Shown in pieces: positions 1-64,000 of a stretch of 64,000 nucleotides of DNA. The stretch lies in NCBI GenBank assembly GCA_029940535.1, contig JAPYUM010000001.1, positions 76,773-140,772 on the forward strand. The letters are read 5' to 3'. The DNA comes from Vicinamibacterales bacterium. Its GTDB lineage: Bacteria; Acidobacteriota; Vicinamibacteria; Vicinamibacterales; UBA8438. The position numbers and the translations under genes were made by a program. The first letter of the stretch is position 1. Each line of letters begins with the position of its first letter. The notes under the pieces are model-generated. The model was not told the DNA's origin. It saw nothing but the letters and a program-made list of their open reading frames with translations, and did not search any database.

Positions 1-240
1 AGCGCCGGCGAGAATTGGGACCCGACCGTCCGCCGCTTTCACGACCAGATCAACGACGTGCCGCTGTTCGGCGCCGGTCAAGGTTGGGTTCTCGCCGGTC
101 GTACCACACGGCACCAGAAAGTGGATTCCAGCGTCTATCTGTCTGGCGGCGAGCCGGTGGACTCGCGCATCGTCGATCGCGCCGCCGGCCGTAAACGGCG
201 TCACGAGCGCCGTGCCGCATCCAGACCATCCTTTCGTCAT
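1..240 (-). CDS. dapA: 4-hydroxy-tetrahydrodipicolinate synthase, N-terminal 80 aa (gene runs off the window start)
   Basis: Not in the ORF track because it is open at the window edge. ATG at 240..238 overlaps the dapB stop (ATGA). My translation is MTKGWSGCGTALVTPFTAGGAIDDARVHRLAARQIDAGIHFLVPCGTTGENPTLT..., which matches the DapA N-terminal signature (TALVTPF, CGTTGE). Confidence 0.8.
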   Translation of the reverse strand, partial: MTKGWSGCGTALVTPFTAGGAIDDARVHRLAARQIDAGIHFLVPCGTTGENPTLTGAEQRHVVDLVVKAADGRVPILAGA

Positions 241-932
241 TGTCCGAGCCCCAGCACATCGCGCATCGAGAACCACCCTCGCCGTCCGTGCAGCCAGCGA
301 GCCGCCTCCAGCGCGCCGCGTGCGAACGTGGCGCGGTCCCGGGTGGTGTGGGTGAGGGTGATCGTTTCGACCGGACCGTCGAAACCGACCGTGTGCGTGC
401 CCGGAGCTGACCCGACCCGGGTCGACGCCATGTCGACCGTGCCGGTGTAGCCCTGTCGTTCCATCGCCGTTCGCATGGCCAGCGCCGTGCCAGATGGCGC
501 ATCGATCTTCGCGGCGTGGTGGATTTCGTGAATCCAGGCGCCGAATTCCTCTCGTGGTTCGAACAACTCCGCCGCGCGTTCGGTCAGGGCCAGGAAGAGG
601 TTGACGCCCAACGAGAAGTTGGCGGCCGCGACCACGCCGATGCCGGCCTCGCCGGCTGTCGCCCGCATGGCTGCTTCCTGGTCTTGCCAACCGGTGGTGC
701 CGACCACGAGGTTCACGCCATGACTGGCCAGCCGCGGCAGGTTGTCCCTGACCGCATCCGCGGTCGAGAAGTCGATCGCCACGTCGACGTCACGCACCTG
801 ATCAGCCGTGATGCCCGCCCCGCCCCGATTGTTGTCGATGTCGAGGCGTCCAGCCACCTCGAACCCGTAGGACTCGCTGAGCTGGTCCACCAGCTTGCCC
901 ATGCGACCGTAGCCGATGATGAGCAGACGCAT
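237..932 (-). CDS. dapB: 4-hydroxy-tetrahydrodipicolinate reductase
   Basis: 231-aa ORF with an N-terminal Rossmann motif (MRLLIIGYGRMG) and EIHHAAKIDAPSGTA, both typical of DapB. Followed by dapA with a 4-nt overlap. Confidence 0.9.
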   Translation of the reverse strand: MRLLIIGYGRMGKLVDQLSESYGFEVAGRLDIDNNRGGAGITADQVRDVDVAIDFSTADAVRDNLPRLASHGVNLVVGTTGWQDQEAAMRATAGEAGIGVVAAANFSLGVNLFLALTERAAELFEPREEFGAWIHEIHHAAKIDAPSGTALAMRTAMERQGYTGTVDMASTRVGSAPGTHTVGFDGPVETITLTHTTRDRATFARGALEAARWLHGRRGWFSMRDVLGLGQ

Positions 933-934
933 CG

Positions 935-1390
935 CTATTGCGCCCCGTCGTCGCTCGCGACACCCGCTCGTATCACCCGGCGTATCACTGCCGCCGCCTT
1001 CTTGGCATCACTCTCGGTAGCGAATGTCAGGGTCGACGAAAATCGCTGGTCCACGACACCTGCCTCATGATCCCGGACCCCGATGCCGGCCCAGGCCACC
1101 GCGTTGGCCACGGCGTACGCGAATCCGGGCCAGTTATCTCCGTGCATCAGCAGCGTCGTGGCCGGAGAGAGTGAGAAGCCAGCCGATCGGGCCACCGCCG
1201 CCGCTCGCCGCCCTTCGCCGGCGTAGACCTCGACGACGTTGCGTTTCGCCCGCCCCGGAGCGGAACGGACGCGGACGACCTTGAGGTCCGCACCCTGTTG
1301 TGCGAGGGGTTCGAGCGCGTCGGCCAGCGCGCCGGGACGACGTGGCACCTCGGTGCGCCAGAGACCGATCTGTTTGACCTTGATATCCAT
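935..1390 (-). CDS. ACT-domain (amino-acid-binding) protein, two ACT-like halves
   Basis: 151-aa ORF ending 3 nt before dapB. Its composition and repeat pattern resemble tandem ACT-domain proteins. No obvious SD upstream. Confidence 0.55.
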   Translation of the reverse strand: MDIKVKQIGLWRTEVPRRPGALADALEPLAQQGADLKVVRVRSAPGRAKRNVVEVYAGEGRRAAAVARSAGFSLSPATTLLMHGDNWPGFAYAVANAVAWAGIGVRDHEAGVVDQRFSSTLTFATESDAKKAAAVIRRVIRAGVASDDGAQ

Positions 1391-1534
1391 GAAAGGAGAC
1401 GCCCCTGAGGAGCCGCAGGCTGTCGAATTCCGGTGATTATACTAGCAGCCCGTGTTAGAGCTAGTGTCGGGTCTCAGGCGTTGGTGGTATGTCCCGACGC
1501 GAGCATGGCAGGATGAATTGGAGCAACACTACTG

Positions 1535-2527
1535 ATGGTGGCGATACCAAACACGATGCGCGCGATTGGCATGTCCGGGCCCGGCGACCCGGATGTCCTG
1601 GTTTGCGGTGAACAACCGGTGCCCGATCTGAGCCCCGGCGAGGTGCTGGTCAAAGTGGCGGCGGCCGGGGTGAACCGAGCCGACTGTATGCAGCGGCGAG
1701 GCCAGTATCCGCCTCCCCCCGGTGCCTCCGAGATTCTGGGGCTCGAAGTGTCCGGCACCGTGGTGGCGCTGGGAGAAGCGGTGTCCGGCTGGCGGGTCGG
1801 CGACCCGGTCTGCGCGCTGCTGGCCGGTGGCGGATACGCGGAATATTGCGCTGTTCCGTCCCCGCAATGCCTGCCTGTGCCTGTGGGCGTCGACTTGGTC
1901 GACGCGGCCGCGCTGCCTGAGGTGACCCTGACAGTGTGGACCAATGTGTTCGAGCGTGGACGCCTCGCAAAGGGGGAGACCCTGCTCGTGCACGGCGGTT
2001 CGAGCGGCATCGGCACCATGGCGATCCAGGTGGCGAGCGCCCTTGGTTCGCGTGTGTTCGTGACGGCCGGTTCGGCCGAAAAATGCGGTGCGTGCGAGGG
2101 GTTGGGCGCCGAGCGCGCATTCAACTACCGAGCGGTCGACTTCGTCGAGGCTGTCCGTTCCGTGGCCGGCGGGGTCGACGTCATTCTGGACATGGTCGGA
2201 GGCCCGTATCTCGACCGCAACCTCGGGCTTCTCAATCTCGATGGCCGGCTCGTCATCATCGCGTTGATGGGCGGGGCTCGCGCCGAGATCGACCTGGCGA
2301 CGCTGATGCGGCGTCGCCTGGTCGTCACCGGCACGACGTTGCGGGCTCGGACAATCGAAGAAAAGCGGGTGGTCGTGGACGCCGTCCGCGAGCGGGTGTG
2401 GCCGCTCATCGAGTCCGGACGGGTGCATCCTGTGATTCACCAGCGGCTGCCGTTGGCCCGGGCCGGAGAGGCTCACCGGGTGATGGAAGACAGCACCCAC
2501 ATCGGCAAGCTGCTCTTGGTTGTTTGA
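1535..2527 (+). CDS. qor: NAD(P)H:quinone oxidoreductase (zeta-crystallin / MDR family)
   Basis: 330-aa ORF with GEVLVKVAAAGVNRAD, the nucleotide-binding motif GGSSGIGT and C-terminal HIGKLLL. An alternative start at ATG 1556 (MRAIGM...) is possible. Confidence 0.85.
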   Translation: MVAIPNTMRAIGMSGPGDPDVLVCGEQPVPDLSPGEVLVKVAAAGVNRADCMQRRGQYPPPPGASEILGLEVSGTVVALGEAVSGWRVGDPVCALLAGGGYAEYCAVPSPQCLPVPVGVDLVDAAALPEVTLTVWTNVFERGRLAKGETLLVHGGSSGIGTMAIQVASALGSRVFVTAGSAEKCGACEGLGAERAFNYRAVDFVEAVRSVAGGVDVILDMVGGPYLDRNLGLLNLDGRLVIIALMGGARAEIDLATLMRRRLVVTGTTLRARTIEEKRVVVDAVRERVWPLIESGRVHPVIHQRLPLARAGEAHRVMEDSTHIGKLLLVV

Positions 2528-2553
2528 GCGGACGTGGCTGGTGTTCGGGAAGA

Positions 2554-2581
2554 CTTCCAGCCATCGTCATCTGGCTGGAAG
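2554..2581. terminator. Hairpin between convergent qor and treT
   Basis: 10-bp stem CTTCCAGCCA / TGGCTGGAAG with an 8-nt loop. No clear U-run on either strand. Confidence 0.3.
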
Positions 2582-2635
2582 CGCCAGACACGCGCTTGGT
2601 CCCCCGGACCGGGGTGGCAGTAACCTTCTCGGCGG

Positions 2636-3877
2636 TCAAGCGGGCCTGGCGGTCAAGAGCGACAGGTCCATGTCGCCATGCTCCATCGCCAACATCAACA
2701 GCAGGTAGTCGCGGATGTGTCGGGTGGTGAGGAAGTTCTCCTTCACGTGATCGTGTCCGGCGTCGCCCAGCGCGTCTCGCAGTTTTGGGTTCCCAAGCAG
2801 CTCCACGGCCCGGTTGGCCGCCCCCTCGGGCGAGTGGACGAGGAATCCGGTCACGCCGTTGAGCAGCTGCGATCGGATGCCGCCGACGGCGCCACCAATG
2901 ACAGGCTTGCGTTTCCAGAGCGCCTCGGTCACGGTGAGGCCGAATCCCTCCTTTAGTGATTTTTGCATCACGACCGTCGACCCGCGAACCAGGGCGTTGA
3001 TGTCCAGGTCGCTGAACGGCGGCAGTTCCAGGATGTGAATGTCGGGGTCGTCTCCCGCCGCCTCGCGCACTTCTCGAAGGACTTCCTCTCCCTCTGGGTC
3101 GTCGGTCGCCCCGCCGCCCGCGAGTAGGAGTTGGCAGTCGTGGCGCCGTCGGACCAGTCGATACGCCTGCATCACCCCCAGCGGATCCTTGAGGCGATCG
3201 AATCGAGATATCTGGGTAAGGATGGGCCGCTCTGGGTCCATCCCGTATCGCTCTACTACCGCCCGAACTTCGGCGTCGGGGATGTCTCGGTTCTTGTCGC
3301 CGAGGGGGTCGATCGACGGCGGTACCATGTATTGGGGAATTGCGAGCTGCTGAGCGAAATCGGGCATCGAAAAAATTGACGCGTCGTATTGCGCCACGTG
3401 GTCCTGCAGGAACCCCCAGACCCGCGGATCCGGTGTCGAGACATCGATGTGGCACCGCCAGATCCAGCGGCCGCCGACGTCTCGTTTCTTCGCGATCAGA
3501 CCGGCCGGCTGGGGATCATGCACGATGACGACGTCGCCGTAGGTGTTCAGATCCGCCAGGTTCATTGCGGTCGTGTCCCGAAAGACCTGGAACATCTCCT
3601 CCGTGATGTGTTCTTCACCTCCGTGTAGGGCGTTGTGAAACGCCTTTGTCACCGCGAAGAAATCCTGATTGCCCTTGATGACGTCCCACGTCGTGTCGAT
3701 CCCGAGATCGCGAAGGAGAGGGACCATCCGGGTCAGGATCTCGGCCACACCACCACCCACCGAGGTGGAGTTGATGTGCTGGAGTCGGCGGTGACGGACA
3801 CGGTCGGCAAGCAACAGCAGTTCGTCGATGACCTGGGACCCGACGATCGGCCGGTAGTCTTCGAGGTGGTCGCTCAT
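2636..3877 (-). CDS. treT: Trehalose glycosyltransferring synthase (GT4, TreT family)
   Basis: 413 aa. Long colinear similarity to archaeal/bacterial TreT as I recall it: HINSTSVGGGVAEIL..VPLLRDLGI, FFAVTKAFHNALHG, HDPQPAGL, WRCHID, PPSIDPL, QISRFD..KDP, DDPEG, EGFGLTVTEALWKRKPVIGGAVGGI. Confidence 0.85.
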   Translation of the reverse strand: MSDHLEDYRPIVGSQVIDELLLLADRVRHRRLQHINSTSVGGGVAEILTRMVPLLRDLGIDTTWDVIKGNQDFFAVTKAFHNALHGGEEHITEEMFQVFRDTTAMNLADLNTYGDVVIVHDPQPAGLIAKKRDVGGRWIWRCHIDVSTPDPRVWGFLQDHVAQYDASIFSMPDFAQQLAIPQYMVPPSIDPLGDKNRDIPDAEVRAVVERYGMDPERPILTQISRFDRLKDPLGVMQAYRLVRRRHDCQLLLAGGGATDDPEGEEVLREVREAAGDDPDIHILELPPFSDLDINALVRGSTVVMQKSLKEGFGLTVTEALWKRKPVIGGAVGGIRSQLLNGVTGFLVHSPEGAANRAVELLGNPKLRDALGDAGHDHVKENFLTTRHIRDYLLLMLAMEHGDMDLSLLTARPA

Positions 3878-4518
3878 GTCTGGGCTCCGAGCTGGACAAT
3901 GTCGCGCCGAAGCTCGTCTAGCGTGCGGACATACGGGTTCAACCCGTCGATCGCGGACGCGAGATCCGGGCGTCCGCGGTCGGTGAGCCAGCGGGAAAAG
4001 TCGTTGGTCTGGCGGCCGAGCCTCAGCCGGGCCTCGAAAAAGTGGAAATGCAGGGAGGCGTGCGAAATCGACGGCACTTTCTTGAAAAAGTCGCCGACGT
4101 CGTCAGCCACGAGTCCCGTCGGCAGCACAAAGCTTCGTGACCGGCAGAAATGGAACGCCTCCTCCGGGCGGCATTGGTAGCCGGGCCGATCCAGATTGTC
4201 GAGATACGTGTCAATCGTCCGAAGCAGTGCGTCGCGAAGTTTCGCAATGCTGGTGAATGCGAGCAGGTCGATGGCGGCCAGTTTCTCAGCCAGGGGTTCT
4301 TCGCGAAGCGTCTCCGAGACCCATCGCGCGAAGTCGTTGTAGCGGGCCGTCGGCTGAAAGTCGTGCGCCAGATACTCCTGATGCGTGTGAAGGAACACCG
4401 ACGACTCGGATATCCGTGCGAGCTCCGTCCTCAGTTCTGGCAAGGTGCGAGCCTTGATGCCGGTCACGACCACGAGGTGGAACTCGGTGTCGAAGATGAA
4501 CGATTCCTGATTGGTCAT
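3874..4518 (-). CDS. Hypothetical protein translationally coupled to treT (resembles the uncharacterised family I recall as DUF5752; not verifiable here)
   Basis: 214-aa ORF whose stop overlaps the treT ATG (ATGA at 3877..3874). No recognisable catalytic motif. Confidence 0.55.
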   Translation of the reverse strand: MTNQESFIFDTEFHLVVVTGIKARTLPELRTELARISESSVFLHTHQEYLAHDFQPTARYNDFARWVSETLREEPLAEKLAAIDLLAFTSIAKLRDALLRTIDTYLDNLDRPGYQCRPEEAFHFCRSRSFVLPTGLVADDVGDFFKKVPSISHASLHFHFFEARLRLGRQTNDFSRWLTDRGRPDLASAIDGLNPYVRTLDELRRDIVQLGAQT

Positions 4519-4547
4519 CGATGTGATTCACTGGCTCGGTGCCTAAG

Positions 4548-4593
4548 CACCAGGGGTCGATCCGCCAGCAGTGCTGGCGGATCTGGCGGGTCC
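4548..4593 (-). promoter_or_regulatory. Two adjacent dyads in the 5' UTR of the DUF-treT operon
   Basis: GGTGC-CTAA-GCACC (4548..4561) and a perfect 11-bp stem GATCCGCCAGC-AGT-GCTGGCGGATC (4569..4593), lying 30-75 nt upstream of the ATG at 4518. Confidence 0.25.
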
Positions 4594-4836
4594 CATCCCA
4601 GCCGCTCGGGAATAGCGACTGCGGCGCTCTGTATCGCGGGGGCCGTCTGCGTATCGAGTGCGGCGAAAAACCGGGCCGAAACGAAATGACAGTACGCAGT
4701 CGTTGAGCATCGGTGCGTGAACGGGTAGTGAGGCGACGACGCCTCTTCCCGCAGTATACTGGCTCTCCGCGTGCGTGGTTCGTCGCGCGCCAATGCTCCG
4801 GTGGCGGGGCATCACAGTCTTTCAGGAGGTCGTGAC

Positions 4837-5079
4837 TTGGCACGTGACAAGGTCGGCCGCAACGATTCGTGCCCTTGTGGCAGCGGCAAGAAATACAAGC
4901 GGTGCTGCGAGACCAAGGAGCATTCGCTGAGTCCAGGCGCCTGGATGGCGATCGTCGGAGTGGCGGTGGCCGCGGTGGTCGCGGTGGTCATGAGTTTCTC
5001 GGTGACCGCACCGCCGCCGTCCGAGGTGGCCTGTCCGCCCGGCCAGGTGTGGTCAGGCGAGCACGGGCACTGTCACTAG
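4837..5079 (+). CDS. SEC-C motif (SecA C-terminal-like Zn finger) small membrane protein
   Basis: [13 protein letters not shown] motif, one hydrophobic helix ([17 protein letters not shown]) and a Cys/His-rich tail ([15 protein letters not shown]). Start chosen at in-frame TTG 4837, 7 nt after AGGAGG (4824..4829). The ORF track extends to 4771. Confidence 0.6.
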
Positions 5080-5209
5080 TGCGACGACGTAGTCGCGCGG
5101 CCGTGCCGCTTGGGTGAGTTTTTCGTGAACGGGTCCGTGGCTCAGGCCGGCTACCTCGCGCCAAGATTGACGAAGGGGTCGCGGCCGTGACCCAGTCGGT
5201 CGTGCGCCC

Positions 5210-7804
5210 TCATCCGCCGCGCTTGTCCTGAATACCCAGCACCCGTTCGAGATCGCCGCGGAGTTCCTCTTCCATCCCCGGCGACAGTTTGTCGCCGTTC
5301 CGCGTCAAATGGAACACGTCGATCGCTCGGTCGCCTTCGGTGGAAATGAGGACCAGTTCGATATCGCATCCATGTTCGGACATGACGCGGCTGATGCCGT
5401 AGAGTAGTCCCCACTGGTTGGCGCCGCCGATCTCGAGCACCGTGTAGCGGTCTGAATAGTGGTGGTCGAAATGCACGAGTTTGTGCACACGCATCTTGTC
5501 GCGGCGTGACCGTGCCGCCGCTTCGCGTCCCTTGAGCATCGCCGGGAGGTCGACATCGCCGGCGACGACATCCTGGAGCACGCGCGTCAACTCGGATTGC
5601 CCCGCTTCGTTCAAGGCCAGGAACTGGTCGGCGTCGACGAACCGGAACAGATCGAGCACCACGTTCTGGGCGTTGCTCATCGCCTGTCCCCGCAGGATGT
5701 CCATGCCGAAGTAGGAGAGGACGCCGCAGACGTTGGAGAAAATCCGCGGGCGGTCCTTGGTCACCACGCTCAACTCCCACACATCGTCCTGCTTGTCGAG
5801 CGTCATCCGGAGCTCGTCGGGCTCCAGGTTGCGCGAGAGGCGGATGTGGTCGTATACGGTCTGTGGCTCGACCAAGCGCAGATAACGCTGTGGGAGCCCT
5901 TCCAGAAACGCCGTGACTTGCTGTTCCGAGATTTCAGGTGGTCGCCGGGCGCGTAGCGCTGTGACGGTCGACTGCTCGGTCGCGATCACCTCGTCGCCAT
6001 AGCCCAACGTGAGGTGGTTGTAGGTGTCGACATACAGACGCCACAACAACTCTTCTTTCCACGGCGTGAGTACTTCCGGGCTGACGGCCTGGACGTCGAC
6101 GAGCGTCAACAGACACAGCATCTTCAGTCGGTCCTCGGTCCCCACGAGACGTGCGAACTGGCGCGCCACCTCGGGGTCCTCACTGTCCCGCCGAAATGCG
6201 GCGACTGACATTTCCAGGTGATGTCGGATCAGGAATTCCACCGTGTGGATGGAGTCGGGGGCGATACGCAGCCGCCGCAGCGGCCCTCTGACCATTCGCA
6301 CGCTTTCCTCGGCGTGATTCTTGTTTGACCATTTGCCGACGTCATGGAACAGGAGGGCTAGGACGATTAGCTCAGGTTCATCGAGTTCTGCCAGGAGGCT
6401 CGAGAATCGTCGCCGGGCCTTGACATCAGGATCCGCCAGAGTCGAGAGACCTCGGATGGTCAGGAGCGTGTGCTCGTCGACCGTGTACTTGTGATAGAAG
6501 TCGCGAAGGACCCTGCAGTAGATCTTCCGGAATTCCGGGAACATTCGACCCAGTAGACCGGTCTGGTGCAGTTCGGACAGTCGCTCGTAGAGGCCCGGCG
6601 TCGGGGTCAAGAAGCGAAGGAACGTGTCTCGCTCGGCCGTGCCCGGAAAGAACTCCTCGGAAGTGTAGCGGTCTCCGTGGCGTTCCACGAACGCCAGGCT
6701 CTCCGGCGACACCGCGCAGCCGTGGTCAATCGCCGCCTGGAACAGACCGAGCCAGGTGCGTGGCTGGAGCGACGCTCTGACGCTGTCAATGAGACTGATG
6801 CCATTGATATCACGCCGCAAGTTGTCGCCGGCCGGCGCTTCAGGCACCGGCTCGGGGGGCGGCTTCGCTTCCCGCACCGCTGCGGTGAGGATGCGGCTGA
6901 CGATGCGCGCATGATGGAAGTACACGCTCATGAGCGCTTCGACCTGCCCGCTCGTTTCAGAGCCAGGCGACCCGAAGCGTTTCGCCACCGCTTCCTGATG
7001 CTCGTGACTCAGTCCGTTGAGATTGCGCGTGTTCGCCAGATGTACGAGCGAGCGGATTCGAAGAAAGAACTCTTCGGCTTCATCGAGCGCCTCATCCAGG
7101 CGGCCGGCCATCATCGGCACCGCTCGCGCGGCGTTGGGCTGGGTAAGGCGGACGAACGTGCGAATAGCCGAGACGTCGCGAAGCGCGCCTGGGGCTTCCT
7201 TTACATCAGGTTCGAGCTGATAGATGGTCGCGTTGAATTGATGATGGCGGTCGGCGACCAGGCCAAGCAGTGCGTCTATCGTCGGCTGGCGCCACACGGA
7301 CTGGGCGCCATGGACGAGGGAAGTGAAGCGGGCGAACAGCCTGGTGTCCCCAGCCAGGAAGCGGGAATCCACGAGTGCGGCCAGAAATTCTGGATTGTCC
7401 CGCGGCACCTCTTCCAGTTCGTCCAGTTGTCGAACTTGCTGGCCGATCGTGAGCCCAAGGTCCCACAGGGGGTGCAGCAGGGCCGTCACGAAATTCTCCT
7501 CGGCGGTGGCGATCTCGCCGTCGAAGAGGAACAAGAGGTCGATGTCAGAGTGGAGGCACAGGTGTCGGCGTCCATAACCGCCAATGGCTACGAGCGCCGC
7601 CGGGGTCTGGGTCTGGGTTGCCGCCTGGCGGTGCAGCAGTTGCAAGATTTCGTCGACTCGGGTCGAGAACTGGACGGCCGCGCGGGCGCCGCCCCGAGCC
7701 GCTTGGATCTCATCCCGATACGTCGCTCGTGCCGCCCGTAGCGAGTCGACGGGAGCCGCACCCGCCAGCGTCGACGCATCGGTGTTGTGCGTAGTCTGCG
7801 CCAT
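5210..7804 (-). CDS. glnD: Bifunctional [protein-PII] uridylyltransferase / uridylyl-removing enzyme
   Basis: 864 aa. N-terminal nucleotidyltransferase (GGYGRRHLCLHSDIDLLFL), HD domain (LLFHDVGK) and two C-terminal ACT-like regions. Confidence 0.9.
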   Translation of the reverse strand: MAQTTHNTDASTLAGAAPVDSLRAARATYRDEIQAARGGARAAVQFSTRVDEILQLLHRQAATQTQTPAALVAIGGYGRRHLCLHSDIDLLFLFDGEIATAEENFVTALLHPLWDLGLTIGQQVRQLDELEEVPRDNPEFLAALVDSRFLAGDTRLFARFTSLVHGAQSVWRQPTIDALLGLVADRHHQFNATIYQLEPDVKEAPGALRDVSAIRTFVRLTQPNAARAVPMMAGRLDEALDEAEEFFLRIRSLVHLANTRNLNGLSHEHQEAVAKRFGSPGSETSGQVEALMSVYFHHARIVSRILTAAVREAKPPPEPVPEAPAGDNLRRDINGISLIDSVRASLQPRTWLGLFQAAIDHGCAVSPESLAFVERHGDRYTSEEFFPGTAERDTFLRFLTPTPGLYERLSELHQTGLLGRMFPEFRKIYCRVLRDFYHKYTVDEHTLLTIRGLSTLADPDVKARRRFSSLLAELDEPELIVLALLFHDVGKWSNKNHAEESVRMVRGPLRRLRIAPDSIHTVEFLIRHHLEMSVAAFRRDSEDPEVARQFARLVGTEDRLKMLCLLTLVDVQAVSPEVLTPWKEELLWRLYVDTYNHLTLGYGDEVIATEQSTVTALRARRPPEISEQQVTAFLEGLPQRYLRLVEPQTVYDHIRLSRNLEPDELRMTLDKQDDVWELSVVTKDRPRIFSNVCGVLSYFGMDILRGQAMSNAQNVVLDLFRFVDADQFLALNEAGQSELTRVLQDVVAGDVDLPAMLKGREAAARSRRDKMRVHKLVHFDHHYSDRYTVLEIGGANQWGLLYGISRVMSEHGCDIELVLISTEGDRAIDVFHLTRNGDKLSPGMEEELRGDLERVLGIQDKRGG

Positions 7805-8149
7805 GGAGAGACTCTACGCCGCCACGACGGATGCGCTGATCAGGGCGACCAGACCCGTCGCCGCTGCGCCTCGCCACATCGCTGCCATGTGCCCTTCATC
7901 GGACTACCAACAGTCCGAGTGATCGAGCGATCCTACCAGAAGATTGGCGAGGGGACGGAGAGGAGCGCCCGGCGTCGAATGGCGGTGACGCCGGGCGCGT
8001 GTCAGAGCCCTAGGTTTTCTGGCGGGGCAAGCCCATCTGGCGTTGTTGCTTCCTCGGTCACAGGCCGCCTGCCTGCTCCCTCGTCGCACCTGGCCAACTG
8101 GTGGTCGCCACGCTCCGAAAACCGTTCCACGTCGTGCTGCAGAACCCTC

Positions 8150-8887
8150 CTAGAATTCGAACGTCTTGCCGATGCCGAAGACCAGGGTCAGCCCGGGCGT
8201 CGGGAGCCCGGCCGAGTCGAACAGGCCCGAAAGCTCTGCGTCGCTCAGGATCCCCACGATACTGAAGTCCAGTTCTGCCGCCGCGAAGCCGTAGCCGACC
8301 TCCCCATAGTTACCGCTGAAGTCGGAGCCGAAACCTGCGACCGTGCCGTAGAGTCCCCCTTGTGAGATCGTGACCCCGGTGAACCAGTAGTTCAGCGTGG
8401 GCCCAGTGAAGTTCTCGTACTGCCCGAACGAGAATTCGTAGCTCACGGGGCCCCCGCCCACATTGATATTGGCCTCGAGATAGGTGTCGTCGAACTCACC
8501 CGTATACAGGTAGCCGGTGAACCCGACGCTGCCGTTGAAATTATCCCCGCCGAATCCGACACTCCCGAACAAGTCGATTTCTGCGCCGTCTCCGACGTCC
8601 GCCAGCCAGGTGCCCACTGATACGGGTCCCGCGCTCAGGTCCAGACCGGCGCTCGCGGACGATTTTTCTTGGAAGATCCCACGATAGTAGTACTGACTCA
8701 CCCAGCCCGCATTGGCGGACACCGAGGTCTCGACTTGGGCTTCGGCGGTGACCGGAGCCAGTAGCGCGAGTGCGATGGCTGCTATGCCGAGCGTTCCTAG
8801 CTGTTGACCGCGCCTGCGCGCTCTCGCGCGTCCCACGACTGTTCCCACTCTAACTCCGACCGGACCTTGCGTTCGCATCAACGACAT
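8150..8887 (-). CDS. Outer-membrane beta-barrel porin-like protein (TorF / Gcw_chp-like)
   Basis: Signal peptide ...AIALALLAPVTAEAQ, then alternating aromatic/Gly beta-strand pattern ending in F. Motif SQYYYRGIFQ resembles the Gcw_chp family often found next to amtB. Start at ATG 8887, preceded by GGAGG (8899..8895). Confidence 0.6.
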   Translation of the reverse strand: MSLMRTQGPVGVRVGTVVGRARARRRGQQLGTLGIAAIALALLAPVTAEAQVETSVSANAGWVSQYYYRGIFQEKSSASAGLDLSAGPVSVGTWLADVGDGAEIDLFGSVGFGGDNFNGSVGFTGYLYTGEFDDTYLEANINVGGGPVSYEFSFGQYENFTGPTLNYWFTGVTISQGGLYGTVAGFGSDFSGNYGEVGYGFAAAELDFSIVGILSDAELSGLFDSAGLPTPGLTLVFGIGKTFEF

Positions 8888-8915
8888 CTTCGTCCTCCGT
8901 ATCTGGTTGCTAAGC

Positions 8916-8931
8916 AACAAGTTGATTTCCC
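8916..8931 (-). promoter_or_regulatory. Candidate sigma-54-type promoter for the porin gene
   Basis: Minus strand reads GGGAAATCAACTTGTT. GG and TTG(T) have the -24/-12 spacing, and the core TCAACTTG is shared with the glnK promoter. The -12 element is GT rather than GC. The site is 29-44 nt upstream of the ATG. Confidence 0.35.
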
Positions 8932-8941
8932 TTTGAGTGAA

Positions 8942-8968
8942 GCTCGGGCGGCACGCTGCCGCCCGAGC
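8942..8968 (-). terminator. GC-rich hairpin just after the amtB stop
   Basis: GCTCGGGCGGC(A)-CGC-(T)GCCGCCCGAGC, an 11-12 bp perfect stem. No strong U-run, so it may be a partial terminator or a stabiliser between amtB and the porin gene. Confidence 0.4.
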
Positions 8969-9000
8969 CTCGGATACAGCGTTGCAGGCGCTCAACTCTG

Positions 9001-10329
9001 CTAGCTGTGCGTGGTGGAGAGGCCACCGTAGGCCTCCATGCCGTGTTCACTGACATCCAGCCCGACTCGCTCCTCTTCCTCGCTGACCCGGATACCGGTG
9101 GTGGCCTTGAGGATGGAGAAGATGATGAAGGCCGCGGGCAGACAGAAGATGCCGTAGGCCAGGACCCCGATGAGCTGGGTCACGAACGAGTGGTCCGGGT
9201 TCGTGCTGAAGATGCCAACCGCCAACGTGCCCCAGATCCCGCAGGTGAGGTGGACGGAGAGCGCGCCCACCGGGTCGTCGATCTTGACCCGGTCGAAGAG
9301 CAGCACCGATGCCACCACGATGAGACCGGCAATCAGGCCGATGAGCATGGCCGCGTTGACCGAGACCGTATCCGCCCCCGCGGTGATGCCGACGAGTCCG
9401 GCTAGCGCCCCGTTCAGCACCATGCTCAAGTCAGGCTTGCGCTGGAGTGTCCAGGAGGCGGTCATTGCCCCGATCACGCCAGCGGCGGCAGCCAGCGACG
9501 TGGTCACGAAGACCAGCGAGACCAGTGCCGGGTCGGCGCTCAGGACGGACCCGCCGTTGAACCCGTACCAGCCTAGCCACAGAAGGAAGACGCCAATCGC
9601 CGCGAGCGGCATGTTATGCCCCGCGATCGGTCGGACCTTCCCGCCTTCGAGATACTTGCCCAGGCGCGGCCCGAGGACGATGATGCCGGCCAGCGCGGCC
9701 CACCCGCCGACGGAGTGGACGAGCGTGGAGCCGGCGAAATCGTAGAAGCCCATCTGGTCGAGCCAGCCCGCGCCCCATTTCCAGGATCCCGCAATCGGAT
9801 ACACGATGGCCACGTAGATGGTCGTGAAGATCAGGAAGGGGCCGAGCTTTATGCGCTCGGCCACCGCACCGGACACGATCGTGGCGGCGGTGGCCGCGAA
9901 CATGCCCTGGAAGATGAAGTCTGTCCAGTAGGTATAGGCACCGTCCGCGTAGGCGATGGTGTCGCCGGTCGCGCCCGGGTCCAGCCCAAACCCGGCGAAA
10001 CCGAAGAATTGGCCGATGCTGAAGTCGCCCGGATACATCAGGTTGAAACCGACAAACGCGTAGGTCAGCAAACCGATGGCGACAATCGCGGTGTTCTTGA
10101 ACAGAATGTTCACGGTGTTCTTGGAACGGGTTAGCCCCGCCTCCAGCGTCGCGAAGCCGAGGTGCATGATGAACACCAGGAACGTGGCCACGAGCATCCA
10201 GGTGTTGTTGACCGTGAACATCTCTTGAGAGACTTCGTCCTGCGCGTAGGCCACGGCGGGCACGAGGACGAGCATGAGAAGCAGCAACGTTGTGTACCGG
10301 CCGATCGACCGGATCAAACGGTTCGTCAT
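9001..10329 (-). CDS. amtB: Ammonium transporter
   Basis: Amt/MEP family hallmarks (DFAGSTLVHSVGGWAAL, GVFLLWLGWYGFNGGS) and a cleavable signal peptide MTNRLIRSIGRY...AVAYAQ. Start chosen at ATG 10329. The ORF track extends to GTG 10377, overlapping the glnK stop. Confidence 0.9.
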   Translation of the reverse strand: MTNRLIRSIGRYTTLLLLMLVLVPAVAYAQDEVSQEMFTVNNTWMLVATFLVFIMHLGFATLEAGLTRSKNTVNILFKNTAIVAIGLLTYAFVGFNLMYPGDFSIGQFFGFAGFGLDPGATGDTIAYADGAYTYWTDFIFQGMFAATAATIVSGAVAERIKLGPFLIFTTIYVAIVYPIAGSWKWGAGWLDQMGFYDFAGSTLVHSVGGWAALAGIIVLGPRLGKYLEGGKVRPIAGHNMPLAAIGVFLLWLGWYGFNGGSVLSADPALVSLVFVTTSLAAAAGVIGAMTASWTLQRKPDLSMVLNGALAGLVGITAGADTVSVNAAMLIGLIAGLIVVASVLLFDRVKIDDPVGALSVHLTCGIWGTLAVGIFSTNPDHSFVTQLIGVLAYGIFCLPAAFIIFSILKATTGIRVSEEEERVGLDVSEHGMEAYGGLSTTHS

Positions 10330-10376
10330 TGGGGTATGTCCTTCCATCTGCACGGTTCCGGATGATGGCGTTGTCA

Positions 10377-10877
<501 letters not shown>

Positions 10878-10935
10878 TCAGGTGACGACGGGCCACGTAA
10901 ATACGGGCCGAAACGTCCAATCTTGGAGTGGGTCG

Positions 10936-10996
10936 GTCGAGTCGAAATCGACGGGATTGTGAGGCTAGACGGATCGTTTCGACGTTCGTGTCGATC
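10936..10996. promoter_or_regulatory. Cluster of GTCGA(AA) dyad elements, candidate enhancer (UAS)
   Basis: GTCGA at 10936, GTCGAAATCGAC at 10941..10952, inverted GTCGAAACGAT at 10983..10973 and GTCGATC at 10990. These lie 80-140 bp upstream of the sigma-54 promoter. Confidence 0.25.
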
Positions 10997-11029
10997 GGTG
11001 GCAGCAGACCCAGGAGGAGGGGAGGTGCG

Positions 11030-12574
11030 TCAGCTATTTCGATAGCGGCTGCTGTCGATCCCGAACTTCTTGACCTTGTAGCTGATGATGCGCTCCGTTG
11101 ATTGGAGTAGCATCGCGGCCTTGCCCCGGTTGCCCCGGGTGGTCTTCAACGCATCTTCGATCAGGTCTTTTTCATAGGCCTCGACCGCGTCGCTGAATGA
11201 CAGGCTCATCACGGTCCCAGAGGCCTCGCCGGTCTGTAGAGATGGCGGGAGATCGTGCGCGTGAATGACGTTGCCGTCGCACACGAGTACCGCGCGTTCG
11301 AGCGCGTTTTCCAGCTCACGCACGTTGCCCGGCCAGTGATAGGACATCAGCATGTCGATCGCCGGGGTCGAGATCCGCTTGACGTGTTTGCCGTGCTCGA
11401 CGGCGTATCGGTCGAGGAAGTGGTCCGCCAGCAGCAGGACATCGGTCTTGCGCTCGCGCAGTGGCGGCACGAAGATCGCGAACACGTTCAGGCGATAGTG
11501 AAGATCCTCACGAAACGTCCCGGCCGCCATTGCGCCCTCGACATCCGCGTTGGTGGCCGCAATCAACCGGACATCCACCTTGACCGGCTGGGTGCCACCC
11601 AGGCGTTCGAATTCACGTTCCTGCAGAACACGCAGCAGTTTGACCTGGGTCGACGCGTTGAGATCGCCGATCTCGTCGAGAAAGAGTGTGCCGCCCTCGG
11701 CGCGCTCGAACCGTCCTTTCTTGCGAGTCTGCGCTCCGGTGAAGGCTCCCTTTTCATAGCCGAAGAGTTCCGACTCGATCAACGAATCCGGTAGAGCGGC
11801 GCAGCTCACCTTGATGAACGGCTTCTTGGCGCGTCGTGAGTTGTAGTGGATGGCATGGGCGATGAGCTCCTTGCCCGTGCCGGATTCGCCGCGCACCAAC
11901 ACCGTGGTGTTCGCGCCGGCAACCTGGTTCACCTGGGCGTAGACCTCCCGCATCGGGCGGCTGGTGCCTACGATGTTGGCGAAGTCGTATTTCTGTTTGA
12001 GCTCGTCTCGCAGGTGGACGTTCTCCTCCACCAGCCGTCGACGCTCGGCATCCACCAGATGACTGACCCTGATGGCCTGCGCGATCATGGTGGTGACGAC
12101 GTGCAGGAATCGGACATAGCCCTGATAGTCCCGTCCCTTCTCGAAGGGGAGCTCCACACTGATGGCGCCGACGGGGTCCTTGCGGGTCTTGATCGGCACG
12201 CAGATGAAGCTGATGTCGCGACGGTCGAGGTTCTTGCGCCGCGCCCGGTTCAAGAACATCGGTTCCTTGCTGGCGCGTGGCACGATCACCGGTTTGCCGC
12301 TTTCGACCACTCGTCCAGTGACGCCTTCGCCCACCTTGTACCGGGCCGAGCGACCCTCTGGGGTCAGCCCTTCCGCGGCTTCCACATGAAGGAGACCCGT
12401 GTCCGGGTCCAGCAGCGTGATGGACCCGCACACGACGCTGTCCCGCCGGTCGAGCAGCTGGAGTACCCGTTGGAGCGAGGCGCGAAGACTGGACCCGCCG
12501 GCCAGGGCGCTGTTGACCTCGGACAGGGTGTCCAAGCGGGCGGCGTCCTGAGAGAGTGTGCGTTCAGATGGCAC
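11030..12574 (-). CDS. Sigma-54-dependent transcriptional activator, GAF-AAA+-HTH (NifA/NtrC-like architecture)
   Basis: 514 aa. N-terminal GAF-like domain, Walker A (GESGTGKE), GAFTGA sigma-54 contact motif and a C-terminal Fis-type HTH. GTG start. Confidence 0.85.
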   Translation of the reverse strand: MPSERTLSQDAARLDTLSEVNSALAGGSSLRASLQRVLQLLDRRDSVVCGSITLLDPDTGLLHVEAAEGLTPEGRSARYKVGEGVTGRVVESGKPVIVPRASKEPMFLNRARRKNLDRRDISFICVPIKTRKDPVGAISVELPFEKGRDYQGYVRFLHVVTTMIAQAIRVSHLVDAERRRLVEENVHLRDELKQKYDFANIVGTSRPMREVYAQVNQVAGANTTVLVRGESGTGKELIAHAIHYNSRRAKKPFIKVSCAALPDSLIESELFGYEKGAFTGAQTRKKGRFERAEGGTLFLDEIGDLNASTQVKLLRVLQEREFERLGGTQPVKVDVRLIAATNADVEGAMAAGTFREDLHYRLNVFAIFVPPLRERKTDVLLLADHFLDRYAVEHGKHVKRISTPAIDMLMSYHWPGNVRELENALERAVLVCDGNVIHAHDLPPSLQTGEASGTVMSLSFSDAVEAYEKDLIEDALKTTRGNRGKAAMLLQSTERIISYKVKKFGIDSSRYRNS

Positions 12575-12631
12575 AAGAATGTCGCGGTGATGCGGTCGAA
12601 GGGACGACTCGGTGGTGCACCGGGAACGTCG

Positions 12632-14080
12632 CTACCGCAGCGTCATCGGTAATCGTGTTTCGCCCATCAGGTATTGGTCGATTCCGGCCGCCGCGCTGCG
12701 GCCCTCGGCGATCGCCCACACGATCAGTGATTGTCCTCGCTGCATGTCTCCGGCGGTGAAGACGCCCTCAACGCTCGTCATCCAGGTCTTGTCGCGCGAG
12801 ACGTTCCCGCGGTCGGTGAGTGCGACGCCGAGCTGGTCCAGCAGGCCATCGCGCTTCGGGCCGGTGAAACCCATGGCCAGCAGAACCAGGTCCACTCCGA
12901 GCTCGTACTGGCTGTCCTGGACCGGTCTAAATGCCGGGCGTCCGTTTTCCTGGGTCATTTCGACCGTGGCGGCATGCAGCGTCGTCACGTGCCCCGATTC
13001 GTCGCCACTGAACCGTTCTGTCGACACCGAATAGACGCGGTCCCCACCCTCTTCATGCGCGCTGGTCACCCGAAAGATGTGCGGCCATTGGGGCCACGGG
13101 TTGGCCTCGCCGCGCGTCTCGGGTGGACGCGGCAATAATTCGAACTGATGCACCGAGGTTGCGCCTTGCCGGTGGACCGTGCCCAGACAATCGGCCCCGG
13201 TATCGCCCCCGCCGATGATGACCACTCGCTTTCCCTCGGCGCTGATGAAGTCGGCGTCATCGATGGCGTCTCCCTCGCATCGCCGATTCTGCAAAGGCAG
13301 GAACTCCATCGCGAAATGGATGCCGCGCAACTCGCGTCCCGGCACGTTGAGGTCGCGGGGCATTCCGGCGCCACCCGCCAGCAGCATGGCGTCGAAGTCT
13401 CGGCGAATCGTGTCGGCTGGTATCGTCACGCCGATATCGGTGTTGGCGCGGAAACTGACGCCCTCGGCCTCGAGTATTTCCAGACGGCGGTTCAGGAACC
13501 GCTTTTCCATCTTGAATCCCGGAATGCCGTAACGGAGCAGCCCACCGATTCGATCCGACCGTTCGAACACGGTCACCTCATGACCGGTGCGATTGAGCTG
13601 GTCTGCCGCGGCCAGTCCAGCCGGGCCCGATCCTATTACCGCCACCGTCTTGCCGGTCCGGGTCTCCGGAGGCTCGGGCTGGATCCATCCTTCGTTGAAC
13701 GCCCGCTCCACGATGGCGAGTTCGATCGATTTAATGGTGACCGCGTCGCGGTCGATCGCGAGCACGCAGGAACCCTCACACGGGGCAGGGCAGAGTCGGC
13801 CAGTCCACTCCGGAAAGTTGTTGGTCTTGTGGAGCCGGTCGCTGGCAGGGTGCCACTTGTCGCGGTAGACCAGGTCGTTCCAGTCGGGGATCAGGTTGCC
13901 GAGCGGGCATCCTTCGTGACAGAACGGGATCCCGCAGTCCATGCAACGGGCGCCCTGCGCGCGCAGGTCTTCCGTGGCGTACGGCAGGTAGACCTCCTGC
14001 CAGTCGTGGAGTCGCTCTTCCACCGGGCGCGACGGCGGCTTCTGCCGATCGATCTCGATGAATCCCTTCAGCTTGCCCAT
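12632..14080 (-). CDS. gltD: Glutamate synthase (NADPH) small subunit
   Basis: 482 aa. N-terminal Fe-S Cys cluster (CMDCGIPFC...GCPLGN) and two dinucleotide-binding motifs (VAVIGSGPAG, VVIIGGGDTGADC). Confidence 0.9.
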   Translation of the reverse strand: MGKLKGFIEIDRQKPPSRPVEERLHDWQEVYLPYATEDLRAQGARCMDCGIPFCHEGCPLGNLIPDWNDLVYRDKWHPASDRLHKTNNFPEWTGRLCPAPCEGSCVLAIDRDAVTIKSIELAIVERAFNEGWIQPEPPETRTGKTVAVIGSGPAGLAAADQLNRTGHEVTVFERSDRIGGLLRYGIPGFKMEKRFLNRRLEILEAEGVSFRANTDIGVTIPADTIRRDFDAMLLAGGAGMPRDLNVPGRELRGIHFAMEFLPLQNRRCEGDAIDDADFISAEGKRVVIIGGGDTGADCLGTVHRQGATSVHQFELLPRPPETRGEANPWPQWPHIFRVTSAHEEGGDRVYSVSTERFSGDESGHVTTLHAATVEMTQENGRPAFRPVQDSQYELGVDLVLLAMGFTGPKRDGLLDQLGVALTDRGNVSRDKTWMTSVEGVFTAGDMQRGQSLIVWAIAEGRSAAAGIDQYLMGETRLPMTLR

Positions 14081-14090
14081 ATGCAGTGCA

Positions 14091-17000
14091 CTAGTCCGCG
14101 GCGGTTCCCACCAGCTCGGCGAACCCCGGTTCCCTGGACTGCGCGCGTGCCGTCGCTTCGGCGGTCAGCACCCGTTTGTAGTCGCGGGGCATCACCTTCA
14201 CGAACTTCGGGCCCAGCCGGCTCCACTGGTTCAGCACCCGCTGAGCGTTGGCGCTCCCCGTGTACTCGACATGGCGAGTGACCAACCGGCGCACGAACTC
14301 GTCGTCGTCGTCGTCCAGAGCCTCCAGATCGACCAGACCCTTGTTGCACCGTGCCGCGAACTGTCCTGGCTCGTCCAGGACATAGGCGATGCCGCCACTC
14401 ATGCCGGCCGCGAAGTTGCGCCCGGTGCGACCGAGCACGACGACCCGGCCACCGGTCATGTACTCGCACCCGTGGTCGCCGACGCCTTCGACCACCGCGT
14501 GCACCCCGCTGTTACGGACCCCGAAGCGTTCCCCGGCGAGCCCGTGAACGAAGACTTCGCCCCCGGTCCCACCGTACAACGCCACATTGCCGATGATGAT
14601 GTTGTCTTCGGCGACAAACGTGGAGGTGCGCGGAGGAAACACCGCCAGGCGTCCGCCCGACAGGCCCTTGCCGAAGTAGTCGTTGGCGTCACCCTCGACC
14701 GTGAGCGTCATACCATGAGGGACGAACGCGCCAAAGCTTTGCCCGGCAGAGCCCGAGAACTGGATCTGGATAGCACCGTCGGGCAGACCGTCGCCGCCCC
14801 ACCGGCGTGTGATCGCCGAGCCCAGCATCGTCCCGACCGTCCGGTTGACGTTCCGGATCGGCAGACCGAACGACACTGGAGTTCGCTGCTCGATGGCGTC
14901 CGCGCACCGCTCGATGAGGGTATTGTCCAACGCCCGATCCAGCCCGTGGTCCTGGGTGGTGGTGGCGCGCCGGCCGACCGTGTCGGGGACCTCCGGGTTG
15001 TGGAGGATCTGCGACAGGTCCACGCCCTTGGCCTTCCAGTGGTCGATCGCTTTTCCCGTGTTCAGTCGGTCGACCCGGCCGATCATTTCGTCCATGGTGC
15101 GGAACCCCAGGCTGGCCATCAACTCCCGCACCTCTTCCGCGACGAACCGGAAGTAATGTTCGACGAATTCCGGTCGGCCGGTGAAGTGCTTGCGCAACTC
15201 CGGATTCTGCGTGGCGACGCCGACCGGACAGGTGTCCAGGTGGCAGACTCGCATCATGATGCAGCCGGAGACCACGAGCGGGGCGGTGGCGAATCCAAAC
15301 TCTTCCGCGCCCAGCAAAGCCGCGATGACCACGTCGCGGCCGGTCTTCATCTGACCGTCCGCCTGGACCACGATCCGGTCGCGCAGCCCGTTCATGACCA
15401 GCACCTGCTGGGTTTCGGCCAACCCGAGCTCCCAGGGCACGCCCGCATGCTTGAGACTGGTGAGCGGCGCCGCGCCGGTGCCGCCGTCGTGACCGGAGAT
15501 CAGGACGACGTCGGAGTGAGCCTTGGCCACCCCGGCCGCCACCGTGCCGACGCCGACCTCGGCCACCAACTTGACGTGGATCCGGGCTTGCGGATTCGCA
15601 TTCTTCAGATCGTGGATGAGCTGGGCCAGATCCTCGATCGAATAGATGTCGTGATGCGGCGGCGGTGAGATCAACTGTACGCCCGGGGTGGCGTAGCGCA
15701 CCTTCGCGATCCACGGATAGACCTTGAAACCTGGGAGCTGGCCGCCCTCTCCGGGCTTGGCCCCTTGGGCCATCTTGATCTGGATGTCGTCGGCGTTGAC
15801 CAGATACTCGCTCGTCACGCCGAATCGTCCAGACGCTACCTGCTTGATGGCACTGCGGCGGAGGTCCCCGTTGTCGTCCGGGGTGAAGCGGGCCGGGTCT
15901 TCGCCGCCTTCACCGGTATTGGACTTTCCCCCCAGCCGGTTCATCGCAATGGCCAGGGTCTCGTGCGCCTCGGCGCTGATCGACCCGTACGACATCGCGC
16001 CGGTTGAGAAGCGGGCCAGAATCGACTCGATCGGCTCGACGTCGTCGAGGCCAATCGGAACCCTCGTCTCGTCCGTCGTGAACTCGAACAGGCTCCGGAG
16101 TGTGGCGTGTTGACGGCTCTGGTCGTTGACGAGGGTCGCGTACTCACGATACACGTCGTAGCGGCCACTCCGCGTCGCGTGTTGGAGCTTGAAGACCGTT
16201 TCTGGGTTGAACAGGTGATACTCGCCGTCGCGGCGCCACTGGTATTCGCCGCCGCTGTCGAGTTCGCCGTCCTCCTTACCGCGGGTTGGAAAGGCGCGCT
16301 CATGCCGTCGTTGTACCTCAGCCGCCACGGTGTCGATCCCGATTCCGCCGATTCGGGACGCCGTCCAGGTGAAATACCGATCGATGAACGTCTGGTTCAG
16401 ACCCACCGCCTCGAAGATCTGGGCGCCACGGTAGCTTTGTAGCGTGGAGATCCCCATCTTTGACATCACCTTCAGCACGCCTTTGGTCAGGGCCAGGATG
16501 TGATGACGGATCCCCAGCGGCGGGTCGATGCCGGTCACTTCGTCGTTGCAGATCAACTCCTCGATCGTCTCGAAGGCGAGATACGGATTCACCGCCCCGG
16601 CGCCGTAGCCCAGCAGCAGTGCCATGTGGTGCGCTTCGCGAGCTTCCCCGGTTTCGACGATCAACCCGCAGCCGGTACGGGTGCCTTCGCGTACGAGGTG
16701 ATGATGCACGCCAGCCGTGGCGAGCAAGCTTGGAATCGGCGCCTGTTGCGCATCCACCCCGCGGTCGGAGAGCACCAGGAGCGGCGTGCCGTCCTGGACC
16801 GCGGCGGACGCCTTGTGGCACAGCTCGTCCATCGCCCGCTTGAGTCCCTCCGCTCCTTCGCGTGGGTCGAACAGCATGGGCAATGTCACGGTCCGTAACG
16901 ACGGGTCAGAGTTATGCCGCAGTTTCGCCAACTCGTCGTTGTCGAGAATCGGGTAGTCGATTCGTATCTGGTGACAGGATTCCGGCTCCGCCCGAAGCAG

Positions 17001-18695
17001 GTTGCGCTCGGGGCCCAGCGTCGAGCGCATGTCGGTGACGAGCTCTTCGCGGATGGCATCCAGCGGCGGGTTCGTGACCTGCGCGAAGAGCTGCTTGAAG
17101 TAGTCGAAGAGCAGCCGGGGCCGATCCGACAAGACCGCCAGCGCGGTGTCGGTGCCCATCGACCCAATCGGTTCGAAGCCCTTCGCGGCCATCGGGCCGA
17201 TCAGGATGCGGAGATCCTCTTCGGTGTATCCGAACGCATGCTGACGTCGTCGCAACGTGTCCCGGTCTGTGGCGACCGTGTCGGGGACGTCCGGCAGATC
17301 ACGCAAGTCGACCAGTTGGGCGTCCAGCCACTCTTGATACGGGTGCTCGGCCGCCAACTCCGTCTTGATCTCGTGATCGTCGATGATGCGGCCCTGCGCC
17401 GTATCCACCAGAAAGATCCGTCCCGGCAGTAACCGTCCTTTCACCAGGACGTCTTCCGGCGGGATATCCAGTACCCCGACCTCCGACGCCATGACGACCA
17501 GGTCGTCCTTGGTGACGTAGTAACGCGACGGCCGCAGACCGTTACGGTCGAGCACGGCGCCCACCACGGTGCCGTCGGTGAAGGCGATCGAGGCCGGACC
17601 GTCCCACGGCTCCATCAGCGAGGCGTGGTATTCGTAAAACGCTCGTCGATCCGGGGGCATTGACTCGTGCTTGCTCCACGGCTCCGGAATCATCATCAGG
17701 ATGGCGTGAGGCAGCGAGCGGCCCGTCATCACCAGGAACTGGAGGACGTTGTCGAACGTGGCTGTGTCGCTCTGACCTTCTCTTGCGACCGGAAAGAGCT
17801 TCGACAGATCGTCACCGAACAGGTCGGATTCGCACAACGCTTCGCGAGCGCGCATCCAGTTGAGGTTGCCCCGTAGCGTGTTGATTTCGCCGTTGTGGGC
17901 GCAGTACCGGTACGGGTGGGCGAGTGGCCACGACGGGAACGTGTTGGTGCTGAAGCGCGAGTGGACGAGCGCCAGCGCCGACTCGACGTCCGGGTCCACC
18001 AGGTCCGGGAACATCCCCTCGACCTGGTCGGCGATCAGCATGCCCTTGTAGACGATCGTCTGCGACGAGAGACTCGCGATATAAAACAGACTCGCTTCTT
18101 CGAGCTGCAACGCGCCGACGGCTCGCGCGAGCCGCTTCTGAATGACATACAGCTTTCGTTCGAATCGTGCCCCCGCGTCCGGGCCGCCCTCCAGCCGTGT
18201 GCCGCGACCGATGAAGACCTGCCGCATGGTCGGTTCACCGCTGCGCGCGCTGTCCCCGAGGGCGCTGGAATCAGTGGGCACGTCTCGCCAGCCGAGCAGG
18301 CTCTGGCCCTCCTCGTGCACGATCCGGGTGACGAGTTCCTCGATCCGGGCGCGTTCATCGCGTCCCCGGGGCAGGAACAGCATGCCGACGCCGTAGTCGC
18401 CGGCGGCGGGGAGCGAGAATCCCAACGCCGCTGTTTCTCGTCGGAAGAACTTGTCCGGTATTTGTAACAAGAGGCCGGCGCCGTCGCCGGTGTTGGACTC
18501 GCAGCCACAGGCTCCTCGATGCAGCAGGTTGAGAGCCACTTCGAACGCCTGCTCCACCAGCTTGTGGGTGCGGACGCCTTTGATATTCACGACGAACCCG
18601 ACACCGCAGGCGTCGTGCTCGTGCCGTGGGTCATAGAGTCCGGTGGCACCGGGCGGTGCAGTTGGCGGCAGGGCGTTCGCATGCCTCGTCGTCAC
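14091..18695 (-). CDS. gltB: Glutamate synthase large subunit
   Basis: 1534 aa. N-terminal amidotransferase EHDACGVGF, followed by the FMN/Fe-S central domain and a C-terminal GXGXG beta-helix region. The GTG start overlaps the LysR stop (GTGA). Confidence 0.95.
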
Positions 18696-19732
18696 AGGAG
18701 TGCCCCCCGGGCCCCGACGACGGCGGCGGTCGGGTCGTCGCTCGGCGGCGGTGTCTGCGTACTCGCGGGCGGCGCAGCGTCGACGGCGACCGCGGTCGGC
18801 CTCGATACTGGCTCGGCGGGGGCGTCAGCGGTGCTGTTCCGGAGCAATCTGATGAATTCGGTGACGGCTGGGTTCAGTCGGCGCTTCCGGCGATGCACGA
18901 TGCTGAGTGGTCGAACCAGTGGCGGTTCTCCGACCGGGAGCAGTAGGCGGGCCTGGATCAGCGTGCCACGCCGCACCTCGCGGCGCAGGGTCGGCTCCGG
19001 CAGAATGGCCACCCCCGCGTCTTCGTCGACCGCTTGCTTGATGGTCTCGATGTTGTCGAACTCGGCCGCGATTTCCACTTCGACATCGTGGCGCCGGAGG
19101 AACTTGTCGATTTCACGCCGGGCGGGTAGCGCCCGATCGAGCGCCACGAAGCGCTCTCCGGCGAGCTCGTGCGGCCTGACCCCACCGTGGTTGGTGGCCA
19201 ATCGCGCGAACCGGTGGTCTGGCGTGCAGGCCACCACCATGGCCTGATTCTTCCAGGGAATCGCGGTGAGCTCTCGGCCTGAGCTGACGAACGACAACAG
19301 CCCGAGGTCGGACTGATCGCTGAGAACTCGCGCGCGGACCTGGTCGGGGTGCATGTACTCCAGGTCGACCGCCGCGCCCGGCACCCGGGCTCGGAACTGA
19401 TCGATGTATCGACTCAGATGTTGCAGACCCACGGAATAGATCGATGCCAACCGCACGGTGTGGCCTGCGGGATTCTGACGGCGCCGGACCGCGTCCTCGA
19501 GCTCGTGATACCGCTCGACGATCTCCTGACAGCCCTTGAAAAAAATCTCGCCCTCGGCCGTCAGTTCCCACGGTCGCTTGGACCGGTCGATCAGCTGGGC
19601 CCCCAACTGTTTCTCGAGTTGACGCACGGCTTGACTCGCGGCCGATTGGCTAACAGAGCTCGCCAACGCGCCGCGGGAGAAGCTCCCGTGGCGGACCACC
19701 TCGCAAAAAATACTGAGCGTCTCGACGTGCAT
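18692..19732 (-). CDS. LysR-family transcriptional regulator with a Pro/Ala-rich C-terminal tail
   Basis: 346 aa. N-terminal wHTH ([36 protein letters not shown]) plus an LTTR substrate-binding fold. The last ~50 aa are low-complexity (P/A/T). 4-nt overlap with gltB. Confidence 0.85.
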
Positions 19733-19745
19733 GGGACTAAAGATC

Positions 19746-19762
19746 TTATCACACTGAGCTAA
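19746..19762. promoter_or_regulatory. LTTR-box-like dyad (TTA-N11-TAA) in an AT-rich divergent intergenic region
   Basis: TTATCACACTGAGCTAA lies 14 nt upstream of the LysR start, within a locally AT-rich stretch (19733..19800). A perfect TATAAT at 19848..19853 faces the PQQ gene. Confidence 0.3.
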
Positions 19763-19910
19763 TGTTCAGCCTGTCTGATATAAGTATGTCTAATATATAT
19801 CGCGACCGGGAGGAGACCGATCGGCCCCCCGGTAGCCGTCTCGGCGCTATAATTCATCCCTCTCCCATGCCCTGTTACCGACCTACATCGCACCGACAAG
19901 TGGAGTCCTC

Positions 19911-21989
19911 ATGCCATCTGTGATCCGAATCAGTGTGGGCATCGCCCTGATCCTTGCGGTCGTCGCTCAGACGAGCGACATCCGAGCCCAGGCGCCAGAG
20001 CGCGGGCGTGGCTATCCGTCCCAGGACTGGCCGCTGGCCGGCGGGAACTGGTCCGGCACACGCTACTCGACCCTGGTCGACATCACCCCGGCCACCGTCG
20101 ACCGACTGGGCGGTGCCTGGGTCACGCGTCTGGAGGGCGGAGCGGCGTCGCGCGCGACACCGATCATCCTCGACGGTGTGATCTATCTCACCGGCGGCGC
20201 GAACGTGTTCGCGATCGATGCCCGGACCGGCGGTCCGCTGTGGCGCTGGCAGCCGGAGGATTCGGTCGAGAGCGCAGGGATGGTGCCCTCCTGGCAGGGC
20301 GTGGGACTGGGCGACGGACTCGTGTTTGTCGGACTCCGCAGCGGACAGGTCGCGGCTTTGCGTCAAGAGACGGGCGACATGGTGTGGGTGGAGTCGGTCG
20401 GCAGTGACCCTCCAGAAGCGGGCGAGGCGGTGACCACGGCGCCCATGTATGCCGCCGGGCGCGTCTTTGTCGGACTGGCGAATGGGGACACCGGTGGGCA
20501 AGGGCGCATCATCGCCCTGGATGCCGAAACCGGTGAGACCCAGTGGACGTTCTTCATCGTGCCGCGCCCGGGCGAGTTCGGCCACGACACCTGGCCACAG
20601 GACTCAGACATGTGGGAGCTGGGCGGCGGCGGCGTGTGGCTCGTCGGGACCGTGGACCCTGACCTCGACCTGGTCTACTTCGCCACCGGCAATCCGGCGC
20701 CAATGTTCGGCGGCGAGATTCGGGCGGGCGATAACCTCTTCACGGCGTCGGTCGTGGCCCTCGACCTCGCGACCGGGGAACGGCGGTGGCACTACCAGGT
20801 GGTTCGCCACGACGTCTGGGACGCCGACATCGCAACCCCGCTCCTGCTCTACGACCACGACACCGGGACGGGCGAGCCGCGCAAGGCTCTGGCCGCGATG
20901 CGCGCCGACGGGGTGCTGTTTTTGTTCGATCGAGAAACAGGTGAGCCACTGACCGCAATCGAAGAACGGGCGGTTCCTCAGGATGAGTATCAGCGTACGG
21001 CGGCGACCCAACCGTTCCCGGTGGGGACCGAGAGCATCTTGCCGGACTGCGCCTTCTGGCGCGACCGCGTGCCGCCCCCCTTCGAACTGAGCTGCAGTGG
21101 CTTCACGCCACCGATGGTGAACGAGCACACCATCGTGGCCCCAGGCGTGCCGATTCCACGGGTGCGGGTCACGCCGATGTCCTTCAGCCCCCAGACAGGC
21201 TACATCTACGCACAGGGGCAGGCGACAGTCGGGCGAGCCCGTCGGTTCGAAGATCCGTTCCACTGGAGACTCGACGACAACGAGCTCACCCTACCTGACC
21301 CGGTCGGCATCCTCGCCGCCGTTGACACCCGGACCAGCCGCGTCGTCTGGAAGCATGAGATGCCGGCGTCATGGCTCGGCACGAGCGGGCCCCTGACCAC
21401 CGCCGGCGGTTTGATGTTTCGAGGCTCGGCCGGCGGTCAGGTGGAAGCCTACGACGCCCGGACCGGGGCGCGGGCGTGGACCTTCCGCACCAGCCCGACC
21501 GGCGCTCTCGTGCGCCCCGGGCCCGCGAGCGTCTACGAGCTCGACGGGCGGCAGCACATCGCCGTCGCCATGGGATCCGAGCTTTGGTCGTTCGCGCTGG
21601 ACGGCGAGGTCCCGGCGCGCGGGGAGCCGGTGCTCGACCCCTGGGAGGACTACGAGCGACCCCAGCCGGCGCCGACCGCGACGCGGCGGATCGAAACGTC
21701 CACCCTCATTGAGGGGACGCGAGGCATGGTGGGCGGGACTCGCTACGGGTTCGACGAGCACCACTTCAACCCCACCCGGGCGCTCGTCACCCGGGGGGTG
21801 CGTCTCCAGTTCATCAACAACGGCGAGATCACCCACACCATCGCCGCCCGTGACGGCAGCTGGAGCATCGGCCCCGTTGAACCCGCGACGTCGGCATCCG
21901 TCACGCTGAACGATCTCGGGACGTTCCTCTATCACTGCACTGATCACCCCTGGGCCATCGGTCAGATCACGGTCGAGGACAGACCCTGA
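19911..21989 (+). CDS. PQQ-dependent dehydrogenase (beta-propeller quinoprotein) fused to a C-terminal amicyanin-like cupredoxin domain
   Basis: 692 aa. Signal peptide, then the quinoprotein N-terminal signature DWPLAGGNWSGTRYSTL..IT..TV..LGGAW and repeated propeller W-motifs. The C-terminus FINNGEITHTI...FLYHCTDHPWAIGQITVE aligns with amicyanin WINREAMPHNV...YDYHCTPHPFMRGKVVVE. Confidence 0.75.
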   Translation: MPSVIRISVGIALILAVVAQTSDIRAQAPERGRGYPSQDWPLAGGNWSGTRYSTLVDITPATVDRLGGAWVTRLEGGAASRATPIILDGVIYLTGGANVFAIDARTGGPLWRWQPEDSVESAGMVPSWQGVGLGDGLVFVGLRSGQVAALRQETGDMVWVESVGSDPPEAGEAVTTAPMYAAGRVFVGLANGDTGGQGRIIALDAETGETQWTFFIVPRPGEFGHDTWPQDSDMWELGGGGVWLVGTVDPDLDLVYFATGNPAPMFGGEIRAGDNLFTASVVALDLATGERRWHYQVVRHDVWDADIATPLLLYDHDTGTGEPRKALAAMRADGVLFLFDRETGEPLTAIEERAVPQDEYQRTAATQPFPVGTESILPDCAFWRDRVPPPFELSCSGFTPPMVNEHTIVAPGVPIPRVRVTPMSFSPQTGYIYAQGQATVGRARRFEDPFHWRLDDNELTLPDPVGILAAVDTRTSRVVWKHEMPASWLGTSGPLTTAGGLMFRGSAGGQVEAYDARTGARAWTFRTSPTGALVRPGPASVYELDGRQHIAVAMGSELWSFALDGEVPARGEPVLDPWEDYERPQPAPTATRRIETSTLIEGTRGMVGGTRYGFDEHHFNPTRALVTRGVRLQFINNGEITHTIAARDGSWSIGPVEPATSASVTLNDLGTFLYHCTDHPWAIGQITVEDRP

Positions 21990-22078
21990 GAATTCCGGTA
22001 GCCACGCGCACCTCGCTGCGCGCTCTCCCCCTTCGTTACTCCTGATGAAAGGCGAGCCACGTCATCGCCTCCTCTTCG

Positions 22079-22423
22079 CTACGGAAGGCGCGGGTTACAT
22101 AACCGTTCTTGATCGCGGTATGCCTCGAACATGCGGAGCAGCCCATAGAAGACGACTCCTGAGCCGACATATGCGACTCGAGCCGGCGCTGGCCAAAGCC
22201 GACGTCCTAGTTCGGTGATGCGTTGGATTTCAACGGCAGAGAAGTGGAAGTACTCGCCAACGCCCCAAAGTCGGCGGTCCGACCCGCTCCGCCTGGCGAC
22301 CTCCTGGACCACGGCGAAAAGGTCGGGTAGCGAGAGCTGACGTTGGAGTCGGATCACGGTCACGCCGTCGAGTTCCTCCAGAACGTAGCGGGTGAGGCGG
22401 GAATCGCGACCGACTGGTTTCAC
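22079..22423 (-). CDS. Hypothetical protein (small alpha/beta, possibly STAS/SpoIIAA-like)
   Basis: 114-aa ORF whose GTG start overlaps the ankyrin gene stop (GTGA). No motif recognised. Confidence 0.4.
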   Translation of the reverse strand: MKPVGRDSRLTRYVLEELDGVTVIRLQRQLSLPDLFAVVQEVARRSGSDRRLWGVGEYFHFSAVEIQRITELGRRLWPAPARVAYVGSGVVFYGLLRMFEAYRDQERLCNPRLP

Positions 22424-24069
22424 GGCAGGTCGGCGCCGATCGGGATGTCACGCAGGCGCTCCTGAACGGTGCCTGGGATGCCCAAATGCGTGGCGGCTCC
22501 GAGCGCCGCTAGCAGCGCGGCGGTTTCCGGCCAGCTCTGGAACTGGAAGGACTGTTTGGCGCCCTCGGCCATCCGAAACGCCGTTCGTCCGCGGAAGTCT
22601 CGCGCGTCGACCGCGGCACCTCGCTCCACAAGGTAGGCGATGACCTCGTTCAGCCCGCGAAGCGCCGCGCCATGCAACGCCGTGAAGTCAGCTTCGTTGA
22701 CCGCGTTGACATCGGCGCCCGCCTCGACGAGGACCTGCACGGCTTGCTCCGCGCTCGGTGACCGGGTCCCGCGCGGCTCCCGCGGTCGATACGTGCAGCG
22801 ACCAAGTCCTGCGGCAGCCATCAAGGGTGTCGTGTCGTCATCGGTCCGCAGGTGGTGGTCGGCACCCGCTGCGAGCAGCGCCCGCAGGATCGCCGTGTTC
22901 TCGCCGCGGTTAGATGCATAGGCCGCCACCCACAGCGGCGTGGCACCCCGAATGTCTCCGGTGCCGCACGAGAACGGCTCGAACGCCCCCTTCGTCGGGT
23001 AGCCGATGTAACTCATGAACATGGCTGACGTCGTGATTCGCGCGTCCGGCAGGGCGCCTCGGGCGAGGAGTGCTTCGACGAGTGGCACACGACGCTCGGC
23101 CACGAGCGCGGTTCGCCCGATCCCGCCCCGAAGATACCCCGGGTCGCCGCCATGTCGTCTCGACCAGTCGTGCAGCCAAGTTCCGACGCTCCCCGCGGCG
23201 GCGTGCAGCGCACTCACCCCGCCCATCGAGCCGTTCGGATCGGCGCCGTGCTCGAGCAGAAACAGGGCAAACGCATCCTGGCGGTTGACAATGGCGTACG
23301 GCAGCACGTGCGTGTCATCCGACCCGGTCTCGTTGACGTCGACGCCAGCGGCCAGCAGTGTTTCCGCAAGCGCGATGTCGCCAGCGGCGGCGGCAAGCAG
23401 CAGCGGCGTGAAGCCGTCTGCCGTGGCGGCACCCGGCGCCGCGCCGCGGCTGAGCAGGAGGCGGGCAACCCCGTGATGAGACTCCGACACGGCCCACATC
23501 AACGCCGTGCTCCTGGTTGCCGTCGTCGCCGCATTGACCTCAGCGTCGGAGGCCAGCAGCGCCTCGACCACCTCGACACTCCCGGTTCGCGCGGCGGTCA
23601 TGAGCGGCGTCAGGCCACTGGTCTGGCTGTTGTTCGGGTTCGCTCCGGCCGCGAGCAGCGTCTGAACCATCAGCACGCTGGCGTTCTCGGCCGCCCGCCC
23701 GAGCGGGGTCACGCCATGATCATCGGCGGCATTGACGTTCGCGCCGGCACGCAGAAGCATGGCGGCCGCGTCCGAATCGTCCCAGTGGGCCGCCCAGAGA
23801 AGCGCCGTCGCGCCGTCGGCTCGCGCGGCGTTGACGTCGAGACCTTGTTCGACCAGTGTGAGCACGGTCCGGCGGTCCTGCGCCGCCGCGGCGCTCACGA
23901 GCCGCAGGTCCTGGCCGGCAGCCAGCCCGGCGCCCGTGCTGAAGACCAGCGCAACCACAGAGGCAACAACCCGCACCGCCCCACTATAGTCGACCCCGGA
24001 CGACCGGGCCGAATTTCGAGAGTCCTGCTCAGGGGTGGCCACGATGCTCGATATATTCCGACCGGTCAC
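22420..24069 (-). CDS. Ankyrin-repeat protein with N-terminal signal/anchor
   Basis: 549 aa. Hydrophobic segment VVASVVALVFSTGAGLAAG, then at least 10 ankyrin repeats (G.TALLWAA..., DHGVTPLGRAA, GLTPLMTAA, GFTPLLLAA, FTALHGAA...). Confidence 0.85.
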   Translation of the reverse strand: MTGRNISSIVATPEQDSRNSARSSGVDYSGAVRVVASVVALVFSTGAGLAAGQDLRLVSAAAAQDRRTVLTLVEQGLDVNAARADGATALLWAAHWDDSDAAAMLLRAGANVNAADDHGVTPLGRAAENASVLMVQTLLAAGANPNNSQTSGLTPLMTAARTGSVEVVEALLASDAEVNAATTATRSTALMWAVSESHHGVARLLLSRGAAPGAATADGFTPLLLAAAAGDIALAETLLAAGVDVNETGSDDTHVLPYAIVNRQDAFALFLLEHGADPNGSMGGVSALHAAAGSVGTWLHDWSRRHGGDPGYLRGGIGRTALVAERRVPLVEALLARGALPDARITTSAMFMSYIGYPTKGAFEPFSCGTGDIRGATPLWVAAYASNRGENTAILRALLAAGADHHLRTDDDTTPLMAAAGLGRCTYRPREPRGTRSPSAEQAVQVLVEAGADVNAVNEADFTALHGAALRGLNEVIAYLVERGAAVDARDFRGRTAFRMAEGAKQSFQFQSWPETAALLAALGAATHLGIPGTVQERLRDIPIGADLP

Positions 24070-24097
24070 CTTGTCTGGGTTCGGGAGAAAGCGGCGT

Positions 24098-24727
24098 TCA
24101 AGCCTCGTGGGAAGCGGCCAGACGTGAGGCGACCGAGCCCAAAGTCGCTGGCGTTGGAGCCTGAGCCCTCACGGCAAACGGCGCGCCGGGGTCCGGTTCG
24201 CGCGTGAGTGACCAGTCCGCCTCGCCTGACACCGTGTGTAGGAACGCCTCCAGAGCCGGACGGAACGCGGTCAAAGTCTCGGTCGTGTTCGGCGCGAGGA
24301 GGCGGTCGTTGGCGACGCACGCGATGTCGTTCCCCGCGAACCGCACCGGCCCAGGAAGCGTGGCGTCCGTTTCCAGCAGACGCGCAGCCTGCACCAGGGT
24401 ACGGCCAAGCCCTCCGAGCCTCTCGGCGAGTGGGCCCTCGAGCGGCCGGGTGCGTGTGTATTGGAAGCCGAGTCGACCGTCCGTCCGGTCGAGCGCGTAC
24501 TGGCCCTCGTGGGCGACCAGGAGCACCGACGGCCCGGTGGGTAAGTGTGTGTAGTCGGCCACGTCAATGAGGAGCCCGTCGACCGCCTGGGTCTGGATCC
24601 ATCGATGAAAGACCGGAATCACGTCACGTGGGTCGAGCGTCGAGTCGTCGGTGAGGAAGACCTTCAGGGCGATGCGCTGCAGGTCGTTGACGTGCGTCGA
24701 CGGGGTAGGCGTCGTCACGTCGTTCAC
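24098..24727 (-). CDS. Hypothetical protein translationally coupled to sulfite reductase
   Basis: Start placed at GTG 24727..24725, which overlaps the sir stop TGA 24726..24724 (GTGA). 209 aa with no recognised family. The ORF-track start at 24805 would lie inside sir. Confidence 0.5.
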   Translation of the reverse strand: MNDVTTPTPSTHVNDLQRIALKVFLTDDSTLDPRDVIPVFHRWIQTQAVDGLLIDVADYTHLPTGPSVLLVAHEGQYALDRTDGRLGFQYTRTRPLEGPLAERLGGLGRTLVQAARLLETDATLPGPVRFAGNDIACVANDRLLAPNTTETLTAFRPALEAFLHTVSGEADWSLTREPDPGAPFAVRAQAPTPATLGSVASRLAASHEA

Positions 24728-27012
24728 GAGGGTCTCCCCGCGCCGGTTGTCGCGTCCAAGGGCGGCGGCATCACGACCGGCTGGGCCGCGAGTCGGGCCT
24801 GACACGCATGGGTGGCCTCGACGAACAGCTGGGCTTCTTCGATGAGCTGTCGCGCGGTGTCGAGGCCGTCCGCCGGCGTGCTGCGCTCGTGGCGGCGGAA
24901 CAGGTATTGGGCGAACTTCCCACCGGCAAATCGATCGAAAAATATTTCGGTGTCGAAAAAACGGCGGCGAAATTCTGAGACGATCTGCTCCGCGTCGTCC
25001 GAGATGTCGATGTCCTCTGTCTTGATCAGCCCTCGGGCCGCCTGCAGCATGGCGCCGTAGGCGAGCGCGTCGGCTCGCTCGAAGTTCCCCTCCTCCAGCT
25101 GAAGTTGTCCTTCAAAAATCTGGCTCTCGGCGCCGGCCAGGTCGAACTCGGTCAGCGACACGACCTCGCCGGCGCACTCTCCGACCCCCATATCGCCGAT
25201 GCCGAACTCCCGAGGGTCGCCCCAGTCGCGATAGTAGCTGGCATCGACTTCGTGTGCCGGCACCGCCATGAGGTCGTCGAGCATGTCACGTAGGGCCCGC
25301 TTGCCGACCCGGGCCGTGAAGGCGTAGAAGCTTTCGGCGCCGTCGCGTTCCGCGACATAGCGGTCGGTGATGCGTCGTACGACCTCTGGAATGTTCTTGG
25401 ATGGCACCGCCGCGATCGCCAGTCCATACGCGCCGCCGTTGTCGACCCACTTCCCGCCCAGCACGACCTGGAAGTGCGCGACGACATGGCCACCCACGTG
25501 GCGGCTGACGCCGTAGAACCCGAGGTCGCTGATGTGGTGCTGCCCGCACGAGTTGAAACAGCCGCTGACCTTGATACGAAGCCGGCGCACCGACTCGTCC
25601 ATCGTGTCCAGCTGGTCGGCCAGCCGCCGCTCGAGCTCCGCCGCGAGCCCGCGTGACGACGCGATACCAAGCTTGCACGTGTCCGTGCCGGGGCACGCGG
25701 TGATGTCCGCGATCGATTCGGCCCCTGGTCGCGCCAGGCCGATCGCGTCGAGCTCGCCGTGCAGCGCGGGCAGGTCGGACTCGCGCACCCAGCGCAGCAC
25801 GATGTTTTGTTCGACGGTCGCCCGCACCGCGTCGCCGACGAAGCGCCGCGCCACGTCCGCCAGCTGCCGAAGCTGGTCGCTGCTGAGGTCGCCGAGTGGC
25901 AGGCTCACGGTCGCAGTGACGTATCCGGGTTGTCGCTGATGGTAGACGTTGGTCCGGGCCCAGGCCTGAAAGGCGGGCGAGCCAGCCTCATCTCCCAACG
26001 CCTGGCCGGTCTTGAGCGGCTGCTCGCCGTACGCCGGCAGGGCGTCCAGATATCCGGTCCAGCGGTCGTCTCCCGGCAGGGCGGCTCGTTCCTTCCGCAC
26101 CAGACGCCGAAATTCCTCGAGGCCGAGTTGCGCCACCAAGAACTTGATGCGGGCGCGGGCGCGATTCTTCTTCTCGCCCAACCGGGCGAACACCCGGGAC
26201 ATGGCCTGGAGTGTCGGCAGAATCTCGTCTTCCGCCATGAATGGTTCGAACAGCTTGGCCTCGTGTGGCACGGCGCCAAGTCCGCCACCCACATACACCT
26301 CGAAGCCGCGCTGCGTCACGCCGTCGACCTCTTTGGTCACCCCGATCGCGCCGAAGTCGTGCATGTTGACGAGTCCGCACGCGTGCTGCCGGCATCCGGA
26401 AAACGCCACCTTGAACTTGCGGCCGAAGTCCTGGGCGTCGGGGTGTCCGAGGAGAAAGCGCATGGACGCCTGCGCGTAGGGTGTGACGTCGAACGCCTCG
26501 TCGCGGCAGATGCCGGCGATCGGACAGGCGGTGACGTTGCGCACCGTGTTCCCGCACGCCTCACGCGTGGTGATGCCGACCGCCGCGAGCCGCCGCATCA
26601 AGTCCGGCGTGTCGTCGATGTGCACGTAGTGGAGCTGTATGTCCTGACGCGTCGTGATGTGCACGACCCGGTCGCTGTACTCCTCAGCCAGCTCGGCCAG
26701 GGTCTCCATCTGGTCGGTGGTGAGCCCGCCGAAGGGAATCTTGATCCGTTGCATCCCGGGAGCGTCCCAGACGGTGTCGGGTCCCTTGGTCTGTCCGCTC
26801 GATGGGAACGGCAGCGGTTTGACTCCAGTGCCGTCATTGCGCTGGCCGTTGTCGTAACGTTGCCCGTACGCCCCACGCCGCAGGCGGGTCTCGGCGAACA
26901 CCTTGTCGTCGATCTTGCCCTGTCGTTTCAGGGCCATCTGGTTCTCGTAGGTGTCGATCTCGCGTCCCAGATCGTCTGGCACGCGGTCGCCGAGAGCGTC
27001 CTTCCAGGTCAT
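24724..27012 (-). CDS. sir: Assimilatory sulfite reductase (ferredoxin-type, siroheme/4Fe-4S) with a ~200-aa C-terminal extension
   Basis: 762 aa. Two nitrite/sulfite-reductase ferredoxin-like half domains and the Fe-S/siroheme Cys motifs (TACPG.DTCK ... SGCFNSCGQHH). Context is cysH plus siroheme synthesis genes. Confidence 0.85.
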   Translation of the reverse strand: MTWKDALGDRVPDDLGREIDTYENQMALKRQGKIDDKVFAETRLRRGAYGQRYDNGQRNDGTGVKPLPFPSSGQTKGPDTVWDAPGMQRIKIPFGGLTTDQMETLAELAEEYSDRVVHITTRQDIQLHYVHIDDTPDLMRRLAAVGITTREACGNTVRNVTACPIAGICRDEAFDVTPYAQASMRFLLGHPDAQDFGRKFKVAFSGCRQHACGLVNMHDFGAIGVTKEVDGVTQRGFEVYVGGGLGAVPHEAKLFEPFMAEDEILPTLQAMSRVFARLGEKKNRARARIKFLVAQLGLEEFRRLVRKERAALPGDDRWTGYLDALPAYGEQPLKTGQALGDEAGSPAFQAWARTNVYHQRQPGYVTATVSLPLGDLSSDQLRQLADVARRFVGDAVRATVEQNIVLRWVRESDLPALHGELDAIGLARPGAESIADITACPGTDTCKLGIASSRGLAAELERRLADQLDTMDESVRRLRIKVSGCFNSCGQHHISDLGFYGVSRHVGGHVVAHFQVVLGGKWVDNGGAYGLAIAAVPSKNIPEVVRRITDRYVAERDGAESFYAFTARVGKRALRDMLDDLMAVPAHEVDASYYRDWGDPREFGIGDMGVGECAGEVVSLTEFDLAGAESQIFEGQLQLEEGNFERADALAYGAMLQAARGLIKTEDIDISDDAEQIVSEFRRRFFDTEIFFDRFAGGKFAQYLFRRHERSTPADGLDTARQLIEEAQLFVEATHACQARLAAQPVVMPPPLDATTGAGRPS

Positions 27013-27015
27013 GTG

Positions 27016-27780
27016 TCAGCCTTTCCCTTCGGCGGCGAGAGTGGACATGCCGACGTCACTGAGCACCGTGTGCAGGTCGACGACCTGCCCGACCACGATC
27101 GTGCCCGGGTCCTCCGTGGCGGCGGCGTCAGGTGTCTCGCCGAGGGTGCGGAGTGTGCCGATCCAGGTCCGTTCTCGCGAGCTCGCCGCCGCGAAAATCA
27201 CCGCGGCGGAGGTGTCCGCGGCCCACCCACGCTCCAGCAGGCAGGTCGCAATATCTCGTCGATGGGCCAGGCCCATCAGCACGACCACCGTGGCGGAGCC
27301 TGGCGCCAGTGAACTGAGGACAGGCCGGTAACTCGCGTCGTGATGCCCGGAGACGACAACGAATCCGGAAGCCAGGCCGCGATGCGTCAGCGGGACTCCG
27401 GCCGCGGCCGGCGCCGCGACCGCCGTCGTGATCCCCGGCACGACCTCGAAGGGGATCCCCGCGGCCCGGAGCGCCACGCCCTCTTCGGCGCCTCGACCCA
27501 GCACGTAGGGGTCGCCACACTTCAGCCGGACCACTCGTCGGCCACGTCGTGCCGCCCGAATCATGAGCCGCACGATGGTTTCTTGTTGTACGGACTTTCG
27601 GCCTGCGCGCTTGCCCACGCAGAACCGTTGGGCCTGGACGGCGAGTGCGACGACCTCCGGCGAGACCAGCGCATCGAACAGCACGAGGTCGGCGGCACGC
27701 AGACGATCGGCGGCCCGCACGGTCAGAAGGTCCGGATAGCCTGGACCCGCGCCCACCAACGAGACGAATCCACCAGACAT
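27016..27780 (-). CDS. cobA: Uroporphyrinogen-III C-methyltransferase (SUMT)
   Basis: 254 aa from ATG 27780. Motifs VGAGPGYPDLLTVRA and VVRLKCGDPYVLGRGAEE. The ORF-track N-terminal extension is rejected. Confidence 0.85.
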   Translation of the reverse strand: MSGGFVSLVGAGPGYPDLLTVRAADRLRAADLVLFDALVSPEVVALAVQAQRFCVGKRAGRKSVQQETIVRLMIRAARRGRRVVRLKCGDPYVLGRGAEEGVALRAAGIPFEVVPGITTAVAAPAAAGVPLTHRGLASGFVVVSGHHDASYRPVLSSLAPGSATVVVLMGLAHRRDIATCLLERGWAADTSAAVIFAAASSRERTWIGTLRTLGETPDAAATEDPGTIVVGQVVDLHTVLSDVGMSTLAAEGKG

Positions 27781-27782
27781 AG

Positions 27783-28358
27783 TCACCCTTGATCTTCGTA
27801 GAGACCGGACAGCGCTTGCAAGAGCAGGGGGCGCCGCTGCTCCATCGGTACATTTTCGCTGATCCAGGCGGCGCGTTGGACACGGGCGGTGGTCATCCAT
27901 CGTTCGACCTCCGGTTCCGGTAGCAGCGCTTCGAGCGCCTGCCGGACCAAACCGGCCAGCGCGGGGGCCTGGCCGTCGGTCGAGATGGCCACCGTGACCC
28001 CCCTCCGTCGGAAGACACCACCGAGATAGAGGCTCGCGTTCGTCGGGTCATCGACCGCGTTGACGAACACCTGCCGTTGTTCGGCCGCTTCCGCGACTTC
28101 GCGGTTGACGGCCGGGGGCGCTGCGGCCACCACCAGCCACGCGTCGTCGAGGTCAGCTGGTTCGAATCGTCGACGGCGTATCGACACGCGACTCGCCATG
28201 ATCTCTCCGGTGACCTCGGGCGCGACCACGGTCACCGCCGCGCCGACATCGAGCAGGCCCCTGAGCTTGGACGTTGCCACTGGTCCACCACCGACGACCA
28301 CCACGCGGCGACCGGTCAGCTTCAGGAAAGCGGGAAAGAGGGAGGCTGACGCGCTCAT
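27783..28358 (-). CDS. Precorrin-2 dehydrogenase / sirohydrochlorin ferrochelatase (CysG N-terminal / Met8 / SirC-like)
   Basis: 191 aa from ATG 28358. FPAFLKLTGRRVVVVGGGPVATSKL Rossmann motif, typical of the siroheme synthase N-domain. Confidence 0.75.
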   Translation of the reverse strand: MSASASLFPAFLKLTGRRVVVVGGGPVATSKLRGLLDVGAAVTVVAPEVTGEIMASRVSIRRRRFEPADLDDAWLVVAAAPPAVNREVAEAAEQRQVFVNAVDDPTNASLYLGGVFRRRGVTVAISTDGQAPALAGLVRQALEALLPEPEVERWMTTARVQRAAWISENVPMEQRRPLLLQALSGLYEDQG

Positions 28359-28392
28359 ACGAAATGGCGTCGGGCGGTGCCGGTATCGGTTC

Positions 28393-29400
28393 TCAGGACC
28401 GGACCCCGGCGTGACCGACCTCTGTGGCTCCGTCGACATTGGCATGGAGACCACACTCCGTCTTGGCGGTACCCCGCCAGCGGCCGGCGCGATCGTCTTC
28501 GCCAGCGTTCACGCGGCTCGTGCAGGGCAGACAGCCGACGCTCGGGTAGCCGAGGTCGTGAAGCGGATTGTATGGCACGTCGTGCTCGAGCAGGTGGGCC
28601 CACACGTTTCTCGTTGTCCAGCGGACCAGTGGATTCACCTTGGCGAGTCCGAATTTCTCGTCCCACTCGACCGGCCGCGCGTCGGCGCGACGGTCTGTCT
28701 GGTCGCGACGTATGGCGGTAATCCAGCCGTCGAACTGGCTCAGTTGCGCCACCAGCGGGGTGACCTTGCGCATGTCGCAGCATCGATCCGGCTCGCGCGC
28801 CCACAGTTCCGGGCCATGCACGGCTGCCTGCTGTTCGACCGACAGTTCGGGGCCCACGCGGCGTATGGTGATGCCATAGCGGGTCTCGAGCCGCTTCCAC
28901 AGGTCGTAGGTCTCCGGAAAGAGGAGGCCCGTGTCCAGCGTGAAGATGTCGACGGGAAGACGGTGCCGCCCGACCATGTCGATCAGGGCACATCCTTCGG
29001 CTCCGAAACCGGTGGCGAAGGTCAGTCGGGGGCCGTATCTGTCGGTCGCCCACCGCAGAATCTCGAGCGGCGTGTCGGTTTCCAGCACGCGGCCGGCTTC
29101 AGCCACGGCCGTCGGGTCTGGACTGGTGAGAGTGTCGGTCATTCCGGTTGGTGAGGCCAGCGCGGGTACGCCGGTCGGATGGGAGCCGGCAATCGGTTTT
29201 CGCCCCACGTTCAACCGGTTCCACAGCCGCTCATGGAAGTAATACAGCACCATCTTGCTCGCCGCTTCCAGGAGCCCGATGGTGACCGCGAGGTCGGTGC
29301 GACCGGTGAAGGCGTACACCAGGAGCGTGGTGGTCAGCGTAGCCAGGACGCGCCACGAGACTGCCTTGATCATCGAGCGCGCTGCTGATTCTTCGAACAT
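28393..29400 (-). CDS. cysH: Fusion of a DUF2061-like membrane domain with Fe-S-type adenylylsulfate (APS) reductase
   Basis: 335 aa from ATG 29400 (SD GAGGAGAAGG upstream). The N-terminal ~90 aa (KAVSWRVLATLTTTLLVYAFTG...KMVLYYFHERLWNRL) match my recollection of DUF2061. The C-terminal CysH domain has CC (DRCCDMRKV) and CxxC (GCLPCT) cluster ligands and the catalytic ECGLH. Confidence 0.85.
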   Translation of the reverse strand: MFEESAARSMIKAVSWRVLATLTTTLLVYAFTGRTDLAVTIGLLEAASKMVLYYFHERLWNRLNVGRKPIAGSHPTGVPALASPTGMTDTLTSPDPTAVAEAGRVLETDTPLEILRWATDRYGPRLTFATGFGAEGCALIDMVGRHRLPVDIFTLDTGLLFPETYDLWKRLETRYGITIRRVGPELSVEQQAAVHGPELWAREPDRCCDMRKVTPLVAQLSQFDGWITAIRRDQTDRRADARPVEWDEKFGLAKVNPLVRWTTRNVWAHLLEHDVPYNPLHDLGYPSVGCLPCTSRVNAGEDDRAGRWRGTAKTECGLHANVDGATEVGHAGVRS

Positions 29401-29449
29401 CGTGCCTTCTCCTCGCCCGTGCGACGGAGTCAAAAGTCGCGGTCCACAC

Positions 29450-29482
29450 AAAAAAAGCCCGAGAGCGTGTGGCTCCCGGGCT
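29450..29482 (-). terminator. Intrinsic terminator inside the cysH leader (attenuator terminator)
   Basis: Minus-strand RNA reads AGCCCGGGAGC-CACAC-GCUCUCGGGCU followed by U7. The single non-Watson-Crick pair is G-U on the minus-strand RNA but A-C on the plus strand, so the structure is strand-specific. It ends 45 nt before the cysH ATG, and no upstream minus-strand gene needs terminating. Confidence 0.65.
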
Positions 29483-29506
29483 TCGGTCATTCGCGTTTTG
29501 ATATTT

Positions 29507-29605
29507 TCAGTCTTTTACAGACGTCACGCGCGGCACGACCGTCAGCTCGGGGGCCCAGAGGACCACCGGACAACAGCAACATCGACAGGCAGCGCGTGTG
29601 TGCAT
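29507..29605 (-). CDS. Cysteine-rich leader peptide (32 aa), putative attenuator sORF
   Basis: ATG 29605..29603 to TGA 29509..29507 gives MHTRAACRCCCCPVVLWAPELTVVPRVTSVKD. Codons 7-12 are TGT CGA TGT TGC TGT TGT. Too short for the ORF track. There is an in-frame GTG two codons upstream, and the SD is weak. Confidence 0.55.
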   Translation of the reverse strand: MHTRAACRCCCCPVVLWAPELTVVPRVTSVKD

Positions 29606-29619
29606 CGTCACGTTCTCTT

Positions 29620-29649
29620 ATCTTCGTCCACCGAGTGAGTATGCGTCAA
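29620..29649 (-). promoter_or_regulatory. Possible promoter for the cys leader
   Basis: TTGACG (29649..29644), 18-nt spacer, GAAGAT (29625..29620). This would give a very short or nearly leaderless 5' end for the sORF. Weak -10. Confidence 0.2.
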
Positions 29650-29729
29650 GCTGGGCCGGGACGGCGTCCAATTCTTCACGCCGCGGGCGGTGCGAACGGC
29701 GCTTGACGAACTGGTACACTGCGCTCGCG

Positions 29730-30503
<774 letters not shown>

Positions 30504-30616
30504 ACGGCACTGTCAACGGTGGGCGCCGGCCTGGCGTGTGGGGTCCCGGTTTCTCGCGTGCTGCGGCGTGGCACGGACCCTGCGGTCCGTTCGTCGTGGC
30601 GTTGGGGTCGACGACG

Positions 30617-30903
30617 TATCAGCCGCGGCAGCCTGCGCAGACGGTCTTGCATCAGGTGGTGCGCGACCACCTCGAGACGTTCCTGACGCCGGCGGCCACC
30701 TTGCGGGACGGCGAGGGCGTGCCCGGGTGTTCATAGAAGAGGAGTTCCGTCGTTTTCTCCGGTGTGGCGCGCTCGGCGGTGGCTTCACCCGGTTCCGGTG
30801 CTCCGGGTGCGGCTTCGACCGGCTGGTGCCGTTCTCGTGTCGAGGGCGCGGGTTCTGCCAGAACTGCCGCGGCCGCCGCATGGTCGAGCGGGCGGCACAC
30901 CTG
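30617..30903 (+). pseudogene. IS91-family transposase N-terminal (Zn-binding domain) fragment, frameshifted and truncated
   Basis: Frame 1 reads YQPRQPAQTVLHQVVRDHLETFL...GEGVP. Frame 2 reads FIEEEFRRFLRCGALGGGFTRFRCSGCGFDRLVPFSCRGRGFCQNCRGRRMVERAAHL. This is the Zn_Tnp_IS91 pattern; the catalytic part is absent. Confidence 0.6.
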
Positions 30904-31232
30904 CCTCAATCACCGCTCCACAAATCCGCCGGTGCCCCCGAAAATCGACCTGTTGCGCTCAGCTGGGTCCGATAGTGAGCGTGATGATAACCGGCACAGC
31001 GGGGGGATCCGAACCCCGGGGGCGCTCTAATGTGTCCTATGTTCTCTGTGATGTTCCTTCTTATAGAAATTGGATATTTACGGAATCATTGAAACTTCCT
31101 CCTCCAACGGGCGAGTATGCGAATGTCAACGCAAAATACCATCTGAAGGCTTTACAGTGACACGCACAGTGCCCGTTACTGGCGCGGACGGAGTGGCGGC
31201 GGCGGCACGTAGTAGGTGTGCATCACCGTGTT

Positions 31233-31319
31233 GCGGACGCCGAAGCCGACTGAAAGTCCCTCAACGCCGACGAGCGCGGCGATGCGGCGCCGATTCAACT
31301 GGCCGAGTTTCGGAAACTC
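31233..31319 (-). mobile_element. IS110-family transposase C-terminal fragment
   Basis: EFPKLGQLNRRRIAALVGV... resembles the conserved ELPELG.L.RKQIAALVGVAP segment of IS110 transposases. The rest of the gene is absent. Confidence 0.4.
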
Positions 31320-31615
31320 AGGTGTCGTCATCTCTGTATCTCCACCGGACGGCCCTGACGACCTGTCCAACTTCGCGGATGTGGGGTGGGCCCCACGCAA
31401 CTGTTCGGACTCCACTCATCGGACGGACGACGCTCACGCTATCGTTCGGTCTGGGTGACCATAGGACGGTCGAGCGTTGTCCGTCCCCGTCCGTTTCGTG
31501 GTTCACTGTAGCCACGACCTCACTACTTGGGAAGGTACAAGGACGGATTAGACACCCCAGTTGACAGAAGGCCGACCCGCGTCGCCACCCGCACCTTCCC
31601 GCGACAGCGCAGCGA

Positions 31616-31744
31616 CTCGGCCAGCAGCTTCTTGAGCCGCGCGTTCTCGGTCGTCAGCTCCTTGAGCGCCGGGAGGCCGAGACCGGCCTGCCCATCAAGC
31701 AACTCTGCCGGAAGCACGGGTTCTCGGAGGCGAGCTACTACCGG
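31616..31744. mobile_element. Two IS3-family OrfA fragments in opposite orientations
   Basis: Minus strand 31666..31616 encodes LKELTTENARLKKLLAE (the OrfA leucine-zipper segment). Plus strand 31694..31744 encodes IKQLCRKHGFSEASYYR (the OrfA HTH segment). Order and orientation are incompatible with an intact gene. Confidence 0.45.
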
Positions 31745-31890
31745 CGATCTGGGAGTCCGCAAGGCTCCGCCGAGAACGGGAAACTCCGACCCCCAAACAA
31801 GCGATGCTGGTCGCGGAGAAGTGGCGCCCGTGGCGATCCTACGGCGTGTTGTATCTCTGGATGACGGAAGGACAGGAGGTCACGAAATGA
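31744..31890 (+). pseudogene. 3' remnant of an HhH-GPD DNA glycosylase (AlkA-like), truncated at its 5' side by the IS3 fragment
   Basis: This frame reads ...ARLRRERETPTPKQAMLVAEKWRPWRSYGVLYLWMTEGQEVTK*, where the WRPWRSY..YLW tail is typical of AlkA-type glycosylases. Its TGA overlaps the ogt ATG (ATGA). Confidence 0.5.
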
Positions 31891-32465
31891 AGATTCGGTG
31901 GGCACGAATGGAGACGCCGGTCGGGCCGATCGTCGTCGCGTGGAGCGTGCATGCCGTCGTGTTCCTGGACATGGAAGCCATTGTGGAACGACAAAGCTGG
32001 AAGACGCGAATGGTTCGCGAAGAACCGGAAGCGCGCATGAAATCCTCGCTCGAGAAGAGATTCGGGGGCGTCGAACTGATCCCGGCCTCGAGCACCGCCG
32101 GCCCCATGCAAAAACTCGCGCGATACTTCGCAGGAGACGTGGCCGCCCTCGATGCGATCGCCGTAAACACTGCCGGTACGCCTTTCCAGGAGAAGATCTG
32201 GAAGGGACTCCGAAGAATACCCGCCGGCAAGACGCTGACCTACGGCGAGATCGCGACGAAGGCAGGCAGACCGGGCGCGGCTCGCGGAGCCGGCGGGGCA
32301 GTGGGCAGTAATCCGATCGCGATCATCATTCCGTGCCATCGCATCATCGGGGCGAACGAACGACTGACGGGGTTTGGGGGAGGTCTCGTGCGGAAGCGAT
32401 GGCTGCTGCGCCACGAGGGGGCCACGTTCCGCGATGATTCCCCGAAACAGCTTCAACTTCTCTAG
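31887..32465 (+). CDS. ogt: Methylated-DNA--protein-cysteine methyltransferase
   Basis: 192 aa from ATG 31887 (AGGAGG at 31874..31879). Motifs TYGEIA and active site NPIAIIIPCHRII. The ORF-track N-terminal 120 aa is rejected. Confidence 0.85.
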   Translation: MKIRWARMETPVGPIVVAWSVHAVVFLDMEAIVERQSWKTRMVREEPEARMKSSLEKRFGGVELIPASSTAGPMQKLARYFAGDVAALDAIAVNTAGTPFQEKIWKGLRRIPAGKTLTYGEIATKAGRPGAARGAGGAVGSNPIAIIIPCHRIIGANERLTGFGGGLVRKRWLLRHEGATFRDDSPKQLQLL

Positions 32466-32693
32466 GTCGCCTCCTCGATGGGAACTCGGGGCGTTGCACT
32501 TAGTTTCTGAATTCGCCCCTCGAAAGGGAACCGATCGCGAAACCGACCGGCGTTGCCTGGAGGCGACCGTAGGTCTTTTCACACGCCTGCGTAGTCGAGC
32601 ACGTCGAGCTTCCGAGCGGCAACTCTGGCGAGAACGTTTTCCATCAGGATCCACTCGCGAACGCGGCGACTGGATGCCGCGTCCCAGAAACCC

Positions 32694-33971
32694 TCAGACG
32701 ATCATTCCTGCCGCTACGGCCTCGTTTGTCTGCTCGTCGATCAGGACGAAACTGCCAGTCGTGCGATTGCGGTTATAACGATCGTAGAAGAGCGGCGCCG
32801 ACGTGCGCAGCGAGATGCGGCCGATCTCGTTCAGGCCAAATTCGGGGTCGCCCTCGATCTTGTGCAGCGTGTTGATGTCGACCTTGAAGCGGATGTCCCG
32901 TACGACGGCCCGGACCTCCTTGGTCGTGTGACGGAGCGCATACTTGCCTCTCGACACCAGAGGGCGCTCTGAAAACCAACAGATCATCGCCTCGATATCC
33001 TGGTCGACCCGGGGTGGGTTGTTCGGCTTGACGATCATGTCGCCCCGGCTGATGTCGATGTCGTCATCCAGCGTGATCGTGACGGACAGTGGGCTGAACG
33101 CCTCCTCGATCTGGCCGTCGAAGGTCTCGATAGCCGACACGTGGGTGGCGAACCCGCTCGGTAGAACCAGCACCTCGTCGCCCGGTTTGAAGACCCCGCC
33201 AGCGACCCGCCCCGCGTAGCCGCGAAAGTCTGGATGCGTGTCCGATTGCGGCCGGATCACCCACTGGACGGGGAAGCGCGCGTCCACGTGGTTTTCCTCG
33301 GACCCGACGTACACCGTTTCGAGGTGATGAAGCAGAGTGGGACCGCCGTACCATGGCATCTGGTCCGACGTGGCGACGACGTTGTCCCCGCGCAGGGCGC
33401 TGATCGGGATGAACGTGATTTCGACGATGTTGTCCAGGCGCGACGCGAAATCCTGGAACTCGGCGACGATCGCCTCGTATGTTTCCTCCTGGTAGTCCAC
33501 CAGATCCATCTTGTTCACCGCCACCACGGCATGCTGAATACGAAGCAGGTTGGCAATGAAGGCGTGACGGCAGGTCTGTTCGATCACGCCCTTCCTCGCG
33601 TCAATCAGGATGATGGCGAGGCTGGCGGTCGATGCACCCGTCACCATGTTGCGCGTGTACTGCATGTGTCCCGGGGTGTCGGCGATGATGAACTTGCGTC
33701 GCGGCGTCGCGAAGTAGCGGTAGGCCACGTCGATGGTGATCCCCTGCTCGCGCTCGGCGCGCAGGCCATCGGTCAGCAACGCGAGGTTGAGGTGCTCGTC
33801 GCCGCGCTTGCGGCTCGACTCCTCCATCGCCTCGAGCTGGTCTTCGAAGATGCTCTTGCTGTCGTACAGCAGCCGCCCGATCAGGGTGCTTTTTCCGTCG
33901 TCGACACTGCCCGCGGTCGTGAACCGCAGCAGATCCATTTCCATGTAACCCGCGCTCTCGCTCGTGGACAC
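32694..33971 (-). CDS. cysN: Sulfate adenylyltransferase subunit 1 (GTPase)
   Basis: 425 aa. G-domain motifs GSVDDGKST, DTPGH and NKMD, plus EF-Tu-like domains. No fused APS kinase domain. Confidence 0.9.
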   Translation of the reverse strand: MSTSESAGYMEMDLLRFTTAGSVDDGKSTLIGRLLYDSKSIFEDQLEAMEESSRKRGDEHLNLALLTDGLRAEREQGITIDVAYRYFATPRRKFIIADTPGHMQYTRNMVTGASTASLAIILIDARKGVIEQTCRHAFIANLLRIQHAVVAVNKMDLVDYQEETYEAIVAEFQDFASRLDNIVEITFIPISALRGDNVVATSDQMPWYGGPTLLHHLETVYVGSEENHVDARFPVQWVIRPQSDTHPDFRGYAGRVAGGVFKPGDEVLVLPSGFATHVSAIETFDGQIEEAFSPLSVTITLDDDIDISRGDMIVKPNNPPRVDQDIEAMICWFSERPLVSRGKYALRHTTKEVRAVVRDIRFKVDINTLHKIEGDPEFGLNEIGRISLRTSAPLFYDRYNRNRTTGSFVLIDEQTNEAVAAGMIV

Positions 33972-34876
33972 TAGAAATAGCCTTCCTTCTTGCGATCCTC
34001 CATGGCGGACTCCGAGCGCTTGTCGTCCGAGCGCGTCCCACGCTCGGTTTCGCGAGCGGCGGCGACTTCCGCGATGATGTCGTCCAGTGAGGTCGCGGCT
34101 GAGTCCACCCCGCCGGTACAGGTCATGTCGCCGATGGTGCGGAACCGGACGGTTCGTTCTTCTGAGGTTTCGTCCGGCTGGACCCGCACCACATCAGACA
34201 CTGCCAGCAAAGACCCGTGGCGATCGACGACTTCGCGCCGGTGCGAGAAATAGAGGCTCGGGAGGTCGATCGCCTCGTGTTTGATGTATTGCCAGACGTC
34301 CATTTCCGTCCAATTGCTCAGAGGGAAGACGCGGAAGTGCTCCCCATGGTGATGCCGTCCGTTGAACAGGTTCCACAATTCGGGACGTTGTCCCTTGGGA
34401 TCCCACTCCCCGAAGTCGTTGCGGTGGGAGAAGAACCGCTCTTTGGCACGAGCCTTTTCCTCGTCTCGTCGACCGCCGCCGAGCGCGGCGTCGAACTGGT
34501 GGGTCTCGATGGCGTCGAGCAGCGTCACGGTCTGCAGCTTGTTGCGGCTCGCATGAATGCCCTGCTCCTCGACGACCCGGCCCTTGTCGATGGAGTCCTG
34601 CACATACGCCACGACGAGGCTGGCGCCGATCTCCTTCACGAAGCGGTCGCGGAACTCGATGGTCTCGGGAAAATTGTGGCCGGTGTCCACGTGGAGCAAC
34701 ATGAACGGGATGCGCGCCGGGTGGAAAGCCTTTCGGGCCAGATGCGCCATGACGATGGAGTCTTTGCCACCAGAAAACAGGAGTGCCGGGCGATCGAACT
34801 GAGCCGCGGTCTCCCGCAACACGAAGATCGCTTCAGACTCCAACTGCCGGACGTGGTTGAGCTTGTAGGACCGCAT
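33971..34876 (-). CDS. cysD: Sulfate adenylyltransferase subunit 2
   Basis: 301 aa. PAPS-reductase/ATP-PPase fold (LLFSGGKDS) with a conserved CysD C-terminus. 1-nt overlap with cysN. Confidence 0.9.
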   Translation of the reverse strand: MRSYKLNHVRQLESEAIFVLRETAAQFDRPALLFSGGKDSIVMAHLARKAFHPARIPFMLLHVDTGHNFPETIEFRDRFVKEIGASLVVAYVQDSIDKGRVVEEQGIHASRNKLQTVTLLDAIETHQFDAALGGGRRDEEKARAKERFFSHRNDFGEWDPKGQRPELWNLFNGRHHHGEHFRVFPLSNWTEMDVWQYIKHEAIDLPSLYFSHRREVVDRHGSLLAVSDVVRVQPDETSEERTVRFRTIGDMTCTGGVDSAATSLDDIIAEVAAARETERGTRSDDKRSESAMEDRKKEGYF

Positions 34877-34915
34877 GTGGACTATGTCGATGAGAGTCCG
34901 AGCCGGAATCCCAGT

Positions 34916-35551
34916 CTATTTTTCGCCGGGTCGCGAGTCTCGCGGGTCGATCAGGGGGCGCACGATCTGATACAGCGTATCGGTTGAATCTTCGACGGTC
35001 GTGTGCTCGGTATCGATGACGACGACGTCGCCGACGTCTGCGTCAGGTTCTTCGAAGAGGGAATCTCTTCCCGTGAAATCCTTCACGCCTCCGGCCTTCG
35101 CCTTCGCATACAGTCCCTTGACGTCGCGGGCGGCGCAGGCGGCGAATGAGGCCTTCACGTAGATTTCCCGGAAGTCCGGAGCTCCGACGATGTCGCGCGC
35201 CATGGCCCGCAGCTCCCGCGTCGGCGTGATAAACGCGGCAAGCGTGACGATTCCGGTTTCGGCGAAGAGCTTGGCCACCTCGCTGATGCGCCGGATGTTC
35301 TCGAGGCGGTCCGCGTCCGAGAAACCGAGCCCGCGACTGAGGCCAGTGCGAATGTTGTCGCCGTCCAGCAGGCGCGTGAGGACGCCTTCTCCATGCAAAC
35401 GCCTTTCCAGGGCGTGGGCCAGGGTGCTCTTTCCTGAACCAGACAGGCCATACAGCCAGAAGACTCGACCACGCTGGCCGAGGACGTGTTCCTTGGCCTC
35501 GCGCCCCAACATGCGATGAAACTCGGGGTGTATGTCGTCGTCACGAGGCAT
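34916..35551 (-). CDS. cysC: Adenylylsulfate (APS) kinase
   Basis: 211 aa from ATG 35551. P-loop GLSGSGKSTLA, LDGDNIR and FISP-like FITP motifs. Confidence 0.85.
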   Translation of the reverse strand: MPRDDDIHPEFHRMLGREAKEHVLGQRGRVFWLYGLSGSGKSTLAHALERRLHGEGVLTRLLDGDNIRTGLSRGLGFSDADRLENIRRISEVAKLFAETGIVTLAAFITPTRELRAMARDIVGAPDFREIYVKASFAACAARDVKGLYAKAKAGGVKDFTGRDSLFEEPDADVGDVVVIDTEHTTVEDSTDTLYQIVRPLIDPRDSRPGEK

Positions 35552-35593
35552 GGAACTAGCTATCATAACGCCCGAACGTCCGGCGGATGCCGC

Positions 35594-35618
35594 GGCGCCT
35601 CGTCGGAAAACCCAGGAG
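35594..35618 (+). promoter_or_regulatory. Shared 5' UTR module, copy 1 (GGCGCCTCGTCGGAAAACC-C-AGGAG)
   Basis: 24 of 25 nt identical to 37286..37310. Contains the SD and lies 9 nt upstream of GTG 35628. Confidence 0.5.
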
Positions 35619-35627
35619 TGCCAGACC

Positions 35628-36230
35628 GTGATCAGTTCTGCCGATCGATTCCAGCGCGCGGTTGACCGGTTCGACGCCGCGAACGCCGAGGACCCCAACG
35701 ACGACCTAGTCAACGGTGTCGCGCAGCCGCGAGAGCTGGTCTACGCGCGCCGGATGACCGCCTGTCTGGACCGGTATCGCCCGGACGCCCCCGAGCCGGT
35801 GCGCCTCGCGGCCCGGTGTCAGCACATTCGTCGCTGGACCAGCGCCCGGGCCGACTACGCCGACGGACGGGACGGCTATCGGCAGTGGCGCACGGAGTTG
35901 GCCCGGTTTCATGCGTCGACGGCCGCCGCCATTCTTCGAGACGTCGGCTACGACGATGCGGTGGTCGCGCGAGTCGAGTCGCTCCTGCGGAAGGAGCAGC
36001 TCAAGGCCGACCCGGACGTGCAGCTGCTCGAGGACGTTATCTGCCTCGTGTTCCTCGCCCACTATCTCGCCGACTTCGTATCCAAGCACGACGACGATAC
36101 GCTGTTGGGCGTGTTGGCCAAGACCTGGCGAAAGATGTCCGACGAGGGGCGTCTGGCCGCCCTCGCGCTCGACTTGCCGGCCGCCCCGCGCGCCTTGGTC
36201 GAACGGGCGGTGAGGCTCACCAGTCGCTGA
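35628..36230 (+). CDS. Hypothetical protein (resembles the family I recall as DUF4202)
   Basis: 200 aa from GTG 35628. Conserved-looking core CQHIRRWTSARADYADGRDGYRQWRTELARFHA. Divergent from cysC. Confidence 0.5.
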   Translation: MISSADRFQRAVDRFDAANAEDPNDDLVNGVAQPRELVYARRMTACLDRYRPDAPEPVRLAARCQHIRRWTSARADYADGRDGYRQWRTELARFHASTAAAILRDVGYDDAVVARVESLLRKEQLKADPDVQLLEDVICLVFLAHYLADFVSKHDDDTLLGVLAKTWRKMSDEGRLAALALDLPAAPRALVERAVRLTSR

Positions 36231-36249
36231 GTCTGCGCGACCGACCCCG

Positions 36250-37209
36250 TCACGATGCCTGAGAGGGGGGCGTGGGAGGTGGCGCGTCGTCGGCGGGCGA
36301 TCGGCTCCACCACGCCGCGGCCAGACTGCCGATGAGCGAGTGTGCGACGGTGGAGATCGCGCTGGGGATGGCGACCAGCGGGTTCGCGAAGTTACCGCGG
36401 GCCAGCACGACGCCGAGACCCGAGTTTTGCATCCCGACCTCGATGGCGACGGTGCGCGCGCCGGTTTCTCGCCCCAGCGCGACCTTGCCGGCGAGATAGC
36501 CGAACAGAAACCCGAAGAGATGCAGGCCAAACACCGCGACCAGCAGTCGAAGGCCAGCCTCCAGGATCTGCTCTCGTCCGGCACCAACGACCGAGGCGAC
36601 GATCAGGGTGATGGTGAGCATGGCCACCAGGGGGGCGACTGGCAACACCAGTTCGATGACACGAGGAAAGCGCCACTTGAGCAGCGCGCCTGCTACCACC
36701 GGCAGCACCACCACCTGTACCGTGTCGAGAAAGAGGCCAGTAGCGGAGACGTCGATGCGGTTGCCGGCCAGGAGCGCGGTCAACGTCGGGGTCATCAGGG
36801 CCGCGAGTAGCGTAGACAGGACCGTCATGGTGACCGACAGGGCCACGTCCGCCTTCGCCAGATAGGAAATGACGTTCGACGCGGTGCCGCCGGGACAGCA
36901 GGACAGCAGGACGAGCCCGACCGCGAACGGCGTGGGTAAGGCCAGGAGATAGCCGAGGCTCCATCCCAGCGCCGGCATCACCGTATATTGCAGAAGCACA
37001 CCGGGGAGCACGCGGCTCCGCTCTCTCCCGATGCGTCGGAAATCGTCAAAACCGAGCGTCATCCCCATGCTGAGCATGATGATGCCCAAGCCGACGGTGA
37101 TGAGTGAGCCGCTGAACCACGTGAAGAGTGTGGGGCGAACCAGCGCCAACGCGCCGCAGATGAGCACCCAGAACGGAAATGCTTCGGTGAGAAACGCGAG
37201 TATTCGCAA
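36250..37209 (-). CDS. Bile acid:sodium symporter (BASS) family transporter
   Basis: 319 aa, about 9-10 TM segments. Motifs GLVLLSCCPGGTASN and EVGMQNSGLG are typical of BASS/ACR3-like carriers. Confidence 0.8.
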   Translation of the reverse strand: MRILAFLTEAFPFWVLICGALALVRPTLFTWFSGSLITVGLGIIMLSMGMTLGFDDFRRIGRERSRVLPGVLLQYTVMPALGWSLGYLLALPTPFAVGLVLLSCCPGGTASNVISYLAKADVALSVTMTVLSTLLAALMTPTLTALLAGNRIDVSATGLFLDTVQVVVLPVVAGALLKWRFPRVIELVLPVAPLVAMLTITLIVASVVGAGREQILEAGLRLLVAVFGLHLFGFLFGYLAGKVALGRETGARTVAIEVGMQNSGLGVVLARGNFANPLVAIPSAISTVAHSLIGSLAAAWWSRSPADDAPPPTPPSQAS

Positions 37210-37285
37210 GACCGGTCACATTGTATAGCGCGGCACGGTCCTGCCCGCCCCACGCCTCCGACCGACGAAGCAACGCCGCCAGACG

Positions 37286-37310
37286 GGCGCCTCGTCGGAA
37301 AACCAAGGAG
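37286..37310 (+). promoter_or_regulatory. Shared 5' UTR module, copy 2 (GGCGCCTCGTCGGAAAACC-A-AGGAG)
   Basis: 24 of 25 nt identical to 35594..35618. Lies 5 nt upstream of ATG 37316. Confidence 0.5.
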
Positions 37311-37315
37311 AGTCC

Positions 37316-38122
37316 ATGACGTTTCAAACACACCTGCTCGAAGGACGGACTGCGCTCGTAACGGGGGGAGGAACCGGCATCTGCCGGGGTATCGCGCTGG
37401 AGCTTGCCCGCTACGGATGCGACGTGGCGATTACGAGTCGGTCCTCCGAACACCTGGACCCGACCGCGGATGAGATCCGCGCGACCGGCCGCCGTGCGGT
37501 AGCGGTCGCCGCCGACGTCAGGGACCCAGCGGCGATCCAGGGGGTCGTGGCGCAGACGGTCGAGGAACTGGGGGGGGTCGACATTCTCGTCAACGGCGCC
37601 GCCGGCAACTTCCTCTGTCTGGCCGAGAACCTGTCACCCAACGGGTTCGGGGCCGTGGTAGACATCGACCTCAAGGGAACCTTTCATTGCGCGAAGGCGG
37701 CGCTCCCGCACTTGAGACGCGCCGGCGGAGTCGTGCTGAATATCAGCGCGACCTTGCACTACCTGGGTACCCCGGCGCAGTTGCACGTCGCCTCGGCGAA
37801 GGCGGGCGTCGATGCGCTGACCCGGGTGCTTGCGGTCGAATGGGGGCCGTACGGCATCCGTGTCAACGGAATCGCCCCGGGGCCGATCGCCGACACCGAA
37901 GGCGTGCGCAGACTCCTCGACGACGCCGCCAAGACGCGGGTGGAGCAGGCCACGCCGCTCCAACGTCTCGGGCTCGTCAAAGACGTGAGCGACGCCGCCT
38001 TGTTCTTGTGCTCTGACGCAGCCTCCTACATCACTGGGCACACGCTGGTCGTTGACGGCGGTTCGTGGTTGACCGCCAGTCGTGATGCGTTCGCGGCTCC
38101 AGCCGACGGTGCGAGTGGGTGA
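37316..38122 (+). CDS. Short-chain dehydrogenase/reductase (2,4-dienoyl-CoA reductase-like)
   Basis: 268 aa. Cofactor motif TGGGTGIC, NGAAGNF and the S...K catalytic region of classical SDRs. Confidence 0.8.
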   Translation: MTFQTHLLEGRTALVTGGGTGICRGIALELARYGCDVAITSRSSEHLDPTADEIRATGRRAVAVAADVRDPAAIQGVVAQTVEELGGVDILVNGAAGNFLCLAENLSPNGFGAVVDIDLKGTFHCAKAALPHLRRAGGVVLNISATLHYLGTPAQLHVASAKAGVDALTRVLAVEWGPYGIRVNGIAPGPIADTEGVRRLLDDAAKTRVEQATPLQRLGLVKDVSDAALFLCSDAASYITGHTLVVDGGSWLTASRDAFAAPADGASG

Positions 38123-38419
38123 GCGCGCCGGCGCCGCGTGGCTTCGAGCCGGCCGCCGGGGGCCCGTATCTGTGTGCGGTGCGCCACGGTCTTCGACGCC
38201 CGTATGGGTCGATCGGACACGCTGGGCTGGAGTTCGCCCCGTGTGGGTGTCGGTTTCTCGGCGCCCAAGTGCCAGCGAACCGTCGACCCGGGCCACAACA
38301 GGACCCATGTTTACGGACCGCCCGACGACACGACCCGCGTTTCACCCCGTCGTCGTAGAGGACGCCCCGCTGACAGGATGGAGTATGCGGGTTGGTCCGA
38401 GTCTTGCAAAAAGGGAGGC

Positions 38420-39112
38420 ATGCTGAGACCAACGCAGCAGAAGCGAGTGGCGACCGCGTCGCGCCGCAGCCACCGCAGTGCCAGGCCGCCTCGGGACTCC
38501 TCCTCACCCGACACCATAGAGAAGCTCACGGCCGAGTTGGAGCGGTATAAACGGCGCCTCGAATCCTCGCAGTGCGAGTTTCAGCGTGTGGCCATGACCG
38601 ACCCGCTAACCGGGTGTCACAACCGCCGCTTCTTTGACCAGTTCCTCGACCGCGAGGTGCAGCGGCACGCCCGGTACAACATCCCGCTCACGTTGGTCTT
38701 CGTCGATGTGGATCGATTCAAGTCGGTCAACGACGATATGGGACACGCCATGGGCGACCGTCTCGTGCAACATGTCGTCAGCCTGCTCCAGCGTCATGTG
38801 CGAGGCTCCGACTATGTCTTCCGCTGGGGCGGCGATGAGTTCGTGGCGCTCATGTCCTGCACCGAGCGCGACGCGGCATCCAAGAGCGCGCAACTCAAGG
38901 CAGGGTTCGCTGTGTCTGTGCAAGGGTGGGCCCTTCCACCCGGTCTCGGGCTCAGTGTCGGGTGCGCCGAACTCGGCCACGCGGCTGGGAATATCGAAGC
39001 GCTGCTCGAGGAAGCCGACGCGCGCATGTATGCCGACAAGCACCGTCGACAAGCGCCAGTCGGCTCTCACCTCATGACCGAAACCCGCCCACAAGCGGCC
39101 GCTACCGCCTAG
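38420..39112 (+). CDS. Diguanylate cyclase (coiled-coil + GGDEF domain)
   Basis: 230 aa from ATG 38420 (GGGAGG at 38413..38418). DPLTGCHNRR, intact GGDEF (RWGGDEF) and an RGSD I-site five residues upstream. Confidence 0.8.
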   Translation: MLRPTQQKRVATASRRSHRSARPPRDSSSPDTIEKLTAELERYKRRLESSQCEFQRVAMTDPLTGCHNRRFFDQFLDREVQRHARYNIPLTLVFVDVDRFKSVNDDMGHAMGDRLVQHVVSLLQRHVRGSDYVFRWGGDEFVALMSCTERDAASKSAQLKAGFAVSVQGWALPPGLGLSVGCAELGHAAGNIEALLEEADARMYADKHRRQAPVGSHLMTETRPQAAATA

Positions 39113-41940
39113 CGCCAGCGGAAATCTACGCGTACTTCGCTGCCCTCTGGAGCACTTGGATCGGGCGGCTTGAGTGTGTAGCTGAAGCCGGCTTCGGGGA
39201 TGTCGGCCCCCCCAAAGGGGAGCGTGGGGCTTTGATAGCGGTTTGGCCGCTCGTCCGTGAAGGCGCTGACCGCCGCGAAGGGCGATGCCGATTCTCGGCT
39301 CATGATGCCGTCCCGCGGGCGATAGACCTCCAGGCCGTCGGCGTAATCCTTTATCGCGAAGGGGGCATCCGCCGAGTGCATGCCGCGGAGGGCTCGGTCA
39401 TAGAGTCGATACTGCGTCTGGCCGTCGCGGATACGCAGGTCAAACAGACTGCCGCCGGACTTGCGTGCGCGCCGCTCTGGACCGGGGAGGAATTCATTGA
39501 TGATGGTGTAGCCATACATCAGGGGCCGCCCGTTCCAGCTCAACCGCTCCATCGCCGGTTCACCGTCGACCAGGGCCTCCGAACACCGCGCTGAATCCTC
39601 CGGGGCCACGTCGGTCGAGTAGTAGGCCGGGCGACGCTGGAAGCACATGGCGTCGACAAAGCCGTCGCGGAGCAGGGGCTGCGCCGCGTCGTCGAACTGC
39701 CACTGGGTCCACCCGTCAGCGGTCTGATAGTACTGCTGCGGCAGGCCGGGGATCGCGAACTCCTGTGGATTGGCATCCACCACGAGCAAGAAGCCGCGTC
39801 CAGGCCCGGTCTCGGACGGCTCGTTCTGGCTCCACAGATACTCGCCGTTGTAGTACCACATCACCACCCCGGGACGGTAGTTGACGTTGATGGCCGACAT
39901 CTCCCCGTCGCGATCCGGAAAGAATGTGAAACCGGGGTGGGATAGCGCCCGATCATAGTTCTTGACAGTATCGAACGTGCGATACGGGTCGCGGTATTCC
40001 AACAGGTAGAAGTGCGGCACCGCCAGTTCGTGCCGTCCCGAGGACAAGGTAAAGCCCTGGGCCAGCCAGCCGGTCAGGTCGGGGCCCTCGAAGTCGTCGC
40101 GGAAGTCGATGGCGGGAATGGAGATGTTGTCGAGCAGCGCGCCATCCTCGACCGCCGCCATATCGGTGAAATAGGTGAAGCGCACCCTCACCTCGCGGCC
40201 CCGGTACTGGCTCAGGTCGAACGTCGCCTCAATCCACTGGGCCGCTTCGCAGGGGTCTGCCGTGGTGTCCGCGCCGACTCGATCTTCCGCCAGAGTGCGC
40301 GCCGCGGTGGGATCGCAGCCCCGCGCCCGTTCCACCTTGCCATCGCCGTCCAGGTCGCCACTGCGCCCGGTGAATCCCGGGGCGGACCCGGTCCCCTCAT
40401 GCCCCTTGACCGATGGCATGACGCTCTGTGTGTCATCGATGGCGCCCTTGTCCGTGGGCATGATGCGTCGGAATGGCTCGCCCGCACCGGCGACCTCGAC
40501 GTAGAGATAGTCCCACTCCGCTTCGATGACGAACCAGGCGTCCACGTTCATCATCACCGGGGCCGTGGCGGCGACCCCGCTGAGGTCGAACGTACGCGCC
40601 AGGGTTCGATTCATGTTGTTCCCTTGGCCCGAGTAGACGGCCTGCGCACCGTGCTCGGCCCCCAGCGGTCCCATCACGATGTCTCGCACCTTGGGCGGCA
40701 GAATCACCATGGCGGCGTCACAGAGGCCATCCGTTGCCATGTGGCCGGCCTCACCGCTCCAGTCGTTCATCGTTTTCAGATACAGCGACCCGGTGCGCGG
40801 GCCGCCGAGGTCGCCCGGTCGAACAACGCAGGGCTCCAACCAACCCAGTACCGTGCGCGACCAGGCGCTCAACTCCTGCGGTTCAGGTGAGGCGGTGCTC
40901 GACATGGCCTCCCAGGACGCGGTGGAGTTGTTGGTCGCCCTCGCATAGATGTCCGGCAGCCCCAGAGAGTGACCGAACTCGTGAATGAACGTGGACGGCT
41001 CGGTGTACTCGGACTGCATGTTGTAGTCCAGCACCCACATCCCCGTGCCGATGTCGGCCCCGCCGCGCACGTGCATGCGGCCGTCCACCATCGGACCGCT
41101 GTCCAAGTTCTGGCTCAGTGCGAACCGGTGCGGCCAAACCCGGTCCGCGCAGTCCTGTTCGGTCTGGGTCAGCCCGAAGAACGCGTCGGATGCGGCATTG
41201 GTATTGAGCTTTTCATCGAGCTTGTACAGACCCTGGCAGGACGATTGGCCCTTTCCGGCGACCACGAGAATGAAGTGATCAAGGTAACCATCCGGTTCGT
41301 CGAGATCGTCGTCCTCGTCAAAGTCCTGCGGATCCCACAGGTCGTAGTCCTGCCACGGGAAGTCCGGTTCTGCCGTCGTGGCGGCCTGCAGCGCGTCGAT
41401 GACCAACTCGCTCGCGCGCTCGTCGTTTCGCCAGCTGCCGTCCGAGTTTTGCACTGGCCGACCGTAGTGGTGCAACGGCTGTTCGAGTTCCACGACAGGG
41501 AAGATGTCTCCCGTGACGTTGTAGCGACCGCGTGACTGATGCCAGTAGTAGTGGGACAGGGTGCCTGGTTCGGGGTCCTCGGGGCCGCCCGCGAACAGGA
41601 GATCCTGGAAATAGGCCCGGTTCTTGTCGTCCTGAGCCGGGTCGTCGGCGAAGCGGTCGTAGCCCGTGTCGGCAAACCGTACCGGCAGGATCAGGAGTCT
41701 ATGAGGCCGTGTTCGTGGGGCGAGCACCGGCTTGATGGAGTCAGATTGGATCTGGGGATGGCCAAGTTGGTCGAACCGGAACTGTGCCAGCGATTCCACC
41801 ATCACCTGAGTGGGGTCCGGCTCGAGTGCCTGGCGACCGGGCTGTCCACCGGCAGCCAGCCCGGCCGGCGCGACCAGGACCACCGTCAGCCAGGAGATCA
41901 CCTTCACTTGCATCGGCGTGGCCGTGGCGGCGGCGCTCAC
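39109..41940 (-). CDS. Secreted M6-family metalloprotease (immune inhibitor A-like)
   Basis: 943 aa. Signal peptide and the zinc motif TFIHEFGHSLGLPDIY. The start may be ATG 41913 (MQVKVISWLTVVLVAPAGLAAG) rather than GTG 41940. Confidence 0.8.
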   Translation of the reverse strand: MSAAATATPMQVKVISWLTVVLVAPAGLAAGGQPGRQALEPDPTQVMVESLAQFRFDQLGHPQIQSDSIKPVLAPRTRPHRLLILPVRFADTGYDRFADDPAQDDKNRAYFQDLLFAGGPEDPEPGTLSHYYWHQSRGRYNVTGDIFPVVELEQPLHHYGRPVQNSDGSWRNDERASELVIDALQAATTAEPDFPWQDYDLWDPQDFDEDDDLDEPDGYLDHFILVVAGKGQSSCQGLYKLDEKLNTNAASDAFFGLTQTEQDCADRVWPHRFALSQNLDSGPMVDGRMHVRGGADIGTGMWVLDYNMQSEYTEPSTFIHEFGHSLGLPDIYARATNNSTASWEAMSSTASPEPQELSAWSRTVLGWLEPCVVRPGDLGGPRTGSLYLKTMNDWSGEAGHMATDGLCDAAMVILPPKVRDIVMGPLGAEHGAQAVYSGQGNNMNRTLARTFDLSGVAATAPVMMNVDAWFVIEAEWDYLYVEVAGAGEPFRRIMPTDKGAIDDTQSVMPSVKGHEGTGSAPGFTGRSGDLDGDGKVERARGCDPTAARTLAEDRVGADTTADPCEAAQWIEATFDLSQYRGREVRVRFTYFTDMAAVEDGALLDNISIPAIDFRDDFEGPDLTGWLAQGFTLSSGRHELAVPHFYLLEYRDPYRTFDTVKNYDRALSHPGFTFFPDRDGEMSAINVNYRPGVVMWYYNGEYLWSQNEPSETGPGRGFLLVVDANPQEFAIPGLPQQYYQTADGWTQWQFDDAAQPLLRDGFVDAMCFQRRPAYYSTDVAPEDSARCSEALVDGEPAMERLSWNGRPLMYGYTIINEFLPGPERRARKSGGSLFDLRIRDGQTQYRLYDRALRGMHSADAPFAIKDYADGLEVYRPRDGIMSRESASPFAAVSAFTDERPNRYQSPTLPFGGADIPEAGFSYTLKPPDPSAPEGSEVRVDFRWR

Positions 41941-42392
41941 TGCGTGCCACCCGAGGTCGCGGGCGCCTCGACCGGCGCCGGCCTCTGGTCGTAACCGCGT
42001 GCGACGTCGTGCTGGCGCACCTCGACGGCACCAAGTTTCTCCACTAGCAGCTGCATCGCTTTCTCGCTGTCACCGGCTCCGCAGTAGAACAGGTCCGCGG
42101 CAAAGTAGTTGAGTTCGGGCCAGGTGTGCACGGCGAGGTGCGATTCGGCCAGCATCGCCACCGCGGTGACCCCTTGCGGGCTGAACCGGCGGAGAGACAG
42201 GTCAAGGAGCGTGGCTCCGAGCACGTCGACGACTCGTTCCAGGAGGGCCCGGATGCTCTCCGCGTCGTCCAACCGCTCAGCCGGTGAGCCCCACGCGTCG
42301 ATCAGCACGTGTCGCCGCGTTTGTCCGCTGTGCGCGGACTGTCTGAGCGGTGCGACGTGCTTCCCGACAGCCATCAGACGATTCACGACCAC
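41937..42392 (-). CDS. speH: S-adenosylmethionine decarboxylase proenzyme (small class 1)
   Basis: 151 aa. Self-processing and active-site motif LAESHLAVHTWPE...DLFYCG. Confidence 0.75.
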   Translation of the reverse strand: MVVNRLMAVGKHVAPLRQSAHSGQTRRHVLIDAWGSPAERLDDAESIRALLERVVDVLGATLLDLSLRRFSPQGVTAVAMLAESHLAVHTWPELNYFAADLFYCGAGDSEKAMQLLVEKLGAVEVRQHDVARGYDQRPAPVEAPATSGGTQ

Positions 42393-42408
42393 AACACCCT
42401 GCCGCTGC

Positions 42409-42846
42409 TCACACGCGGTGAAGGTCAGGCTGCCAGTCCTTGACTGCCTGCTTGATGGGCGTCGCTTTGACGATGTTCTCGTCCAATACCTTGCGTGCCA
42501 AGGCTGGTAGCTCCGCGTCGCTCGCGAATCGCAGGCCCACCATCTGCGTCGGCGTGAAGTCGTTGATGCGGCCTTGGAGGTCGTCCGGAAGCAGCTCTCG
42601 CATGCGCAAGCGCATCTCGAGTCGAATGACTCGGTCCTGGGCGCCCAGCGCGAACACTCGCGCGAACAATGCCACGATGATCAGCGCCACACCGACCAGG
42701 ACGTCCAGGATCGCGTCGAACGTGAGCCCGCCCGAGAGCCAGTAGAGTCTGTACAGGAGGTTGACGAGCAAGATCGGGAACGCCACGTAGTGATACGGCG
42801 GGACAAAGCGGGCGTGGTTGGCAAAATTCTGCTCTTGTTCGGCCAT
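42409..42846 (-). CDS. Hypothetical small membrane protein (2 TM plus a cytoplasmic tail)
   Basis: 145 aa from ATG 42846 (GGAGGAGG upstream). Two hydrophobic helices; no function recognised. Confidence 0.5.
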   Translation of the reverse strand: MAEQEQNFANHARFVPPYHYVAFPILLVNLLYRLYWLSGGLTFDAILDVLVGVALIIVALFARVFALGAQDRVIRLEMRLRMRELLPDDLQGRINDFTPTQMVGLRFASDAELPALARKVLDENIVKATPIKQAVKDWQPDLHRV

Positions 42847-42986
42847 GGAGCCTCCTCCTATCCAGATGGTCGCCGATGAGAATCGTTCGGACTCACTATA
42901 GCAGGCCAGCCGCACGACCCGCCTTCGCCGAGGCTTCGGCGGGTAGGCCGTGCCTTGCTCACGACCTAGTGTAAGATCACAGGTTG

Positions 42987-44090
42987 ATGATTACGGAGAG
43001 CGCGTTGACCGAGACCAACACGACCGAGGCGAACACCGCGCTTGACGCGTGGGTGCGAGAGATCATCGAGTGGCATTTCAACCCTGACACCGGGTGCTCG
43101 TTCTGGCTGGATTGGGCCCGGCAGGCGGGCTGGGATCCGCGGCAGCAGGTCCAGAGCTTCGCCGATCTCAACAAGTTTCCGCACTTCGAAGACGACTGGC
43201 TCCGCGGGGGACCGGTGCGCCGGTGGGTGCCCAAGGCCTACGCCGACCGGCCGACGTTCGTGTTCGAGACCGGCGGCACGACGGGGATTCCAAAGAGCCG
43301 CGTGACGCAGGCGGATTTTCGCATCGACTATGAGCTGTTTTCCGACACGCTGCCTGAGGAGTTTTTCCCAAAGGGCAGCAACTGGCTCATGCTGGGGCCG
43401 AGCGGTCCACGCCGGCTCAGATTGGCGGTCGAACATCTGGCGCAATATCGGGGAGGCATCTGTTTTTGCGTCGACCTCGATCCCCGCTGGGTCATCAAGT
43501 TGATAAAAAAGGGTTGGATGGAGCACCTGCAGGCCTATCAGGACCACGTCATCGACCAGGCGGTCACGGTCTTGTCGGCAAGCCACGACATCAAGTGCAT
43601 GTTCGCGACACCGAAGTTGCTCGAGTCGCTGGCCGCTCGGTTGGAAGAGAACGGCTCCAGCCTGAAAGAGTCGGGTATCACCGGTATCTTCGCGGGCGGC
43701 ACCGAGTTCACGCCGCAATGGAACCGTTTCGCGCACGAGGAGTTGTTGGACGGCATCTACATGACGCCCACCTACGGCAACACCCTGATGGGCCTCGCGG
43801 CCAGTCCGCCCAGCGGGCCCGAGAACGGGTACAAGATCACCTACTACGCGCCGCAACCGCGCGCCGTCCTGCAGGTGGTGGATGTCGACGATCCGGAGAA
43901 GGTGGTTGGCTACGGCGAAACCGGGCGGGTGATGCTCACGACGCTCACAAAAGAGTTCTTTGTGCCCCGGTTCCAGGAACGTGACGAGGGTGAGCGGGAA
44001 CCGCCCTGCGAGCAGTACCCATGGGATGGGGTCAGCGGGGTTCGGCCGTTCAGCCAACTGGGGTCGGCCACGACGGTTGGCGTCTATTGA
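42987..44090 (+). CDS. Adenylate-forming enzyme, PaaK/LuxE-like (ANL N-domain only)
   Basis: 367 aa. DLNKFPHFEDDWLR followed by the P-loop-like FETGGTTGIPKSR, then YGNT and RFQERDEG. The length and the absence of an ANL C-domain resemble LuxE-type acyl-protein synthetases. The 363-aa antisense ORF is rejected. Confidence 0.55.
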   Translation: MITESALTETNTTEANTALDAWVREIIEWHFNPDTGCSFWLDWARQAGWDPRQQVQSFADLNKFPHFEDDWLRGGPVRRWVPKAYADRPTFVFETGGTTGIPKSRVTQADFRIDYELFSDTLPEEFFPKGSNWLMLGPSGPRRLRLAVEHLAQYRGGICFCVDLDPRWVIKLIKKGWMEHLQAYQDHVIDQAVTVLSASHDIKCMFATPKLLESLAARLEENGSSLKESGITGIFAGGTEFTPQWNRFAHEELLDGIYMTPTYGNTLMGLAASPPSGPENGYKITYYAPQPRAVLQVVDVDDPEKVVGYGETGRVMLTTLTKEFFVPRFQERDEGEREPPCEQYPWDGVSGVRPFSQLGSATTVGVY

Positions 44091-44173
44091 TCTGGCACCG
44101 GCCGTTCCGCCGTCGCGAGGTTACGGTGGACAGGGCCGGCAGGCTGACATTCGTAGCAGGGGGAGAAGCGCAA

Positions 44174-44680
44174 GTGCTGACAGCAATCAACGGGCGGCAG
44201 CGGCGGACGGCGAGTGGGATGGGCGGATTGGTTTTGGCGCTGGTCACCGGATTGGTGGCCTGCGGAGGCGGTGCGCCAGAGCCCGAGCCGATGGAAGAGC
44301 CCATGGCGCCAGATCCGATGGAGGACCGTTCGTCGGTGGTGCCGACGGTTGGCTTCGTCAGCCCAACCGACGGCGCGACCGTGTCTAGTCCGGTGTCGAT
44401 GGAGTTCATCGTGTCGAACCTCAACATCTCACCCGTGCCGGCGGAGGTCGAGACTCCGCGTCAGGGGATGGGGCATCATCACGTGGGGATCGATACCGAA
44501 TGCCTGGCGGTTGGGGAACCAATTCCGAAGGCCGACCCGTGGGTGCATTTCGGCGATGGCTCCAAAGTCTTTGAAACCCTGCTGCCGGCCGGTTCACACA
44601 CGCTGACGTTGCAGATCGGCGACGACGAGCATGTGACCCAGGGCGGACTGTGCACCACGATCTCGATCACCGTCGAATAG
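44174..44680 (+). CDS. Lipoprotein with a DUF4399-like domain
   Basis: Start at GTG 44174 after GGGGGAGAAG. Signal peptide with lipobox LVAC. His cluster GMGHHHVGID and an Ig-like beta pattern. Confidence 0.55.
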   Translation: MLTAINGRQRRTASGMGGLVLALVTGLVACGGGAPEPEPMEEPMAPDPMEDRSSVVPTVGFVSPTDGATVSSPVSMEFIVSNLNISPVPAEVETPRQGMGHHHVGIDTECLAVGEPIPKADPWVHFGDGSKVFETLLPAGSHTLTLQIGDDEHVTQGGLCTTISITVE

Positions 44681-44724
44681 ACGGGCTCGTCAACCGTTCA
44701 CGCTAATCCAGGACCGAGAGAGCC

Positions 44725-46146
44725 GTGATTCATTTTCCAATCCTCCGATGGGGACAGCCGTATACCAGCCTCGAAACTACACAGGTCCACCATTTCGCCA
44801 CGGGTGAGCCGGTGGCCGAGGTGAGCCAGGCGAACGCGGGCATGGTGGCCCGGGACCTGCGGAAGGGGTCGGAGCGCGCGCGTGACGCGTTGCGCGAGAT
44901 TCCCTGCGCGGACTTGCTGGCGATGGTCAAGAAGGGCGGCGAACTCTTCAAGTCGGCCGAGTTGCCACTTGGTGACGGTAGTCAGACGCCGGACGACTTC
45001 GTCCGGCAGCAGTCGGCCACGACCGGATTGCCCGAGCACATGTGCCGGATGAACATGGGCAAGCTCGAGTACGTGCTGAGCCATCTCGACCAGGTGCTCC
45101 GGTCGCTGACTCGCCGACTCGACTACGACATCCTGACTCGTGGCTACGGGGAAGAAGACGGCGTGATGCGCAGCTATCAGGCGACGGCGCCGGTGGTGGG
45201 CATGGTGTTGCCGTCCAACTCACCCGGCGTGCACAGTCTGTGGCTGCCGATCATCCCGCTGCAGATCGGGCTGGTACTCAAGCCTGGACCTCAAGAGCCC
45301 TGGACCCCGTGGCGGATGGCCCAGGCGTTCTTCGAAGCAGGAATTCCGAAGGAGGCGATCTGCCTCTATCCGGGGCTCGGCGAAGTGGGTGCGGCGGTGC
45401 TGAACAACACGACCCGCAGTCTGATTTTCGGTGGCACCGCCACCGTCGAGCAGTACGCCGCCAGTCCGGGGGTCCAGGTGCATGGACCCGGGTTCAGCAA
45501 GATTTTGATCGGCGAGGACAAGGTCGACGACTGGGAACAGTATGTGGACCTCATGGTCGACAGCGTGCTGACCAATAGCGGCCGCGGGTGCATCAACTGT
45601 TCGGGCATCTGGGCCCCGCGCCACACGCGCGAGATCGCCGAAGCGGTGGCCGCGCGTCTGGGACCGATTGCGCCCCGGCCTCCGGAGGACCCGGAGGCGG
45701 CCCTCGCCGCCTTCACCGTGCCGGGTCAGGCGACCGCGATCTCGGCCGACATCGACAACGCGTTGAAGGAGCCGGGCGTCGAGGAAGTATCCGCCAAGCA
45801 TCAGGACGGCGGTCGGCTGGTCTCGCGTGAGCGGTGCGACTACATCCGTCCCACGGTCGTCCACTGCGCGTCGCCCGACGTGGCAATGGCCAAAAAGGAG
45901 TACATGTACCCGTTCGTGACCGTGGTCGAGTGCCCGCAAGACCAGATGCTCAAGACGATTGGGGAGACGCTGGTCGCGACCGGACTCACCGAAGATCCGG
46001 TGTTCACACGCGCTCTGCTGGACGCCCGAAACATTGACCGGCTGAACATCGGGCCGGTGCCGACGATCAAGCTCAACTGGCTGCAGCCGCACGAAGGAAA
46101 CATCGTGGACTTCCTCTTCCGGCCGCGGGCGTTCCAACAGGGATAA
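44725..46146 (+). CDS. Aldehyde dehydrogenase superfamily protein (possibly acyl-CoA/acyl-enzyme reductase, LuxC-like role)
   Basis: 473 aa. ALDH-type motifs LPSNSPGVHSLW...LVLKPGPQEPWTP and the catalytic Cys region NSGRGCINCSG. Confidence 0.65.
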   Translation: MIHFPILRWGQPYTSLETTQVHHFATGEPVAEVSQANAGMVARDLRKGSERARDALREIPCADLLAMVKKGGELFKSAELPLGDGSQTPDDFVRQQSATTGLPEHMCRMNMGKLEYVLSHLDQVLRSLTRRLDYDILTRGYGEEDGVMRSYQATAPVVGMVLPSNSPGVHSLWLPIIPLQIGLVLKPGPQEPWTPWRMAQAFFEAGIPKEAICLYPGLGEVGAAVLNNTTRSLIFGGTATVEQYAASPGVQVHGPGFSKILIGEDKVDDWEQYVDLMVDSVLTNSGRGCINCSGIWAPRHTREIAEAVAARLGPIAPRPPEDPEAALAAFTVPGQATAISADIDNALKEPGVEEVSAKHQDGGRLVSRERCDYIRPTVVHCASPDVAMAKKEYMYPFVTVVECPQDQMLKTIGETLVATGLTEDPVFTRALLDARNIDRLNIGPVPTIKLNWLQPHEGNIVDFLFRPRAFQQG

Positions 46147-46207
46147 CGGCCGCGGCCGCGGCCGCCGCGCAGAAGCGCGAGCCGCCGGGCCGGCGTCCAA
46201 GAGACAC

Positions 46208-46882
46208 GTGCTCGAAGTCACCAACCTCGCCAAGTCCTACCCGACCCCACGCGGGCCGCTGACCATCCTGTCGAACCTCACGCTGTCGCTGCGACCTGGC
46301 GACGCGGCGTCGATCGTGGGTCCATCCGGTAGTGGGAAGAGCACGCTGTTGTATGTCCTGGGCGCGCTGGAGCCGCCGACGGCAGGCACGGTCACGCTGG
46401 ACGGGGTCGACCCGTTCGCGTTGTCGTCGACCGAGCTCGCTGTGTTCAGGAATCGGCGTGTCGGCTTCGTCTTTCAAGACCATCTCTTGCTGCCGCAGTG
46501 CACCGTGTTGGAGAACGTGCTGATACCCACGTTGGTCGGAGAGCGCGAACCGGACGCCGCGGAGCGCGCCCGCGAGCTGCTTGATGGGGTGGGCCTGGCC
46601 GACCGTCTGGACCATCGTCCCGGTGAACTCTCCGGCGGCGAGCGGCAGCGGGTGTCTCTCGCGCGTGCCCTCATTCGGCGCCCGCCGCTGCTGCTGTGTG
46701 ACGAGCCCACCGGCAACCTCGACCGCGCGGCGGGTGACGTGGTGGCATCCATGCTGTTCGACCTGCACGAGCGCCAGAAGACGGTGCTTCTCATCGTGAC
46801 CCACAACATCGCGCTTGCGGCCCGTTGCCCAATCCAGTTCGAACTGGTCGGCGATCGGCTCGCACGGGTGGACGAACCATGA
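46208..46882 (+). CDS. ABC transporter ATP-binding protein (LolD/MacB type)
   Basis: 224 aa. Walker A GPSGSGKST, signature LSGGERQR and Walker B LLLCDEP. Confidence 0.9.
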   Translation: MLEVTNLAKSYPTPRGPLTILSNLTLSLRPGDAASIVGPSGSGKSTLLYVLGALEPPTAGTVTLDGVDPFALSSTELAVFRNRRVGFVFQDHLLLPQCTVLENVLIPTLVGEREPDAAERARELLDGVGLADRLDHRPGELSGGERQRVSLARALIRRPPLLLCDEPTGNLDRAAGDVVASMLFDLHERQKTVLLIVTHNIALAARCPIQFELVGDRLARVDEP

Positions 46883-49800
46883 CCACGAGCACGCTGTTGC
46901 GGCGCAGCCTGCTGCACTTCTGGCGGACCAACCTGGCCGTCATCGCCGGGGTTGGCGTGGCGGTCTCGGTGCTGGCTGGCGCGTTCCTCGTCGGCACGTC
47001 GGTTCGCGCCAGCCTCCGTGATCTCGCGCTACTGCGCCTGGGCCAGGTTGATCACGTGGTGACCTCGGGTCTGTTTTTTCGCGACGCGCTGGGCGAAGAC
47101 GTGGTGATGGCGCTGGCCGAGGAACCGGCGCGTGCCAACACTGCCGGCGCCAGTGCGCCGCTCATAGCCCTGGAAGGGTTCGTCACCCATCAGGACAGCG
47201 GTAGTCGAGCCGGCGGCATCCAGGTGTACGGCGTCGATGAGCGGTTCTGGCGCTTTCACGGGGTCGAGCCCGAGGGACGGACACCGGAGCCGGGCACCGT
47301 CCTGGTCAGCGCGGGGCTTGCTCGTGAACTCGGCGCCGCGGCGGGCGAAACGCTCCTCGTGCGCGTCCAGAAACCATCTGCCATCCCGGTCAGTTCCCTG
47401 CACGGGCGGCGTGACGATCTGGGCCGGACGATGCGTCTGGGTATCCAGGAGGTGCTGGCACCGGAGAGTCTCGGAGAATTCTCGTTCAGGCCCCAACAGG
47501 GGTTTTCGCGAGCGGTGTTCATCAATCTCGGTCGCATGCAGCGCGATCTCGAGCTCGACCAGCAGGTCAACACGTTGTTGCTCGGCGGTGGTGCGCCGGG
47601 CCTCGAGACGTCGGTCGCGGTCGCGAGCATCGAAGCGGCGCTGCGCGACCAGACACAACTCGAGGACCTCGGCCTGCGGGTACGTCTACTCGAGGCCTCT
47701 GGCGCGCTGGCGGTGGAGTCGGTGGCTGGCTTGCTTGACGACGACGTGGTCGCCGCGGCTCGGACGGCGGCGTCCGAAGCGGGGATGGCCGAGCAGCCGA
47801 TCTTGACCTATCTGGCCAATGCGATCCGGTTCGGCGATCGGCAGACCCCCTATTCCCTCGTCACCGCCCTCGACCTGCTGGACCTCGACGCGCCCGACAG
47901 CGGCGAGACCCCGGTCGACCTGAATGCCTCCGGCCCGGGGCCACCACCGATCGTGCTCAATGACTGGACGGCCGAGGATCTCGAGGCCGGGCTTGGTGAC
48001 GTCGTCACGGTCGAGTACTACCTCTGGGAGGAGGCCGGGGCGTTGCTGGTGGAGGCGGCGCAGTTCCGGGTGTCCGCGATCGTGCCGATTGATGGACTGG
48101 CGGCCGACCAGGACTTTGCGCCCGACTACCCGGGGATCACCGAAGCCAACGACGTGTCGGACTGGGATCCGCCGTTTCCCATCGATCTCGGTCTGGTCCG
48201 CCCGAAAGACGAGGACTACTGGGACGAGCATCGAACCGTCGCGAAGGGGTTCGTACCGCTGGCGAGCGGCCAGGACTTGTGGGGGTCCCGGTGGGGCGAG
48301 GTGACGTCCCTGCGGCTGTCCGCCTCGTCCGGCGTGTCCGAACGGGACGCCGCTGCCTATCGGGCCGCGTTGCACTCGGCCCTCGACCCGCTCGCGGCCG
48401 GCTTCGTCGTGTACCCGGCTCGAGGGCTCGCACTCGAGGCGGCGGCCGGAGTGACCGACTTTGGCGAGTATTTCACCTATTTCAGTTTCTTCCTGGTGGT
48501 CTCCGCGCTGCTGCTCGCTAGTTTGTTTTTCCGCCTGGGCGTCGAGCAGCGGTTGCGTGAAATTGGCGCGCTGCGAGCGCTGGGCTTCCACGATGCTGCC
48601 GTCAGACGGTTGTTCTGGGGCGAGGCCGGCGTGTTGTCGTTCGCCGGCGGCCTGCTGGGCGTGGCGGGCGCCGTCGGCTACGCCGAGCTGATCATGTGGG
48701 GGCTGCGCACCTGGTGGGTCGATGCCGTGGGCACGACGCTGCTGACCTTGCACGTGTCGCCCGCGGCGCTGGGCGCCGGGTTGGCGGGCGGGGGGCTGGC
48801 TGCCGTGGCGTCCATTGCCTGGACGTTGCGATCCGTGGACCGCGCGACGCCGCGTGCGCTCATCAGTGGCTCGCTGCCGGCACACACTGGTGGGGGTGCG
48901 CGCGCCGGCGGTCTCACGCGTCACGCGCCGACCGCGCTTGGGCTCCTCGGTGCTCTGGTGCTGGCGGGGACATTGGCCGGCATCGTCGGTGAGACGGCCG
49001 GTTTTTTTGGCACCGGTCTGTTGCTGCTGACGGCTTTGCTGACCCTGGCGTGGTCACTGCTTGGGCGGCAGGACGCCCTGGCGGAAGCGGTGCCGGCGAC
49101 CTGGTCCGTCTCGCGCGTCGGGTTGCGGAACGCCACGGCTCGGCCTGGGCGCTCGGTGCTGTGCATTACCCTCATCGCCTTCGCCTCGTTCATCATCGTG
49201 GCGGTCGATGCATTCCATCTCGAGGGTGGCGGGGAGGATACCGACCGGGCGTCCGGCACCGGCGGCTATCCGCTCATCGCTGAGTCGTTGTTGCCGATCG
49301 TGCTCGATCTGTCGTCGGCGGACGGACAAGCGGAACTCGGGATCTCGGCGTTCGACGACGACCTCTTCGGCGCCGCGTCCTACGCGCGGTTCCGGGTGCG
49401 GCCGGGCGAGGACGCCAGTTGCCTCAACCTCTACCAGGCGAAGAACCCGAAATTGCTGGCGCCCGAGCCAGGGTTTCTCGCCGACGGTCGTTTCAGCTTT
49501 GGTCGGACCCTGGCGGATACCGAGGCGGAGGTCGCCAACCCCTGGCTGCTCCTCGACCGGCAGTTCGACGACGGCGCGGTACCGGCGATTGCCGACGCGA
49601 CGTCGCTCGCCTACGCGCTGCACCTCTCCGTGGGTGACGATTTCGTCGTGAACCGCGAAAGCGATAACCCGATCACGCTTCGGATCGTGGCGGCGCTGAC
49701 CGATAGCATTTTTCAAGGGGAGCTGATCATCGGCCAGCGGCCGTTCGTCCGCCTGTTCCCGGAGCACGAGGGCTACCGGTTCTTCCTGATCGACGCGCCG

Positions 49801-50292
49801 GCCGACGCCACGGCGGGTGTGACCGCGGCCCTGGAAGATCGCCTGTCGGACTACGGCTTTGACGTGACTCTGGCCTCCGACCAGCTCGCGGCGTTCCACC
49901 GCGTCAACAACACCTACCTGGCCACGTTCCAGACGCTGGGCGCGCTTGGACTGCTCCTCGGCACCTTCGGGTTGGGTGCCGTGTTGCTGCGGAATGTGCT
50001 GGAGCGTCGTCGCGAGCTCGCGCTGCTGCGCGCGGTTGGCTACGACGCGCGAGATGTGTCCCGGCTGGTGTTGGTCGAGAACGGATTGCTGTTGTTCGGG
50101 GGCCTGGCGGCAGGCACCGTCTGCGCGCTCGTGGCCATCGCCCCGGCCTGGCTGGCGCGCGGCGGCCAGTTCCCGGTCGTGTCTCTGGGCGGGTTGCTGT
50201 TGGCGGTGGCGGCCGCCGGCCTGATCTCGTCGCTGGCGGCTACCGTGGTGGCGGTGCGGTCCCCACTGCTTGCGGCGCTGCGGTCTGAGTGA
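46879..50292 (+). CDS. ABC transporter permease with two FtsX/MacB-type domains and large periplasmic regions
   Basis: 1137 aa from ATG 46879, which overlaps the ATPase stop (ATGA). Two 4-TM FtsX-like modules (about aa 520-640 and 1010-1137). Confidence 0.8.
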   Translation: MTTSTLLRRSLLHFWRTNLAVIAGVGVAVSVLAGAFLVGTSVRASLRDLALLRLGQVDHVVTSGLFFRDALGEDVVMALAEEPARANTAGASAPLIALEGFVTHQDSGSRAGGIQVYGVDERFWRFHGVEPEGRTPEPGTVLVSAGLARELGAAAGETLLVRVQKPSAIPVSSLHGRRDDLGRTMRLGIQEVLAPESLGEFSFRPQQGFSRAVFINLGRMQRDLELDQQVNTLLLGGGAPGLETSVAVASIEAALRDQTQLEDLGLRVRLLEASGALAVESVAGLLDDDVVAAARTAASEAGMAEQPILTYLANAIRFGDRQTPYSLVTALDLLDLDAPDSGETPVDLNASGPGPPPIVLNDWTAEDLEAGLGDVVTVEYYLWEEAGALLVEAAQFRVSAIVPIDGLAADQDFAPDYPGITEANDVSDWDPPFPIDLGLVRPKDEDYWDEHRTVAKGFVPLASGQDLWGSRWGEVTSLRLSASSGVSERDAAAYRAALHSALDPLAAGFVVYPARGLALEAAAGVTDFGEYFTYFSFFLVVSALLLASLFFRLGVEQRLREIGALRALGFHDAAVRRLFWGEAGVLSFAGGLLGVAGAVGYAELIMWGLRTWWVDAVGTTLLTLHVSPAALGAGLAGGGLAAVASIAWTLRSVDRATPRALISGSLPAHTGGGARAGGLTRHAPTALGLLGALVLAGTLAGIVGETAGFFGTGLLLLTALLTLAWSLLGRQDALAEAVPATWSVSRVGLRNATARPGRSVLCITLIAFASFIIVAVDAFHLEGGGEDTDRASGTGGYPLIAESLLPIVLDLSSADGQAELGISAFDDDLFGAASYARFRVRPGEDASCLNLYQAKNPKLLAPEPGFLADGRFSFGRTLADTEAEVANPWLLLDRQFDDGAVPAIADATSLAYALHLSVGDDFVVNRESDNPITLRIVAALTDSIFQGELIIGQRPFVRLFPEHEGYRFFLIDAPADATAGVTAALEDRLSDYGFDVTLASDQLAAFHRVNNTYLATFQTLGALGLLLGTFGLGAVLLRNVLERRRELALLRAVGYDARDVSRLVLVENGLLLFGGLAAGTVCALVAIAPAWLARGGQFPVVSLGGLLLAVAAAGLISSLAATVVAVRSPLLAALRSE

Positions 50293-50411
50293 CTCTCAGG
50301 GCAGGCGCACTGCTCTCTGTGCCTTGGTCTGTTCTGCCGCATCCCTCTACCGAGTCAACCGATGACATACGAACCACAGCCGCGCCAGGCGGCGGCGCCG
50401 GTCAAAACGCC

Positions 50412-52490
50412 ATGACCCCCTTGAATCCGCATGCGGCCGAGCCGCCCCGGGCCCGGCGGTCGCCGACCCGCCACGAGACGCACGGGGTGGTTCGCGTTGA
50501 TGACTACTACTGGTTGCGCGAGCGCGAGAGTACGGAGGTCATTGACTATCTGCGCGCCGAGAACGCCCACACCGATGCGGTCATGGCCCAGACCGAAGTA
50601 CTGCAGGAGACCCTGTTCGAGGAAATCAAGGGGCGCATCAAGCAGACCGACATGTCGGTCCCGTATCGGGAAGGCGACTTCACCTACTACCGGCGCTACG
50701 AGGACGATCGCGAATATCCGATTTACTGTCGCCGCCGCGAGCCAGCCGGGTCAGAGGAGGTCTTGCTCGACGTCAACGAACTCGCCGAAGGGCGTGACTT
50801 CTGCCAGGTCTCTGGCCGCGAAGTCAGTCCGGATCAGCAGCTGCTCGCCTATGCGACCGACTTCGAGGGACGACGCATTCATACGATCCGCGTCAAGAAC
50901 CTGGTGACCGGCGCCCATCTCGACGACGCGCTGACCGGCGTCACCAGCAATCTGGTCTGGGCCAATGACAGCCGGACGCTGTTCTATGCCCACCAAGACC
51001 CGACCACGTTGCGGTGGTCTCGTATCTACCGACACCAGCTCGGCACCCGACAAGCGGACGACGTGGTGGTCTACGAGGAGCCGGACGACACGTTCAATTG
51101 CGGGGTGGGGAAGAGCCGGTCGAAGCGCTATCTGCTGATTGGGTCGCATCAGACGGTCTCCAGCGAGTATCGGTTTCTGGACGCCGACGACCCCACCGGT
51201 ACCTTCTCGGTGTTCTTGGCCCGAGAGCGCGACCACGAGTACCACATTGACCACTTTCGTGACCGGTTCTACATCCGCACGAATCGCGACGCACGCAATT
51301 TCAAGTTGATGGAGGCGCCTGAGGGCGGCATGGATCCGGACCGCTGGGTCGAACTGATCCCGCATCGGGAGGACGCGCTGCTCGGGCCGTTCGAGCTTTT
51401 TCGTGACCATCTGGTGACGCACGAGCGGCGAGGCGGCCTGGTCTACCTGCGAGTGTGCCCCTGGAGCGGCGCGGACGCCCATGACATTGCGTTCGACGAG
51501 CCGGTGTACGACGCGTATTTGTCAGTCAACCGGGAAGCTGACTCGTCGGTGCTGCGGTTTGGCTACGAGTCCCTCACGACACCGACGACCACCTATGACT
51601 ACGACATGGTGGCCCGGACGCGGACGCGGTTGAAACAGGAAGAAGTGCTTGGCGATTTCGATCCGACTCGTTATCAGTCCGAGCGGCTCATGGCCATCGC
51701 GCCGGATGGCGAACACATTCCGGTCTCGCTGGTGTCGCGGGTCGGCACGCCTCGTGACGGTAGCCACCCCCTGCTGCTGTACGGCTACGGCGCCTACGGT
51801 CTGTGCATCGACCCGGCGTTCAACTCCGCGCGGTTGAGTTTGCTGGACCGCGGGTTCATCTTCGCGATCGCGCACGTGCGGGGTGGCCAGGAGCTGGGAC
51901 GACGCTGGTATGACGATGGCCGATTGGGACAGAAGCGCAATTCGTTCACCGACTTCATCGCCGCCGCCGAGCACCTGCTGGGGGAAGGCTACTCGCAGAC
52001 GGACCGACTGTTCGCCATGGGGGGAAGCGCTGGCGGGTTGCTGATGGGGGCCGTGATCAACATGCGGCCCGACCTGTTCGCCGGTGTCGTGGCGCAGGTT
52101 CCGTTCGTTGATGTCATGACGACGATGCTCGACGACAGCATCCCACTGACCACCGGCGAGTACGACGAGTGGGGCAATCCGAACGAGCGCGGCGCGTTCG
52201 ACGACATTTTGGCCTATTCGCCATACGACAACATCGAGGCAAAGGCTTACCCCGCGTTGCTCGTGCTGGCCGGCTTGCACGATTCACAGGTGCAGTACTG
52301 GGAGCCGGCCAAGTGGGTGGCCAAGCTGCGCGCCCTGAAGACCGACGGCAATCCGTTGCTGCTCAAGACCAACATGGATGCCGGTCACGGCGGCGTATCG
52401 GGTCGATATCGACGCTATCGGGATGTGGCTCTGCAGTACGCGTTTCTTCTCGCCCAGGCCGGTGTGTCGGGTTCGACCACCAACGCCTAA
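50412..52490 (+). CDS. ptrB: Oligopeptidase B (S9A prolyl oligopeptidase family)
   Basis: 692 aa from ATG 50412. N-terminal DDYYWLRERES...YLRAEN, catalytic GGSAGGLL, and the D/H region near the C-terminus (MDAGHGG). Confidence 0.85.
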   Translation: MTPLNPHAAEPPRARRSPTRHETHGVVRVDDYYWLRERESTEVIDYLRAENAHTDAVMAQTEVLQETLFEEIKGRIKQTDMSVPYREGDFTYYRRYEDDREYPIYCRRREPAGSEEVLLDVNELAEGRDFCQVSGREVSPDQQLLAYATDFEGRRIHTIRVKNLVTGAHLDDALTGVTSNLVWANDSRTLFYAHQDPTTLRWSRIYRHQLGTRQADDVVVYEEPDDTFNCGVGKSRSKRYLLIGSHQTVSSEYRFLDADDPTGTFSVFLARERDHEYHIDHFRDRFYIRTNRDARNFKLMEAPEGGMDPDRWVELIPHREDALLGPFELFRDHLVTHERRGGLVYLRVCPWSGADAHDIAFDEPVYDAYLSVNREADSSVLRFGYESLTTPTTTYDYDMVARTRTRLKQEEVLGDFDPTRYQSERLMAIAPDGEHIPVSLVSRVGTPRDGSHPLLLYGYGAYGLCIDPAFNSARLSLLDRGFIFAIAHVRGGQELGRRWYDDGRLGQKRNSFTDFIAAAEHLLGEGYSQTDRLFAMGGSAGGLLMGAVINMRPDLFAGVVAQVPFVDVMTTMLDDSIPLTTGEYDEWGNPNERGAFDDILAYSPYDNIEAKAYPALLVLAGLHDSQVQYWEPAKWVAKLRALKTDGNPLLLKTNMDAGHGGVSGRYRRYRDVALQYAFLLAQAGVSGSTTNA

Positions 52491-52505
52491 AGCTTTCGGC
52501 CACCC

Positions 52506-55151
52506 GTGCCGAAAAGTGCAATTGTGAGAATACGACGTTCGTCGTACGCGTTGCTGTGCGCGTTTTTCCTGACCGGCGCGACCTCGCTCATCTTCGAGGT
52601 GGTGTGGACCCGCCTCCTGCTCTTGTCGCTGGGGGCCACGCCGGTGGCAATGGGCATCGTCCTGGCGGCGTTCATGGGCGGCATGGCGATCGGCGCGTGG
52701 GCCGCCGGGCGCACCCTGGTGCGGCGGTGGCCGCCGGTGGCCGTCTACGCCGGCTTGGAAGCCTGGATCGGCCTGTACGCGCTGGCCACGCCTTGGCTCT
52801 TTCGCCTGATCGATCGCGTGCCACCGGCGGGACAGCTGGCGCTGGGCGTGCTGGCCCTGCTGCCGGCCACGGTGGCGATGGGCACGTCACTCCCGTTGCT
52901 GGTTCGGGCGCTCGACCAGCTGCACCCGGGCGAGACACCGCGCGCCACGACGGTGGGGTGGCTCTACGCCGCCAATACCGCCGGCGGCGTCGTTGGGCCG
53001 CTTGCCGCGGTCTTTTTCTTGTTCCCCCTGGCCGGGCTGTCGCGAACCTTGTTGCTCGCCGTCGCGGCGAACCTGGTCGTGAGTGCCGCCGTGTGGATGA
53101 CCCGGCACCAGTGGGACACCACACCGTCGGACGCGGCGGCCGACCTGCGACCGACCGGTGCCACGAGACCCGGCGGCGCGCTGCTGTCGGTGCCCCGATC
53201 GCTCTACGCGGTGCTCGCCGTGTCCGGCGGCACCGCGATGATCTACGAAGTGGCGTGGACGCGGACCCTGGCCATGGTCTACGGCTCGTCGGTCTACGGC
53301 GTGTCGATTACGTTGTCGACATTTCTGACCGGCATCGCCCTCGGCTCGTGGGGCTCGGCCGCCTGGGTGCGCCGGCGTGGCGCCACCCGGTTTGTGGCGG
53401 CCGTTTTGCTGGTCGGGTCCGCCTGCGCCGCGTTCGCCAGTCTGCAGGTCGGTGGACGCCTGCCGGTCCTGTTTCTCTCTCTGTTCCGGTGGGCGGACGG
53501 CGGCAGTACGGCCCTGTATGTGGCTCAGTTCCTGCTGGCGGCGGCCCTGATGCTGCCCAGCACCCTCTGCCTGGGGGCTTTGCTCCCGGTCGTCGTCAGC
53601 CTGGCGCCAAAGCGGCAACAGTCGCGTGGCGGCGATGACCACGCCGTGGTCTCCTCTCTCTACGCCGCCAATCTTTCCGGTGCGGCCGCAGGGGCGCTGA
53701 TAGCGTCTGCGTTGCTCGTCGCGGGTGTGGGGTTGAGCACCTCCCTGCAGGCAGGCGTTCTGCTGGCTCTCGGGTTGTCGCTCGTACTGCTCGTCCGACT
53801 GCCGACACCACATCCGGGTCTGGTCGGCATCACCGCCTTGGCGGTGTTGTTGGTACTGGTGCTGGATGGCGGCGCGCGCCGGCTCACCCTCAGCTTCGGC
53901 CTCTATCACGGGGCGGAGGGTTACGCGACGAACGACGACCAAGGGTTACGGGACTTGCTGGCGTCGTACGAACTGCTCTTCTACCGTGATGGTCCAACCG
54001 CCTCGGTGGCGGTGCAGAAGATCGACCGCTATCTGTTGATGAAGATCAACGGCAAGACCGACGCATCGAACGGCGCCGGGGATATCGAGACCCAGACCCT
54101 GCTCGGGCATCTGCCGCTGTTGGCGGCCGATGGAGCCGACCGGGTGGCGGTCGTGGGATTTGGGAGCGGGATGACGGCGGGCGCGGTGCTGACGCACCGA
54201 GTGCGCGAGGTCGACGCCTTCGAGATCGAGCCCGCCGTCGTCGACGCGTCCCGCTACTTCGATGCCATCAACGGGCGTCCTCTCGATGATCCTCGTCTCC
54301 GCCTGGTGATGGGTGACGCGCGTAGCGAACTACGGCGCCAGGGCGAACCGTACGATGTCATTATTTCTGAGCCCTCGAATCCCTGGATTACCGGCGTCGC
54401 CAATCTTTTCACGCAGGACTTCTTCGAACTGGCGGCTTCCCGACTCGCGCCGGACGGCGTGTTCGCTCAGTGGTTTCATCTCTACGGCATGTCGGAGGAA
54501 GCGGCCCGGGAGGTGGTGGCGACGTTCCGCCACGTCTTCCCGCACGTCGTCGCCTTCAAGGACCGCGATTTGATCTTGCTGGGGTCGGCACGGCCGATCC
54601 GTTTCTCGCTCGATGACATGAATCGGCGATTCTCCAACCCGGCCGTGCGTGCGAGTCTGGGCGAGGCGTTCGTCCGCTACCCGGCCGATCTGCTGGTCAA
54701 GCTCAGGCTTGACGAGGAGGGCACGGCGGCGTTCGCCGGCGATGCGTCGTTCAACACCGACGACAACATGCGACTCGAGCTGGCCGCACCGCGCACGCTG
54801 TATGACGACCGATTGCCCGCCATCCTGGCCGCACTCGACCGGCATCCGCCGGCGCTGTCCGACATCGTCACCGACTACGGGACGCGAGCCACGCTGGAGC
54901 TCGAGTTGGCGGCATCGCTGTTTACGGCCGGACGTGACGCCGAGGCGTTGCTGTACTGCGAGCGAGCGCTGGCCGACGAGCCCTCGTTCGACGGACTGAA
55001 GTTGCTGGGCCAGATTGCCGAACGTGGTGGCGACCGCCGTCGCGCCCGCCATGCATGGCGGCTGGCCCTGGCCGCCGACCCGGACCCCGGGCAGCGCGCC
55101 CTCGTCAGTGCCCTACTCAGCGGCGTTGAGCCTATCGCCTCGGGGAACTGA
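52506..55151 (+). CDS. Fused MFS-like membrane domain / spermidine synthase-like domain / C-terminal TPR
   Basis: 881 aa. About 12 TM segments at the N-terminus (FLTGATSLIFEVVWTR), then an aminopropyltransferase-like fold (VAVVGFGSGMTAG...VIISEPSNPW). Confidence 0.75.
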   Translation: MPKSAIVRIRRSSYALLCAFFLTGATSLIFEVVWTRLLLLSLGATPVAMGIVLAAFMGGMAIGAWAAGRTLVRRWPPVAVYAGLEAWIGLYALATPWLFRLIDRVPPAGQLALGVLALLPATVAMGTSLPLLVRALDQLHPGETPRATTVGWLYAANTAGGVVGPLAAVFFLFPLAGLSRTLLLAVAANLVVSAAVWMTRHQWDTTPSDAAADLRPTGATRPGGALLSVPRSLYAVLAVSGGTAMIYEVAWTRTLAMVYGSSVYGVSITLSTFLTGIALGSWGSAAWVRRRGATRFVAAVLLVGSACAAFASLQVGGRLPVLFLSLFRWADGGSTALYVAQFLLAAALMLPSTLCLGALLPVVVSLAPKRQQSRGGDDHAVVSSLYAANLSGAAAGALIASALLVAGVGLSTSLQAGVLLALGLSLVLLVRLPTPHPGLVGITALAVLLVLVLDGGARRLTLSFGLYHGAEGYATNDDQGLRDLLASYELLFYRDGPTASVAVQKIDRYLLMKINGKTDASNGAGDIETQTLLGHLPLLAADGADRVAVVGFGSGMTAGAVLTHRVREVDAFEIEPAVVDASRYFDAINGRPLDDPRLRLVMGDARSELRRQGEPYDVIISEPSNPWITGVANLFTQDFFELAASRLAPDGVFAQWFHLYGMSEEAAREVVATFRHVFPHVVAFKDRDLILLGSARPIRFSLDDMNRRFSNPAVRASLGEAFVRYPADLLVKLRLDEEGTAAFAGDASFNTDDNMRLELAAPRTLYDDRLPAILAALDRHPPALSDIVTDYGTRATLELELAASLFTAGRDAEALLYCERALADEPSFDGLKLLGQIAERGGDRRRARHAWRLALAADPDPGQRALVSALLSGVEPIASGN

Positions 55152-55181
55152 CCCGGTGCGGGGCGCAGCCCCGGCTATTCT

Positions 55182-57500
55182 CTAAAAAAACCGCACCGAG
55201 TAGCCGAACCTCACGCCGCGTCCAATCTCCGGCGCGAAGTCCTTGATGAACGAGGTGTGGTTCCGATACAGCGCATTGGTCAGGTTGTAGCCCGTGACGC
55301 TCACGATGTGCGCTACGTGCGGCCGGGCCAGGATATAGGAGGCCGTCAGGTTGAACACCGAGTATCCACTGGTCTCGGTCTCATCACGGAATACTTGATC
55401 TTGCTGGGCCGCGATGATCAGCTCCGGACTGACCGTGAAGCCTCGGTAGGGCAGGTCCAGACTGATCCGCCCCCGCAGGGGCGGGATTCGTGGAAGGGCC
55501 TCACCGGTGTCCAGTTCGGCGTCCACGAAACCGACACCCACGTTCACCCAGAACGCGTCACCCACCCGCGCGCTCGCATCGGCATCGAAACCCACGAAGC
55601 GGCTGTCGGCTTGGCGAAACTCGGCTACCCGAAGCCGATCAACGACGGCCCCGGTGATCGATGCGAACACGAAATCGTCGATGTCATACACGTAGGCGTT
55701 GACGCTGCTCCTCGCTCGTGGGGACTGATACCGCAGACTGACATCGAGTCCCACCGTGGTCTCGCTCCCGAGGTCTGGATTGCCCACCTCGAAGACGAGG
55801 TTGCCCACATGCGGACCGAAGTTGTACAGCTCTTCCAGCGCGGGGGCGCGGTGCGAGCGCGTGACATTGGTGACGAATGCTATGTGGGGGCCCACGTCGG
55901 TCTGGAGACCGGCCGAGACCGAGCTCCCGGTGAAGTCGCGGTCGCGCACCGGGGACGCGATCGGTGCTCCCGGCGCCCCGGCAGACTCTGTGTCCAGAGC
56001 TGCACGCGGCAGCACGCTGTAGCTGTTGCGTTCAAGCCGGCCGCCGAGCTGCACTCGGTATCGCCCCAGTTCCAGCTCCTCGTAGACGAACGCCGCGAAC
56101 GAGGTCTGGTCAGTGGGAGGCGTCAGGGCTTCCTCTCCGACGGCGATGAAGTCACGCGCTTGAGTCCACACGCCGAACTTGCCGGCCAGGCGGGCCGTCT
56201 GCCGCTGATCCACCTCGGCTCGCAGCACGTAGGTGCGGTTGTCGAATGCCGTTCCGAGGCGCTTCGACCCACCCTCGGTTTCGACCTCGGTGTGTTCCCA
56301 ATCCACCACATTGAAAACCAGTCGGACCCCATCCACCACCGTGTGGTTCAGGTTCCGCATGCCGATGTCGAACCGGCCCACCCGGCGGCGTGAGTCCAGC
56401 TCTACCTGGACGTCGTCTTCCAGGGTGTCCGGGGAGCCGACGGTGTCGATTCCGGCGTCCACGTCCGCCGTGAGCGCGCCGACGAACGGGACACCGAACA
56501 GGCTGTTCTCGGCCGTGAAGCCGCCGCTGGCGAACAGCCGGTCGCCGAAGTAGCCGATGCCGGCGCGCGCCGAGTGGAGCTGGGTGGCCGAGTTCTCGAT
56601 CGCGCCCTGAGGCGTGCTGTAGTCGTCGGTGGCGCGCGTCCCGCCACCCAGCCACAGGATGGCGTTGCCATCCGTATGCTGCAAGCTGGCGTTCGTGCCC
56701 GCCTGCTGGTCGGCCGACCCGGTGTCGGCGCTCACCTGTCCGCGCGTCCCATCGGTCATCGAATCGAGATAGCTCTCGTGCGGCGTGATGGCATTGACCA
56801 CACCACCTACTGCGTTCGACCCGTACAGGAGCGTGGCCGGACCCCGCACGATTTCCACTCGATCCAGGCTGTTCGGATCGATGGTCACGCCGTGGTCGCC
56901 AGACTGGGCACCCAGGTCTCCGGTCCGGATCCCGTCCTCCATGATCAACACCCGGTCGCCGTCGAAGCCGCGGATGATCGGCCGGCTCGAGCCTGGTCCG
57001 AAGCTGCGTTTTGCGACGCCCGGTTCGTTCTCGAGCGCGTCCGCCAGCGTTGGCTGCGGGTCGGAGATCAGCTCGAACGAGTCCAGCGTCGAAATCGCGT
57101 TGAACGCGTCGAAGGCGGTGGTCCGTCCGCCCGCGGTCGCCGTGACCGTCAACTCTTCATGGACGGTGGATAACCCGAGCGTGAAGTTGGCGGTGACATC
57201 GGCGCCGGATGGGACGGCTACGCTCTGGCGTGCGGCGCTGAGATGCTCGCGTTGCGCGATAACCTCGTGCGAGCCTGGTGGGACGTTGGTGATCTCGTAG
57301 GTGCCGTCTTCCTCGGTCAGTGTCACCAGCGACGGACCCACCACCAGCACGACCGCGCCGTGGACCGGCTCCCCCGCGTCACCGAACGTGACCGCACCGC
57401 GGATCGTGCCGCTCTCCTGCGCGTCGGCAGACGCGTGCATCAGCGCGACGACGCAGATGGCCGACAGAATCCGGTACGGGCCGCCGCGTTGCCTACCCAC
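55182..57500 (-). CDS. TonB-dependent receptor with an N-terminal carboxypeptidase-regulatory-like domain
   Basis: 772 aa. Signal peptide, GTIRGAVTF...V (CarbopepD_reg-like), plug domain and a C-terminal beta-barrel ending in ...RFGYSVRFF. Confidence 0.85.
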   Translation of the reverse strand: MGRQRGGPYRILSAICVVALMHASADAQESGTIRGAVTFGDAGEPVHGAVVLVVGPSLVTLTEEDGTYEITNVPPGSHEVIAQREHLSAARQSVAVPSGADVTANFTLGLSTVHEELTVTATAGGRTTAFDAFNAISTLDSFELISDPQPTLADALENEPGVAKRSFGPGSSRPIIRGFDGDRVLIMEDGIRTGDLGAQSGDHGVTIDPNSLDRVEIVRGPATLLYGSNAVGGVVNAITPHESYLDSMTDGTRGQVSADTGSADQQAGTNASLQHTDGNAILWLGGGTRATDDYSTPQGAIENSATQLHSARAGIGYFGDRLFASGGFTAENSLFGVPFVGALTADVDAGIDTVGSPDTLEDDVQVELDSRRRVGRFDIGMRNLNHTVVDGVRLVFNVVDWEHTEVETEGGSKRLGTAFDNRTYVLRAEVDQRQTARLAGKFGVWTQARDFIAVGEEALTPPTDQTSFAAFVYEELELGRYRVQLGGRLERNSYSVLPRAALDTESAGAPGAPIASPVRDRDFTGSSVSAGLQTDVGPHIAFVTNVTRSHRAPALEELYNFGPHVGNLVFEVGNPDLGSETTVGLDVSLRYQSPRARSSVNAYVYDIDDFVFASITGAVVDRLRVAEFRQADSRFVGFDADASARVGDAFWVNVGVGFVDAELDTGEALPRIPPLRGRISLDLPYRGFTVSPELIIAAQQDQVFRDETETSGYSVFNLTASYILARPHVAHIVSVTGYNLTNALYRNHTSFIKDFAPEIGRGVRFGYSVRFF

Positions 57501-57968
57501 GGTGTGCCGCCGACTTCATGTTTCTGACCTGGTCATCAATCTTCAAACCGGAGCAAGAGTTCAACGCACCCTCCCGCCGGATGGCGGAATGGTCCACGCT
57601 TGGGGATGACGTTCGAACCCGACCTTCGGATAGTAGCCGACGGCACCCGGCGCCGATGCCCTGCCTCTGGTACTGTGCGTCGACGCCAGGTCCGACAGAT
57701 AGCAACAGTAGTGAAAGTCGGTCATCGAGCGGGACACCCCCACGAGCCGCGTCGCGACCCGCGCGGTGAACGTCAAGTCGGCGTGCGCCAGCATCCCTTC
57801 GATACAGGCCCGGTGTGACACAGGACGTCGCTCTGCCAGCGCCGGCTCGGTTTGGAAGGTGACGTCGGGTATCGTGGTCATGAACCTGCCTGATGCGAGT
57901 GTACGGGATCACGCGTCTATACTGGGGGAGTGCCGCTTCGCCCGATGGCGACGTGGCCGGGGAATGAC

Positions 57969-58352
57969 ATGACCCAGAGTAACTGGAAACTGGCTGTAGT
58001 CGTCGGTATCGCCGCGCTTGCACTCGGTTCGTCGGCGGGTTGCGGTGGGCAGGGCAATCACGTGGACGCCACTGAACCCGCTGTCCCCGCTCCGGCGGTG
58101 ACCACTCAGGAGGTGGCGCTCGCCGTTGAGGGGATGACGTGAGGTGGTTGCGCCCTGGCCGTGCGCCAGGCTCTGCTGGGTGTCAGAGGTGTCGTCGACG
58201 CCGAGGTCTGGTATGACGACAAGCGCGCCGACGTCGAGTACGACCCGGACACGGTTGAAGTCGCGGCATTGGTGCTGGCGATTGATGGGGCCGGTTTCGC
58301 CGGCTCGGTGATGGCGGTGAAGGACGACACGGACGGTGGCACCGGGTCCTGA
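57969..58352 (+). CDS. merP: MerP-like periplasmic heavy-metal-binding lipoprotein with in-frame TGA at the first Cys of GMTCxxC (candidate Sec; alternatively a pseudogene)
   Basis: Two ORF-track entries (57930..58142 and 58161..58352) lie in the same frame, separated only by TGA 58140..58142. The read-through product has a lipobox signal (ALALGSSAGC) and an HMA domain VEGMT-U-GGCALAVRQAL..V.GV..A.V....A.V.YDP. Confidence 0.5.
58154..58188 (+). promoter_or_regulatory. Candidate bacterial SECIS-like hairpin(s) downstream of the in-frame UGA
   Basis: Exactly 11 nt after the UGA there is a stem CCUGGC / GCCAGG with loop CGUGC, which contains GU (58154..58170). A second hairpin CUCUG / CAGAG follows (58171..58188). 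Confidence 0.35.
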
Positions 58353-58353
58353 C

Positions 58354-58719
58354 GTGGCCGTCCGGGGCACCGGTGTCGGCGAGCGGATTCCGGCCGCTGC
58401 CGGGGTCGTGGCCGCGTTGCTGGCCGCCAGTTGTTGTCTGCTACCGATGACGCTGATCGTGACCGGGGTGGCCGGCGCCGGTCTGATGATGACGATGATG
58501 CGCTTCGAGTGGCTGACGCTGCCACTCGGTGTGGGCGGATTGGCCGGTGCGTATGCGTTGTATTTTCGCGAGCGGCGCCGTTGCGATTCGGCGGGGTGCC
58601 GTCTGGTCGGTGAGCGGGGTACCCGGGCGTTGCTGGCGGTCGCCACCCTGGTAGTCATCGTCGCGTTGTTGCTGAAGTTCTCCCCCTCCTGGACCGCCGG
58701 CATTCTCCAACGCTTGTAA
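58354..58719 (+). CDS. merT: MerT-like mercuric/heavy-metal transport membrane protein
   Basis: About 121 aa. The first TM carries a Cys pair (AASCCLLPMTLIV) and the cytoplasmic loop a Cys pair (RRRCDSAGC), as in MerT. The start is either GTG 58354 (just after the merP stop) or GTG 58336. Confidence 0.65.
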   Translation: MAVRGTGVGERIPAAAGVVAALLAASCCLLPMTLIVTGVAGAGLMMTMMRFEWLTLPLGVGGLAGAYALYFRERRRCDSAGCRLVGERGTRALLAVATLVVIVALLLKFSPSWTAGILQRL

Positions 58720-58841
58720 CCCGGTTTCAGAAGCCGGGTTCACAACATCCTGAACGCGGCGTGATAGCGAGCCATTCCCGTCTGCCTCGTGATGCCGCGT
58801 GGGGTTCGGGGCACCGCCCCGACTAAGAAAGGACGACCAGC

Positions 58842-58995
58842 ATGTGCCGGAACATCAAGACCGTGTTTAACTTCGATCCGCCCGCACGCCCGAAGAGGTT
58901 CGCGCCGCCTCCGTGCAGTTCGTCCGCAAGCTCAGTGGATTCGTCAGTCCGTCGAAGGCGAACGAGCCGCCAAACGTTTCGCGCCCGCTGGCTAG
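58842..58995 (+). pseudogene. DUF2277-family gene, frameshifted
   Basis: MCRNIKTVFNFDPPA matches the family N-terminus. The conserved continuation TPEEVRAASVQFVRKLSGFVSPSKANE is in the -1 frame. This is consistent with a 1-nt loss in the C-run near 58881..58890. The C-terminal half is not recognisable. Confidence 0.55.
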
Positions 58996-59010
58996 TCTAG
59001 GATGCAAGGG

Positions 59011-59492
59011 CTATCCGACAAGCGTCTTGCGCAGCACGACCTTGTCGATGCCGGATGCCGCTTCATAGTAGCGACGTACCTCCGCATACCCGCGCGACCG
59101 GTAGAAGGTCAGGCTGGCCAGGTTGGGTGAGAAACATTCCAGCTCGGCGTCGTCGTGGTCGGCGCCGAGCGTCTGTTCGGCATGGTCCATCAGCGATGAT
59201 CCGATGCCTTGCCCTCTGAGCCCGTCCTTGACCCAGATCAGGTCGATGACCGGATCATCCAGCGCAACCACCCCCACCACCCGGTCGTTGCGGATGGCAC
59301 CGTCATTCGAGGCCACATGCGCGCGACATAATCTTCCACCTCTGTTCCGTCCGTCCACGGCCGCATTTCGTCCGGCTCCATGAAGGCGCCGTAGGTCTCC
59401 GTGAGCGAGGCCTTGCACAGCGCCACGACCGACCCCGCGTCGGCCGCGGTTGCGGCCCGCAGTTGGACCGTATCGTCGGCGGGTGAGGTCAC
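59011..59492 (-). pseudogene. GNAT-family N-acetyltransferase, apparent frameshift near 59310..59325
   Basis: The N-terminal half (VQLRAATAADAGSVVALCKASLTETYGAFMEPDEM...EDYVAR) and the C-terminal half (HVASNDGAIRNDRVVGVVALDD...GLRGQGIGSSLMDHAE...FYRSRGY) are in different frames. The GTG start overlaps the upstream stop (GTGA). Confidence 0.55.
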
Positions 59493-60700
59493 CGCTGCGC
59501 CCTGACCGCGGCCGCGAGCTCGCGGGCGAATGGTCCCCGGCGTCCGACCGAGACTGACTCGAGCCCCAGCCAGCCGGCCATGGTACCCAGTTCCCGCGCG
59601 AGCGCGTCGCTGACCTGAGCCCCGTCCGTGTCTGGTTCGAGATAGGCCGCCTGCACCCGCAGACGTCGACCGGCGCGGTCTGCTTTGAGATCGACCCGGG
59701 CGGTGAGCCGGTCGTTCAGCAGGAACGGCAAGACGTAGTAGCCCCAACGCCGTTTCGGTGCCGGGAGGAAGATTTCGAGACGATATTCGAAGTCGAACAG
59801 ACGCGCGGCGCGCGGCCGGTGCCAGACGACGGGGTCAAACGGAGACAGCAGCGCGGTCGCGTGTAAGCGTCGAGGGCGCCGCGCCTCGGGGTGCAGATAG
59901 GCCGGTTCCGTCCACCCGTGCACGCGGATGGGGTGTAGCTCGCCGGCGTCGACCAGTTCCTGCAACCGTGGTTTGACCATGGTCACCGGCATCCGGAAAT
60001 AGTCCGCCAGGTCGCCGGTGGTCGCCACGCCGTGCGCACGCGCGGCCTGAAGGAGCAGCGCGCGGTGCGCGGCAAACGTCGGCACGCGCCGACTGCGGAT
60101 GTCTTCAGAGAGGACCCGCTCGCTCAGGTCGAAGACCCGACGGAAGTCTGGGCGCCGGTCGGCGATGGCCAGCCGACCGCGTCCGAAGTGCCACTCTGCC
60201 ATGGCTCGGGGAATCGTGCCGTACCAGGAGCCCGGCAACCGCCGCTCGCCCGTCGTGGGCGAGGGCAGCTCCGCTGCGGTCAGTGCCCCCTGAGCTCGAA
60301 TCCGCGCCAGCACCTGACGGGAGTAGCCCGGTTCGCGCCGCAGGGCGCGTTCGAAACCGCGAGGGCGCACGCGATGGGCGAGTCGTCGATAACGGAACAG
60401 TGGCCACGCGTCGACCGGGACGATCGACGCTTCGTGAGCCCAGTGCTCGGTGAATTCGCGGCGGCGATAGACCAGTTCGTCGAGCTGGGCCCGGTCGTAG
60501 GCGCCGAGTCGAGAGAACGGCACCTGATATTGGGCCGGCACCAACACGTTGACGTAGTCGATCTGGAGCAGGCCAAGCTGGTGAATCACCCGCCTCAGGT
60601 GATTCATACCAACCCGGCTCCGGGGGCGGGGACGGTCGAAGCCCTGGGCCGCGAGGGCGATGCGTCGCGCGTCCGTGGGTGAGAGGTCGGACGACTTCAC
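59489..60700 (-). CDS. Winged-helix DNA glycosylase-like protein (YcaQ/AlkZ family)
   Basis: 403 aa. N-terminus ARRIALAAQGF....L..VI..LG.LQIDYVNV and the overall pattern recall YcaQ/AlkZ interstrand-crosslink glycosylases. Confidence 0.7.
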   Translation of the reverse strand: MKSSDLSPTDARRIALAAQGFDRPRPRSRVGMNHLRRVIHQLGLLQIDYVNVLVPAQYQVPFSRLGAYDRAQLDELVYRRREFTEHWAHEASIVPVDAWPLFRYRRLAHRVRPRGFERALRREPGYSRQVLARIRAQGALTAAELPSPTTGERRLPGSWYGTIPRAMAEWHFGRGRLAIADRRPDFRRVFDLSERVLSEDIRSRRVPTFAAHRALLLQAARAHGVATTGDLADYFRMPVTMVKPRLQELVDAGELHPIRVHGWTEPAYLHPEARRPRRLHATALLSPFDPVVWHRPRAARLFDFEYRLEIFLPAPKRRWGYYVLPFLLNDRLTARVDLKADRAGRRLRVQAAYLEPDTDGAQVSDALARELGTMAGWLGLESVSVGRRGPFARELAAAVRAQR

Positions 60701-60707
60701 GTCTGCG

Positions 60708-61418
60708 TCAATCGCCGGTGCGAGGCCGTTGTAACACCAGGTAGCAACTTGTCGCGAGTCCGGCCGACCCGAAGATCATGCACATGACAAGTATCTGATA
60801 CCGGACCGCGATGAGTGGGGTGACGCCGGAGAGAATCTGGCCGGTCATCATGCCGGGCAGCGATACCAGGCCGACGGCGAGCAGCGAGTTGGTCATCGGG
60901 ATGAGCGAGATGCTCATGGCGGTGTGCCGGGCCTCGCGGTAGTCTGCGCCGCGCTCGCGTTCAGCCCGGAATCGCTCGGCGGCCAGGCTGACGGTGTTCA
61001 TCGAGTTGGCCAAGACGATGCCAGCTAGCGGGATGACCATGCTGGGGGTGTACCAGTCCGGGAGATCGAGTACCGCTTGCGTGGCCATGAACAGCACCGT
61101 GAGTGATCCCACGCTGATTGCGACCAACGCGCTCGGGTAGCGCCTGACCCGCTCGCTGCCCAGCGGCCTCAAGGCGATCCAACCGGCGGTCGCCAGCATC
61201 ACGCTCACCACCGACACGGTGACGAGCGCTCGCTGTGACCCGAAGATGAAGGTGAGGACGTAGCCCACCAGCAGCAACTGGCTGACCATGCGGAACACCG
61301 CCACCAGCCCGGTCCGGATTCCCAGTGACCATCGGTGGATGATGAACAGCACCGCGCACACCGGGATGAACGCCAGCGCGAGCCGCGTCAATGGAATGAT
61401 CTGAACGGTGTCATTCAT
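60708..61418 (-). CDS. fetB: FetB/YbbM-family (UPF0014) ABC-type permease
   Basis: 236 aa, about 7 TM segments. Pattern ...SQLLLVGYVL...VIPLAGIVLANSMN...MMTGQILSG. Confidence 0.7.
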   Translation of the reverse strand: MNDTVQIIPLTRLALAFIPVCAVLFIIHRWSLGIRTGLVAVFRMVSQLLLVGYVLTFIFGSQRALVTVSVVSVMLATAGWIALRPLGSERVRRYPSALVAISVGSLTVLFMATQAVLDLPDWYTPSMVIPLAGIVLANSMNTVSLAAERFRAERERGADYREARHTAMSISLIPMTNSLLAVGLVSLPGMMTGQILSGVTPLIAVRYQILVMCMIFGSAGLATSCYLVLQRPRTGD

Positions 61419-61493
61419 GGGGCCATCTGAGCTGACCGTCGCGCGGAACGATCGGCACCTGGACGACTGGGTGTGGGCGTCGACTTGGTCGAG

Positions 61494-61772
61494 TCAGTCG
61501 GGGTCGCCCTGGTCATCCGACTCATCTGCCGCGATCGCGAGTTCGCCGCGTTCCGCCTGGGCCAGCAGCTCGCGGGCGGCGTCGGCCTGACTGGCCGGTA
61601 CCAGCACTTCGGCGGCGCCGATACCGTCGACCGAGATGGCATAGGTGACACGCAGCGATTCGCCCCGTAGCAGGCAGGGAATATCGTGAGCCTCGAGAAA
61701 CGCCTTGATCTGTGCCTCAACGAACTGCCCCTGCACCGTGGAGATGACGACATAGTCGTCAGGGTCGCTCAT
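61494..61772 (-). CDS. DUF2007-like small protein (putative signal-transducing, PII-like fold)
   Basis: 92 aa. VVISTVQGQFVEAQIKAFLEAHDIPCLLRGE pattern with an acidic tail. Confidence 0.5.
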   Translation of the reverse strand: MSDPDDYVVISTVQGQFVEAQIKAFLEAHDIPCLLRGESLRVTYAISVDGIGAAEVLVPASQADAARELLAQAERGELAIAADESDDQGDPD

Positions 61773-62227
61773 GTGTCTCCACCCGCCGACTCCGACTCCG
61801 ACTCGGCCACGATACCCAGCTGCAGCATCAGTCCCAGTAGATCCATCTGCTCCCAGCGCTCGACGAACCGGCCGTCACGCACGCGCAGGAAGACCATCGA
61901 CGCGATCTCGACACGTTTGCCGGTCGGCTCGGCACCCATCAGGGGGCCCCGGCTGGTACCGCTCAGGGTCGACCGAACCGTCACCAGGTCGCCGTCGGCG
62001 ACCATGTCGTGGACGTCGACCCGCAGGTCGGGGAACGCTGTGTGGAAGACGTCGTAGATCTGCCGCGCCCCCGCGGGGCCGGGCGCCTGTTCGGTCGACG
62101 CCGTGTGGTCCACGTAGTCGTCCGCGAACACTTCGTCGATCACCGCCGGTCTGGCGTTGTTGTACACCTCGTCGAGAAAGCGCCGAACCAGAGCCTTGTT
62201 GAAATCGGACGTGTTGAGATCTGACAT
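61769..62227 (-). CDS. SnoaL-like ester cyclase / NTF2-fold protein
   Basis: 152 aa. RRFLDEVYNN......DEVFADDYVDH and VERWEQMD are typical of SnoaL-like ester cyclases. The C-terminal ESESES is encoded by a GACTCC x3 hexanucleotide repeat (61788..61805). Confidence 0.7.
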   Translation of the reverse strand: MSDLNTSDFNKALVRRFLDEVYNNARPAVIDEVFADDYVDHTASTEQAPGPAGARQIYDVFHTAFPDLRVDVHDMVADGDLVTVRSTLSGTSRGPLMGAEPTGKRVEIASMVFLRVRDGRFVERWEQMDLLGLMLQLGIVAESESESAGGDT

Positions 62228-62242
62228 ATCGACAGGCCGCCG

Positions 62243-63088
62243 CTAGTCGCGCGGCTCAGTGCCTTCGATCGCCGCCACGCCCTCCGGCGCGTCAGCGAGC
62301 ATCGCTCGCACGCCCTGACGGATGAACGTGGTCGTGCCGGGCGCCTGGAAGAACAAGAACCCTTCACGATCGCGCCACGCCGACGGACCGCCGAGGCCCT
62401 TGCCGGCGCCGAGCGTGTCCGTTTTGATTTTCGTGATCATCTGTTCGTATTCGGGTTCACCCTGCCGCTTGCCGGAGAAGCTGCTCAGGTCGCTGCTGGC
62501 CGCAAAAATCGCGTCGACGCCTTCGACCGCCGCGATTTGATCGGCCGCCGCCACACCTTCGAGCTGCTCGATCATGGCGATGATCATGATGTTGTCGTTG
62601 GCGGTCTGGCGATAGTCTCGACCCCAGAGCGCCCCATACTGACCACCCCCCTGGCTCCGGATGCCCATCGGCGGATATTTGGCCCACTGCACCGCGTTCT
62701 TCATCTCTTGCGGGTCGATGACCATCGGCACGATGATGCCCAAGGCGCCGATGTCGGTGGCTTTCTGGATGTCACCTTCAGTCGCGTCCGGTATGCGGAT
62801 GAACGGGATGGCCGGAGCATCCTTGCAGGCCCAGATCATCCGGGCCACGTCCTGGTAGTTCAGCGGGCTGTGCTGCATCTCGATCCAGATGAAGTCGAAC
62901 CCTGAATTGGCCATCGCGCAGTAGATGGCCGGGTCCGGCGTGTCGACGGTCCCGCCGATAATTTGCTGACCAGACATCATTTTCTGCTTGGCCGTGTTGT
63001 ACATCCGCTGCGCATCGGCGTTCGGGGCGGTCCCGAGGGCGACGAGGACGGCAACGGCAACGGTCAGGGCGATTCGTGTGGGGCGCAT
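62243..63088 (-). CDS. HpcH/HpaI-family aldolase with a predicted signal peptide
   Basis: 281 aa. N-terminus MRPTRIALTVAVAVLVALGTAPNADAQ, then an aldolase core (GFDFIWIEMQHSP, PFIRIP, GIIVPMV). Confidence 0.7.
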   Translation of the reverse strand: MRPTRIALTVAVAVLVALGTAPNADAQRMYNTAKQKMMSGQQIIGGTVDTPDPAIYCAMANSGFDFIWIEMQHSPLNYQDVARMIWACKDAPAIPFIRIPDATEGDIQKATDIGALGIIVPMVIDPQEMKNAVQWAKYPPMGIRSQGGGQYGALWGRDYRQTANDNIMIIAMIEQLEGVAAADQIAAVEGVDAIFAASSDLSSFSGKRQGEPEYEQMITKIKTDTLGAGKGLGGPSAWRDREGFLFFQAPGTTTFIRQGVRAMLADAPEGVAAIEGTEPRD

Positions 63089-63118
63089 ACGGTCTCCTTG
63101 TGTTCGCCTGGGGCACAG

Positions 63119-63538
63119 CTATTTCATTGGGGAAAAATCGGTCGCGTCCATGAACACGCTCACTACCTGGACCCGCCCCACGCCTGAGGCCTCGGCCACG
63201 CCCGGCCATTCCGGGTCGCTCCGAAATCCCTGCCAGTTCTCGGTGGCGGCCTCGCTGCTGTCGTGCGAGATGATGTAGATCAGCGTGTTCGGCGTGTCCT
63301 TCGGTACCCAGTACGCCACGTTCTCGATACCGTGTCGCTCAAAGATTTGCATCGTATGGTCGCGGAATCGGGCCAGCAGGTTGGGCAGTTTCCCCTCGGC
63401 CGTGGTGTACGTCCGCAGCTCGAAGACTTTGCCGCTGGATTGCGCCTGGAGGGTGGCCGGCAGGATTGTGCTGGCGGTGAAACCGAGAGCCACGAGTGTC
63501 AGGCCGATGGTTACGAGATAGTGCTTGTTGATGGTCAT
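63119..63538 (-). CDS. NIPSNAP-family protein with signal peptide
   Basis: 139 aa from ATG 63538. Signal peptide ...ATLQAQ, then VFELRTYT...GKL..LL.RF of NIPSNAP domains. Confidence 0.65.
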   Translation of the reverse strand: MTINKHYLVTIGLTLVALGFTASTILPATLQAQSSGKVFELRTYTTAEGKLPNLLARFRDHTMQIFERHGIENVAYWVPKDTPNTLIYIISHDSSEAATENWQGFRSDPEWPGVAEASGVGRVQVVSVFMDATDFSPMK

Positions 63539-63564
63539 TGTGTGCTCTCCATGGGGTGCATCCG

Positions 63565-64000
63565 TCATGTTGCGATCTGTTGCAGGCCTCGACGGAACAC
63601 CGCGGCGACTGGTCGCCCCTTGAGGAGTGTTGTCGCGACATCGGCGGTGACCCACTGCCGATCGCGGACGTCTTGTTCCTCCCACTTGGCGTCAATCCGC
63701 TCGACCTCCAGCAGATAGACCGCCACAGTGTACCGGATGCCGGCCTTGGTGATGCCATAGTAGCCGACGGGGCCGCCCACCACACGTCCGTGGACGCCGG
63801 CTTCTTCGCGGGCTTCCTTTCGTGCCGTTCCGGCCGCGGTGTGGCCGGTTTCGATGAGACCCTTCGGAATCGACCATCGGCGGGCCGTCATAGTGGTGAT
63901 CAGACAGATGTTCAGTTCGCCGTCCACATGTCTGAACGGTATGGCGGCTGCCTGCTGCGCCGTCTCCCGTGTCGGATGGGGTGGGAACGTTCCGGCACCC
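63565..64000 (-). CDS. NUDIX hydrolase (5' end beyond the window)
   Basis: Nudix box GLIETGHTAAGTARKEAREEAGV. The frame stays open upstream of the track start (63927) to the window edge (...AQQAAAIPFRHVDG...). Confidence 0.7.
   Translation of the reverse strand, partial: GAGTFPPHPTRETAQQAAAIPFRHVDGELNICLITTMTARRWSIPKGLIETGHTAAGTARKEAREEAGVHGRVVGGPVGYYGITKAGIRYTVAVYLLEVERIDAKWEEQDVRDRQWVTADVATTLLKGRPVAAVFRRGLQQIAT

Follow-up and report, generated by a model that had tools for sequence, protein, structure and literature searches.

Quinoprotein dehydrogenases pass their electrons to a fused cytochrome c domain or to separate cupredoxins, and a natural fusion of a PQQ propeller with a cupredoxin would represent a third solution, as well as a compact model for intraprotein PQQ-to-copper electron transfer. 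No description of a PQQ-cupredoxin fusion was found in the open-access papers searched, and the protein family analysed here, which is widespread in one bacterial class, is undescribed in the literature searched. That class, the Vicinamibacteria, is abundant in soils and in marine settings and has already attracted notice for the very many lanthanide-type PQQ dehydrogenases that it encodes; up to 70 genes of this type have been reported in MAGs of marine Acidobacteria (PMC11996626). The source of the window (the whole stretch of DNA that was analysed, 64 kb) is a marine Acidobacterium of this class. An earlier note on this DNA had read one gene as a secreted PQQ-type propeller with a C-terminal cupredoxin of ~100 aa, and profile, fold and family evidence now confirm that architecture. 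We consider, with moderate confidence, that the product would be a periplasmic PQQ dehydrogenase, probably lanthanide-dependent, passing electrons to its own copper domain (a 'quino-cupro-protein').

Gene architecture and the PQQ-type propeller

The gene lies at positions 19911..21989 (+ strand, as are all features below unless stated) and encodes an exported PQQ-propeller/cupredoxin fusion protein of 692 aa, with a TGA stop. The start codon is backed by 120 homologues of the same length (66-99% identity, 96-100% coverage), and GGAG occurs ~7 nt upstream of the ATG. Inspection of the sequence indicates a probable Sec signal peptide at ~residues 1-28 (19911..19994), MPSVIRISVGIALILAVVAQTSDIRAQA, with a basic residue, a hydrophobic core and AxA-type motifs, while the absence of Cys from this region indicates that the fusion protein is not a lipoprotein. 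The propeller (~residues 37-565, 20019..21605) is joined by a weakly conserved linker (~residues 566-589, 21606..21677) to the cupredoxin domain (~residues 590-690, 21678..21980), so that positions 21678-21989 correspond to residues 590-692 and the stop codon. The full-length AlphaFold2 model, built with 27 similar sequences, was of poor quality (pLDDT 64), with values <50 for residues 1-82, the active-site loops and residues 566-573 of the linker.

The assignment of the N-terminal domain as an eight-bladed propeller of the PQQ-dehydrogenase type is supported by Pfam PF01011 (263.7 bits, cut-off 26.7, E=4.9e-78) and by PDB matches (E=1e-53 to 1e-72) that include 1kb0, 1kv9, 1yiq and PedH. Residues 36-555 matched the quinohaemoprotein alcohol dehydrogenase 1kb0 at E=1e-62, and PedH (6zcw), which matched at E=3e-58, was the top PDB match in profile searches (E ~1e-71). 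The domain scored 308.2 bits against TIGR03075 (methanol/ethanol family), under the curated cut-off of 480, and the top NCBIfam match was TIGR04528, named 'acido-empty-quinoprotein group A', which scored 314.4 bits over residues 37-349 only and far under its cut-off of 650.

The family comprises ~265 non-redundant members, nearly all from Vicinamibacteria (196 close members and 69 of a deeper branch), and several residues that align to the PQQ site of known enzymes are conserved among them. Trp243 (20637..20639), in GGGGVW opposite GGGtmW of 1kb0 and GGaapW of PedH, is invariant in the 196 close members and aligns to a conserved Trp that we take to be the PQQ-stacking one. Asn261 (20691..20693), found in 195/196, is aligned to the metal-ligand Asn (TGNPAP opposite tGNgsP in 1kb0 and tGNPAP in PedH). 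Asp304-Ala-Asp306 (20820..20828) brings together the aligned catalytic-base Asp and the extra Asp that marks lanthanide enzymes, both invariant in the same 196 sequences, and the motif VWDAD stands opposite WDFD of the lanthanide-dependent PedH (6zcw), whereas the Ca-type quinohaemoproteins have WDYT or WDFT. An additional Asp two residues past the catalytic Asp is an accepted marker of lanthanide binding (PMC11996626). Arg331 is likewise invariant in the 196 members, but its place is one residue ahead of the Arg/Lys that PedH and 1kb0 show in the alignment. The retention of Trp243, Asn261, Asp304, Asp306 and Arg331 argues against a propeller stripped of its PQQ-binding residues, which the earlier note had named, together with a lack of PQQ biosynthesis or uptake, as an outcome that would count against it, and indicates a selected active site of the PQQ-dehydrogenase type.

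Other positions depart from the described enzymes. Asp193 (20487..20489), present in 196/196 members, stands where the known PQQ alcohol dehydrogenases have their metal-binding Glu (NGDTGG opposite GGAEYG in 1kb0 and GGEFG in PedH), Gln129 is found where an Arg follows the Cys-Cys ring, and Arg81 where other enzymes carry Glu or Gln; these substitutions suggest that the binding of PQQ and metal could differ from that of known enzymes. The absence of a Cys-Cys ring, already pointed out in the earlier note, holds for the protein, whose only three Cys (380, 395 and 676) are nonadjacent, and for 120/121 members, and the aligned segment reads G-M-V-P-S-W-Q-G instead of C-C-D-V-x-N-R-G. This ring has been implicated in the exit of electrons from PQQ in type I and type II enzymes. 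Two of the three Cys, Cys380 and Cys395 (21048..21095), are both conserved in 196/196 members within a family-specific insert (~residues 345-417) that aligns poorly to solved PQQ dehydrogenases, and they may form a disulfide.

These departures bear on whether the propeller works as a dehydrogenase or is instead an 'empty' quinoprotein homologue (with another cofactor, with metal only, or acting as a binding protein), its cupredoxin then serving some other redox or copper-handling role. The name of the best NCBIfam match, the missing Cys-Cys ring, Asp193 in place of Glu and Gln129 in place of the Arg after the ring position would fit such a homologue, as would the lack of pqq genes in those parts of the 64-kb window that were sampled, and acidobacterial carriers of PqqU without pqq biosynthesis have been reported (PMC12124388). 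However, Trp243, Asn261, Asp304, Asp306 and Arg331 are invariant across 196-265 members (with the single exception noted for Asn261), and a lack of biosynthesis also fits PQQ scavenging, since uptake through PqqU without pqq biosynthesis has been documented, at class level, for Vicinamibacteria (PMC12124388). No recognisable PqqU was found in the sampled parts of the window either, and its TonB-dependent receptor was discarded as a PqqU candidate, its best NCBIfam match being ZnuD-like and far under the cut-off. Moreover, the ring is also missing from the membrane glucose dehydrogenase, a functional PQQ enzyme, and we regard an empty propeller as unlikely. We therefore continue with the dehydrogenase reading, in which a divergent PQQ-type propeller would bind scavenged PQQ together with, probably, a trivalent lanthanide, or possibly Ca2+, and would oxidise some alcohol, aldehyde or sugar.

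The cupredoxin domain and its predicted copper site

The cupredoxin assignment of the tail was upheld by profile searches, the first point on which the earlier note had asked for support. A profile built from 23 family tails matched the cupredoxin domain at the C-terminus of PDB 9cck at E=5e-16, residues 18-105 of amicyanin at E=3e-8 to 1e-7, 5fc9 at 6e-7 and plastocyanin at 2e-6. The AlphaFold2 model of the tail is all-beta (pLDDT 89, pTM 0.80) and matched cupredoxins in Foldseek with a probability of 1.00, including 9cck (TM 0.74, rmsd 1.4 A), 5fc9 (TM 0.76), plastocyanin, amicyanin and the amicyanin M98A mutant 2idq. The earlier comparison with amicyanin thus stood as an alignment, whereas the closest solved relative is the thaumarchaeal 9cck domain. 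The tail does not qualify as an orthologue of amicyanin; the protein scored 19-22 bits against the amicyanin equivalog TIGR02657 (cut-off 110), and no mau (methylamine utilisation) genes appear in the gene list for +/-10 kb. A word-indexed search with the tail alone returned no more than 20 short fragments of the same family, and it took an exhaustive profile search to go further.

The ligand positions proposed earlier were reproduced by HMMER, which placed His642, Cys676, His679 and Ala682 opposite amicyanin His53, Cys92, His95 and Met98. His642 (21834..21836), the predicted first His ligand, lies in FINNGEITHTIAA, and FLYHCTDHPWAIGQITVE holds Cys676, His679 and Ala682, both strings being present as the earlier note had given them; Cys676-Thr-Asp-His679 (21936..21947) would supply the Cys and the second His. 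Conservation of the three residues, on which the earlier reading also depended, is nearly complete: His642 occurs in 190/196, Cys676 in 193/196 and His679 in 195/196 close members, and all 69 sequences of the deeper branch have the His/Cys/His set. HPW is an invariant motif of the family.

It is conceivable that the tail is a copper-free remnant with a structural or docking function only. Such a role could be argued from the degenerate sites of a few paralogues (H642R in P0100 and P0101; H642R and C676S in P0083), from the frameshifted tails of P0019 and P0089, and from the scores of the query tail alone, which fall under the Pfam thresholds (PF00127, 16.7 vs 21.2; PF13473, 14.6 vs 27). Relatives do pass the cupredoxin thresholds, namely P0292 (26.6 and 27.4) and P0353 (26.4). 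Set against this role, the three predicted ligands persist in no fewer than 97% of the 196 close members and throughout the deeper branch, HPW never varies, and the coupled changes at positions 617 and 682 described below imply selection on the surroundings of the metal site. A copper-free tail is accordingly very improbable, and we proceed on the reading of the tail as a copper domain.

The axial position differs from that of most cupredoxins. Ala682 (21954..21956) stands opposite Met98 of amicyanin and the Met of HPWMKG in 9cck, and the loss of this Met noted earlier proved to be a family trait and no one-off mutation, with Ala in 230/265 members; most related cupredoxin domains have Met at this position (460/635). 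Judged from these residues, the predicted copper site departs from the classical type-1 pattern. Members that do carry Met place it exactly at 682 (HPWMIG or HPWMVG). Two other candidate residues were examined and set aside: Glu/Gln685 was rejected as an alternative axial ligand because Met members use 682 and the loop has the same length as in amicyanin and 9cck, and His675, a possible Cys-His bridge of the nitrite-reductase kind, is found in 193/196 of the close family, yet varies in the deeper branch.

A second residue changes together with Ala682. His617 (21759..21761), a family-specific residue in a DEH motif, is aligned to amicyanin Met28, which is presumably a surface-patch residue and no ligand. 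Residues 617 and 682 co-vary, His617 with Ala682 giving way to Tyr617 with Met682 or Tyr617 with Ser682 on the same tree branches; four such joint changes were counted among 528 branches vs ~0.1 expected (Poisson P ~1e-5). In related cupredoxin domains, His at the 617 position is found in 14/635, nearly all of which have Ala in place of the Met. The coupled evolution points to selection on the environment of the metal site, and His617 is a candidate replacement ligand or second-sphere partner that probably occupies or borders the space left by the axial Met, either by binding the copper itself or by way of a bound water. Propeller positions 232, 237 and 537 were considered as an interface linked to 617/682 and were dismissed as clade markers, being common to neighbouring His/Ala sequences. 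More tentatively, we put forward as possible, rather than probable, that these proteins would contain a previously unseen natural copper centre, either His3Cys or an open 'type 1.5-like' site, wired to a lanthanide-PQQ site without a Cys-Cys ring, with His617 on a different strand as the fourth ligand or the holder of an axial water; they would then be the first quino-cupro-proteins, in which evolution may have repeatedly toggled between His/Ala and Tyr/Met or Tyr/Ser.

A site without its axial Met might also be reactive, binding NO, O2 or nitrite and reducing it with electrons from PQQ, which would make the protein a self-contained oxidase- or reductase-like enzyme. Loss of the axial Met would leave the copper open to water, and the Ala is conserved as a family trait; the second-best structural match of the tail, 5fc9, is a Nitrosopumilus 'purple cupredoxin', and axial water is documented in purple cupredoxin and in nitrosocyanin (PMC12109610). 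Additionally, T1 centres without an axial ligand can accept exogenous ligands (PMC6115626), and the best match, 9cck, comes from a multicopper or nitrite-reductase-type enzyme, of which it forms the cupredoxin domain. Nevertheless, the 26 Met682 members of the close family share 93-97% identity with Ala-type members in the remainder of the protein, and this near-identity argues for a common task, which simple electron transfer would explain more economically. No set of type-2 copper ligands is evident, His675 is not kept in the deeper branch, and the fusions with cytochrome c described below point to an electron-relay chain. Thus, a reactive copper site seems improbable, and electron transfer through the copper remains the function that we favour.

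Family distribution, three-domain relatives and gene neighbourhood

At least 177 loci of the family were confirmed in species-representative genomes, nearly all of them in Vicinamibacteria and with several paralogues per genome. Eight relatives carry a cytochrome c domain added C-terminal to the cupredoxin, while the query has no CxxCH motif and no cytochrome Pfam match. The presence of these three-domain relatives strengthens the proposal, already made in the earlier note, that the cupredoxin may be a built-in acceptor that replaces haem. In the mechanism that we propose, the two electrons of reduced PQQ would leave singly to copper bound by His642, Cys676 and His679, the cupredoxin standing in for the cytochrome c domain of type II enzymes or for free amicyanin or azurin, and the copper would then deliver them to an external periplasmic acceptor or, in the three-domain relatives, possibly to the fused cytochrome c, in which the sequence order leaves the order of electron transfer unfixed.

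Apart from PQQ propeller paralogues, which are frequent, and an ankyrin-repeat gene, the gene neighbourhood is not conserved. A separate cytochrome partner was sought and rejected, as no conserved cytochrome gene adjoins the family genes; an HMM of the fused cytochrome domains found nothing in the 64-kb window and only three matches in 77 loci. The adjacent gene on the opposite strand (22420..24069, - strand) encodes an exported ankyrin-repeat protein (Pfam Ank_2, Ank), tentatively a possible partner, with homologues of 37-43% identity in 36 of the 77 related loci, 28 of them within 1 kb of a family gene.

Taken together, a large family concentrated in Vicinamibacteria may carry out an appreciable part of the periplasmic carbon oxidation in these bacteria. 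Besides, the near-identical proteins with His617/Ala682 and with Tyr617/Met682 provide a natural mutant series for the axial tuning of type-1 copper, and the fusion could find use in bioelectrocatalysis that needs a built-in mediator.

Comparison with known systems

The type II quinohaemoprotein alcohol dehydrogenases of Comamonas testosteroni (1kb0) and Pseudomonas putida (ADH IIB, 1kv9) resemble the predicted fusion protein as soluble periplasmic single polypeptides in which a linker joins the eight-bladed PQQ propeller to a one-electron redox domain (~100 aa) at the C-terminus, the built-in acceptor. In contrast, their redox domain is a cytochrome c and here it is a cupredoxin, and the fusion protein lacks the Cys-Cys ring and has Asp193 for Glu and Asp-x-Asp for Asp-x-Thr. 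The lanthanide alcohol dehydrogenases of the PedH/ExaF and XoxF types (6zcw, 6dam, 4mae) share the extra Asp (WDFD vs WDAD), but have the Cys-Cys ring, the Glu metal ligand, separate cytochromes and no fused redox domain.

On the copper side, 9cck of Nitrosopumilus maritimus offers the best sequence match to the tail and the common HPW motif, although it retains Met (HPWMKG) and its fusion partner is a multicopper or nitrite-reductase-type enzyme and not a PQQ propeller. A natural type-1-like site with water in place of a protein axial ligand is known in 5fc9 (Nmar1307), which, unlike the fusion protein, is a single-domain archaeal protein (PMC12109610). It has also been reported that in the type-1 sites of fungal laccases and ceruloplasmin a three-coordinate His2Cys arrangement without axial Met raises the potential (PMC12109610); a bulky Leu or Phe excludes water from those sites, whereas Ala682 would leave a cavity that is coupled in evolution to His617. 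Amicyanin (1aac, 1mda) is similar in its fold, in the short C-x2-H-x2-(Met position) loop and in being a cupredoxin that accepts electrons from a quinoprotein, and its M98A mutant (2idq) shares the HP-x-A sequence with the fusion tail; it differs in being a free protein with an axial Met, whose electron donor is a TTQ enzyme. Finally, in the chain formed by methylamine dehydrogenase, amicyanin and cytochrome c551i, quinoprotein, cupredoxin and cytochrome come in the order that the three-domain relatives mirror along a single sequence.

Domain identity and spread of the fusion family

The gene of the fusion protein comprises 692 codons (19911..21989, + strand), and its last part (21678-21989) maps to residues 590-692 plus the TGA stop. 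The N-terminal part was assigned by Pfam search to the PQQ dehydrogenase propellers (PF01011, 263.7 bits, E=4.9e-78), and its closest solved relatives in a PDB search were the quinohaemoprotein alcohol dehydrogenases (QH-ADH; 1kb0, E=1e-62 over residues 36-555) and PedH (6zcw, 3e-58). The tail alone scored under the cut-offs of both PF00127 (16.7; cut-off 21.2) and the amicyanin model TIGR02657 (22; cut-off 110), but a profile built from 23 family tails gave far stronger matches, namely to the C-terminal cupredoxin domain of PDB 9cck (E=5e-16), amicyanin (E=3e-8 to 1e-7, residues 18-105), the Nitrosopumilus cupredoxin 5fc9 (6e-7) and plastocyanin (2e-6). Additionally, the AlphaFold2 model of the tail was confident and all-beta (pLDDT 89, pTM 0.80), and Foldseek matched it to cupredoxins with a probability of 1.00, in the order 9cck (TM 0.74, rmsd 1.4 A), 5fc9 and amicyanin, including the M98A variant 2idq. 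Taken together, these searches bear out the earlier note, which had described a cupredoxin-like tail on a PQQ-type propeller. Its likening of the tail to amicyanin stands for the ligands, since amicyanin His53, Cys92, His95 and Met98 align in the tail profile with His642, Cys676, His679 and Ala682, all four verified in the translated ORF, whereas the nearest solved relative is a thaumarchaeal cupredoxin domain.

The fusion occurs in a large family of ecological relevance. Whole-protein homologues number in the thousands; the best 120 show 66-99% identity and are equal in length, and those with a named source are Acidobacteria MAGs. Screening one genome per species with a sequence pattern confirmed 177 loci, and the 77 fetched belong almost throughout to Vicinamibacteria or Vicinamibacterales, the closest (L006) coming from a marine Vicinamibacteria MAG with 92% tail identity. 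The identical protein is present in three NCBI MAG assemblies. Within the fetched loci, 80 of 92 tail-bearing ORFs have a full-length propeller and tail, and the remainder are interrupted by contig ends or frameshifts. Many genomes carry two or three copies, in some cases in tandem, and tandem duplicates or neighbouring PQQ-propeller paralogues of 727-aa and 582-aa types are often found beside family genes (L036, 7898-10318 and 10335-12467; L024, 6106-8169 and 8186-10318; L001, 7948-9855; L002, 7902-9983). Such paralogue-rich loci are consistent with the very large repertoires reported for marine Acidobacteria MAGs, up to 70 lanthanide-type PQQ dehydrogenase genes per genome (PMC11996626). The main text of that study makes no mention of a copper domain.

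The His/Cys/His ligands proposed earlier are conserved in homologues: among 196 non-redundant members, His642 is present in 190, Cys676 in 193, and both His679 and Trp681 in 195. A deeper branch, with 45-58% identity to the query or to the protein P0243, retains the identical residue set, ligands included. This conservation speaks against the tail being a copper-free structural module, a reading that we consider very improbable even though a few paralogues clearly lack an intact site. The losses comprise H642R (P0100, P0101) and H642R with C676S (P0083), all in proteins with Tyr617; frameshifted tails also occur (P0019, P0089). In a minority of copies, the copper domain is thus either dispensable or in decay.

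Coupling of the axial position to His617

The replacement of the axial Met by Ala, first noticed in the single protein, proved to be the family norm: Ala occupies position 682 in 169 of the 196 close members, and for the combined set the figure is 230 of 265 proteins. Among relatives of the tail domain it is unusual: the tail profile matches 19,789 of 1.84 billion representative proteins (E<=0.001), and the 635 cupredoxin domains extracted from the 150 best-matching proteins include 460 with His-Cys-His-Met and 16 with His-Cys-His-Ala, nine of the latter being fragments of the fusion family itself. The best matches of the profile (P0141-P0290) carry 3-10 tandem cupredoxin domains (P0141 has 10 in 1154 aa), and Ala at the Met position is also seen in the tandem-cupredoxin proteins P0247, P0265 and P0262.

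The main new finding is that residue 682 is evolutionarily coupled to His617. This histidine sits in a conserved Asp-Glu-His motif and aligns in the tail profile with amicyanin Met28, which we take to be part of the hydrophobic patch surrounding the exposed His95 ligand. Generic cupredoxin domains have Phe, Asn, Tyr or similar residues at this position; His was found in 14 of the 635 domains, and these almost always have Ala at the Met position. In the combined set, the 617/682 pair is His/Ala in 220 proteins, Tyr/Met in 22, Tyr/Ala in nine, Tyr/Ser in eight, His/Met in four and other combinations in two. Outside the two residues, Tyr/Met proteins share 93-97% identity with the closest His/Ala relatives, and their tails differ at just 7-11 of 106 positions. 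On a neighbour-joining tree, both residues changed on the same branch four times among 528 branches, against about 0.1 expected from 11 and 6 changes (Poisson P ~1e-5, in a test that leaves out branch lengths and tree error). The reconstructed ancestral state is His/Ala, so that with Tyr/Met the site seems to have returned to the canonical cupredoxin state, and the toggling between the two pairs constitutes a natural experiment in axial ligation. We infer that His617 fills or lines the space vacated by the Met side chain, where it would bind the copper directly or hold a water. Sites without Met have precedents in the purple cupredoxin of Nitrosopumilus and nitrosocyanin, with an axial water, and in fungal laccases, with Leu or Phe in the axial position (PMC12109610), besides the engineered amicyanin M98A (PDB 2idq).

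Propeller active site, PQQ supply and gene neighbourhood

With cysteine at just three positions (380, 395 and 676), the protein is devoid of both a CxxCH motif and the Cys-Cys ring, whose absence had already been remarked on. In alignments to 1kb0 and PedH, the segment Cys-Cys-Asp-x-x-Asn-Arg-Gly is replaced by Gly-Met-Val-Pro-Ser-Trp-Gln-Gly, Arg81 takes the place of the Glu or Gln of the E/Q-A-T/Q-P motif, and Asp193 stands where both enzymes have a metal-binding Glu, while Trp243, Asn261 and the catalytic-base Asp304 are retained. A second Asp follows two residues past Asp304 (WDAD); the aligned motif is WDFD in the lanthanide-dependent PedH and WDYT or WDFT in Ca-type quinohaemoproteins, and this extra Asp serves as a marker for calling lanthanide-dependent PQQ dehydrogenases (PMC11996626). 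All 196 members share Arg81, Trp128, Asp193, Trp243, Asp304, Asp306, Arg331, Cys380 and Cys395 in the propeller, and 195 have Asn261. A propeller that makes no use of PQQ would sit badly with this invariant active-site set, and we regard it as unlikely. The scores against TIGR03075 (methanol/ethanol family; 308, cut-off 480) and against the best NCBIfam match, "acido-empty-quinoprotein group A" (314, cut-off 650), place the protein in neither curated family. Besides, a family-specific insert (about residues 345-417; 20943-21161) contains a VPPPF motif as well as the two invariant cysteines 380 and 395, and aligns poorly with solved PQQ dehydrogenases; it could form a lid, or a disulfide that would substitute for the absent Cys-Cys ring.

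Neither the annotated +/-10 kb nor the larger ORFs sampled from the rest of the 64-kb window showed any pqq genes. The sole TonB-dependent receptor of the window (55182-57500, - strand), with an N-terminal CarboxypepD_reg domain and a ZnuD-like best NCBIfam match far under cut-off, is not recognisable as PqqU or as a lanthanide receptor. Vicinamibacteria are reported to be the only Acidobacteria with the high-affinity PQQ importer PqqU; the carriers were for the most part aquatic and had no PQQ biosynthesis genes (PMC12124388), which makes PQQ scavenging plausible.

Beyond frequent PQQ-propeller paralogues and an ankyrin-repeat gene, comparison of the fetched loci revealed no conserved neighbourhood of family genes. 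An exported ankyrin-repeat protein (22420-24069, - strand) adjoins the fusion gene and has homologues (37-43% identity; e.g. L041, 10714-12204; L052, 10322-11800) in 36 of the 77 related Vicinamibacterales loci, 28 of them less than 1 kb from a family gene; it may act as a partner or a chaperone in the periplasm. The ankyrin gene is flanked by ORFs of 114 aa (22079-22423, - strand, overlapping it by 4 nt) and 235 aa (24098-24805, - strand). Neither ORF is matched by a Pfam or NCBIfam model or has a homologue among the 77 related loci. A LysR-type regulator (18692-19732, - strand) diverges from the fusion gene across a spacer of 178 bp (19733-19910), and its target is ambiguous because its gene also overlaps the gltB start by 4 nt. 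Nitrogen and sulfur assimilation genes surround the fusion gene (5210-34876, including GlnD, a marine-subtype ammonium transporter, P-II, a sigma-54 activator, GltB, GltD, sulfite/nitrite reductase, siroheme synthesis genes, CysH and CysN), a context not common to other family loci.

Proposed electron relay and comparison with known systems

Eight relatives carry a third domain, a cytochrome c, C-terminal to the cupredoxin (P0291, P0330, P0343, P0348, P0351, P0353 and P0356, of 813-837 aa, and the fragment P0333). Its CxxCH motif is located around residues 725-750, and the domain is matched by the Pfam models PF13442 and PF00034. Six of the eight proteins show a further, third combination at the copper-site pair, Tyr617/Ser682, and two have His/Ala. 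A separate cytochrome resembling this domain is not encoded in the window, and the 77 loci contained only three matches. By analogy, the three-domain architecture argues for the cupredoxin acting as a redox relay, and the order of electron transfer is not fixed by the order of domains in the sequence. These cytochrome c fusions, together with the near identity of Met-bearing paralogues to the Ala type, speak against an open, reactive copper site performing chemistry of its own, an unlikely reading. We favour, with some reserve, a periplasmic PQQ-dependent, probably lanthanide-dependent dehydrogenase that would oxidise a substrate and pass electrons from reduced PQQ to the copper of its own cupredoxin, a Met-less site tuned by His617, and onward to an external acceptor. 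These functional statements are predictions.

The known electron chain of methylamine dehydrogenase, amicyanin and cytochrome c551i resembles the quinoprotein-cupredoxin-cytochrome c string of the three-domain relatives. The tail shares the fold and three of the four ligands of cupredoxins and differs from them in the axial Met, and the fusion protein is neither a member of the curated methanol/ethanol family nor an amicyanin. A full-text search of open-access literature found no published description of a PQQ-propeller/cupredoxin fusion, and the automatic JGI names of two members, "glucose dehydrogenase/plastocyanin", indicate that annotation pipelines have already detected both domains. Lacking a cytochrome domain, the fusion protein falls outside the type II quinohaemoprotein alcohol dehydrogenase family, to which we propose a functional likeness with copper in the place of haem. 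Overall, its architecture represents a logical and apparently undescribed third way to wire a quinoprotein.

Follow-up and report, generated by a model that had tools for sequence, protein, structure and literature searches.

A candidate cysteine-sensing leader-peptide attenuator upstream of the sulfate-assimilation genes of Vicinamibacterales (Acidobacteriota)

Introduction

Acidobacteriota are abundant in soils and oceans, and to our knowledge almost nothing is known about how their genes are regulated. As far as we know, experimental knowledge of polycysteine sensing by the ribosome comes from mycobacteria only, where it acts on translation. Earlier surveys listed predicted attenuators in Acidobacteriota without an assigned function (PMC2965389). 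The question raised by the present locus, which lies in a window of 64,000 nucleotides from the genome of a soil/marine acidobacterium of the Vicinamibacterales, is whether a short leader ORF (sORF) with a run of cysteine codons and an intrinsic terminator, both located in front of cysH, together adjust the expression of the sulfate-to-sulfide genes to the supply of cysteine.

A preliminary description of the window had proposed a terminator-based Cys attenuator in a non-actinobacterial genome. The proposal is supported by about 55 relatives, by a test of the reading frame, and by covariation in the terminator, while the function is a predicted one. It is likely that the leader is a classical ribosome-mediated transcription attenuator sensing charged tRNA-Cys, and its predicted role is most likely to switch the sulfate-to-sulfide genes on when cysteine is short.

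The locus and its downstream genes

The features of the leader and of the genes behind it are listed in Table 1. The gap between cysH and cysQ is 329 nt long, one less than first counted, with the start of cysQ at ATG 29730. The names given earlier to both genes held up: cysQ scores above the cut-off of TIGR01331, and the cysH product combines a DUF2061 and a PAPS_reduct domain and scores 248.6 bits with NCBIfam NF002537 (cut-off 154). The sulfite reductase matches the NCBIfam NirA/sir models with scores below their cut-offs. An operon of 7 to 8 genes had been described; four genes are clear downstream of the leader, and the operon perhaps extends to six.

Table 1. Features of the cysH leader and the genes downstream of it (coordinates count from the first base of the window).
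Feature	Coordinates	Strand	Basis
-35 box TTGACG of leader promoter	29644..29649	-	read from sequence; conserved position among relatives
-10-like box GAAGAT (predicted), 18 nt downstream of -35 box	29620..29625	-	inferred from relatives
Leader sORF, 34 codons from GTG 29611 (32 from in-frame ATG 29605), stop TGA 29509-29507	29507..29611	-	ORF list; start spacing as in relatives
Cys codon run TGT CGA TGT TGC TGT TGT, 5 Cys in 6 codons; proposed ribosome-stalling site	29570..29587	-	read from sequence
P1-ext hairpin (regions 1:2): 5' strand UUGU.CGG.GGUCC 29573-29560, loop UCU, 3' strand GGGCC.CCG.GC.GA 29556-29542	29542..29573	-	RNAalifold consensus
P-mid hairpin CGGUCGU..CGCG (loop with stop codon) CGCG.AUGACCG	29484..29541	-	MFE folds, -17.4 kcal/mol
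Antiterminator (regions 2:3): P-mid extended outward, taking up the terminator left arm	29468..29557	-	MFE of truncated transcript, -37.7 kcal/mol; covariation
Intrinsic terminator (regions 3:4): 13-bp stem 29484-29472 with 29466-29454, loop CACAC, U7 29456-29450	29450..29484	-	folding, -23.2 kcal/mol; covariation
Shine-Dalgarno of cysH, GAGGAGAAGG	29405..29414	-	read from sequence; outside every leader helix
cysH, DUF2061::CysH fusion (phosphoadenylyl-sulfate reductase), first gene under candidate control	28393..29400	-	Pfam PF09834 + PF01507; NCBIfam NF002537
Siroheme synthase N-terminal-type gene (precorrin-2 dehydrogenase/ferrochelatase)	27783..28454	-	PF13241, PF14824; TIGR01470
Uroporphyrinogen-III C-methyltransferase (CobA/SirA type)	27016..27900	-	PF00590
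Sulfite reductase, NirA/Sir family, 762 aa	24724..27012	-	PF01077, PF03460

A family of leaders in Vicinamibacterales

About 55 homologous leaders were found in genomes of Vicinamibacterales (Acidobacteriota) and in marine metagenomes. PolyCys sORFs upstream of cysH recur in the Vicinamibacterales genomes, and a DNA-pattern scan of metagenomes yielded 37 further loci with 40 leaders. Throughout this collection the Cys run, a promoter-proximal start, the terminator, and the alternative pairing recur together upstream of sulfur-assimilation operons. Conservation of the run and of the hairpin in relatives had been suggested as a check; both are kept in the approximately 55 leaders, and the terminator covaries. 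The genes downstream of the family leaders are cysH, cysG-N, cobA, and sir, a sat-cysC fusion, and TauE, which suggests that the cysH-sir, sat-cysC, and TauE operons form a cysteine regulon. A second structural class (L020-L022) has an unrelated sequence but equal topology, with the Cys run kept and a long, clear antiterminator.

Searched with the covariance model of the family (R1), 58 cysH loci of other lineages (Planctomycetota, Abditibacteriota, Blastocatellia, and others) all lacked the leader. A match at locus L077 was rejected, being a coding region plus its own terminator. Further copies of the leader within the 64-kb window, including upstream of the cysC-cysD-cysN operon, were not found. 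The leader reached the gathering threshold of no Rfam family when searched at permissive E-values, as anticipated by the preliminary description, which had recognised no known riboswitch; the sole matches, on the opposite strand, were at chance level (14.6 bits, threshold 70, E-value 5.9; 12.3 bits, threshold 50, E-value 2.4).

Promoter and reading frame of the leader sORF

In essentially all members of the family, TTGAC(G) is kept at the equivalent relative position. The -10 boxes of the relatives read TACAAA, TAGAAT, AAGAAT, or CACAAT at a spacing of 17-19 nt. A simple sigma-70 scan did not call the leader promoter of the window because its -10 box is weak.

The sORF had been taken to run from ATG 29605 (peptide MHTRAACRCCCCPVVLWAPELTVVPRVTSVKD, minus strand) to TGA 29507. 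The ORF and its stop do exist; its start, however, is probably GTG 29611, since this codon lies 8 nt past the -10-like box, the spacing typical of the family. In most leaders the start codon usually stands 8-9 nt past the predicted -10 box and no Shine-Dalgarno sequence is seen. There is no room for one upstream of the start, so the sORF looks leaderless-like. Leaderless initiation in the host bacteria is an assumption.

Direct reading of the minus strand confirms five Cys in six consecutive codons (29587-29585 and 29581-29570). With the Cys frequency of 1.2% in the genes of the window, the chance of at least five Cys codons in six is about 1e-9 per position, which speaks against a chance feature, and a search of the 64-kb window for other intergenic Cys-run sORFs returned none. 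The same nucleotides might also be misread, as UGUUGCUGUUG gives UUG CUG UUG in the +2 frame, in which the window holds an ATG-initiated ORF (ATG 29582, MLLLSGG...), so that the element might sense leucine or nothing. The position of the start codon bears on this: one lying 4-12 nt past the -10 box and open to the run was found for the Cys frame in all 47 leaders, but for each of the other frames in none of the 47. The Leu-frame and Val/Ala-frame readings were rejected on this ground. In addition, one leader (L014) has a stop codon in the Leu frame inside the run, and the downstream genes all belong to sulfur assimilation. A chance or leucine origin of the run is scarcely credible. On the statistical basis of 47/47 against 0/47 start codons, the Cys frame is established as the one that would be translated.

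Each leader of the family has 3-7 Cys codons at positions of about 7-17, the length of the run changing by whole codons, and the diverged members retain Cys in patterns such as CSCSCVC. The Cys codons of the leaders are UGU in 122 cases and UGC in 54, against 49 UGC and 21 UGU in the genes of the window.

An ORF that is conserved and apparently translated could also be kept for its product. The sORF would then encode a functional Cys-rich micropeptide, for example a metal- or redox-active one or an arrest peptide, transcribed together with the sulfur genes; the hairpin, on this view, would be no more than a leaky terminator of the ordinary kind. Cys-rich peptides are able to bind metals, and the residues past the Cys run look conserved within each clade. 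Between clades, however, the translation of the core GGGCCCCCGNGCYGACGG differs (WAPELTV in one, GPRADGR in another); the C-termini, the length of the peptide (24-37 aa), and its Cys count all vary; and the element precedes several different sulfur operons. A micropeptide function is therefore considered very unlikely. Since the reading frame of the conserved core changes from clade to clade, selection on it is judged to act at the level of the RNA rather than the peptide.

Terminator, antiterminator, and the competing helices

The terminator hairpin, GAAGCCCGGGAGC-CACAC-GCUCUCGGGCUUU (29484-29454, minus strand), is GC-rich. The hairpin and U7 tract were correctly recognised at the outset, although the stem is longer than stated, with 13 bp instead of 11 bp; its lone G-U pair, which would be A-C on the plus strand, was also rightly noted. 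The terminator is conserved in all members of the leader family, where pairing stands at 96-98% and changes at 4-5 pairs are compensatory, and many G-U pairs across the family make it specific to the leader strand. A simple terminator scan found 2 hits against 1.2 expected in 1.5 kb, a count that by itself is not significant; the significance of the terminator comes from its conservation among relatives.

The output could alternatively lie in translation, if a stalled ribosome opened up a fold masking the ribosome-binding site of cysH and termination were irrelevant. Leaderless polyCys sORFs act in this way in Mycobacterium smegmatis (10.1101/834739), and in some relatives the downstream start codon is just 13-16 nt past the U-tract. 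In the window, however, the Shine-Dalgarno sequence lies 36 nt beyond the end of the U-tract, where 45 nt had been given as its distance from the hairpin, and it is unpaired in the predicted folds. Moreover, every member has a GC-rich stem directly before the U-run, with compensatory changes, which is the signature of an intrinsic terminator. Such a translational switch seems most improbable here.

Two further helices precede the terminator. The 5' strand of P1-ext begins within the last two Cys codons, and the hairpin, whose free energy alone is -12.8 kcal/mol in the window, is paired in 97-98% of cells; its loop differs in length and sequence, and the diverged members show a few compensatory changes. 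P1-ext is almost invariant, so its pairing is hardly tested by covariation. In P-mid, the GG:CC core pairs in 50 of 53 sequences and the flanking pairs in about 60-80%, and the partners in the inner stem co-change in several lineages.

The antiterminator is the MFE structure of the window transcript truncated before the 3' arm of the terminator. Its pairs are GCU 29546-29544 with AGC 29482-29480, CCCG 29551-29548 with CGGG 29478-29475, and UGGGC with GCC.A.CA. The supported register joins CCCG/GCU/CGGUC (29551-29537) to GACCG/AGC/CGGG (29488-29475). The extension is 96% paired, whereas slid controls stay below 40%. Two pairs covary (58-134, UA 24 / CG 22; 54-138, GC 42 / AU 5), which probably represents only a handful of independent events. 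This register is preferred to the competing pairing CUCUGGGC:GCCCGGGAG put forward initially, which shows no covariation, whose loop-derived pairs are broken in 30-50% of the 55 leaders and whose outer pairs are often broken; moreover, GCCCGGGAG is located at 29481-29473, not at 29482-29474.

Equilibrium folding of the full-length leader yields the terminator state in every case, also when region 1 is masked, so any switching has to come from kinetics. Among truncated transcripts, 41 of 43 leaders had the terminator's left arm sequestered when a ribosome was placed on the final Cys codon. The figure without a ribosome was 25 of 43, these being leaders in which the antiterminator is already the MFE structure; the shuffle control is, however, also high. 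When the upstream sequence was shuffled, at least 8 bases of the left arm were sequestered in 58% of trials, compared with 93% observed, and these statistics are weak because a GC-rich arm usually finds some partner. The z-score of the whole-leader fold is only -1.6.

The conservation of this structured region invites another explanation, namely that the RNA core functions as a switch, either a riboswitch or one that binds protein, on which a sulfur metabolite or a regulatory protein acts to control the terminator directly, the sORF being incidental or secondary. The leader contains several stacked helices, and hardly any variation is seen in its core of about 40 nt (GGNGGCCC-loop-GGGCCCCCGNGCYGACGG), though the CysH proteins of the hosts are only 58-81% identical, a conservation that exceeds the usual need of simple hairpins. 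It can nevertheless be explained by the three overlapping pairing constraints 1:2, 2:3, and 3:4. A riboswitch also leaves the start-codon bias towards the Cys frame unexplained, as well as a run that varies by whole codons and outlasts the divergence of the sequence, and its retention, together with the topology, in the second leader class; Rfam has no family for it. Such a switch is quite unlikely. Also unlikely, if conceivable, is a combination of both inputs. The core (GGNGGCCC-loop-GGGCCCCCGNGCYGACGG plus ACGCGARAGACCGAA) would be conserved beyond the need of the three helices because it binds a second input, a sulfur metabolite or a protein, giving with stalling at the Cys codons a hybrid dual-input switch; in Vicinamibacteria this switch, and not a CysB-type transcription factor, would govern the entire regulon of assimilatory sulfate reduction.

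Proposed mechanism

For the cysteine attenuator, which is the preferred reading, we infer the transcription start, translation, stalling, termination, and the response to cysteine from sequence, and the steps may be described as follows. Transcription would begin a few nucleotides before GTG 29611, so that no Shine-Dalgarno sequence would be involved in translation of the sORF. With Cys-tRNA in good supply, the ribosome would pass the Cys codons and then sit at the stop-codon region, in the terminal loop of the antiterminator; alternatively, it may already have left, and the local P1-ext hairpin (29573-29542) would re-form. In either case region 2 would be unavailable, the terminator (29484-29454) with its U7 tract would fold, and the polymerase would stop before cysH. 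When Cys-tRNA is scarce, the ribosome would stall at the UGU/UGC codons (29587-29570) and cover the 5' strand of P1-ext. Region 2 (29557-29529), freed by the stall, could then pair with 29495-29468 to form the long antiterminator, which would consume the left arm of the terminator, and the polymerase would read on into cysH, the siroheme genes, and the sulfite reductase gene.

Comparison with known systems

In the enterobacterial attenuators (trp, his, leu, thr, pheA, ilv), transcription is controlled through leader peptides that contain codons for the regulatory amino acid. The present leader resembles them in several respects: its short ORF has a run of codons for the end-product amino acid, the predicted 1:2, 2:3, and 3:4 helices exclude one another, an intrinsic terminator stands ahead of the first structural gene, and the stop codon is located, as predicted here, where a terminating ribosome would block the antiterminator. 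The genes downstream of the family leaders (cysH, siroheme, sulfite reductase, sat-cysC, TauE) likewise serve the biosynthesis of the putatively sensed amino acid. It differs from them in that it is predicted to sense cysteine, targets sulfate-assimilation and siroheme genes, and belongs to a host of the Acidobacteriota (Vicinamibacterales). Its sORF, unlike theirs, is leaderless-like, lacking a Shine-Dalgarno sequence and starting 8-9 nt past the -10 box, and its stop codon sits in the antiterminator loop. There is no sequence homology to the enterobacterial leaders, and the Rfam leader families are unmatched.

S-box (SAM) riboswitches and T-box leaders, found at sulfur and cysteine genes of Firmicutes, sense SAM or uncharged tRNA directly by RNA structure. 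They share with the present leader a decision between terminator and antiterminator in the 5' leader of sulfur-metabolism operons, and T-boxes also read tRNA charging; they do so, however, without a translated sORF, and the present leader has no Rfam match.

Leaderless polycysteine sORFs of mycobacteria constitute the 'Cys ribulon' (Canestrari et al. 2020, 10.1101/834739), and these attenuators had been predicted earlier by Seliverstov et al. 2005 (PMC1262725). In the case studied, the stalled ribosome frees the downstream ribosome-binding site, so that control is translational and involves no conserved terminator (10.1101/834739). In both systems a polyCys sORF at the 5' end of the mRNA (the start being predicted here) precedes operons of cysteine and sulfur metabolism. 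In both, a lineage has several independent copies, which form a regulon read out, by prediction in the present case, through ribosome stalling. The present leader differs from the mycobacterial ones in its output, a covarying intrinsic terminator with an antiterminator, and it occurs in another phylum with unrelated sequences.

The nearest predicted analogue is the uORFC-8-2 motif upstream of cysS in Rhodobacterales, for which ribosome-mediated attenuation of transcription has likewise been predicted (Brewer et al. 2021, PMC8632094). Its Cys codons are conserved and lie within a stem, and it has a terminator with a U-run, as predicted for the present leader too. However, its Cys codons are only two, in tandem at positions 14-15 and within the first of two stems, and it controls a cysteinyl-tRNA synthetase gene rather than biosynthesis genes, in alphaproteobacteria and with another structure.

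A literature search with incomplete coverage turned up no account of a polyCys terminator attenuator in Acidobacteriota or at sulfate-assimilation genes. Attenuation by a leader peptide is a classic device, and its use for the sulfate-to-sulfide pathway and in this phylum appears not to have been previously described.

Implications

A concrete mechanism is hereby proposed for the sulfate-to-sulfide pathway of a whole order, in which a multi-operon cysteine regulon (cysH-sir, sat-cysC, TauE) could operate without the need for a transcription factor. It also appears that polyCys sensing arose independently, by convergent evolution, with transcription termination as its output and with a leaderless-type sORF. 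The covariance model R1, which gives a single strong match in the window (125.9 bits), recovers 8 leaders outside its training set with E-values from 6e-15 to 6e-32. Together with the sequence pattern, it may be used to annotate such leaders and to flag sulfur-regulated genes whose function is unknown, for instance those for DUF2061 and PF03601 membrane proteins.

The leader sORF and its neighbourhood

Reading of positions 29250-29800 confirmed the minus-strand sORF, its Cys run, and the following hairpin with U7 that had been noted in the preliminary description, as well as the strand asymmetry of the hairpin, whose sole G-U pair becomes an A-C mismatch on the opposite strand. Given a Cys frequency of 1.2% in genes of the window itself, five Cys in six codons has an expectation of ~1e-9 per position, and no other intergenic Cys-run sORF was found elsewhere in the 64-kb window. 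The sORF has no called gene in GCA_029935955.1 and GCA_029936055.1, both of which carry the window's contig. An Rfam search of the leader gave no match, in agreement with the earlier remark that no known riboswitch was recognised in it.

The flanking cysH and cysQ genes were confirmed by Pfam, NCBIfam, and TIGR01331 matches; from the start of cysQ, the gap between them is 329 nt rather than 330 nt. Past cysH lie a siroheme-synthase N-terminal-type gene, a uroporphyrinogen methyltransferase, and a 762-aa sulfite/nitrite-reductase-family protein. No convincing terminator was found between this operon and the genes at 22420-24805, and the 235-aa ORF and the ankyrin-repeat gene may be co-transcribed with it. 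The operon has four sure genes, perhaps six, not the seven to eight first proposed. A plus-strand ORF (30364-30975) partly overlapping the cysQ 3' end has an IS91-type transposase zinc-binding domain (PF14319, E 6.6e-11) and is possibly a transposase remnant.

Coordinates of the leader elements, neighbouring genes, and compared loci
Feature	Position	Strand	Details
Leader sORF	ATG 29605 to TGA 29509-29507	-	product MHTRAACRCCCCPVVLWAPELTVVPRVTSVKD
Cys codons	TGT 29587-29585; CGA; TGT TGC TGT TGT 29581-29570	-	sequence reading
P1-ext	5' strand 29573-29560; 3' strand 29556-29542	-	5' strand begins within last two Cys codons; 3' strand GGGCC.CCG.GC.GA; RNAalifold
P-mid	29541-29484	-	CGGUCGU..CGCG (loop with stop codon) CGCG.AUGACCG; -17.4 kcal/mol
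Antiterminator extension	29546-29544 : 29482-29480; 29551-29548 : 29478-29475	-	GCU : AGC; CCCG : CGGG; more into terminator loop; fold
Terminator hairpin	29484-29454; U7 29456-29450	-	GAAGCCCGGGAGC-CACAC-GCUCUCGGGCUUU; 13 pairs, 8 G-C
DUF2061::CysH (downstream)	29400-28393	-	PF09834 + PF01507; NCBIfam phosphoadenylyl-sulfate reductase above cut-off
CysQ (upstream, divergent)	starts 29730		TIGR01331 above cut-off
235-aa ORF	24098-24805	-	no family match; overlaps sulfite reductase gene end
Ankyrin-repeat protein	22420-24069	-	549 aa
Second sulfur-activation operon	32694-37209	-	SBF-family transporter 36250-37209; unassigned ORF 35706-36587; cysC (APS kinase) 34916-35713; cysD 33971-34876; cysN 32694-33971
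Second-class leaders	L020 2677-2871; L021 2669-2863; L022 2782-2977		sORF ...VICCCCCSARFSRNL...
Paired leaders	L086 1160-2339; L091 4852-6032; L092 4935-6115

A conserved leader family

The nearest CysH relatives, searched with the CysH protein as query and one genome per species, are Vicinamibacterales (Acidobacteriota) MAGs. Scanning of the relatives' upstream regions revealed a polycysteine sORF in the same position in loci L001-L008, L013, and L016, and one of a different form in L020-L022. The aligned leaders share a TTGACG -35 box, a -10-like box with the start codon directly after it, and the Cys run. Next comes a core that barely varies (GGNGGCCC-loop-GGGCCCCCGNGCYGACGG), and the stop codon lies in the variable stretch beyond it; ACGCGARAGACCGAA and a GC-rich terminator with its U-run complete the leader. 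A DNA pattern derived from the core yielded 37 more metagenome loci (40 leaders), mainly from deep-ocean samples. A covariance model trained on 40 leaders has a single strong match in the window (29448-29596, minus strand, 125.9 bits) and retrieves eight untrained leaders upstream of TauE-cysH operons (L009-L011, L014, L015, L017-L019; E-values 6e-15 to 6e-32); on 58 cysH loci from other lineages it found nothing.

Reading frame and translation

In its other two frames, UGUUGCUGUUGU would encode Leu-Leu-Leu or Val-Ala-Val. In 47 leaders, the three frames were tested for a start codon 4-12 nt past the predicted -10 hexamer with an uninterrupted frame as far as the run; the Cys frame passes in 47/47 and each other frame in 0/47. 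A Leu-frame ORF starting at ATG 29582 in the window (29487-29582, minus strand; product MLLLSGGPLGPRADGRAARDVCKRLKISKRE) overlaps the sORF and enters the terminator left arm. Only close relatives of the window with CGATG ahead of the run share this ORF, and the family-wide test lends it no support (0/47).

Since the start codon mostly lies 8-9 nt past the -10 box, there is no space for a Shine-Dalgarno sequence, which suggests leaderless or near-leaderless initiation, as judged from promoter spacing. The ORF first described stands, with its probable start moved from ATG 29605 to the in-frame GTG two codons upstream (29611), which is 8 nt past the -10 box, fits the family spacing, and gives 34 codons.

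The Cys codon number ranges from 3 to 7, changing in whole-codon steps, and diverged leaders retain cysteines in patterns such as CSCSCVC. A one-base difference in the preceding hairpin loop shifts the frame, so that one clade reads the conserved core as WAPELTV and another as GPRADGR; therefore, conservation acts on the RNA, not the peptide, which argues against the sORF product being a functional micropeptide or arrest peptide. UGU outnumbers UGC in the leaders (122 vs 54), whereas the genes of the 65% GC window have 21 vs 49. Slower wobble decoding and pairing constraints would each account for this preference, which could raise Cys-tRNA sensitivity or be a by-product of the pairing of these bases in P1-ext.

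Alternative RNA structures and proposed mechanism

RNAalifold on the 40-leader alignment predicts P1-ext (regions 1:2) and the terminator (3:4). In a 55-leader alignment, the terminator shows 96-98% pairing; 4-5 of its pairs carry compensatory changes, and strand-specific G-U pairs are numerous. The Cys-run sORF and terminator with covariation that the preliminary description had proposed to seek in related genomes exist as a family. P1-ext is 97-98% paired and nearly invariant, so that covariation says little of it.

When cut ahead of the terminator's 3' arm, the window transcript is predicted to fold into a long hairpin that consumes the terminator left arm. This antiterminator (2:3) extends P-mid outward; across 53 distinct leaders the extension is 96% paired, against <40% for slid-partner controls, and its covariation comprises two pairs (UA 24 / CG 22; GC 42 / AU 5) with a limited number of independent events. 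The competing pairing originally suggested, CUCUGGGC:GCCCGGGAG, has no covariation and is broken at its loop-derived positions in 30-50% of members; this register was dropped, the two covarying pairs being found instead in 29551-29544 : 29482-29475. Sequestration of the GC-rich arm (93% observed) is also high with shuffled upstream sequence, at 58% of trials.

Folding had been proposed as a test for mutually exclusive structures. In truncated transcripts, the antiterminator is the MFE structure in 41/43 leaders with a stalled ribosome, but already in 25/43 without one. The equilibrium fold is the terminator state in every case, and masking of region 1 does not alter this. The window energies (P1-ext + P-mid, -30.2 kcal/mol; antiterminator before region 4, -37.7; terminator state once region 4 is made, -53.4) fit a kinetic switch.

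The layout is that of a textbook 1:2 / 2:3 / 3:4 attenuator. Stalling on the Cys codons would leave the ribosome over the P1-ext 5' strand, and region 2, now free, would build the antiterminator ahead of region 4 transcription. At the stop codon, the ribosome would sit in the antiterminator loop (in some clades, on its 5' strand) and block that structure, and after release the local P1-ext could re-form; in both cases the terminator would fold. From these sequence features, the leader is quite probably a Cys-tRNA-sensing transcription attenuator, which upholds the earlier terminator-based reading in substance.

The second-class leaders L020-L022 are unrelated to the first class in the sequence of hairpin, antiterminator, and terminator; nevertheless, their order (Cys run, local hairpin, region 2, stem with the stop codon in its loop, terminator) is the first-class topology. 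In these leaders region 2, GGAACCUCCGGGCCCG, is almost perfectly complementary to the terminator left arm, and its pairing with CGGGCCCGGAUGGUUC makes a very clear antiterminator.

Relation to known systems

The proposed mechanism is that of the classical enterobacterial attenuators, and the leader probably belongs among the leader-peptide transcription attenuators in general. Actinobacterial cysteine leader peptides were predicted without terminators (PMC1262725), and in Mycobacterium smegmatis leaderless polycysteine sORFs control translation by unmasking a downstream ribosome-binding site (10.1101/834739). In Rhodobacterales, a terminator-coupled Cys-codon uORF was predicted ahead of cysS (uORFC-8-2, PMC8632094). 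The present leader would act like these elements but belongs to neither group: it differs from the mycobacterial family in having a terminator and no sequestered SD, and from uORFC-8-2 in gene, taxon, and codon pattern. Within the literature, which was incompletely covered, there was no polycysteine terminator attenuator for sulfate assimilation and none in Acidobacteria. The family is well supported and apparently undescribed, although its proposed mechanism is a classical one and sORFs that sense cysteine are already known. With it, a major pathway of a poorly understood phylum gains a concrete regulatory logic, and polycysteine sensing appears to have evolved convergently with a different output.

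Genes downstream of the leaders

The leaders precede DUF2061 (separate or fused) with cysH, cysG-N, cobA, and sulfite reductase; cysH alone; a sat-cysC fusion (ATP-sulfurylase + APS-kinase domains); TauE/SafE-family permeases; and a PF03601 membrane protein. Therefore, one device probably controls several assimilatory sulfate reduction operons, comparable to the mycobacterial cysteine 'ribulon' idea. On three marine metagenome contigs, two leaders lie ~1.1 kb apart on opposite strands between divergent sulfur operons, one before a sat-cysC fusion and the other before a DUF2061- or TauE-cysH-siroheme-sulfite-reductase operon. Upstream of the window's own cysC-cysD-cysN operon (37210-37315), no Cys sORF, terminator, or covariance-model match was found; the leader is confined to the reduction branch in this genome.

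The small predicted membrane protein DUF2061 forms a fusion with CysH in the window and in the nearest relatives; in most other family members (relatives L081-L115) it is a separate ORF of ~90 aa with a 4-nt overlap with cysH. That it constantly accompanies cysH under a Cys leader suggests that it takes part in sulfur assimilation. At locus L109 (minus strand), the ORF 22-1318 nt past the terminator is not cysH but encodes a 432-aa membrane protein of family PF03601 ('conserved hypothetical 698'), which is therefore a candidate transporter of sulfur compounds.

What the first reader, a model, noticed from the sequence alone, without database searches (positions are those of the whole stretch)
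57969..58352. In-frame TGA at the first cysteine of the GMTCxxC metal-binding loop of a MerP-like lipoprotein: candidate selenocysteine protein next to merT
**Seen in the sequence.**
- ORFs 57930..58142 and 58161..58352 are in the same frame and are interrupted only by TGA 58140..58142.
- Reading through gives one canonical HMA/MerP domain, ...VALAVEGMT-[TGA]-GGCALAVRQALLGVRGVVDAEVWYDDKRADVEYDP..., preceded by a lipoprotein signal (SSAGC).
- The stop sits exactly where the first Cys of the CxxC metal-binding pair belongs.
- 11 nt downstream of the UGA a hairpin begins (CCUGGC-CGUGC-GCCAGG, with GU in the loop), followed by a second hairpin.
- A MerT-like membrane protein with CC and CxxxxC pairs follows immediately.

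**Established knowledge.** Bacterial Sec insertion needs a SECIS hairpin shortly after the UGA. In E. coli fdhF the minimal element starts 11 nt downstream and exposes G/U in the loop. Sec typically replaces a redox or metal-binding Cys that has Cys-containing homologues.

**Inference.** This is a Sec-containing periplasmic metal (Hg or other thiophilic metal) binding protein.

**Caveat.** Two nearby genes (DUF2277 and GNAT, within 1.3 kb) carry frameshifts, so a plain nonsense pseudogene or an assembly error cannot be excluded. TGC or TGT to TGA is a single substitution.
Basis: partly seen in the sequence, partly recalled or inferred. Interest (0 to 1): 0.68.

Follow-up and report, generated by a model that had tools for sequence, protein, structure and literature searches.

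The report
Selenocysteine metal-binding lipoprotein beside MerT
The in-frame TGA is almost certainly a real selenocysteine codon in a secreted MerP-like metal-binding lipoprotein paired with a MerT-like membrane protein; this kind of selenoprotein was already predicted in 2008, so it is a well-supported but not new type of find.

Summary
TGA 58140..58142 replaces the first Cys of the GMTCxxC loop of an HMA domain in a 127-residue lipoprotein precursor (57969..58352), and a MerT-like gene follows 2 nt after its stop.

It is not a nonsense mutation or an assembly error:
- All 9 related lineages found without using the TGA as a search key carry TGA at this codon.
- dN/dS downstream of the TGA is 0.05-0.17 at dS up to 1.6.

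The hairpin at 58154..58170 spans +15..+31 from the UGA, the same positions as the E. coli fdhF minimal SECIS. It has GU in the loop and covaries across 88 sequences (0/500 shuffles reach it). Cys-form homologues lack it. TGA is otherwise this genome's main stop codon.

selA/B/C/D are not in the window, and the rest of the genome could not be searched. The metal is undetermined: the window has no MerA or MerR, but relatives have MerR, and one other subfamily sits next to a true MerA.

Sec forms of MerP, MerT and HMA domains are already in the literature and in NCBIfam, so this is a new member of a known kind.

The parts
57969..58352 (+). Gene for a 127-residue Sec-containing HMA (MerP-like) lipoprotein precursor, from ATG 57969 to its true stop TGA 58350..58352
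   Evidence: frame; Pfam HMA, E = 1.5e-13. Orthologues are collinear over the full length.
57969..58043 (+). Signal peptide and lipobox (…LALGSSAG-C25); Cys25 codon at 58041..58043
   Evidence: Read from the sequence. A hydrophobic segment followed by [AGS]-C is conserved in all clade members. No signal-peptide predictor was available.
58119..58298 (+). HMA domain (residues 51-110)
   Evidence: PF00403, residues 51-110 matched to model positions 2-61 of 62.
58140..58142 (+). UGA read as selenocysteine (residue 58), the first ligand of the GMT-U-GG-C metal-binding loop
   Evidence: TGA is present at this codon in L001, L002, L003, L203/L204, L208-L211 and 114 metagenome loci. dN/dS after it is 0.05-0.17. 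Cys occupies this position in 128 homologous HMA sites.
58154..58170 (+). SECIS-like hairpin CCUGGC-CGUGC-GCCAGG, spanning +15..+31 from the U of UGA, with G22 U23 in the apical loop
   Evidence: Same span as the E. coli fdhF minimal SECIS. Across 88 sequences, 60% of cells are paired vs 45.8% in shuffles, and covariation is 0.366 vs 0.169 (0/500 shuffles reach it). It beats every slid register, and all 6 pairs show changes on both sides. At least 5 consecutive pairs occur in 34% of Sec forms and 0 of 128 Cys forms.
58354..58719 (+). MerT-like membrane protein (121 aa from GTG 58354, or 127 aa from GTG 58336) with three hydrophobic segments, probably translationally coupled to the HMA gene
   Evidence: Pfam MerT scores 20.8 bits (below the 32.9 cut-off) and NCBIfam MerT gives E = 3.4e-7. 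It lies directly downstream on the same strand in 29 fetched clade loci (28 with the window, by ORF clustering) and in L203-L211. Many homologues carry a precomputed PF02411 hit.
58432..58437 (+). Cys-Cys pair in the first hydrophobic segment (SCCLLP), as in MerT TM1
   Evidence: Read from the sequence. Conserved in all clade members printed.
58582..58599 (+). C-x4-C pair (RRRCDSAGCR) between hydrophobic segments 2 and 3, in the position of the MerT cytoplasmic Cys pair
   Evidence: Read from the sequence. Conserved in clade members.
55182..57500 (-). TonB-dependent receptor with a CarboxypepD_reg domain. It is a possible but unproven outer-membrane partner, transcribed divergently from the pair.
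   Evidence: Pfam. An orthologue (64.6% identity, full length) lies 2.1 kb downstream on the same strand in L203. Linkage is seen in three Vicinamibacterales sublineages but not in more distant clade members.

Best explanation
Gene 57969..58352 encodes a lipoprotein exported to the periplasm. Its HMA (ferredoxin-like) domain binds a soft, thiophilic metal ion through a selenolate-thiolate pair, Sec58-x-x-Cys61. The Sec is inserted at UGA 58140..58142 by the standard bacterial route: SelB carrying Sec-tRNA(Sec) is recruited by the 17-nt SECIS hairpin at 58154..58170, 11 nt downstream. The gene forms a two-gene unit with a MerT-like three-segment inner-membrane protein (58354..58719). By analogy with MerP to MerT, that protein's Cys-Cys pair in TM1 and cytoplasmic CxxxxC pair would receive the metal and pass it inward.

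Shown here:
- the TGA is conserved and translated through;
- Cys homologues exist;
- the hairpin is conserved and covaries;
- the two genes are strictly linked.

Inferred:
- that the inserted residue is Sec;
- the hand-off mechanism and the direction of transport;
- the identity of the metal. Hg(II) is the textbook substrate, but Cu(I), Cd or another soft metal is not excluded.
For: 1. TGA at the identical codon in 9 of 9 lineages found independently of the TGA: the window; L001-L003, found through peptide patterns elsewhere in the protein; and L203 and L208-L211, found through the MerT-like neighbour.
2. dN/dS for the 52 codons after the TGA is 0.05-0.17 at dS 0.13-1.65.
3. 114 of 120 metagenome loci matching GGN ATG ACN TGA GGN GGN TGY GC are secreted HMA domains with the frame open across the TGA, in many divergent subfamilies.
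4. Cys-form homologues: 128 unique HMA motif sites in L004-L080.
5. Hairpin: it spans +15..+31 like fdhF. Pairing, covariation and slid-register controls are, and the Sec vs Cys contrast is (MFE -12.3 vs -9.6 kcal/mol, p = 8e-8). Codon +7 is GUG or GUC in 91 of 91 Sec forms but varied in Cys forms. The unbiased loci add one two-sided change (L208, C16-G30 to G16-C30) and three G-U wobble changes.
6. TGA is the normal stop in 28 of 42 confident ORFs of the window, including this gene's own stop, so there is no genome-wide reassignment.
7. Best NCBIfam hit is a curated Sec-HMA family (NF041115, 77.7 bits).
8. Metal-system context in relatives: MerR-type regulators, CopZ_Nterm_CC and DF-family (seleno)protein genes are adjacent. 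A true MerA lies next to another Sec-HMA subfamily (TIGR02053, 497 bits vs a 454 cut-off).
Against: - No selA, selD, selB or tRNA-Sec in the window or in about 1.3 Mb of fetched loci. The only SelB-like hit is CysN, next to CysD. The rest of the genome could not be searched.
- No Rfam SECIS match.
- The single-sequence fold is no better than shuffles.
- The hairpin lacks the bulged U of the fdhF element.
- 40% of cells do not pair in the window's register, because other subfamilies place their hairpin a few nt further 3'.
- Most Sec-form sequences were collected with a pattern that fixes 18 bases around the TGA, so they are not a random sample.
- For function: the window has no MerA, MerR or zf_CopZ. 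The MerT-like protein is below the Pfam and NCBIfam cut-offs, and the HMA protein is below the MerP cut-off (54.6 vs 92.55).
Confidence: 0.9

Rival explanations
1. The TGA is a plain nonsense mutation (a pseudogene) or a sequencing or assembly error. TGC or TGT to TGA is a single substitution, and the gene lies in a locally decayed region.
For: The flanks really are damaged in the window. DUF2277 is frameshifted and truncated, both GNAT genes are frameshifted, and about 1.5-1.7 kb present in L186 and L103 (GNAT plus DinB_2 genes) is missing.
Against: - The same TGA occurs in every independent orthologous contig, down to 55-70% protein identity.
- dN/dS after the stop is 0.05-0.17.
- The HMA and MerT-like genes have no indels while their neighbours do.
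- The lesions in the neighbours are indels, not substitutions.
Confidence: 0.01
2. The UGA is decoded, but not as selenocysteine. It could be context-dependent read-through by a near-cognate tRNA (Trp, Cys or Arg), or an unknown recoding signal that uses the same hairpin.
For: - No Sec machinery was observed.
- No experimental data exist.
- The hairpin differs from fdhF in lacking a bulged U.
Against: - The position is the first metal-ligand Cys, the classic Sec/Cys exchange site. HMA UxxC, MerP and MerT Sec forms are already catalogued (PMC2398784, PMC9312934; NF041115 and NF045683).
- The hairpin's position, its 17-nt size and the loop GU match the SelB-dependent element.
- Inefficient near-cognate read-through would be an odd way to supply an essential ligand across more than 100 lineages.
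Confidence: 0.05
3. There are two separate products: a 57-residue lipopeptide ending at the TGA, and an independent 63-residue protein restarted at GTG 58161, as gene callers annotate it.
For: Gene callers split the gene this way (49 aa, or 51+60, 48+58, 51+47 and 55+58 aa). P0001 starts at the equivalent of 58161.
Against: - The six codons between the TGA and 58161 (GGCALA) are conserved as protein, with synonymous changes, in loci found independently of them (L003, L203, L208-L211).
- Neither half is a complete HMA fold. The Pfam match runs across the TGA.
- A restart at 58161 would omit Cys61 and so lose the metal site.
Confidence: 0.02

Closest known systems
Predicted selenoprotein family 'Mercuric transport protein MerP' from the Global Ocean Sampling selenoproteome (PMC2398784, 2008, table of families: 2 Sec sequences, 0 Cys homologues)
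   Same: A marine, MerP-like protein with an in-frame UGA. The same paper also lists a 'putative mercuric transport protein' (MerT-type) and a 'cation-transporting ATPase UxxC' as Sec families.
   Different: It appears only as a table entry, with no sequence available to me for direct comparison, so identity with this clade is not shown. This clade is a lipoprotein strictly paired with a Cys-only MerT-like gene.
Sec-containing HMA domain of cation-transporting P-type ATPase (COG2217, UxxC; ABB15669.1, listed in PMC9312934)
   Same: Sec replaces the first Cys of the HMA CxxC metal-binding loop.
   Different: That HMA is a cytoplasmic N-terminal domain of an efflux ATPase. This one is a stand-alone exported lipoprotein next to a MerT-like importer-type protein.
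NCBIfam NF041115 UxxU_metal_bind, 'metal-binding (seleno)protein'
   Same: It is the best-scoring curated family for the read-through product (77.7 bits, E = 5.4e-22). It is an HMA fold with Sec in the metal loop.
   Different: The score is below the family's 95-bit cut-off for the window protein and for four of the five tested secreted UGGC subfamily representatives (62-78 bits); the fifth scores only 34.7 bits. The family model is 74 positions long and its name gives a UxxU motif, whereas this protein is UxxC and has a signal peptide and lipobox.
NCBIfam NF045683, 'MerT/CopZ fusion-like heavy metal transport selenoprotein'
   Same: It combines a MerT-type membrane module with an HMA/CopZ module and selenocysteine.
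   Different: That family is one fused polypeptide. Here there are two genes in HMA-then-MerT order. The score is 45 bits against a 375 cut-off.
Canonical MerP-MerT of Gram-negative mer operons (TIGR02052 MerP, PF02411 MerT)
   Same: A periplasmic HMA protein with a GMTCxxC-type loop next to a small three-helix membrane protein that has CC in helix 1 and a cytoplasmic Cys pair.
   Different: - Sec replaces Cys.
- It is a lipoprotein rather than a soluble periplasmic protein.
- The gene order is P then T rather than T then P.
- There is no MerA or MerR in the window.
- Both proteins score below the curated cut-offs (54.6 vs 92.55, and 20.8 vs 32.9).
E. coli fdhF SECIS (the experimentally defined minimal bacterial SECIS)
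   Same: A 17-nt stem-loop occupying +15..+31 from the U of UGA, after an 11-nt spacer. G and U are exposed in the apical loop at positions 22-24.
   Different: There is no bulged U in the stem, the loop is CGUGC rather than GGUC, and no extended lower helix is conserved.

Membership tests
Bacterial selenoprotein gene (UGA recoded to Sec) | In-frame UGA conserved at the same codon in orthologues | tested here: met
   9 of 9 lineages found without using the TGA as a search key, plus 114 of 120 pattern-derived loci.
Bacterial selenoprotein gene (UGA recoded to Sec) | Coding conservation continues downstream of the UGA | tested here: met
   dN/dS is 0.05-0.17 over the 52 codons after the TGA, at dS up to 1.65.
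Bacterial selenoprotein gene (UGA recoded to Sec) | Homologues with Cys aligned to the UGA | tested here: met
   All HMA motifs in L004-L080 carry Cys (128 unique sites). The closest are 42-50% identical.
Bacterial selenoprotein gene (UGA recoded to Sec) | SECIS stem-loop shortly 3' of the UGA, supported by covariation | tested here: met
   Hairpin at 58154..58170.
Bacterial selenoprotein gene (UGA recoded to Sec) | selA, selB, selC and selD present in the same genome | not testable with these tools
   None were found in the window or in the fetched loci.
Bacterial selenoprotein gene (UGA recoded to Sec) | Selenium actually present in the protein | not testable with these tools
   This needs 75Se labelling or mass spectrometry.
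HMA domain (Pfam PF00403) | Score above the gathering threshold, with the metal-binding loop after beta-1 | tested here: met
   51.3 bits against a 24.8 cut-off, with Cys substituted for Sec; loop GMT-U-GG-C.
MerP (TIGR02052 equivalog) | Score above the curated cut-off | tested here: not met
   54.6 bits against 92.55.
MerP (TIGR02052 equivalog) | Encoded in a mer operon with MerR and MerA | tested here: not met
   tblastn found no MerR, MerA or zf_CopZ in the window. Relatives do have MerR next to the pair, and another Sec-HMA subfamily has a true MerA.
NF041115 UxxU_metal_bind (seleno)protein | Score above the cut-off, and a UxxU motif | tested here: not met
   77.7 bits against 95. The motif here is UxxC.
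NF045683 MerT/CopZ fusion selenoprotein | A single fused polypeptide scoring above the cut-off | tested here: not met
   45 bits against 375. There are two separate genes.
MerT (PF02411 / NF010314) | Score above the curated cut-off | tested here: not met
   Pfam gives 20.8 bits against 32.9. NCBIfam gives 30.4 bits against 150, E = 3.4e-7. Many close homologues carry a precomputed PF02411 hit.
MerT (PF02411 / NF010314) | CC pair in the first transmembrane helix and a Cys pair in the loop between helices 2 and 3 | tested here: met
   SCCLLP at 58432..58437 and C-x4-C at 58582..58599, both conserved across the clade. The topology is inferred from hydrophobicity only.
fdhF-type bacterial SECIS | Minimal stem-loop beginning 11 nt after the UGA, with G/U exposed in the apical loop | tested here: met
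   Both elements span +15..+31. The fdhF loop is GGUC at 22-25 and the window loop is CGUGC at 21-25.
fdhF-type bacterial SECIS | Bulged U in the upper stem | tested here: not met
   The window stem has 6 uninterrupted pairs.

The most novel reading that the evidence does not exclude
The Sec-HMA lipoprotein and its MerT-like partner may not be a mercury-resistance remnant. They could instead be a selenium-dependent, high-affinity uptake route for a scarce soft metal in marine Vicinamibacterales, working with the TonB-dependent receptor that stays within 0.5-2.1 kb (6.1 kb in L204) in two different gene arrangements. In that reading, the secreted 'GMT-U-GGC' proteins make up a large, systematically mis-annotated class of periplasmic selenoproteins in soil and ocean bacteria. 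That would be far more than the two sequences recognised in 2008.
Probability: 0.2. Interest if true: 0.6.

Novelty: new member of a known kind. Interest (0 to 1): 0.4.

Why it matters
The practical value is for annotation. Every gene call seen for this locus is truncated or split at the UGA (a 49-aa stub, 51+60 aa and similar). As a result, a protein search with the full product returned a single chimeric fragment.

The scan suggests that secreted UGGC-type Sec-HMA proteins are common in soil and marine metagenomes, and that none of the secreted UGGC representatives tested reaches the existing NCBIfam Sec-HMA model. A dedicated model would recover many hidden selenoproteins.

Biologically, a selenolate ligand in a periplasmic metal chaperone should bind Hg(II) and other soft metals more tightly and at lower pKa than a thiolate. 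That is relevant to trace-metal and mercury cycling in the ocean. It does not change what is known about Sec decoding.

Tried and rejected
- **Single-sequence folding of the hairpin region:** z-scores were +0.39 and -0.48, which is uninformative at 66% GC. I used comparative tests instead.
- **Rfam, at gathering and permissive thresholds:** no SECIS family matched; only noise hits appeared.
- **tRNA scan of the window and aragorn on all loci:** no tRNA-Sec.
- **tblastn with E. coli SelA, SelB and SelD:** the only hit was to a GTPase domain, which Pfam shows to be CysN next to CysD. Rejected as SelB.
- **Protein search with the read-through product:** one hit, P0001, which starts at the post-TGA GTG and continues into an imidazoleglycerol-phosphate dehydratase (HisB-like) sequence. 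It is a truncated call on a chimeric or rearranged contig.
- **Scan of the window for other TGA-interrupted coding frames:** only ordinary gene junctions and antisense frames turned up, with no second selenoprotein candidate.
not conserved among close orthologues.
- **TonB-dependent receptor as an obligatory partner:** linkage holds in only three close sublineages, not clade-wide. I kept it as a hint only.
- **Assigning the metal from the MerR-type regulators of relatives:** ZntR, MerR, CueR and CadR models all score below their cut-offs, so this was inconclusive.
- **Sec use in Acidobacteria, looked up in the 2016 comparative-genomics paper (PMC5029168):** the phylum is not mentioned in the main text.

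Full report
**1. The observation**

- ORFs 57930..58142 and 58161..58352 share one frame and are separated only by TGA 58140..58142.
- Reading from ATG 57969 gives a 127-residue product. It has a signal segment and lipobox (…LALGSSAG-C25), a Pro/Ala-rich linker, and then …VALAVEGMT-[TGA]-GGCALAVRQALLGV….
- With Cys in place of the stop, Pfam HMA scores 51.3 bits (cut-off 24.8) over 60 of 62 model positions.
- The stop therefore sits at the first ligand of the GMTCxxC loop (residue 58, with Cys61 as the second ligand).
- Two nucleotides after the gene's real stop (TGA 58350..58352), a GTG opens a 121-residue membrane protein. It has SCCLLP in its first hydrophobic segment and RRRC-DSAG-CR between the second and third.
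- That protein hits MerT weakly: Pfam 20.8 bits against a 32.9 cut-off, and NCBIfam E = 3.4e-7.

**2. Not an error and not a pseudogene**

A genome-collection search found three orthologues in Acidobacteria/Vicinamibacteria MAGs: L001 (84% identity), L002 (83%) and L003 (70%). They were matched through peptides away from the site, and all carry TGA at the same codon.

I then reached further relatives only through their MerT-like neighbour, so the TGA played no part in finding them.
- These are P0017 (L203-L206), P0046 (L208), P0086 (L209), P0119 (L210) and P0121 (L211).
- In every case the upstream HMA gene has TGA at this codon.
- In every case the public gene calls are a stub or two fragments.

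That makes 9 of 9 lineages found independently of the TGA. Over the 52 codons after the TGA, dN/dS against eleven relatives is 0.05-0.17 at dS 0.13-1.65, so the region a real stop would leave untranslated is under strong purifying selection.

In the window, DUF2277 is frameshifted and truncated, both flanking GNAT genes are frameshifted, and about 1.5-1.7 kb present in L186 and L103 is missing. That segment encodes a GNAT and a DinB_2 protein. These lesions are indels in the neighbours. The HMA and MerT-like genes are intact in every contig.

**3. A large family**

I scanned metagenome contigs for GGN ATG ACN TGA GGN GGN TGY GC.
- 114 of them are real HMA domains: a signal peptide or lipobox, then beta-1, then GMT-U-GGC, with the rest of the domain in an open frame.
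- Only six are chance matches.
- They fall into many divergent subfamilies from soil, marine and sediment assemblies.
- Some have two Sec-HMA domains in tandem (L093, L118).
- All HMA motifs in the Cys-biased genome set L004-L080 carry Cys, so Sec/Cys pairs exist.

**4. The SECIS**

The hairpin CCUGGC-CGUGC-GCCAGG (58154..58170) spans +15..+31 counted from the U of UGA. The experimentally defined E. coli fdhF minimal SECIS, extracted from NC_000913, also spans +15..+31. Its loop is GGUC at 22-25, against CGUGC at 21-25 here.

As a single sequence the fold is no better than shuffles. The comparative data are clear.
- Across 88 distinct Sec-form sequences, not selected for pairing, the window's six pairs are formed in 60% of cells against 45.8 ± 1.7% in shuffles (0/500 reach it).
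- Covariation is 0.366 against 0.169 (0/500). The true register beats all six slid registers, and all six pairs show changes on both sides.
- The unpaired 40% comes mainly from subfamilies whose hairpin is shifted a few nucleotides 3', for example GUGC-AGUCU-GCAC.
- At least 5 consecutive pairs in the window's register occur in 34% of Sec forms and in 0 of 128 Cys forms.
- Mean MFE of +10..+48 is -12.3 kcal/mol for Sec forms and -9.6 for Cys forms (Mann-Whitney p = 8e-8).
- Codon +7, which supplies the loop GU, is GUG or GUC in 91 of 91 Sec forms but varied in Cys forms.
- The neighbour-derived loci add one two-sided change (L208: CGUGGC…GCCACG) and three G-U wobble changes.
- The stem lacks the bulged U of fdhF.

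**5. Sec or something else**

TGA terminates 28 of 42 confident ORFs in the window, including this gene, so the code is not reassigned. A site-specific UGA followed by a conserved hairpin at the SelB distance, at a metal-ligand Cys position with Cys homologues, is the signature of bacterial Sec insertion.

What I could not show is the machinery.
- No tRNA-Sec, SelA or SelD is present in the window or in about 1.3 Mb of fetched loci.
- The one SelB-like hit is CysN, next to CysD.

I put the Sec reading at about 0.9.

**6. Partner, context and function**

The MerT-like gene lies directly downstream on the same strand in 29 fetched loci of the window's clade (28 with the window, by ORF clustering), down to 55% identity, and in all neighbour-derived loci. 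It is a large family: 245 hits, many with a precomputed PF02411 match, and one named 'mercuric ion transport' by JGI. Other Sec-HMA subfamilies have other neighbours.

Context in relatives points to a regulated metal system.
- MerR-family regulators are adjacent (Pfam). No metal-specific model passes its cut-off.
- A CopZ_Nterm_CC iron-sulfur metallochaperone is adjacent (NF047645, 120 bits against 100).
- A DF-family (seleno)protein in its Cys form is adjacent (NF049942, 96.9 against 70).
- Thioredoxin-fold proteins are also nearby.
- In the separate 'TKTVTIRVTGMTUGGCARSVEQALKK' subfamily, a true MerA follows (TIGR02053, 497 against 454).

The window itself has no MerA, MerR or zf_CopZ. A TonB-dependent receptor (55182..57500, minus strand) lies 0.5 kb away. 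Its 64.6%-identical orthologue lies 2.1 kb downstream in L203 in a different arrangement, but the linkage is not clade-wide.

The best-supported mechanism is periplasmic capture of a soft metal by the Sec58/Cys61 pair and hand-off to the Cys pairs of the MerT-like protein. The metal and the physiological purpose (detoxification or acquisition) remain open.

**7. Comparison with what is known**

- The 2008 GOS selenoproteome table lists 'Mercuric transport protein MerP' (2 sequences), a 'putative mercuric transport protein' and 'cation-transporting ATPase UxxC' as Sec families (PMC2398784).
- The 2022 and 2026 reviews repeat the MerT, ATPase and mercuric-reductase-like (UxxU) families (PMC9312934; PMC13188914).
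- Haft's 2022 preprint mentions MerT-family selenoproteins.
- NCBIfam holds NF041115 (UxxU metal-binding selenoprotein) and NF045683 (MerT/CopZ fusion selenoprotein). The window protein scores best against NF041115 but below its cut-off, as do four of the five tested secreted UGGC subfamily representatives (62-78 bits against 95); the fifth scores only 34.7 bits.

So the kind is known. This clade (a UxxC lipoprotein plus a separate Cys-only MerT-like gene, in Vicinamibacterales) is an uncurated and routinely mis-annotated member.

**8. Limits**

- Most Sec-form sequences were collected with a pattern that fixes the bases around the TGA, and related sequences are not independent. The covariation statistics should therefore be read together with the slid-register control and the Cys-form contrast, not as probabilities.
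- Lipoprotein status and membrane topology are read from the sequence only.
- No experiment supports selenium incorporation.

Noticed in passing
window 57500..57900 and 58720..59750: This is a local decay zone around an intact gene pair. The upstream GNAT-like gene, DUF2277 (58842.., frameshift near 58885 and C-terminal truncation) and the downstream GNAT (59011..59747, frameshift near 59330) are all disrupted. A 1.5-1.7 kb segment holding a 188-aa GNAT and a 184-aa DinB_2 gene in L186 and L103 is absent here. Large ORFs elsewhere in the window look intact, so the damage is local rather than assembly-wide.
   Followed up: partly
window 55182..57500 (-); L203 11956..14271 (+): A TonB-dependent receptor with a CarboxypepD_reg domain stays within 0.5-2.1 kb of the Sec-HMA/MerT-like pair in two different gene arrangements (6.1 kb in L204, where transposase-like genes intervene). 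The two copies are 64.6% identical over their full length. More distant clade members instead have a Phenol_MetA_deg-type outer-membrane beta-barrel gene nearby (L137 716..1666). This could be an outer-membrane partner.
   Followed up: partly
L093 and L118 (6430..6695): One reading frame, open except for the two TGA codons, contains two tandem HMA domains, each with its own in-frame TGA (GMT-U-GGCASGV) and its own downstream hairpin. That would mean two Sec codons in one gene.
   Followed up: no
L098 444..1880 (-), also L095 389..1780: In the 'TKTVTIRVTGMTUGGCARSVEQALKK' subfamily the Sec-HMA gene is followed directly by a pyridine-nucleotide-disulfide oxidoreductase. The L098 copy passes the MerA equivalog cut-off (497 vs 454 bits), which would make its neighbour a Sec-containing MerP in a real mer operon. 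The L095 copy does not pass (293 bits) and looks closer to glutathione reductase.
   Followed up: partly
L209 2333..2650; L210 2290..2613; L211 50..361: A 103-107-aa 'YFDGCPSY' protein lies just upstream of the Sec-HMA gene. It belongs to NCBIfam's DF family (seleno)protein (96.9 bits vs 70), here in its Cys form. So a family that elsewhere contains Sec sits in the same operon.
   Followed up: partly
P0001 (ENA, 210 aa): The only database protein matching the read-through query starts at the GTG equivalent to 58161 and, after 32 residues, switches to an imidazoleglycerol-phosphate dehydratase sequence. It is either a chimeric assembly or a rearranged locus.
   Followed up: no
L210 3408..3929: A Pyr_redox_2 gene downstream of the MerT-like gene is called at only 173 aa; full-length relatives are about 460 aa. 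IS1595-type transposase genes flank the locus. It may be truncated or interrupted.
   Followed up: no
window 32694..34876 (-): A CysN/CysD (sulfate adenylyltransferase) pair. CysN is the source of the spurious SelB-like tblastn hit.
   Followed up: yes
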